Assembly: GCA_041178085.1 (NCBI GenBank)
Contig: JBEGVZ010000003.1
Location: 1-25,473, forward strand
DNA length: 25,473 nucleotides
Direction: 5' to 3'
Origin: Pseudomonadota bacterium
GTDB lineage: Bacteria; Bdellovibrionota_B; Oligoflexia; Oligoflexales; RGVZ01
Positions 1 to 25,473 of the stretch are shown piece after piece. Numbering within the stretch: position 1 is the stretch's first letter; every line of letters begins with the position of its first letter. The position numbers and the translations under genes were made by a program. The notes below the pieces were generated by a model. That model was given only the letters and a program-made list of their open reading frames with translations. It made no database searches and was not told where the DNA came from.

Positions 1-526
1 GGAATCCGAGGGGGGAGTGAAAAGAGACCGTCGAATTCGAAAAATCAATGGTCTTGTCTTGAAGATTATTGATCCGGAAGGCCAACCCTCCGACGACATC
101 TGTTTCATGAATTTCGTAAGAGCCGTTCGGGATACGCAAGTGGTCGACAGTCTTGAGCGCCTCAAAGGCGGATCTCAGGTACGAGAAGCCAGATTCACCT
201 GGTTGCCTGCTGCGAAATTGAACTGCAACGTTCCAATAGCTTTTTGGTAGTAGAACGGTTGCGGACTGTTGCTGATCGTCATAGTCGCTCCAGAATGCCT
301 GAACCCTGTCCGTGCCGTTCACAAGGTTGGACAAAAACGGAGGTGCGATCTCGCGTGAACTCTTTTCTTTCAGAGGCGAAGCTGGTCCGGCTGCTCTGGT
401 CTGATCGTGCGCTTCCGTCGCACTTGCGTTCGTTCCCTCGATTTCCTTGGCACAGGAGCACAGGAGCGCAGGCCCGGCAAGAAAGCAGAATGCCTTGAGG
501 GTCCGCGGATTCCAAATCGCTGGCAT
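1..526 (-). CDS. Predicted lipoprotein, possible right-handed parallel beta-helix (pectin lyase-like) protein; partial, 3' end outside the window
   Basis: Not in the ORF track. Manual translation from minus-strand ATG at 526 (GGGAG SD upstream) is open to the window edge: MPAIWNPRTLKAFCFLAGPALLCSC (lipobox-like LCSC) ... LRIPNGSYEI...INNLQDKTIDFSNSTVSFH. The latter resembles the N-terminal 'xxPxGxY...xxIDxxxSxxxFH' part of beta-helix glycosidases/lyases. Confidence 0.7.
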   Translation of the reverse strand, partial: MPAIWNPRTLKAFCFLAGPALLCSCAKEIEGTNASATEAHDQTRAAGPASPLKEKSSREIAPPFLSNLVNGTDRVQAFWSDYDDQQQSATVLLPKSYWNVAVQFRSRQPGESGFSYLRSAFEALKTVDHLRIPNGSYEIHETDVVGGLAFRINNLQDKTIDFSNSTVSFHSPLGF

Positions 527-553
527 GAAAGCTCCCAGTTTTTTACACTTTCG

Positions 554-580
554 CTATCGGCAAAAGACAGAAGAAATTGA
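554..580 (-). promoter_or_regulatory. Sigma-28 (FliA)-like promoter for the minus-strand lipoprotein gene
   Basis: Minus strand reads TCAA-N15-GCCGATAG (consensus TAAA-N15-GCCGATAA), ending 27 nt before the ATG at 526. Confidence 0.65.
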
Positions 581-738
581 TCCTGTTGTCCCGCCGGAAA
601 AAAAGTAATGGATCCGGGTAGGTGAGAGGCCTCTTTCCTGATTTGATCCCGTTTTTCCGGTCATCGGATGAGTTTCCGGGGTATGCGTTCGGGCGGCAGG
701 CTACATTACTGGAACCATTGGTGTTTTTGATTGTCTGG

Positions 739-765
739 TCAAGCTTTTCCCGGGCTCTCCGAACA
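739..765 (+). promoter_or_regulatory. Sigma-28-like promoter upstream of the cyclase gene
   Basis: TCAA(G)-N15-TCCGAACA, about 70 nt upstream of ATG 834. The -10 match is partial (CCGA core). Confidence 0.4.
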
Positions 766-833
766 CCTTTTCGTTTGTGCAAAACGGTGTACTCAGAGTC
801 GGCTGTGATCCGTACCTGATCGGGAAGGATGTC

Positions 834-2156
834 ATGAACCTTGCCTCCCTTTTGATTGAACCAAAGTTTTCAAACGCATTTGAGAAAAGTTTTGCGATGA
901 GTGCGATTTCCATGCGGGAGCGCAGTCTCGCGCTTCTCTATTTCCGGATCAGTCTGTTGATCGCTTTGCCGCCTGCATTTCTCTGGTTCACTGGATTTGC
1001 AGGGGCTGCGGAATCAATCGCCATTTTGTCGTGGCTGTCGATCCATACGATAATCGCTGCTCTGATGGTTCTGAGGCACCAGAAAACCGATACCCTGCGG
1101 TACACAGCCCTTGCAACCATGTACGCAGCTCAGATTGCCTGGTTTGTTGCGGCAAGAATTGATCTTGCGGATGGTTCTGGAAGCCGTGCTTTTGCATTGG
1201 TTTGGATTTCTTACGTTTTCATCTCCAACTTGCTGCTTCCTTTTCGTGCGTTGGTTCACATGGTCATGTTTGTGTTCGTGATGGCCACGAGCTCTTTTGT
1301 GCTTTGGTCCTATCCCGACAACCCATATGGGATCGGGGCCACGTTCATTGCCCTGACTATTGCACAGAATGTGCAGATTTTTGCTCACCGCGCGTTCAAA
1401 TTGGGGATGATCAAGCAGTTCAAGGAGCAATCACGCTATATTCCACAGCAGGTTCTGTTGCAGGCGGCCCGGGAAAACAAAAGTATTGAAGCAGTATTTG
1501 GGCCGCGGATTCGCTTTTGTGTGTGCATCTGCTCTGACTGGCGCAACTTCCAGGAAGTGGCAAAAGAAATCGATCCGCAGCAACTAGGGGGGAAGCTATC
1601 CTCCTACTACGATCGCATCGTTGACAGGCTGCAGAAGGATCTTCCGGACGGCAACTATTTCATGGATTGGATCGCAGATGAGCTGTTTGTGGTTCTGTTT
1701 TCTAATGGCGAAGAGCACGATCCGGAACTGGTTGATGCAGGGTTCGATTTTGCGTCGTGGCTGCTGAACCATCGCAGGCGGTTCTCGCGTGCGTGCGGAT
1801 ATCCCAAAGGCATCGATGTTGGTATATCTGCCGGACTTGCTTCGGTTGGTATTTTCGGTCCGTTCGGCAGTGGCAAGGCCACTGCGTTTGGATCTGTGCC
1901 GGGTACGGCCCGCAGATTGCAAAGTCTGGCCAAACAGTTCCGCAGTGACTACGGGGACCAGGATCGACTGGTCTTGTCAGAACAGGGGGCAGCTCTGATT
2001 GATGCCGACCGTGCGCAATTCTCCAAAGTTGCGCTGAAGGGGCCGTACGCAGTAAAAGATGTTTCCGATGCCCATGTTTACGTCTGGCCAAAGGTACAAT
2101 CGATTCAGTTGATTCAACGTGGCACGGACGATGTTGTGGTTGAATTGACCGCATAA
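834..2156 (+). CDS. Membrane-bound class III adenylate/guanylate cyclase-family protein with atypical catalytic residues
   Basis: About 6 hydrophobic helices, then a cyclase domain: CICSDWRNF (first metal Asp), MDWIADELF (second Asp), GIDVGISAGLASVGIFG, ATAFGSVPGTARRLQ. Start moved to ATG 834 because of the GGAAGG SD; the ORF track starts at 777. Confidence 0.8.
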   Translation: MNLASLLIEPKFSNAFEKSFAMSAISMRERSLALLYFRISLLIALPPAFLWFTGFAGAAESIAILSWLSIHTIIAALMVLRHQKTDTLRYTALATMYAAQIAWFVAARIDLADGSGSRAFALVWISYVFISNLLLPFRALVHMVMFVFVMATSSFVLWSYPDNPYGIGATFIALTIAQNVQIFAHRAFKLGMIKQFKEQSRYIPQQVLLQAARENKSIEAVFGPRIRFCVCICSDWRNFQEVAKEIDPQQLGGKLSSYYDRIVDRLQKDLPDGNYFMDWIADELFVVLFSNGEEHDPELVDAGFDFASWLLNHRRRFSRACGYPKGIDVGISAGLASVGIFGPFGSGKATAFGSVPGTARRLQSLAKQFRSDYGDQDRLVLSEQGAALIDADRAQFSKVALKGPYAVKDVSDAHVYVWPKVQSIQLIQRGTDDVVVELTA

Positions 2157-2167
2157 CAGGTTTCAGC

Positions 2168-2905
2168 ATGTCAGCTATTATTTATCCCAATCCGCATGCG
2201 GCAGACTGTCCCTGGCATGGGCTTGCCGCATGGTTTGGTGCGCCGAATATAAAATGGTGTGAACAGACCGTTTGTGCCTGGATCAGCGAGCCGGCGAATG
2301 CGTGGTCAAATGTTGGGTATTTCCTTGCCGGAGCTTTCATCATTCATCAAGCGCGCTCGTGCGCAAAGTTGGCAGAGAAGCACTTGCGTGCATTAGGTCA
2401 TTCCGTCCTCTTCATGGGTTTGATGTCCTTTGTTTATCATGCGTCGAATGCCTTTCCTGGGCAGTGGCTGGATTTCATCGGCATGTTTCTGATGTTTGGC
2501 TCAATCATTGAACGAAATTTTGATTGTCTTAACATCGGGCACGCATCCCGCAGGCGGTTGTTGGTTTTATCATTGGTGGGCGTCTTTTCTTTGATCATTC
2601 CGTTCCTGTACTCGATTCGCTTTCAATACCAGATTCTGGTTGTGGTATTTGCATTGTTGGCATTCGCATTGGAATTCACCGTCTGGCGTCGTGTTCGTTC
2701 CCGTTCTTCCAGATTTCTTCTTGTCGCCGCTATCCTGTTTCTGGCGGCCTTTTTGGCATCAGTCCTGGATCATGGACGATGGTACTGCAACCCAGTCAGC
2801 CGCTGGTTGCATGGTCATGTGTTTTGGCATTTGTTGAGTGCCTGCGGCTTTGTTGCATTGGCAGCCCATTGGCGCCAAAGCGACCTCGAAAGCGCGCTTC
2901 AGTGA
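2168..2905 (+). CDS. Alkaline ceramidase-like membrane hydrolase (CREST superfamily)
   Basis: N-terminal WCE...ISEPANAWSN ceramidase signature, SFVYH (SxxxH), WLD, C-terminal HVFWH (HxxxH) zinc motif, about 7 TM helices. Confidence 0.8.
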   Translation: MSAIIYPNPHAADCPWHGLAAWFGAPNIKWCEQTVCAWISEPANAWSNVGYFLAGAFIIHQARSCAKLAEKHLRALGHSVLFMGLMSFVYHASNAFPGQWLDFIGMFLMFGSIIERNFDCLNIGHASRRRLLVLSLVGVFSLIIPFLYSIRFQYQILVVVFALLAFALEFTVWRRVRSRSSRFLLVAAILFLAAFLASVLDHGRWYCNPVSRWLHGHVFWHLLSACGFVALAAHWRQSDLESALQ

Positions 2906-3003
2906 GGGACGGCCCCTCGAAGCCTGACCATATGTGACAGGCTGCCATTTCGTGGACAGTCAACGGCATCAGGTGCTAGTAAAAGACCTTCGGGAAGGAC
3001 CTC

Positions 3004-4161
3004 ATGTCACGATTGCCAGAGCCTTTTTTTGAAACACCAGCCATCACCCCGGAACAGTTTCTGGCCGAGCTCCCGCGCTGGATTCTGTTGGATGTGCGCT
3101 CACCCGCCGAGTTTGGTGAAGGGCACCTGCCAGGAGCCTGGAATTGTCCTGTTCTTGAAGACCTTGAGAGGCATCAGGTTGGATTGAAGTACAAACAAGA
3201 GGGCCAACAGGCGGCAATTGACCTCGGTGTCGAATTGGTCTGGTCCGCGCGTGAGGGACGCGCTAACGAGTGGTTGCGTCGCGCGCTTTCCGGGGTAACT
3301 GGTGAGCGGCGCATCCTGGTTTCCTGCTGGCGCGGGGGCCTGAGGTCGCTCCTGGCCGCGTCATGGGTTGCTGAAGTTCTCAAAAACAACCCAGACAGGT
3401 ATGGCCAGGTCAGTGTTTCTCGCCTTGCTGGTGGCTACAAGGCTGTCCGTGGCAAGTTGCTGGAAGCGATTTCAGCACCCAGGGACATGGTCGTCCTCTC
3501 CGGCATGACTGGATCCGGAAAAACAGCCCTTCTTCACGATTTGATCGCACTGTCCGGGTTCGACTCCCGGCGGGTGATTGATTTGGAGCGTCTGGCCCGC
3601 CACCGTGGAAGTTCTTTTGGCCACGCGGTGTCGGAAGCCGGTGAGCGCATTGAACAACCATCCCAACAATTTTTCGAAAACCAGCTCGGCCTTCAAGTTT
3701 TGCAAGGCGCATCCGGGCCGCTTGTGGTGGAAGATGAAAGCACGTTGATCGGCAAGATCTCCATCCCGCTAGAATTTCGCAGGCAGATGCGGGCGGCGCC
3801 CGTGGTGGTTGTGGAGACCCCCATTGACCTGCGTGCGCGGGCGATCTTCCGGGAATATGTCAGCCAGCCTCTTGAGCAAGGCTGCGAAGTCGAGTCACTG
3901 TGGCAGGTGCTTGCGGAAAATATCTCGGCTCTTGAGCGACGCCTTGGGGGGCAGGACACACGCGAAGCGCTACTGGCTCTTGCCAGTGGCAAGGCGTGTC
4001 CGCGTGAATTTGCTGCGCAGGATCCATGGATCCGGACTCTGCTGGAGAAATATTACGACCGTGCCTATGCCCAGTCTGGCCGGCTTGCAGAACGGAATGT
4101 GATTTTTCGCGGTGACTTGGTAGCTTGTCGCAATTTCTTGAAGGATTACGGGGGTGAGTGA
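3004..4161 (+). CDS. mnmH: tRNA 2-selenouridine(34) synthase
   Basis: Rhodanese domain DVRSPAEF..GHLPGA, CWRGGLRS, GGYK; P-loop GMTGSGKT; DLERLARHRGSSFG; EDES; YYD. Adjacent to selD. Confidence 0.96.
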   Translation: MSRLPEPFFETPAITPEQFLAELPRWILLDVRSPAEFGEGHLPGAWNCPVLEDLERHQVGLKYKQEGQQAAIDLGVELVWSAREGRANEWLRRALSGVTGERRILVSCWRGGLRSLLAASWVAEVLKNNPDRYGQVSVSRLAGGYKAVRGKLLEAISAPRDMVVLSGMTGSGKTALLHDLIALSGFDSRRVIDLERLARHRGSSFGHAVSEAGERIEQPSQQFFENQLGLQVLQGASGPLVVEDESTLIGKISIPLEFRRQMRAAPVVVVETPIDLRARAIFREYVSQPLEQGCEVESLWQVLAENISALERRLGGQDTREALLALASGKACPREFAAQDPWIRTLLEKYYDRAYAQSGRLAERNVIFRGDLVACRNFLKDYGGE

Positions 4162-5255
4162 TGGCGGTCCAGGGTGACACTCAGCAGGAACCGGTGAAGT
4201 TAACCCAAACCGTTCAGAAGGGGGGGTGCGCGGCAAAACTGCCGGCCGGGGAGCTGCGTGCAGTGCTCGCAGGCCTTGAGCAAAAGCGACCACCCGAACT
4301 TTTGGTCGGCCATGACACCATGGATGACGCCTGCTTGTGGGACTTGAAGGATGGCAGGGTTTTGGTCCAGACGTTGGATTTCTTCACGCCGATCGTCGAC
4401 GACCCGTTCGACTTTGGGGCAATCGCCGCAGCCAACTCGATCAGCGATGTTTATGCCATGGGCGGCACTCCGGTCACGGCGATGACCATTCTTGCCTTCC
4501 CGGGTGCCCGTTTGCCACTGGATCTAATTCGTCCCCTGATGGACGGGGCTTTATCGGTCCTGAACCGCGCCGGCGTCGCGCTTGCTGGGGGGCATACGAT
4601 TGACGATGAAACCCTGAAGATGGGTTTTTCAGTATCGGGCTTTGTAAACAAGGATAAAACCTGGACCAACGCGGGAGCCAAGGCTGGAGATGTCCTCATC
4701 CTGACCAAGCCTCTCGGTACCGGGACTATCACCGCTGCCTTGAAGAAAGGGGAGGCGAAGCCCGACTGGGTGAAGGGGGCGATCGACAGCATGGTGCGGA
4801 TCAATGATCTGCCTAAAGTTTTGGCAGAGTTTGCTGTCCATGCCGCCACGGACATCACGGGCTTTGGTTTTGCCGGCCACGCGATGCAAATGGCTTGTGC
4901 CAGTGGCTGCAGTTTTTTGATCAATCCCGATTCTTTGCCTACACTTGAAGGTACAGCAGATTGTTTAAAGGCCGGGTTTTTGACCCGGGCGCATACGACC
5001 AACGGCAGTTATACCGGAAGTGGTGTTGGCTGGGAGCTGGATGGAGAAGCCGCCCAGCGCTGGCCGGATGTGATGCGCAAGCTCGTGGTGGATCCACAGA
5101 CGTCAGGTGGGCTGCTCCTGGCTATAGCACCGGACCATGCCGAAGCTGCGCTAAGTGCCATTCGCAGAGCTGGATTTGACCGTGCTGTTGTTGTTGGTGA
5201 AGTGGTGCCTGCGATGGGCATGACGCCCGGCAAGTATCTCGTTTTCCGCCGGTAG
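4161..5255 (+). CDS. selD: Selenide, water dikinase (selenophosphate synthetase), Cys-type
   Basis: GGCAAK, DDA, QTLDFFTPIVDDP, AANSISDVYAMGG, GGHT, LTKPLGTG, TDITGFG, DPQTSGGLL. TGATG coupling with the mnmH stop. Confidence 0.97.
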   Translation: MAVQGDTQQEPVKLTQTVQKGGCAAKLPAGELRAVLAGLEQKRPPELLVGHDTMDDACLWDLKDGRVLVQTLDFFTPIVDDPFDFGAIAAANSISDVYAMGGTPVTAMTILAFPGARLPLDLIRPLMDGALSVLNRAGVALAGGHTIDDETLKMGFSVSGFVNKDKTWTNAGAKAGDVLILTKPLGTGTITAALKKGEAKPDWVKGAIDSMVRINDLPKVLAEFAVHAATDITGFGFAGHAMQMACASGCSFLINPDSLPTLEGTADCLKAGFLTRAHTTNGSYTGSGVGWELDGEAAQRWPDVMRKLVVDPQTSGGLLLAIAPDHAEAALSAIRRAGFDRAVVVGEVVPAMGMTPGKYLVFRR

Positions 5256-5298
5256 GTTTTCAAAAAGCCTCCGGTTGTTTCTCTGGAGGCGTTGTGCG

Positions 5299-6063
5299 AT
5301 GGCAAGAGTTTGTCCTCTGGCAGAGCGTGGTCTGGGCCGCGGCGCGATGAAGGCGCAGTTCGGCCTTTCCCATACGCTTTGCTCCACCCAAAGTGCGGCT
5401 GGTTTTAACGGGCAGCCAGTTGCCGGGTGGCTCGTTGGCATGAATGGCCAGCACTGGGGCGAGGACTTTCGTCTGTGCGTCGGCTCTCTGGTGATTGGCT
5501 CTGGGTATCAGTCAAACCTTTGTGTCACATACCCGGGTGTTTCCGGTCGTCACGCTGAAATTATTGTCGACGTGGCCGGTTCCAGTATCAGGGACCTTGG
5601 CAGTCGGGACGGGACTTTCGTGAACGGTCATCAAGTCACGACGGCTCAGATCCTGGACGGAGACGAGATCGCCTTTGGCCCCGCCCGGTTTATCTTCAGG
5701 ACCGCAACAAAATTCGATCCCGGTTACAAGCCAGTTCTGCGGCCGCGGCCGGCGTCTCCTGTTTTCCGGAATGAAAACCGGAAGCGTCTTTGCGAGGGCT
5801 GGATTGTCGGTCAATACGGGCCCTATGCAGGGCAAGACTTTCGCTTGCTGACGGGTGACAATTTTTTTGGTGCGGCGCCAGGACTTGAGGTTTCCCTGGT
5901 CGATGCAAAACTTTCTCCGCGTGCCGGCCATCTGGCAATGGGCAACGGTGGTTGCGTTCTGGTGTTCGGTAGCGGTGCCAATCCCGTCCGCAGGGTTTTG
6001 CAGGATTCTGATGAAGTACAAATCGGCAGTCACAATTTTTATGTGAAGATTTTCCATGGTTGA
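5299..6063 (+). CDS. Cytoplasmic tandem FHA-domain protein (second FHA degenerate)
   Basis: Two repeats of GW(L/I)VG..G...G.DFRL followed by FHA-like sequence (VIGS...VSGRHA...RDLGSRDGTFVNG...DGDEIAFG). GGAGG SD 9 nt before ATG 5299. Confidence 0.8.
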   Translation: MARVCPLAERGLGRGAMKAQFGLSHTLCSTQSAAGFNGQPVAGWLVGMNGQHWGEDFRLCVGSLVIGSGYQSNLCVTYPGVSGRHAEIIVDVAGSSIRDLGSRDGTFVNGHQVTTAQILDGDEIAFGPARFIFRTATKFDPGYKPVLRPRPASPVFRNENRKRLCEGWIVGQYGPYAGQDFRLLTGDNFFGAAPGLEVSLVDAKLSPRAGHLAMGNGGCVLVFGSGANPVRRVLQDSDEVQIGSHNFYVKIFHG

Positions 6064-7666
6064 ACGGGCCCCTATCATTGCTTCCTGGGTTGCTGTCGTT
6101 GCCGTTGCGCTGGCGGGCCATCCTGCTTCTGCAGCCAGCAAACTTGTGCGCATCCGTGCCGTTGAGCCAACGGATGATTTCAAGTTGATTGTCTTCAGTC
6201 GTGTTCATGAGGAAGAAAATAAAATCCTGTTTCCGGTGACAACCCTTGATCGTGAGGCATTCACGCTCACGCTGGGTAAAAGTGATCCGGCAAGGCTCAA
6301 GCCGGATTCACTGTCCACGTTCAGCACCCTTGCCCAGCCGCGGGTCCGACGCCTGGTTGTCACGTTGCCTGTTGCGGCTAACGTACCCCGGGCAACTCTG
6401 GATGATATCCGCCAGACCCTTGCGGAAAATCTACCGCTGACGCGGAGCGAATTTTTTTCCGTGCTTTCGGTCACATCCAGCGGTGAACTGGAAGTGGCGG
6501 GCACTTCACCGGGTGAATCCGACAACGTCCGGGCGCTGCAGAAAAAGATCCTGGACGCCCCGCCTGCCGGGGAGAACACCGGAATTCATCAAGCGGTGTG
6601 CGCTGCTGCAAAAAAATTTGCATCGTGGGCGCCTTACGCTTCACGCCCCGGTGAACAACGGGCAGCCATCCTGATTGGGAATCCATCAGTCGAATCTAAG
6701 GATGGTTTGAAACGCCTTTCCGCCTGCCTCGATCAGCTCAAGGTCGCAGAGGTTGCCGTCTACTTGTTGCGTGCGGACTCGATCCCGCCGCTGCCAGTGG
6801 GTGCCGAGCAAGTGTTTCAAGACGGTGCACGGCTTGGTGGCGGGTTCGTCCAGCGCATCAGTTCACGGGTAGATCTTTATCCCGCGCTCAGCAACGTATT
6901 GGGAAACCTTAATGAGGAATACGTAGCTACTTTTGACCTTTTTTCACTGATTGGCACTTGGGAAGGTCGGAATGCGATCGCACAGGACGGGGTTTCTTAC
7001 CTGGATCTGGGGGTTTCATATCACGGTCAGGATGTTTCGTCTGGCATGTCTTCTGTGCCTCTCCCTGCGACCTGGCGTGACAACATTGAACGCATAAACA
7101 AGGCCGGCACATCGCGGGAAAAAGCGATCCGGTTGTTCACAGACCTCAATCCCCCCGAGAGGATCGTTGCAGGCGTTCTAGCTGTAATCCTGTTGGTTAC
7201 ACTGTTTTTTATTTTGCGTTACTGGTTCCTTTCGATCCGCCTGGCAATGCGCTCTGTTCGATGCCGCACCTGTGGCCTTCGGGTTAAAAGGAGTTTCAGT
7301 AACTGTCCATATCGTGACAACAGCTTCGCTGGCTGGTTGTCTATCCTCAACGGGCCGGACGTGGGGATGGTATTGCCTGTCATGGAAGGCCGGAATTTGC
7401 TTGGAACATCGGATGCTTGCAACATCCACGCAGGAAAGGGCTATCGAATCCGCAGGAAACATGCCGAACTCCTCCTCGACGGGGGAAAGGCGCAGTTGAA
7501 GTTGTTGCGCGGCGGAATCCTGCGGCACGGCGATCAGATCAACGGGTTTGAAATCAGAGAACCACGACTGCTGTGTCACGGTGACGTAGTCAAGCTCGGC
7601 AAGGCGTTCATGCGGTTTGAGCTTCGTGTTGCGGAACAATCCGCGACGGTTTCCCAGGAGGCTTGA
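6056..7666 (+). CDS. Signal peptide - VWA-like domain - TM - Cys-rich knuckle - FHA protein
   Basis: Signal peptide (VAVVAVALAGHPASA). VWA-type segments RRLVVTL, GENTGIHQAV, RAAILIG, VAVYLL, ARLGGGFV, LNEEYVATF. TM IVAGVLAVILLVTLFFIL, then CRTC...NCPY and a C-terminal FHA (GWLSILNG...RKHAEL...HGDVVKLG). Confidence 0.75.
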   Translation: MVERAPIIASWVAVVAVALAGHPASAASKLVRIRAVEPTDDFKLIVFSRVHEEENKILFPVTTLDREAFTLTLGKSDPARLKPDSLSTFSTLAQPRVRRLVVTLPVAANVPRATLDDIRQTLAENLPLTRSEFFSVLSVTSSGELEVAGTSPGESDNVRALQKKILDAPPAGENTGIHQAVCAAAKKFASWAPYASRPGEQRAAILIGNPSVESKDGLKRLSACLDQLKVAEVAVYLLRADSIPPLPVGAEQVFQDGARLGGGFVQRISSRVDLYPALSNVLGNLNEEYVATFDLFSLIGTWEGRNAIAQDGVSYLDLGVSYHGQDVSSGMSSVPLPATWRDNIERINKAGTSREKAIRLFTDLNPPERIVAGVLAVILLVTLFFILRYWFLSIRLAMRSVRCRTCGLRVKRSFSNCPYRDNSFAGWLSILNGPDVGMVLPVMEGRNLLGTSDACNIHAGKGYRIRRKHAELLLDGGKAQLKLLRGGILRHGDQINGFEIREPRLLCHGDVVKLGKAFMRFELRVAEQSATVSQEA

Positions 7667-7669
7667 GGA

Positions 7670-8950
7670 TTGTCAGACCGGCTTACCATTCGTTTTCTAT
7701 CAGGGCCTTTAAGCGGGCAGATGTTCTCCATTGGCCTCGGGGACCTTTTCTTTGTCGGGTCTGACCCCGCGTGCAATGCTGTGATCGCTGGTGATCCCTC
7801 CGTTCATGCCAAGCATGTTTGCATATACTATCGCGCGCCTGGCAAGGTTCTGATCAAGGATCTGGGCAGTGCAAACGGTAGCCGGATCAATGGCAAGCAG
7901 CTTGGCAAGACCTCCAAGTTGCGTGACGGGGACCGCATTACAGTTGGAACCAGTGCAACTTTCCAGTTCACGGTATGGGACCCGATGCAGCCCACGCGGA
8001 TGACCGGGATGCTCAGGCGCAGGTTGTCTTCCATGAGCCGCCTTGCGCGGCGTCGTGTTGCCCCTAACCCTGGTGCAATTCCTGTATTTGGTGACTTAGG
8101 GGACGTCAGCTGGCGACCGGGAAACCGGGTCAAGACGGCAGTGGTCGGTGTTATGGCCGGGTCAGCATTGGCTCTCATGTTGTTCGCCGGGGTCAGGCTT
8201 TACGAGCGCAATGCGAGAAACCTGCCGGCGGGCCTGCCAGGGGTTGAGTTGCGGGCGCTTACTCCTGGGGGAAGCCGCGAGAATCCTTCCACACGTTCAT
8301 CTGTTTCGCTGCCAAAGCTTGAAGTCGATCGCGATTTCATTTGGGACGAGATCGTGAATATTTCTGTCCGTTTTGGAGAGACTCCACCGTCCGTCATGGA
8401 TGTCGACTTCATCAACAAGGTGCAGTACTGGATCAACCGGTTCACGGTCCGGGGGTACCACCGCGAACTTTTGCGGCGCCGCCAGCAGTACATTCCGGCG
8501 ATCGAGTCAGCGTTGAAGGAGCAGAACCTTCCGCTGGAACTTGGCTATCTGGTCTGGATCGAGTCGGCCTACGAGATCGACGCATTGTCGTCTGCAGGGG
8601 CGAAAGGGTTATGGCAGCTTATGCCTGCGACGGCCAGGGAATACGGACTGCGCGTTGATCAGGGGCGACGTATTGATGAGCGGGTTGACCCTCTGAAGAG
8701 CTCCCGTGCAGCGGCTTCTTATTTGAACCTGCTTTTGAAGATGTTCGGTGGACAGCGTTACTTGCTCGCCATTGCGTCGTACAACACGGGGCAAAACCGG
8801 GTGCAGCGATTCCAGATTGCTACGACCATCCGGCAATCGCGTGCGGCAGACTTCTGGCATCTAGTGGACCAGTTGCCTGCGGAGACGGTCGATTACGTGC
8901 CCAAGTTCCTGGCGGCTGTGATCGTTGCGCGAAATCCGGGGCGTTTTTAG
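7670..8950 (+). CDS. FHA - TM - MltD-like lytic transglycosylase (SLT/GH23)
   Basis: N-terminal FHA (KDLGSANGSRING...LRDGDRITVG), TM (AVVGVMAGSALALMLFAG), SLT motifs WIESAY (catalytic Glu, 8561-8563), SSAGAKGLWQLMPATA, ASYNTG, ETVDYVPK. TTG start with AGGAGG SD 8 nt upstream. Confidence 0.9.
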   Translation: MSDRLTIRFLSGPLSGQMFSIGLGDLFFVGSDPACNAVIAGDPSVHAKHVCIYYRAPGKVLIKDLGSANGSRINGKQLGKTSKLRDGDRITVGTSATFQFTVWDPMQPTRMTGMLRRRLSSMSRLARRRVAPNPGAIPVFGDLGDVSWRPGNRVKTAVVGVMAGSALALMLFAGVRLYERNARNLPAGLPGVELRALTPGGSRENPSTRSSVSLPKLEVDRDFIWDEIVNISVRFGETPPSVMDVDFINKVQYWINRFTVRGYHRELLRRRQQYIPAIESALKEQNLPLELGYLVWIESAYEIDALSSAGAKGLWQLMPATAREYGLRVDQGRRIDERVDPLKSSRAAASYLNLLLKMFGGQRYLLAIASYNTGQNRVQRFQIATTIRQSRAADFWHLVDQLPAETVDYVPKFLAAVIVARNPGRF

Positions 8951-9690
8951 TTTTTGGTCGCATTGCTACCTGAACTGTCTTTCATGCTCAGGGCAATCGA
9001 TAGCAGCGATGTCATGAATGGCAGCATGAACCCGTCGTACTCATGCTGCGAGAAAATGAGCGCCCCGACAACGGCACCAGCAACAAACGTGATCATCAAC
9101 AAGAATCGGCGCCAGGACACCAGAAGCTCCCGTTGGCGCACGATTGAGTTTCTTCTCTGGGTCCAGGCCCGGACCAGTCCAACGCCCAGGTCTGTGGTGG
9201 TTCCGGTCAAATGTGTTGGTCTGACGGAGGATCCGCTCACCACCGTAGCCGTCGCGTTTTGCACGCCACAGGCGAAGCTAAGCAGCGCAAGCAGGAAATA
9301 GTCCTGCAAGATATCCTCGGTGATGCCAAACGGGCCAAAGAATCCGCGGTTGCCCATAAGGGTTGCTGCCACCATGATCCCGGCCACCAGGATCAATGCG
9401 GGCGTGGTCGATGGGGTTCGACTTTCCCCAGTTCTGGGCTCCGTGCACCAAGTGCTCGTCATCGCGCCAAAAATAAAGAAAAACGGGATGGAGATGGCAC
9501 CTATGGCCTCAGGCCATGCCAGACGAACCGCTTCAATGCCGGTGATGGTTGCGAATCCAGTCACGTGGGAGACGAAGCGCCGGCAAGCAAGGAATCCACC
9601 CGCATTGATCATCCCTGCCGTGAACGCGAGATTATACCAGCCAAGGCGTATGCTGAAAGGAACTTCGTCGCCGATCCGTGCCATCAACAA
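8947..9690 (-). CDS. YoaK/DUF1275 family membrane protein
   Basis: AGMINAGGF...FVSHVTG and GVQNA...VRPTHLTGTTTDLG family motifs; multi-TM. Confidence 0.85.
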   Translation of the reverse strand: MLMARIGDEVPFSIRLGWYNLAFTAGMINAGGFLACRRFVSHVTGFATITGIEAVRLAWPEAIGAISIPFFFIFGAMTSTWCTEPRTGESRTPSTTPALILVAGIMVAATLMGNRGFFGPFGITEDILQDYFLLALLSFACGVQNATATVVSGSSVRPTHLTGTTTDLGVGLVRAWTQRRNSIVRQRELLVSWRRFLLMITFVAGAVVGALIFSQHEYDGFMLPFMTSLLSIALSMKDSSGSNATKN

Positions 9691-9709
9691 GCTCCGTCGA
9701 AATTCATCA

Positions 9710-10984
9710 TCAGGGCATCAATAGTATTGCCGCGACAGCCGTCGGTAGCAGGGCTGCGACAAACAGGCTGAGGGGCTTGATGCCACCGTGCGGAAAAGAG
9801 TCTCTGAGAATGGAGTAGCCAGCAGGATTCGGTGCGTTTGCGATCACCGTCAGGCCGCCTCCGGTCACAGCGCCCGCGACGACCGCATATTTTGCGGCGT
9901 CACCAAGGTCAGGCACTTGGGCCGCCAGATAGGTCAGAGCCGCGTTGTCTGTGATCGCTGTCAGTCCAGTGGTCCCCCAGAACATCGTGGAAACGTTCGC
10001 CTCGGCCAGAAGCGGACGCAACCACCAATGCTGCCCCGCGCCAAGGACCACGAGTCCCGCCAGGAAAAAGGCGACCAGCAGACTTTCCCGTACTTGCAAG
10101 CGGTCCTGGTATTCCCCCGTGATCTGGACAACGCCGAGGAACATCATGAACACCCCGACCACAGCGACGATATGGTGGGCTACGGCCACGATGGCGGTCA
10201 GAAATGCGAGATGTATGAAAACCAGAGCAAGCGGGGCGTGATTTGTTTTCTTTGCAATTCCATTTCCAGGCGGGCGCAACGCGCCCAGTTCCCGACGGAA
10301 TGCGATCGTCAGTGCGGCGGCATTGATGACTACGGCCACGGCTGCTCGCCAGCCAAAATGGCTAATCATATGAGCTGTGTCCCAGCCCCATTTTCCCGCG
10401 ACCATAACGACCGGCGGGGCGGCGAATGGTGTCAGGACACCGCCAATGGAAACGTTGACGAATAACGTGCCAAGGATGGCGTAGCGTAGCTTGTTCGAAA
10501 TTTGGGCTCCCAAGACGCGATCACGCAACAAGAGCGCCGTGACAGTCATGGCCGCCGGCTCTGTGATCAGGCTTCCGAGTAATGGCCCTGCAGACAGCAA
10601 GACAAGGCATTCGGCCATCATGCCGGGCAGCGGAACCATGCGCGCCACGCCACCCAGAAAGCCGCTCGCGGCTGTAAGCACGGGGCGGGTTGCTGCAACT
10701 GCCATGATGGCAAACACAAAGACAGGCTCGGTGAAAGACAATCCCTCGACAAAATGGATGGAGTGCGTGAAGTCTGTGTGCCAGGCGAGAAACCCGCAGA
10801 AGATTGCGGCCCAGATCCCGAAGACGACTTCAATTTCGCCCAGGAAATGGAACAGGTTTTCCTTGAGAGATCCCTCTGGGTGCTGCTCCGCCAGCCGATT
10901 GAACCATCCAGTCAGGAAGGTATGGATGACTGCGCCTGCGAAAAGCACTGTGGAGACGCTTTGCGATGTGGTATCTAACACCAT
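9710..10984 (-). CDS. Putative Na+/H+ antiporter (Na_H_antiport_3 / DUF1504 family)
   Basis: HFLGEIEVVFGIWA, FTEPVFVFAIM, LGSLITEPAAMT, NVSIGGVLTPFAAPP, TDNAALTYL, GGGLTVIANAPNPAG; highly hydrophobic. Confidence 0.85.
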   Translation of the reverse strand: MVLDTTSQSVSTVLFAGAVIHTFLTGWFNRLAEQHPEGSLKENLFHFLGEIEVVFGIWAAIFCGFLAWHTDFTHSIHFVEGLSFTEPVFVFAIMAVAATRPVLTAASGFLGGVARMVPLPGMMAECLVLLSAGPLLGSLITEPAAMTVTALLLRDRVLGAQISNKLRYAILGTLFVNVSIGGVLTPFAAPPVVMVAGKWGWDTAHMISHFGWRAAVAVVINAAALTIAFRRELGALRPPGNGIAKKTNHAPLALVFIHLAFLTAIVAVAHHIVAVVGVFMMFLGVVQITGEYQDRLQVRESLLVAFFLAGLVVLGAGQHWWLRPLLAEANVSTMFWGTTGLTAITDNAALTYLAAQVPDLGDAAKYAVVAGAVTGGGLTVIANAPNPAGYSILRDSFPHGGIKPLSLFVAALLPTAVAAILLMP

Positions 10985-11014
10985 GTTTCTCCTTGCTTTT
11001 GAGAGGTTATCATC

Positions 11015-11566
11015 ATGGCATTGACTCCGTCCAACATGCTTCCCTTGGGTACCCGTGCTCCGGCCTTCTCCTTGCCGTCCACCGAGGGGACTATGGTTTC
11101 ACTGGAGGATTTCAAGGCAGCGCCCGCCCTCCTGGTGATGTTCATTTGCAACCACTGTCCCTATGTGAAGCACATACGCCAGGGTCTTGCTGAGCTGGGC
11201 CGCGATGTTGCTGCAAGGGGAGTGGCGGTGGTCGGGATCAACTCCAACGACGTGGCGAAATACCCCGATGATCGCCCTGAATTGATGAAGATCGAGAAGG
11301 CTGGCTCAGGGTGGACGTTCCCCTATCTTTACGACGAGACCCAGGCGGTTGCCCGTGCCTACGATGCCGCCTGCACACCCGATTTCTACTTGTTCGATGC
11401 GCAGCGCAAACTCGTTTATCGCGGCCAGATGGATGACAGCCGTCCCGGCAACGGAAAACCAGTCACCGGAGCCGATCTGCGTGCTGCAGTTGAGGCGGTT
11501 ATGGCTGGCCAGGCGCCGTCAAGTGACCAAAAGCCTTCGATTGGTTGCAACATCAAGTGGAAGTAA
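11015..11566 (+). CDS. AhpC/TSA thioredoxin-family protein (Prx-like1)
   Basis: MALTPSNMLPLG.AP.F.LP, FICNHCPYV, NSND, YLYDETQ, ACTPDF, YRGQMDDSRPGN, SIGCNIKWK. Confidence 0.92.
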   Translation: MALTPSNMLPLGTRAPAFSLPSTEGTMVSLEDFKAAPALLVMFICNHCPYVKHIRQGLAELGRDVAARGVAVVGINSNDVAKYPDDRPELMKIEKAGSGWTFPYLYDETQAVARAYDAACTPDFYLFDAQRKLVYRGQMDDSRPGNGKPVTGADLRAAVEAVMAGQAPSSDQKPSIGCNIKWK

Positions 11567-12203
11567 GTTTTTCCCAGTAGGTTTTGAGTTCCGGCGTGCT
11601 GCCTGCAATGGCCGCGGCTTCCTTGATGGAATCGCTATGGCCGATCTTGAAGATCGAGTAGAGCGCTCGTTTTTGGACCATCACAGGGACACCTGACCGG
11701 AGGTTCCGGCGATCGCGTAGCGTCGCCAACAGCTTCCGCGAAGCTGGTGCGTCCATCGAGCCCTCCATTGCCGTGCCGATTGCCCCAGCGGCCTCTGCGC
11801 GAACCACCAGAGCCTTGTCTTGCAGGCCGTTCTCGAGGATTTTGCTGCAGAATTCCGGGCGGCCCCCGGATGGTGCGGCACATATCCGTACCCAGCCAAG
11901 GCGCCATTTCCAGTCCCAGGATGCCAGGGTGTTGCCGCGGTGTGCGTTGCTGTACCACAGGGCTTCGATTTCTTTGGTTGGCATCTCCATAAATCGCCGC
12001 CATTCACTGGCGTTCGGGGCACTTCCCGGGTCGAACGATGGTTTTTCGAAGGCTTCGTGGCTGTTCGTGGCCAAGTTGTCCTGGGCTGCCGGTACGGCAC
12101 CATGCGCCGTAACGGATGCAATGGCACAGCTGAGTAAAAATGCCTGGGTTGGCCAGCAGCGGCGGCGTTGGTCTTGCCGGCGCATCAGGGAGGTGAATTT
12201 CAT
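11553..12203 (-). CDS. Exported protein with HEAT/armadillo-like repeats
   Basis: Basic N-region plus hydrophobic stretch (AFLLSCAIASVTAHG); HEAT-like GLQDKALVVRAEAAGAIG and VQKRALYSIFKIG. Start uncertain. Confidence 0.6.
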   Translation of the reverse strand: MKFTSLMRRQDQRRRCWPTQAFLLSCAIASVTAHGAVPAAQDNLATNSHEAFEKPSFDPGSAPNASEWRRFMEMPTKEIEALWYSNAHRGNTLASWDWKWRLGWVRICAAPSGGRPEFCSKILENGLQDKALVVRAEAAGAIGTAMEGSMDAPASRKLLATLRDRRNLRSGVPVMVQKRALYSIFKIGHSDSIKEAAAIAGSTPELKTYWEKLTST

Positions 12204-12327
12204 GGAAAACCCCGTAATCGGCTATGTTGCCCTGATTTCATGCTATCACGCGTTGTAGCACTTTTGGTCATCGGCGACGCAAGTCCCCAAAATGATGGTC
12301 GGTAAGCCGGATTCCTAAAGTTTTTAT

Positions 12328-12354
12328 TAAAGCTTTTTTGGTCGGCTCCGAAAC
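12328..12354 (+). promoter_or_regulatory. Sigma-28-like promoter upstream of the GYF-PilZ gene
   Basis: TAAA(G)-N15-TCCGAAAC, 41 nt before ATG 12396, preceded by an AT-rich tract. Confidence 0.5.
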
Positions 12355-12395
12355 GCCCCTCATCACGGCGACGAATCTATGGAGGAAATTGCGCC

Positions 12396-13004
12396 ATGAC
12401 GGGTCAGCAAAAAAATCAAGAAACCATCGCAGGGAATGCGGCCGGATCTGAAGCCGTATGGTTCATTTACTCAGGTGGCCAGCAGATTGGCCCGTTTACC
12501 GTCGACCAGGCGAACCAGCTTGTCGCTCGCAAGGCCGTCGCTCCAGACTCTTATGTATTCAGGGTCGGGTGGAAGGATTGGAGGCCGGTCGAGGAATGCC
12601 ACGAGGAACTCGGGCTTCCTGCTCCAGCAAAAGTGGACCCGGCAGCGATCGAGGATCGTCGCAAGGTAGCGCCGCGTGCATCAGTGAGCGGTCGCGTCGT
12701 GATCCATAACAACGGCAACCTGACCATTGGTGCTGGTGTGAACATTTCGACCTCTGGGATTTTTGTCGAAACCTCTGAGCCGATCTTCACCATCGGCGAG
12801 AAGCTGAAACTGTCCGTCAAGGCGGAAGGCATGTCTCAGCCGTTCAATGCGGTTGCCCAAGTGGTCCGCTACAACTCGGACCCCCGTTACCCGGTTGGTT
12901 ACGGATTGAAGTTTGATGTCCTCTCTGACCGGGCCCGTGCCGAAATCCGGCGCCTGGTTGAGGCAACGGCGGGCGGTGTGGCACCGAAAGCGGCGCGCGG
13001 TTGA
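12396..13004 (+). CDS. GYF_2 (DUF4339) - PilZ domain protein
   Basis: WFIY...QIGPF...YVFRVGWKDWRP (GYF_2); DRRKVAPR...NISTSGIFV...AQVVR...GYGLKF (PilZ). GGAGGA SD. Confidence 0.9.
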   Translation: MTGQQKNQETIAGNAAGSEAVWFIYSGGQQIGPFTVDQANQLVARKAVAPDSYVFRVGWKDWRPVEECHEELGLPAPAKVDPAAIEDRRKVAPRASVSGRVVIHNNGNLTIGAGVNISTSGIFVETSEPIFTIGEKLKLSVKAEGMSQPFNAVAQVVRYNSDPRYPVGYGLKFDVLSDRARAEIRRLVEATAGGVAPKAARG

Positions 13005-13063
13005 TGCTCAGATTCCGGGCGTACGTGCGTCGTTGATGTGAAGTAATCTCAAGGGGTTGATCG

Positions 13064-14254
13064 ATGGTAAAAAAGAAGCAGAACCTGCCCACGTGGCGAA
13101 ACTGCAAGACGGTTGCGGAAGCATGCCATTTGGTAGACGTCGGTATCCTGTTGTCGTGGAAAGATGGTCGCCAGATGACGACTATCTTGAACGGGCAGGA
13201 GCAGGCTGATGTCGTTAAGCACATGATCGTCCGCCTGTGCGAGCGGGGCGACATTCGGTTATCCCAGGAAATCATTGTCGAATCGTTGCTGATCTGGCTG
13301 GCGAACGCTCAGAGCGAATCGATGATCGTAACGGTCCTAGAGGAACTGTTCGCCAACCCCCAGGCGGCAAGGGCCTGTGAGAACATCCTTCAGGTTGTCT
13401 TCTCTGCTGAATACGCCGACAAGAACCACGCCATCGAGATTTACAACCTTAGCGTGGTTCTGGTTTGCGAGCTTGGTTTTGCCATCCGCGCGTTTGACCA
13501 GCAATTCCCGGGCGAATTGCGTAACGCACGACAGTTGCTTGACCGGGTCGCAACTTATTTGCTCAGTGCAAGCAATTCCAGCAGTGACGCAGTCCGTTTC
13601 AGCCTGATCCACTATTTTGGTGAAACCGAACAAGGCATCCCCGATAAACCTTTTTTCAACCGGGTGATGAGTCGTTTCGGCCACACGGTCCTGGATCAGT
13701 TGTTCAGTCTTCTGTTCAAGAAGAAAGTAGAGTCAGTGGCCCTGCAGTTCTTGCTGGAGAACATGCCATTCATCCTCGAGGCCGATCATCACACCCAAGT
13801 GATGGTCCATGAGTCGATGAAGTTTTACGCGCTCAAGCACCCGGATCGCTTCGGGCTGTTTTTGAACGCGCTGGCCAACCGCGTTGCCGCCCTGCCGGCT
13901 GGCGAATACAAGATGGCGAGGCGTGCTCTGCTGATGCAGTATTCCGCGCTTTACCGGGTCCTCTCAGAGGTCAATGCCCGTGAACTCGGACGCGATGTGG
14001 CGGTTGGCATGTGTACTTTGCGCCAGGACGATAGCTTTCAGGGCATCATTCAGGAGTTGTCGAGGGACCGTACCCTGCGTCTGCAGTTCCATGAAATGCT
14101 GCAGAAGATAGTCCAGTCAGCGCAGGCCAACGTAAACCCGGCCGATGTGGTGGTACTCAAAAGCGTCAAGCGCGGTCGCAAGCCGACGCTGGCCAAGGCT
14201 GGTGAACTTGGAACGGTGACCCAGGTGTCTTTTCTGGCCCAGGCGGCCGGGTGA
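13064..14254 (+). CDS. Hypothetical all-alpha cytoplasmic protein
   Basis: 396-aa ORF with AGGGG SD and amphipathic helical character. No family recognised; C-terminal KRGRKP motif. Confidence 0.75.
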   Translation: MVKKKQNLPTWRNCKTVAEACHLVDVGILLSWKDGRQMTTILNGQEQADVVKHMIVRLCERGDIRLSQEIIVESLLIWLANAQSESMIVTVLEELFANPQAARACENILQVVFSAEYADKNHAIEIYNLSVVLVCELGFAIRAFDQQFPGELRNARQLLDRVATYLLSASNSSSDAVRFSLIHYFGETEQGIPDKPFFNRVMSRFGHTVLDQLFSLLFKKKVESVALQFLLENMPFILEADHHTQVMVHESMKFYALKHPDRFGLFLNALANRVAALPAGEYKMARRALLMQYSALYRVLSEVNARELGRDVAVGMCTLRQDDSFQGIIQELSRDRTLRLQFHEMLQKIVQSAQANVNPADVVVLKSVKRGRKPTLAKAGELGTVTQVSFLAQAAG

Positions 14255-14292
14255 CCGCCCTGTGGCAACGTCGAAAGGTTATGCGAACACGA

Positions 14293-14904
14293 TCACTCGA
14301 CCGGAGTCGGCTCAGGTCCTATGACGCCGGGCGTGGCTTCGATCTTGTTTTCCGCAGAAACTGGAAAATCAATTGTGGTCTTCTTGCCGATCACGTCGCG
14401 CAGGAACCAAGCACCCTTTTCACGCACAACACTCACGGTGTTGTCTGTCGTCACGGTCGCCGCAGTATCCTTCGCGATCTCGGCACCTGCAGATCCGAGG
14501 TCGGCATAAACAAGGCGGAATGTGATCTCGGTCTCGCGAGGAGTCCGGTCACGGCGTTCGATGACAGAATAGCTTTTAACTTCATAACGGCGGTCAATGT
14601 ACGCAGCTTTGATGTCTTCGTCCCTTGCCGAGTTGATTGCCTGGCGCAGTTTGCCGGTGGTCAGTCCAGCAAGGCGTTCGCGTTCAGATGTCTCGCGCAT
14701 GTTAAACGCTGTATTCAGATAGGTCTCCACGACTTGCTCCGGGCTCATGTCCTTGTGTTTCAGTCCGCAGAAGCGTGCACACCCCGTCAAGGCCAGGCAA
14801 AGAAACGCCAGGCGGAGGACTGATTTGAACTGGTTACCCCGGGTCCGGCTTGAACCAGTGAGTCCCAAGGTCATGAATGTCTGAGTCATGGCAGCCTTCA
14901 ACAT
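14293..14904 (-). CDS. Hypothetical lipoprotein (possible NTF2/Tim44-like fold)
   Basis: GGAAGG SD; lipobox LALTGC; SPEQVVETYL helix and terminal VVREKGAWFLRDV strand pair typical of NTF2-like lipoprotein domains. Confidence 0.65.
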   Translation of the reverse strand: MLKAAMTQTFMTLGLTGSSRTRGNQFKSVLRLAFLCLALTGCARFCGLKHKDMSPEQVVETYLNTAFNMRETSERERLAGLTTGKLRQAINSARDEDIKAAYIDRRYEVKSYSVIERRDRTPRETEITFRLVYADLGSAGAEIAKDTAATVTTDNTVSVVREKGAWFLRDVIGKKTTIDFPVSAENKIEATPGVIGPEPTPVE

Positions 14905-14949
14905 AAGATTCCTTCCGGTTCTGTCAGTGATCGCGATTACCTTGTGCGT

Positions 14950-15783
14950 TCAATTCTCGCCGGGAACCTCCTGGTTCCGGCGTGTCTTTTCGATTTCTTT
15001 CCATTTTAAGGCCTTGGGCAGCTTGTTTGGAATACCCTCTGGCCGGGGTCCCTGGCCACCGCGGCGGTAACGGTATGGCTCCCCGTCACCGTTTTCTGGT
15101 AACGGTTTGGCTGTAGAGGCTCTCCGGCCTGGGTTTTGGCGGGGTTCCGTCTTGGCGCTTCCAGAGTCGCCGGTGGGCGGAACGTATGCCTTGCCCCAGT
15201 TGGAGTTTTTGGGCTTTCTACCGACCGTAGGCACTGGGGACGGACTGGCATCCAGCCCCTCACTCACGGCGGACTGAAATGCCGTGGCAAAATCCTCGGA
15301 CTCGGTTTTGGTGCCGCTACGCATCACAAAGGTTCGCCGGTGGGTCATGAAGTCAAGGTCACCGTCGATAAAATAAAGCTGATTGTCACTCAGGATTGCG
15401 CTCTGCCCGGTTGGTGAGAAACCGGGTGGCTTGAGCATGGTCGGTATGTTCTGGTTTTTCAGTGCGCCAAGCCTGGACATGTAGGAATTTGCCTTGGCGC
15501 GTCCCAGTAAAACCCGCACATCGACTTTGCGGTACTGTGCAAGGTGGAGTGCGGACACGATGTCACCGTCGGACAGGAAATCCGTGGCTAGCCAGACCCG
15601 CTGGGAGGCGGCACTGATCTTGTTGACGATTGAGTTTTTAAGTTCGCTGAAACTGGTAAAGGGGGTTGCACCGTCCGGGGCTGTGGCAGCTTGTTCCCCG
15701 GCTGCAAGCCCGGGAACTGATGCAATGCCGTACGCTGCCATTGCGGCAACTATTAAGCCAAGCTTGATATGGGGGTATTTCAT
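14950..15783 (-). CDS. Exported phospholipase D-like (Nuc-type) domain protein lacking the HKD motif
   Basis: True start ATG 15783 overlaps the rsmB stop (ATGA; GGAGG SD). Signal peptide MKYPHIKLGLIVAAMAAYG; PLD-like IVNKISAASQRVWLA...IVSALHLAQYRKVDVRVLL; Pro/Gly/Lys-rich tail. The ORF-track extension to 16224 lies inside rsmB. Confidence 0.7.
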   Translation of the reverse strand: MKYPHIKLGLIVAAMAAYGIASVPGLAAGEQAATAPDGATPFTSFSELKNSIVNKISAASQRVWLATDFLSDGDIVSALHLAQYRKVDVRVLLGRAKANSYMSRLGALKNQNIPTMLKPPGFSPTGQSAILSDNQLYFIDGDLDFMTHRRTFVMRSGTKTESEDFATAFQSAVSEGLDASPSPVPTVGRKPKNSNWGKAYVPPTGDSGSAKTEPRQNPGRRASTAKPLPENGDGEPYRYRRGGQGPRPEGIPNKLPKALKWKEIEKTRRNQEVPGEN

Positions 15784-17246
15784 TGTGCCTCCGGCAGTGC
15801 GGAGCGGACTTTCACGATGAACGAACCGAATCCGTCCGTCTGGTCCTGGTTTCCACCGTAAATCAGAAGAACGTTGTCCCTGGTCACGTACCTTTTGAAA
15901 TAGTCCGGCAAGCGAACCACTGGCGAGATGACCTCGACGGCGTCGCCAAATTCCTTTTTGATCCACGCTAATTGTTCTGTGGTTTCCTCTGGTTCGAACG
16001 AACAAACAGAGAAAATCATTTCGCCGCCTGTTTTCAGCTGGCGCAAGGCGTGTGCGATCATGTTGCGCTGCAGCAGTGACATGTTCCTGACCAGGTTGGC
16101 ATCCTTTTGCCATTTGCTTTCCGGATGGCGCTTGATGACTCCCATCCCTGAACATGGGGCATCGAGCAGGATCTTGTCGGCCTTGACCGGTGACTTCCAT
16201 TCGAGGAAATCCGCATGATGCCATTCAATACGGGCTTCGGGGCGTGATGAATGTCCAAGGCGATCCATCGTTTGCCGTGCGCGCAGCAACTGAGATTCGC
16301 TTTTTTCGACGCCAATCAGGCGCGCAGCCCCACAGCTCAATTCAAAAAGGTGCGAAAACTTTCCACCCGGTCCACAGGCAGCATCGATGACGGTTTCTCC
16401 GGGTTTTGCGTCCACCAGGTGTCCGATCAACTGCGACGCTTCGTCCTGGATGGTGTACCAGCCTGCAGAGAACAGGCTTTCAGGGCTCGTATCTGGAGCA
16501 TCTTTGCAGTGGAAAGCACCACGTAAATTGCAGCGGTCGGAATGATTCCTTTCCTGTCGCAACAGTTCCTGCTGAAACAGGTGGGCTTCGTTGACCGGTG
16601 TCTTGATCGTGTTGACCCGGATTGTGTAGGGCGGTGGCTGGTTCATCGCTGCTAACATGGTTTCCAGTTTGTCTGCGCGGAACTGGCGGATCCACCGTTC
16701 CACCATCCAGCGTGGAAATGAAAATTGAAGCGCCAGATAATCGACTGGCTGGCGGGTCTTGTCCGGTTTCGCAAAGTACTCGGCCCGCCTGGCGATCTGC
16801 CGCAGGATTCCATTCACGAACGGGACGGCGTTCGCCTGGCCCTTGCTGCGAACATATTCGACGCTTTCGTTGACAGCAGCCCTTTCCGGGACACGATCCA
16901 TGTAAAAAATCTGGTAAGTCCCGAGCACCAGCGCTGTGCGGACTTCCGGACTGGTTTCATCAAGGTTCCGGGAGGAGGTGTTTTGCAGGATCCAGTAGAT
17001 CTTGGAGTACCAGCGCAGGCCACCGTAGAGGATTTCTTTCACCAGGTTGCGGTCGATGCGCTTCAGGCTTTCCCCGGCGCCTCCCGGCTGGTAGGCCGCA
17101 TCGAGCAAGTCTTCCGGACGTTCAAAGTGAAACTTCGCGTCCGCAACGCCGAGAGCTTTGTTGTTGCGCACAGCCGCACGGAAACCCATGACACGCGCAA
17201 ACGTGTCATATGCAATCATGCGGGCAAGGGTCACACGGTGAGCCAA
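15780..17246 (-). CDS. rsmB: 16S rRNA (cytosine967-C5)-methyltransferase RsmB/Sun
   Basis: NusB-like N-domain (YGGLRW, AAVNESV, FVNGILR), SFPRWMV, IRVN, IQDEASQL, DAACGPGGK, LLDAPCSGMG, SVCSFEPEE, DGF. Confidence 0.92.
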   Translation of the reverse strand: MAHRVTLARMIAYDTFARVMGFRAAVRNNKALGVADAKFHFERPEDLLDAAYQPGGAGESLKRIDRNLVKEILYGGLRWYSKIYWILQNTSSRNLDETSPEVRTALVLGTYQIFYMDRVPERAAVNESVEYVRSKGQANAVPFVNGILRQIARRAEYFAKPDKTRQPVDYLALQFSFPRWMVERWIRQFRADKLETMLAAMNQPPPYTIRVNTIKTPVNEAHLFQQELLRQERNHSDRCNLRGAFHCKDAPDTSPESLFSAGWYTIQDEASQLIGHLVDAKPGETVIDAACGPGGKFSHLFELSCGAARLIGVEKSESQLLRARQTMDRLGHSSRPEARIEWHHADFLEWKSPVKADKILLDAPCSGMGVIKRHPESKWQKDANLVRNMSLLQRNMIAHALRQLKTGGEMIFSVCSFEPEETTEQLAWIKKEFGDAVEVISPVVRLPDYFKRYVTRDNVLLIYGGNQDQTDGFGSFIVKVRSALPEAQ

Positions 17247-17269
17247 AGTCGGGGCACCTCTGTGACCAA

Positions 17270-18001
17270 TTATGCCACAACATCTCCCAAAAGTGCGGCG
17301 ACCGACACCGGGGCAAGCGGTTTGACCAGTTCATGGATGGCCTGGGCGAGTTTGCGGATCTCCAGCTGGGCACCATCGTGGTCCCGGAGCTTGATGAAAT
17401 TGACGACGGCTTCCAGAGAGGCCGTCCAGGTCAAAGTGTTCATGAAACCGACAGGTAGCACAAAGCGGGCTTGTTCGCGGCAGACACCGAGCTCTAGCAG
17501 GCTTTCATAGGCCTTGTAAGCGTCGCGGATGGCCCGATCGTAGACTTCCTTGGCCTTCTGGTTGTCGTCCACAAGGGTGTCGGGCAGGGAGGCCTGTTTA
17601 TTGGATTTGTGTTGCTGGCGGAACTTGCTGATCTGGTGGAATTCGTTCGGGAACTCCACGTAGCGGCCTGAAATTTCGTTCCAGACCGTTGCGGCTTCCC
17701 GGAATTCGCCACTGCTGAACGCGCAACCGACCTGATGCTTGTAGAGTTGGCGGCAGACCACCTCTGATGTGTGGATCACGAAGGTCAATTGCAGGTGACG
17801 GAACGGGCTCATGTGCTTGTGGGCGGCAAGGTACCGGATCAATTTGACGTCGCCGTCGTCCATCTGGGTCTTGCGCTTGCCGAAAGATACACGCGCCGCG
17901 TTTACAACGGCAAGATCACCTGCACCCATGTAGTCAACCAGCTCAATGTAACCGTCGTCGACATCAATGCGGCGTTTCAGGTTGGTGGTCGGATTGGTCA
18001 T
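17270..18001 (-). CDS. thyX: FAD-dependent thymidylate synthase
   Basis: VVNAARVSF, LIRYL..HKHMSPF, RQLYKHQ...WNEISGRY, REQARFVLP, LRDHDGAQLEIR. Confidence 0.93.
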   Translation of the reverse strand: MTNPTTNLKRRIDVDDGYIELVDYMGAGDLAVVNAARVSFGKRKTQMDDGDVKLIRYLAAHKHMSPFRHLQLTFVIHTSEVVCRQLYKHQVGCAFSSGEFREAATVWNEISGRYVEFPNEFHQISKFRQQHKSNKQASLPDTLVDDNQKAKEVYDRAIRDAYKAYESLLELGVCREQARFVLPVGFMNTLTWTASLEAVVNFIKLRDHDGAQLEIRKLAQAIHELVKPLAPVSVAALLGDVVA

Positions 18002-18067
18002 CTGGACGGGCCCCCCGTGGTGCGATCGCTGGATCGAAATAATGACCCAACTATCGGTGATCGGGGG

Positions 18068-19933
18068 TCAGGCGCGCAAGTGGTAATGAAGGATCTGGAT
18101 GGCCGCCGCCGTGACGCCGCTGATGCGCGAGGCCTGGCCGAGGGTTTCGGGCTGGACCCTGCGCAGTTTCTCGACCACCTCACGGCTCAGCCCTGGAAGG
18201 CTTGTGTAATCAATGGCACGGGGGATTGCGGTGCGGTCAAGGTCTGCCGTGTCCTGGATCAGGCGGGCTTCGCGGGCAATGTAGCCTTCGTACTTGATTT
18301 CGATGGTGGCTCGGCGCCGGATGGCCCGCCCGAACTTTTCCAGTACCGGGACAGCGCCCAGGACGTCGTCCACGGTGATCTCGGGCCGCTTGAGCAGGGC
18401 TTCCAGTTTGGTGCCCCGGTTGTCCTTGGCGTCGTAAAGTTTTTCGTCGATTCCGCAGTCACCAAAACTGGCGTTACGAATGAACGCCATGGCTTCGCGC
18501 AGTTCCCGCTGGCGGGCAGTGAATTTCGTATAATCGTCCGCGTTTACAAGGCCAACTCCTCGCCCAAGGTCGCTCAGACGGCTGTCGGCATTGTCTTCAC
18601 GAAGGTGCAGCCGGTGTTCTGCCCGCGATGTGAACACCCGGTAAGGTTCGCTGGTGCCTTTGGTCACGAGGTCGTCAATCATCACCCCGATATAGGCCTG
18701 GGTGCGCCCCAGAATGAAGGGTGACTCGCCGCGGATCTTTCGCGCCGCGTTGATGCCGGCCATCAGGCCCTGCGCGGCGGCTTCTTCATAACCCGTGGTT
18801 CCGTTGATCTGGCCGGCCAGAAACAGGCCATGGCATTTTTTGGTTTCCAGGGAGGAGTAAAGCTCGGTCGGATCCACGAAGTCATATTCGATGGCGTATC
18901 CGGGGCGGATGATTTCCACCCGCTCCAGTCCCGGGACGGTGCGGACGAACTCAAGCTGTGCATGGAGGGGCAGGGAAGTCGAGAGGCCGTTGGGGTAGAC
19001 CTCGCAAGTGTCATAGCCCTGTGGCTCAAGAAAGACATGGTGCGAAGTGCGGTCCTTGAACTTGACCACCTTGTCCTCAATGCTGGGACAGTAGCGGGGG
19101 CCGATGCCAACGATTTCGCCGCTATACAGCGGCGATTCACTCAAAAACTTCTGGATTACTGCGTGAGTCTTTTCATTGGTGTGTGTCAGGTGGCAAGGGA
19201 TCAAGCGCTGCGTGATCCGGTCGTTGCTGAAGCTGAAAGGAATGATGTCTTCATCCGAGTGCTGGGCTTCGAGTCCTGACCAGTCAATGGTGCGCCCATC
19301 CAGCCGGGGTGTCGTTCCGGTTTTAAGCCGTCCGACCCGGAAGCCTGCATCGCGCAGGAACTTTGCCAAGGCCACGGAAGGCGCGTCGCCAGCGCGACCG
19401 GCGGAAATCTTGCTCTTGCCGATGTGGATCAAGCCATTCAGGAAAGTACCGGTGGTGATGACCACGGCGTCGGATTCAAAGCGACCGAAGGTTGCGGTTT
19501 CCAGGCCCCGGATTCGGGGGCCTTCGCCTGTAGAATCTACGATCAGGCCTTCGACGGTATCCTGGCGGATCGACAGATTCGGGGTGTTTTCCAGCACGTG
19601 CTTCATGTGCCGGCGGTACAGGTCCATGTCGGCCTGAGCCCTGGACGACCAGATCGCTGGGCCTTTTTTGCGATTTAGAACCCGGAACTGAATGCCTGTC
19701 GCGTCGATTGCCTTGCCCATCTCCCCGCCCAAGGCATCGATTTCCTTGACGAGGTGGCCTTTTGCGGTGCCGCCGACAGCGGGATTGCAACTCATGGCGG
19801 CGATTCGTTCGACGTTCTGTGTAACCAGCAAGGTCCGGGCGCCTAACCTGGCGGCTGCCAGGGCGGCTTCGCAGCCGGCATGGCCGCCTCCGGCGATGAT
19901 CACGTCAAATTTTGTGGCGTTCGAAAGGGTCAT
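18068..19933 (-). CDS. mnmG: tRNA uridine-5-carboxymethylaminomethyl(34) synthesis enzyme MnmG (GidA)
   Basis: [68 protein letters not shown]. Start set at ATG 19933 ([13 protein letters not shown]); the ORF track starts at 19993. Confidence 0.97.
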
Positions 19934-20045
19934 GGATTCCGGGGACGGCTTATTGGCAAAAAAGTGTCTTAAAAACTTTAAAATTCTTAACATCGCTCAT
20001 ATATAGGACTTCAAATCGACAATCAACTGACAAGAAAGGCTGTGC

Positions 20046-20074
20046 TTGAAAAAACCCCATGATCGCGCTAACTT
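20046..20074 (+). promoter_or_regulatory. Sigma-70-like promoter for leucine dehydrogenase
   Basis: TTGAAA-N17-TAACTT in the AT-rich divergent intergenic region, overlapped by the inverted repeat AAACCCC...GGGGTTT. Confidence 0.5.
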
Positions 20075-20130
20075 CCGGGGTTTCGGAGTCGAATTATCAC
20101 CGCTTTTTCTGATCAGAGAGGCCGTTGTTT

Positions 20131-21255
20131 ATGGTTGCTACAACGTCTGGTTCCCGTAATTCCGGGGTTTTCGGGCTGATTGAGTCGATGGGGCATGAGC
20201 AAGTCGTTTTCTGCCATGACAAGGCAACCGGCCTCAAAGCGATCATCGGGATTCACGACACCACTCTGGGCCCTGCCCTCGGCGGAACCCGCATGTGGGA
20301 TTACGCCAGTGACGAGGACGCCCTGGTCGACGTGCTGCGACTATCCCGTGGCATGACCTACAAAGCTGCCTGCGCAGGCCTCAATCTTGGCGGCGGCAAG
20401 GCTGTGATCATCGGTGATGCAAAGAAAATCAAATCAGAGGCTCTGTTCCGCGCATTCGGTCGTTTCGTCAATTCTTTGGGCGGTCGTTACATCACCGCTG
20501 AAGACGTGAACATCAACGTGAGCGACATGGAAAAAGTTGCTTCCGAGACCCGTTTCGTCACGGGGATTTCATCCCGTCCGGGTGGTTCCGGAGATCCGTC
20601 TCCTGTCACGGCCTGGGGCGTCTACTCCGGGATTCGTGCTGCGGTGAAGCACCGCCTGGGCAAGGACAACCTTGCGGGAATGAAAGTTGCCGTGCAGGGC
20701 GTTGGCGCAGTTGGCAAGTACCTTTGCGGTTACCTTGCCAAGGATGGCGTGAAGCTGGTCGTGACTGATGTTGATTCGGCCAAGATCGAATACGCCGTCA
20801 AGGAGTTCGGCGCGACTGCTGTGCGTGATAACGAAATCTATGCAGCCGACGTCGATGTTTTTGCTCCGTGTGCTCTGGGCGCGATCCTCAACGACGAGAC
20901 CATTCCGATGCTCAAGGCAAAAGTGGTTGCCGGTGGTGCAAACAACCAGTTGAAGGACGAACGTCACGGCGGCGCACTGGTTGAGCGCAAAATTCTTTAT
21001 GCTCCGGATTACGTGATCAATGCCGGTGGCTTGATCAACGTCTATAACGAACTGATCGGTTACAACGCGGACGTGGCGCGCAACCAGGCCGGCAACATCT
21101 ACAACACGCTGCTGTCGGTGTTTGCTGACGCTGAGAAAAACGGAATTCCGACCGGCAAGGCTTCCGACCTTTTTGCGGAACGCCGGATTGCCTCCGTCCG
21201 TGGTGTCGCTGGACTGCGCAATTCGATCGTCAACCAGCCTTGGTCGAAGATTTGA
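20131..21255 (+). CDS. ldh: Leucine dehydrogenase (Glu/Leu/Phe/Val dehydrogenase family)
   Basis: HEQVVFCHD..TGLKAII.IHDTTLGPALGGTRM, LSRGMTYK, GGGKAVI, YITAEDV, GDPSPVTA, QGVGAVG, APCALG, GGANNQL, APDYVINAGG. GAGAGG SD before ATG 20131. Confidence 0.93.
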   Translation: MVATTSGSRNSGVFGLIESMGHEQVVFCHDKATGLKAIIGIHDTTLGPALGGTRMWDYASDEDALVDVLRLSRGMTYKAACAGLNLGGGKAVIIGDAKKIKSEALFRAFGRFVNSLGGRYITAEDVNINVSDMEKVASETRFVTGISSRPGGSGDPSPVTAWGVYSGIRAAVKHRLGKDNLAGMKVAVQGVGAVGKYLCGYLAKDGVKLVVTDVDSAKIEYAVKEFGATAVRDNEIYAADVDVFAPCALGAILNDETIPMLKAKVVAGGANNQLKDERHGGALVERKILYAPDYVINAGGLINVYNELIGYNADVARNQAGNIYNTLLSVFADAEKNGIPTGKASDLFAERRIASVRGVAGLRNSIVNQPWSKI

Positions 21256-22603
21256 TTTCAGACTGCTGAAGAGGCGCTCGCGCCTTGGATGGTGCAGCAT
21301 CATTCGCCCGGATGAGCTTTAGCTCACCCGGGCGAAGTTCTATCTCCATCGGACGCTCGCGTCCCATGGTTTTCACTGTAAATCGCGTGGTGCCTGGTTT
21401 TACCCAGACCCTGGTAACCAGAAGGCGGCTGGGCAAAAGATTCCAGCCGCGGGTGTCGGCGGTCTCAGTCGCTGCCGTGACAATATTGGCCAACAGTGCG
21501 GCCCCGTCGCCGAAGTGCTGACGGGTTTGCTCCACCACCTGGCCCTTGATGACCGCCCGCGTAAGGCCCTTGGCGACGATACGGCTTTTCCTGTCATCCA
21601 GCGATTGGGATCCGATGGCATCCAGATCTGAACCGACAGACGCAGAGACAAACTTCCCATCGGCCAACTCGATGCCGGTGGCCCCATTAAAACGATGGCG
21701 TTGGTATTGGATCGCCGGGAATGAAATGCGGACAACCTGGGAGCCCACCTGGATGAAGTTGCTGAGCGACACCTTGGCTGAAACCTGGCCGGATTCGTGG
21801 ATGACGGCAATTTGGGCAAGTTTTTCGCCCCGTGCCTTGAGGTCCGCTTCAACCTCGCTGGCCACGGCCGGATGGGTCTTCTTGAATGCGGGGATCTTGT
21901 CGCTGCGATTCCGTGCAAGCAGAAGCCGATAGTATGCCTGGGGCAGGCTGCCTGGCGTCATGCCATTGCTGAATTCCCGGTAGTCCTGGGTATAGAGAGC
22001 CAGGGACTTGCCATATTCAACGATTGCGTTGTCGGTGTCTCCGCGGGCTTCGTGGATCATGCCAGCCAGGTATCGCGCGAAGGCATCGTCCGCGTAACTT
22101 GCCTTGGCATCTTTCCCGTAGCTGCTGACGATCTCCGCCAGCTTTGAATTGATGCGACGGGCGGCGACCTGAGCGTTGGAGAGGTCTCCGGCTTCAATAA
22201 ATGAAAGGGCCATCATCGTATGGATGGCGACGCGCTCGTAATCCTCTCCTGCATAATCGGTGATGTCGTCACTGACGACAAAGCTTGCAGCAGTTTTGGA
22301 CACGCTTACCGTGTACAGCTGGTCGGAAAGGCGGTCAGCTTTGATCAGTTCCTTCCGGCTTGCGTCAAATTCCCCAAGACGGTCGAGAATCATGGCCCTT
22401 TCCAGGTGAAAAAGGACCTGGCTGGACTTGTCGGACTTGATCTTCGACTTGTCCATCTGATCGAGAGCGTTGCGGTAGTCACCTTGGACGAAATCATTGC
22501 GGATGTTGCGGATTTCATCCGTGTAAGATGCGCACGCCCCGGCAAGCTGCACGACCAGCGTCGCAGCAATTGCGACGCTGGTCGTCCGGCCGCGCATTTT
22601 CAC
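21230..22603 (-). CDS. COG3014-family TPR lipoprotein
   Basis: Lipobox-like LAGAC; TPR-like helices; DYAGEDYE, TETADTRGWNLLP family motifs; GTGA coupling to lpoB. Confidence 0.8.
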   Translation of the reverse strand: MKMRGRTTSVAIAATLVVQLAGACASYTDEIRNIRNDFVQGDYRNALDQMDKSKIKSDKSSQVLFHLERAMILDRLGEFDASRKELIKADRLSDQLYTVSVSKTAASFVVSDDITDYAGEDYERVAIHTMMALSFIEAGDLSNAQVAARRINSKLAEIVSSYGKDAKASYADDAFARYLAGMIHEARGDTDNAIVEYGKSLALYTQDYREFSNGMTPGSLPQAYYRLLLARNRSDKIPAFKKTHPAVASEVEADLKARGEKLAQIAVIHESGQVSAKVSLSNFIQVGSQVVRISFPAIQYQRHRFNGATGIELADGKFVSASVGSDLDAIGSQSLDDRKSRIVAKGLTRAVIKGQVVEQTRQHFGDGAALLANIVTAATETADTRGWNLLPSRLLVTRVWVKPGTTRFTVKTMGRERPMEIELRPGELKLIRANDAAPSKARAPLQQSEIKSSTKAG

Positions 22604-23217
22604 AGGCCCAGGCTCGAGCGTTTGAAGGCTTTCTTGAGTTCCTTCTTACCAGTCCACTCGATCTCACCAGTCTCAATGTTGGTGAGGCGCATCGTGGTCA
22701 GGTAATAAATCGTTTTCTCGCCGCCACCGTTTTTGGAGTGGGTGGACGTTGCAATCGATCCTTCGAGCAGGAAATCCGCGCCAGTCTGGTTGCCCGTCTT
22801 TTTGGCCGTTTTCTCAGAGACAGCGCCGCTATTCTGGTACTTGAGTTCGTCCAGCAGCTTTTTGCGGATGTTCACATCGCTGACGAAGCGAACCTTCCTC
22901 GAATTGATCAATTCGTCCTGGATGTATTCGGTCATGGCCTTGGTATCGATGACTTCCTCGGTGCGGTTTTCGACCTGGTCCACCAACACCACTGGCGCCT
23001 TGCCACCGTTCTTGCTTTTGTATTCTCCCAGCCAGGGGCGGGCAAGGACCTGGTCCACAAGGAATGATGCGGTCTTTTTCAGGTCCGTCTCGCTCCAGCG
23101 GTCGTCAAGGATCTCGGCCTTGTCTGGATCGGTATACTCGGCCGTGGAAGTGGTGCAGGAAGAGGCGAACATGGCACATGCGAAAATTGGCGCGATCACA
23201 AATTGACACGTTTTCAT
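22600..23217 (-). CDS. lpoB: Penicillin-binding protein activator LpoB-family lipoprotein
   Basis: Lipobox FASSC; WSETDL, VENRTEE.IDT, GNQTGADFLLEGSI, YYL.TMRLTNIETGEIEW. GGAGGA SD before ATG 23217. Confidence 0.85.
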   Translation of the reverse strand: MKTCQFVIAPIFACAMFASSCTTSTAEYTDPDKAEILDDRWSETDLKKTASFLVDQVLARPWLGEYKSKNGGKAPVVLVDQVENRTEEVIDTKAMTEYIQDELINSRKVRFVSDVNIRKKLLDELKYQNSGAVSEKTAKKTGNQTGADFLLEGSIATSTHSKNGGGEKTIYYLTTMRLTNIETGEIEWTGKKELKKAFKRSSLGL

Positions 23218-23344
23218 CAGCAATCCTCCGGTCAGGCAGCTTTTTTTTCAGGTACACGATCCTAACATATCTGACAGTGAAATGAATCCGCGGTTCGTGT
23301 TAAAATCGGAAGGTCCGGGTCCATACGCCAGCAGGGAGCAGGCC

Positions 23345-23863
23345 ATGAGAATCTTGGGAAGTTGGCAGTCAAAAGCAGCATTCGTTTCCTTTTCATCGCT
23401 GGCATCCCTGACCTTCGCAGGGCACGCGTCGGCGCGCAGCGTGTTTCTCAATGGTGTCGATGTTTCCAGCTCCCGCAGTCAGGAGCTCCGGAACGTTCAG
23501 ATTCGCATTAATGAGAAGGGCGACATATTTATTTCGGCCCCCCATTACCAGGTGACCGAAGAGGATTTTTTCACGCCGCTTAGCCGTGTCCCCGCAGCCG
23601 GCACCGCGGCTGTTTCCCCGGTCGCTGGCGGTCCAAGCGCCCTTCCGGGAGCCCCGATTACGGCCAGTGCTCCGGCGGCAGTGGCGGCGCGGCCTCAGTC
23701 ACCGGCGGCTGAGGTTCCTGCGGTAGCCCCGCCAGCCGCCGCAGCAGCACCTGCGGCTCCGGCCAAGGGCGACAAGCCTGATTCTTTTTCCAACATCGGG
23801 TTGCAGAAGAGTCCTCCTGAGTCCATGCCCCCGGTGCTGCCCGCAACACCTCCAGCGAAATGA
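23345..23863 (+). CDS. Hypothetical exported protein with small beta-rich N-domain and Pro/Ala-rich tail
   Basis: GGGAG SD before ATG 23345; signal peptide ending HASA; SVFLNGVDV...VQIRINEKGDIFISAPHY; low-complexity PA tail; ATGA overlap with yggS. An extended -10 (TGTTAAAAT, 23298-23306) supports the later start. Confidence 0.7.
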   Translation: MRILGSWQSKAAFVSFSSLASLTFAGHASARSVFLNGVDVSSSRSQELRNVQIRINEKGDIFISAPHYQVTEEDFFTPLSRVPAAGTAAVSPVAGGPSALPGAPITASAPAAVAARPQSPAAEVPAVAPPAAAAAPAAPAKGDKPDSFSNIGLQKSPPESMPPVLPATPPAK

Positions 23864-24534
23864 GCGACAGGATCCTGGACTACGCTACCGTGCGGTCAGA
23901 GGTTGCCAGAATGAATCCGGCGGCCCGGTTGATTGCTGTCAGCAAGGGGCAGGATGCGCGCAAGATTCGTGACCTGTATCAACTTGGCCAGCGCGAATTC
24001 GGTGAAAATTACGTTGACGAACTCGAGGTAAAGTCCGCGCTTCTTTTAGACTTGCCGGACATTCGCTGGATATTCATCGGTCAGCTTCAATCCAACAAGA
24101 TTCAACGCATTGTCCGCGTAGCTGCAGAGATTCAGTCTGCAGCGAGTGAGAAGCATCTACGTTACATTGATCGTCATGCCCGTGAGATGGGCAGGGCGCC
24201 TTATCCGGTTTTTATCGAGGCCAACATCGAAGGCGAAGAAACCAAGGGTGGGGTGGATGAGGCCACCCTCGGCCAGCTTTTGAAGGTAGCCGGCGGGCTT
24301 GGCGGGATTGCGCTGCAGGGATTGATGGCGATTCCCCCTGCGGACATAAGCGATCAGGACTTCCACGACAAAGGGCTCCCTCCCCCGGAGTCCTTTTGCA
24401 AGCTGAGGAGGCTTGCAGATGCCGTGGGTCTCGGTAAACTCTCGCTTGGAATGAGTGGTGATTTTCGTACGGCGTTGGCTGCGGGCAGTGATTGTGTCCG
24501 TATAGGTCGCGCCCTTTTTGGTGAGCGGTCCTGA
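23860..24534 (+). CDS. yggS: YggS-family pyridoxal phosphate homeostasis protein
   Basis: LIAVSK, FGENYVDE, WIFIGQLQSNK, GLMAIP, LSLGMSGDF, VRIGRALFG. Confidence 0.95.
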   Translation: MSDRILDYATVRSEVARMNPAARLIAVSKGQDARKIRDLYQLGQREFGENYVDELEVKSALLLDLPDIRWIFIGQLQSNKIQRIVRVAAEIQSAASEKHLRYIDRHAREMGRAPYPVFIEANIEGEETKGGVDEATLGQLLKVAGGLGGIALQGLMAIPPADISDQDFHDKGLPPPESFCKLRRLADAVGLGKLSLGMSGDFRTALAAGSDCVRIGRALFGERS

Positions 24535-24554
24535 CCGGGGAGGTTGAAGGCACA

Positions 24555-24854
24555 ATGAGTGATGCGATCTTGGTGACAGTTGGCACAGCGTTGAACATGG
24601 TCTTGAACGCCCTTCAATTGCTCGTTTTTGTCTCAGTGATGATCAACTGGGTCGGTGGCGACCCGCGAAACCCCATCGTTACTTTTATCGAGCGGGTGAC
24701 CGAGCCGATTTACCGCCCGTTTCGCCGAATTACGCGCAATTGGTCTGGTCCGTTTGATTGGGCGCCGTTCATCGTGCTTGTATTAATTATTTCGATCCAA
24801 CGCGGCATCGTGGTCCAGATGATGCGTGCCGGCAGTGGTTTCGACCATCCATGA
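24555..24854 (+). CDS. yggT: YggT family membrane protein
   Basis: WV..DPRNPIV.FI.RVTEPIYRPFRR...FDWAPFI; GGAGG upstream; follows yggS. Confidence 0.92.
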   Translation: MSDAILVTVGTALNMVLNALQLLVFVSVMINWVGGDPRNPIVTFIERVTEPIYRPFRRITRNWSGPFDWAPFIVLVLIISIQRGIVVQMMRAGSGFDHP

Positions 24855-25473
24855 AACCCGGGCATGTTTTCAATGCGGCGCTGGGGACCCTTTGGTTGGT
24901 GCTTCTCGTTGTGGCACTTGCAGGGGTCAGCACCCGTACGTTCCAGCTAGCTGACAAGGCCTACAAACTGGTGAATGAGCCGCCTTTCTCTGAGCTCAGT
25001 CCTGAATTCATCGATGTCGTGACCCTTGGGCATCGCGGGGTTGTCGATGATGCCCTGCTTGTTTTTACTTTGAACTACCTGGTGGATGTCCGTTTGAAAT
25101 CAACGCCTGCGGAGGATGTTTTCGCGGCACTCAAGGCGACAACGCGGCTCAAGCCCCGCATTGAGACCATTTATATGTTCGGGTGCCTGGTGCTTGCGAT
25201 GGAAATGAACCGTCCCGAGTTTTGCGAGCCGATCATCTCCGATGGTCTGGGGTTGTTCCCCGATGGCTGGCGTCTTCCGCTGACACTTGGGACTGTCCTT
25301 TACAACAATTTGAAGGACGAGGCTCGTGCCGCCGTGTTTTATGAAATCGCAGCATCCAAGCCGGATGCACCGCGCTATGCAGGCCGTTTTGCCGCCAAGC
25401 TGAGAGATCGCAGTCAGATTGATCCGGCTGAAATGCAGGTGCTGGTTGACGGGCTGGGCAAGTTGCTTGGACG
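24851..25473 (+). CDS. Membrane-anchored TPR-like protein resembling the type IV pilus accessory proteins PilG (Myxococcus)/XapA (Geobacter); partial
   Basis: Not in the ORF track. ATG 24851 overlaps the yggT stop. Manual translation: N-terminal TM (LGTLWLVLLVVALAG), VTLGHRGVVDD, RLKPRIETIYMFG, GLGLFPDGWRLPLTLG..LYNNLKD..RAAVFYEIAASKPDAPRY. Open to the window end. Confidence 0.65.
   Translation, partial: MKPGHVFNAALGTLWLVLLVVALAGVSTRTFQLADKAYKLVNEPPFSELSPEFIDVVTLGHRGVVDDALLVFTLNYLVDVRLKSTPAEDVFAALKATTRLKPRIETIYMFGCLVLAMEMNRPEFCEPIISDGLGLFPDGWRLPLTLGTVLYNNLKDEARAAVFYEIAASKPDAPRYAGRFAAKLRDRSQIDPAEMQVLVDGLGKLLG

Follow-up and report, generated by a model that had tools for sequence, protein, structure and literature searches.

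To our knowledge, only a minority of the eCIS-type contractile tails that are kept inside the cell have an explained mode of membrane attachment and of passage through the wall. Streptomyces and Anabaena are named as cases in the accessible part of PMC12923769, which also gives Pvc16_N and CIS_tube as markers of the eCIS loci of the Tail_P2_I type. The T6SS recruits the wall hydrolases TagX and MltE and uses Fha/TagH with PpkA/PppA, according to the accessible part of PMC13584744. Here we describe a trio of linked genes, A, B and C, from an Oligoflexia bacterium. What is new is the link of this family to contractile injection systems (CIS). The literature within our scope describes neither the trio nor the presence of its genes in CIS loci; most subscription papers lie outside that scope, as do supplementary tables (e.g., the eCIS locus lists of PMC12923769), which may list the genes.

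The window, that is, the whole stretch of DNA analysed, is 25,473 nucleotides long (contig JBEGVZ010000003.1, assembly GCA_041178085.1). It carries the trio as three ORFs on the + strand, A then B then C, at window positions 5299-8950. The features are as follows.

5285..5289, + strand: GGAGG, a Shine-Dalgarno-like sequence preceding the ATG of gene A (from the sequence; homologs share the start position)
5299..6063, + strand: gene A, 254 aa, ATG start, predicted soluble
about 5428-5703, + strand: FHA fold 1 of gene A, with GS/GA where GR is expected
about 5791-6048, + strand: degenerate FHA fold 2 of gene A, with GS/GA where GR is expected; a linker separates the folds
6056..7666, + strand: gene B, 536 aa, predicted to span the inner membrane once, N-out
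6056..6133, + strand: predicted signal peptide of gene B, ending A-S-A (hydropathy; low-pLDDT helix)
6134..7060, + strand: beta-sandwich of gene B into which a VWA fold is inserted (core about 6347-6916), without the MIDAS DxSxS
7160..7216, + strand: transmembrane helix of gene B, aa 369-387 (hydropathy, model, charges)
7262..7309, + strand: CxxC-x10-CP knuckle of gene B, a zinc ribbon that keeps three Cys where distant relatives have four
7325..7624, + strand: cytoplasmic FHA fold of gene B, without the Arg, Ser and Asn loop
7656..7661, + strand: AGGAGG, 8 nt 5' of the TTG of gene C (from the sequence)
7670..8950, + strand: gene C, 426 aa, TTG start, predicted N-in single-pass inner-membrane lytic transglycosylase
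7679..7969, + strand: cytoplasmic FHA fold of gene C, GS replacing GR; top solved FHA match 3gqs
8138..8194, + strand: transmembrane helix of gene C, aa 157-175 (hydropathy, charges)
8327..8944, + strand: periplasmic SLT domain of gene C, without LysM, with the family-specific lead-in FIWDEI..IS.RFG..PP
8561-8563, + strand: Glu298 codon of gene C, predicted catalytic site

A preliminary description of this DNA had proposed three tightly linked genes with an 8-nt overlap (A/B), a 3-nt gap (B/C) and an AGGAGG, each gene carrying an FHA domain. The ORF coordinates agree, and the Pfam FHA scores of A (54.3 bits), B (21.7) and C (52.6) all exceed the cut-off of 20.7 bits. The reading frame of A extends upstream to a TTG at 5275, and its N-terminus is a CP..H remnant. 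Hydropathy found no hydrophobic helix and no leader in A, in line with the proposed soluble tandem-FHA protein; its FHA fold 2 went unscored by Pfam in the window protein, was scored in two homologs (two stretches) and is likewise supported by profile alignment. One strong hydrophobic helix each was found in B and C, with a leader in B. The charges (8 K/R and 0 D/E past the helix in B, 10 K/R ahead of the helix in C) predict N-out for B and N-in for C, as had been suggested.

The VWA domain of B, described earlier as an exported VWA-like domain ahead of the helix and the cytoplasmic FHA, was not scored by Pfam in the window protein; one homolog scores 33.1 bits with PF00092 (cut-off 23.8). In structure comparison, the AlphaFold2 prediction for B (mean pLDDT of 85.4) resembles integrin I domains, vWF A domains and pilus adhesins. 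Cys182 and Cys224 of B are invariant in the aligned homologs and likely form a disulfide. The Cys knuckle reported in B is present but has three Cys only. The metal site of MIDAS-type VWA adhesins reads DxSxS..T..D. Compared with these adhesins, B has the VWA fold and lacks the metal site, the window protein carrying L104-P-V-A-A and G208-N at those positions.

The MltD-like reading of C held up against Pfam, charges and alignment: the SLT domain scores 82.5 bits, a Pfam search found no LysM in C, and Glu298 is invariant in 30/30 aligned homologs. The family 1 catalytic motifs (E298, S299, G313, Q316, Y371, N372, G374) are also invariant (30/30), so at the level of sequence the transglycosylase motifs of C are intact. 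For phosphothreonine binding, FHA domains use a triad of Arg (GR), Ser (SxxH) and Asn (NG). We set the triad positions by alignment to GarA and Ki-67. The GR-motif Arg is missing from all four FHA folds of the window proteins, from the aligned homologs of A fold 1 (30/30), A fold 2 (30/30) and C (30/30), and from 21/21 zinc-FHA relatives; the full triad is present in 0/30 for A fold 1 and 0/30 for C. Because the phospho-site retains Lys-Ser-Asn in 9/30 C proteins and Arg is present in 11/30 B proteins, some members of the family may still read phosphothreonine. The wider FHA-SLT proteins retain GR.

We compared the trio to described systems and, as the preliminary description had supposed, found no named system that matches it. 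Like MltD (family 1D; NF008050), C has the ES, G(L)WQ and A(S)YNxG motifs, and the solved MltD relative 8rhe is its best solved match (E 7e-30). However, the whole protein scores 111.8 bits against a cut-off of 508, and C has no LysM repeats and carries an N-terminal FHA and a membrane helix rather than a lipoprotein signal. A, B and C all match PF16697, the non-phospho FHA folds of SctD/CdsD, and 3gqs shares with the FHA of C the GS where GR is expected. In contrast to SctD, the T3SS inner ring, the trio lacks periplasmic ring domains, its loci hold no T3SS genes, and TIGR02500 scores are 13.9-16.6 bits against 86. The VWA domain of B is predicted to be exported, whereas ArnA and ArnB of Sulfolobus are cytoplasmic. 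Both nevertheless combine an FHA protein and a vWA protein (PMC6509490). FHA-rich genes also occur in a predator in the Kil (Tad) system of Myxococcus (accessible part of PMC12428579), but no Tad genes lie beside the trio. As in the T6SS (accessible part of PMC13584744), a wall hydrolase held in the membrane would be tied, along with an FHA protein, to an injection machine, and a kinase and a phosphatase lie nearby in one genome, G104. The trio differs in fusing FHA and transglycosylase in one inner-membrane protein, in adding a VWA membrane protein and in lacking the phosphothreonine Arg; the T6SS sheath TssC/VipB (PF05943) was found in 14/131 surveyed genomes and in 0 of the 32 trio genomes, and no gene of the TssJLM membrane complex was noticed in the 37 trio loci.

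The survey covered 131 genomes of the class, all incomplete assemblies. Full-length B occurs in 31 of them; we did not count the matches to the B profile in two genomes (G048 and G101), which are proteins of the FHA-GGDEF type. The C-specific motif occurs in 32 genomes, namely the same 31 and one 66%-complete genome. The genes had been expected to co-occur in other genomes, and B and C stand together in 31 out of 32 genomes having either. The trio was not found in 99 of the 131 genomes, and neither B nor C was found in five family members (85-94% complete). The trio's flanking marker genes also went undetected in the trio-less genomes, which makes loss and assembly gap indistinguishable in an empty-site test.

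The order A-B-C is kept in 33 out of 37 loci (3 are truncated by contig ends and 1 is a variant). The loci fall in four unrelated flank settings, with housekeeping genes as neighbours, and intergenic spacing is -40 to +20 nt, bar one 3.2-kb insert. Two stable paralogs are present in 12 of the 13 genomes of one genus, and in G117 one paralog is split into two pieces. The dN/dS values of 0.022-0.214 (24 computable values, 9 pairs) indicate that the trio is under purifying selection; conserved linkage and low dN/dS together argue for more than chance, and dN/dS with intact frames rules out a decaying relic. The hosts are uncultured freshwater-type bacteria, related to predators. Viral contigs gave 31 pattern matches, of which 0 were confirmed.

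B aligns over 442 columns with a VWA-TM-zinc ribbon-FHA family (probability 99.6), and soil metagenomes contain relatives of A and B, full-length, that lie inside a CIS operon. The order in 80 metagenome loci of that family is kinase, gp25, Baseplate_J, PASTA/Tail_P2_I, a 509-aa gene, zinc-FHA and VWA-FHA, with a VgrG-like phage tail gene and Pvc16 downstream; with 67-84% identity to the query, these loci are closely related and non-independent. Baseplate_J and Tail_P2_I are present in 27/27 loci with at least 3 kb of upstream sequence. The best match to zinc-FHA in the window's genome is gene A (E 4e-17), and the A-like gene precedes the B-like gene in the trio as in the CIS operon. Within the CIS operon of the Tail_P2_I type, the homologs of A and B are zinc-FHA and VWA-FHA, respectively. 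The metagenome relatives of B keep fuller motifs (a four-Cys ribbon and a VWA SDG), which, in a CIS-linked outgroup, fits the trio being a derived form. FHA/VWA/SLT accessory genes are unmentioned in the accessible part of PMC12923769.

One surveyed genome holds both parts. In G104, FHA-kinase-FHA-B-C lies back to back with PPC-Pvc16-kinase-PP2C, and a separate contig carries sheath, tubes, CIS_tube, gp25, Baseplate_J and PASTA/Tail_P2_I. This CIS is of the same subtype as the metagenome loci, and its 509-aa gene, found in no other of the 131 genomes, is 30% identical over its full length to the metagenome counterpart (E 5e-79). The two genes ending the CIS locus have no Pfam, PHROG or VgrG-like profile match, and no spike gene was found; a 396-aa gene 3' of PP2C was considered as a VgrG remnant and rejected, as it matched nothing. 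The link of C to a CIS comes from one genome, G104, with B and C and the CIS on different contigs, because a transglycosylase/SLT gene occurs in 0 of the 80 metagenome loci. In the C tree, G104 is nested as sister to one paralog group (96/93), not basal; in a quick B tree its placement is unsettled, with long branches. With such a placement, descent from a CIS would call for multiple losses or for re-association at a later stage.

Unlike in these eCIS-type loci, the trio of the window stands alone. We did not find sheath PF17482 or any match to the G104 sheaths, baseplate gp25, Baseplate_J, Tail_P2_I, Pvc16_N or a VgrG-like gene in the window's genome (G000, 96% complete). Among the 32 trio genomes, sheath and Pvc16 occur in G104 only; the other 31, several of them 94-98% complete, show no sheath, Pvc16 or T6SS marker. 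The window's genome has one lone gp19-like tube gene above the Pfam cut-off (contig C43), with a hydrophobic leader and unlinked to the trio. A CIS_tube/LysM protein match on contig C118 was discarded, as it is through LysM only.

The trio is a conserved unit and likely a trans-inner-membrane wall-remodelling module with FHA folds as scaffolds. The unit and its topology are as in the preliminary description, which missed the family's CIS link. Our leading reading, held tentatively and a little short of an even chance, is that the trio is a membrane-docking, wall-opening accessory of a CIS that was retained after injector gene loss; the direction of evolution is inferred. In such an inner-membrane complex, the tethered lytic transglycosylase C would make an opening at a selected site in the wall of its own cell. 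A could bridge the FHA folds that B and C have in the cytoplasm, with no need of phosphorylation, the metal-free VWA domain of B would serve as a periplasmic docking platform, and C would cleave glycan strands beside it. In CIS-less genomes, the module might serve an unlinked envelope structure for cell contact, which is the weakest step. Attack on the prey wall is unlikely because C is predicted to be anchored in the cell's own inner membrane.

Alternatively, the trio could be a free-standing module, without injector origin, that remodels the wall in growth, division or the shaping of the cell, CIS loci having recruited copies of it. This is rather unlikely, though a serious contender: CIS markers are missing in 30 of 31 B-bearing genomes, and the housekeeping neighbours, strong selection, two stable paralogs and nested position of G104 in the C tree all agree with it. 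However, the range is patchy, with the trio not found in 99/131 genomes, and the nearest B outgroup family is CIS-linked in 27/27 informative loci and has the fuller motifs. A phospho-signalling relay, in which Ser/Thr kinases activate the transglycosylase through the FHA domains, would explain why kinases and PP2C adjoin B and C in G104, why the metagenome operon begins with a kinase and why the wider FHA-SLT proteins retain GR; four kinase-like and two PP2C-like genes are present in the window's genome, away from the trio. We consider it quite improbable, as the Arg is missing throughout A, C and the zinc-FHA relatives and no kinase or phosphatase adjoins the trio in the other 36 loci.

Gliding in Myxococcus involves a VWA adhesin and a transglycosylase, and a Glt-like locus that includes an FHA/TonB_C protein is present in the window's genome, so the trio could be an accessory of a Glt-type gliding machine that contributes a VWA adhesin-like part and a wall-cutting enzyme. 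Yet glt genes are unlinked to the trio in 37 loci, a GltG-like gene is present in 5/5 family members that yielded no trio, and the predicted location of B is the inner membrane rather than the cell surface; we regard this as very unlikely. Least probable is a tail-like machine that is still present and too diverged or unassembled for detection, perhaps using the lone tube gene. Incomplete assemblies and a gp19-like gene over the Pfam cut-off leave some room for it, but that gene occurs in 90/95 genomes of the order and 0/36 others independently of the trio's range, the 31 other trio genomes lack a sheath, and the window's genome has no baseplate, sheath or VgrG-like match. A bolder form of our leading reading, the retained CIS accessory, is that zinc-FHA, VWA-FHA and FHA-transglycosylase would form the complex by which a cell-anchored contractile injector, so far undescribed, is fixed in the membrane and pierces the wall in myxobacteria-like bacteria (a T6SS-like route without TssJLM), a set that Oligoflexia would have domesticated after tail loss as a stand-alone wall-opening machine. 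We see this as rather unlikely, if conceivable.

For one CIS subtype, the trio supplies specific gene candidates for the part that anchors it in a membrane and for the enzyme that opens the wall. It is also a compact unit of three genes, suited to expression and testing away from its uncultured hosts. If the free-standing module is the true account, it would still be an undescribed FHA-fused inner-membrane transglycosylase system. The same genes persist under selection in about 30 genomes without injector markers, which would amount to the domestication of secretion accessories.

Genes A, B and C (the trio) lie in the window on contig C3 of a 3.0-Mb assembly that is 96% complete. They sit 3' of selU and selD, the next gene after them is a convergent DUF1275 gene, and their GC content is unremarkable.

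3004-5255, selU (MnmH) and selD pair, directly upstream of the trio; adjoining it in genus g1 only
5299-6063, + strand, gene A, ORF
6056-7666, + strand, gene B, ORF
7670-8950, + strand, gene C, ORF

The 8-nt overlap of A and B, the 3-nt gap between B and C and the AGGAGG motif of the preliminary description were all confirmed on the sequence. Among the closest named records for B (53-58% identity) is an Oligoflexales MAG, and one C homolog carries the name Silvanigrellaceae, which would place the host in Oligoflexia. The window also contains ORFs without Pfam matches (777-2156, 11553-12203, 13064-14254, 14251-14823 and 23282-23863); homologs of two of them, at 11553 and 13064, lie close to the trio in one relative.

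Gene A encodes two FHA folds and no membrane helix; Pfam recognises the first fold alone in the window protein and both folds in two homologs. B starts with a leader and a beta-sandwich into which a VWA fold is inserted; a single membrane helix, a knuckle of three Cys and an FHA fold come next. Its AlphaFold2 model (18 sequences, mean pLDDT 85.4, pTM 0.60) matched vWF A1/A3, integrin I domains, the pilus adhesins SpaC and PitA and FHA domains, and the Atlas assigned the VWA both from features and from structure. The VWA of the window's B lacks the DxSxS motif. Within the VWA part, two Cys are conserved without exception (30 of 30 homologs), consistent with a putative exported disulfide. The second paralog of genus g54 (L083, L085, L086, L091 and others) has a B without any Cys knuckle (9 of 30 rows). 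In C, an FHA fold and an SLT domain flank a single membrane helix, and the catalytic motifs of the SLT domain are invariant (30/30 homologs). The best solved relative of C is 8rhe (E = 7e-30), but its score is 111.8 bits where MltD requires 508, and LysM is absent. Flanking charges predict B to be N-out and C to be N-in, as previously proposed, and all four FHA folds would therefore be cytoplasmic and the VWA and SLT domains periplasmic.

The canonical phosphothreonine site of FHA domains consists of Arg, Ser and Asn. Judged by alignment to GarA and Ki-67, this site is broken in the trio. The Arg is missing from A fold 1, A fold 2 and C (30/30 each); it occurs in 11 of 30 B homologs, but the Asn loop is missing. 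Lys-Ser-Asn is retained in 9 of 30 C proteins, which form one paralog group. The best solved match to the FHA fold of C, 3gqs, has GS in place of GR, as C does.

We searched 131 genomes of the class with a B profile and obtained 33 matches. Removing two FHA-GGDEF proteins left 31 carriers: the window's genome, 15 of 21 others in its family, 1 of 12 in family f13 and 14 of 33 in family f19. A C-specific 62-residue motif was found in 32 of the 131 genomes, namely these 31 carriers plus a genome that is 66% complete. Two trio copies are present in 12 of 13 g54 genomes. Among 37 inspected loci (the window, 15 of its family, 19 of 25 g54 places, G104 and G068), 33 have the order A-B-C, including one in which 3.2 kb are inserted ahead of C; three end at contig edges and agree over the visible part, and G104 is the one variant. 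In one copy, B and C are separated by a subtilase gene and by a 266-aa gene that fits no known family (L084:6051-8554). The sole f13 member with A, B and the C motif (G068:C90, L053) is on short contigs whose codons are visibly GC-rich; transfer and binning error are both possible. Because the neighbours are dissimilar between genus g1, genus g3 and both g54 paralogs, the trio moves as a cassette. Nei-Gojobori dN/dS for nine pairs gave 24 values of 0.022-0.214, which are rough where dS >1, and two more that were saturated. The genes are under purifying selection.

In G104, one strand of the trio locus encodes FHA, kinase, FHA, B and C, and the opposite strand a PPC protein, Pvc16_N, a kinase and PP2C. 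Another contig carries two sheath genes, two tubes, a tail chaperone, CIS_tube/LysM, gp25, Baseplate_J, PASTA/Tail_P2_I and a 509-aa gene of a contractile injection system (CIS), in which a spike gene was not recognised. The CIS structural genes and the kinase/FHA/VWA/SLT/Pvc16 set are on separate contigs (G104:C29, L219, and G104:C126, L102). PMC12923769 lists Pvc16_N and CIS_tube as markers of extracellular CIS (eCIS) and places fibre genes after Tail_P2_I.

When 1.8 billion representatives were searched with the profile, 23 proteins reached an E value of 1e-30 or better. Weaker matches show the whole architecture of B, and one aligns with the B profile over 442 columns (probability 99.6). 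This outer family is represented by 33 full or near-full members, one named Deltaproteobacteria, and the Atlas clusters matching it are mostly Myxococcota. Its ribbon has four Cys and its VWA motif is more complete. In a metagenome scan, 99 places were confirmed and 80 of them kept. The order is fixed: kinase, gp25, Baseplate_J, PASTA/Tail_P2_I, 509-aa gene, zinc-FHA and VWA-FHA, followed further along by the tail protein phrog_52 (read as VgrG-like) and, in four loci, Pvc16. Baseplate_J and Tail_P2_I occur in all 27 loci having at least 3 kb upstream. The best match of zinc-FHA in the window's genome is gene A, and zinc-FHA also lacks the phosphothreonine Arg (21/21). The metagenome and G104 CIS are, by sequence, the same subtype because their 509-aa genes are 30% identical over their length; G104 is the only one of the 131 genomes with it. 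In L128:1202-20983 and 79 related loci, the PASTA domain is fused to Tail_P2_I, the 509-aa gene has no Pfam or PHROG match and the VgrG-like protein is extended by >1000 residues of helical repeats. Two observations count against the CIS link: the 80 loci are close kin, and SLT is absent from all of them. FHA-SLT fusions are present in Myxococcota and Acidobacteriota clusters.

Outside G104, no injector was found with the trio. The sheath C-terminal domain occurs in 18 of 131 genomes; of the 32 genomes carrying B or C, only G104 has it. Pvc16_N above cut-off was not found outside G104, nor was the 509-aa gene, whose query contained G104's own sequence; gp25 was found only in G104 among five genomes tested. 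VipB is present in 14 of 131 genomes, none with the trio, an exclusion that tracks genus lines and is not a statistic. Within f19, genera g52 and g55 have T6SS VipB and genera g53 and g54 have the trio; both together occur in no genome. CIS proteins of the G104 and metagenome loci had no match in the window's genome except a lone gene:

G000:C43:71916-72404 (= L217:11917-12405), - strand, T4 gp19/CIS tube-like gene, PF06841 32.7 bits, above cut-off

It has a hydrophobic N-terminal leader and housekeeping surroundings, lies just 5' of a lipoprotein-like gene (about 520-570 aa) and is possibly a domesticated, exported tail-tube protein. Since 90 of 95 genomes of the order carry it, and 0 of 36 elsewhere in the class, it does not track the trio. 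The injector absences mean "not found" in incomplete assemblies, although several trio genomes are 94-98% complete. A hidden tail is very improbable.

A quick, midpoint-rooted B tree separated 32 trio-type rows from 8 outer-family rows (SH-aLRT 100), with G104 lacking resolution and long branches flagged. In a careful tree of the SLT part, which left out two proteins without the anchor motif, the 24 rows of trio type group in a single clade (99/99), with G104 nested as sister of one g54 paralog group (96/93). Given this nesting, descent from a CIS accessory set requires several tail losses, or G104 regaining the association. The trees do not prove such descent; we favour it because the outer family has more complete motifs and CIS linkage. 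The converse, a free-standing remodelling module whose copies were recruited by CIS loci, would accommodate the tail-less carriers and is rather unlikely. A kinase-read relay is improbable: in its favour, kinases lie beside B and C in G104 and one heads the metagenome operon; against it, the phosphothreonine sites are broken. A gliding accessory is about as improbable, the GltG-like gene being present in five of five family members without a detected trio. The window's genome has a Glt-like gliding locus (G000:C67, L216:319-9200) with an outer-membrane barrel, TPR proteins and an FHA/TonB_C protein.

The trio does not belong to T6SS, T3SS, MltD or an intact eCIS, and neither the trio nor its CIS link was found described in the literature searched. 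Non-phospho FHA folds bridge in secretion rings. We tentatively read the trio, at somewhat less than even confidence, as an FHA-bridged, wall-opening CIS accessory whose client in CIS-less genomes may be an unlinked contact structure. A would bridge the FHA folds that B and C have in the cytoplasm, with no need for phosphorylation, the metal-free VWA of B would be a docking platform in the periplasm, and C would open the wall next to it. By analogy, the trio would resemble in its working the wall-opening accessories of injection machines; in PMC13584744, TagX, MltE and Fha play the tail-holding and path-clearing part for T6SS. In CIS-bearing cells, a trio-type complex would anchor the tail at the membrane and clear its path, and in CIS-less genomes its client may, as a guess, be a contact structure encoded elsewhere.
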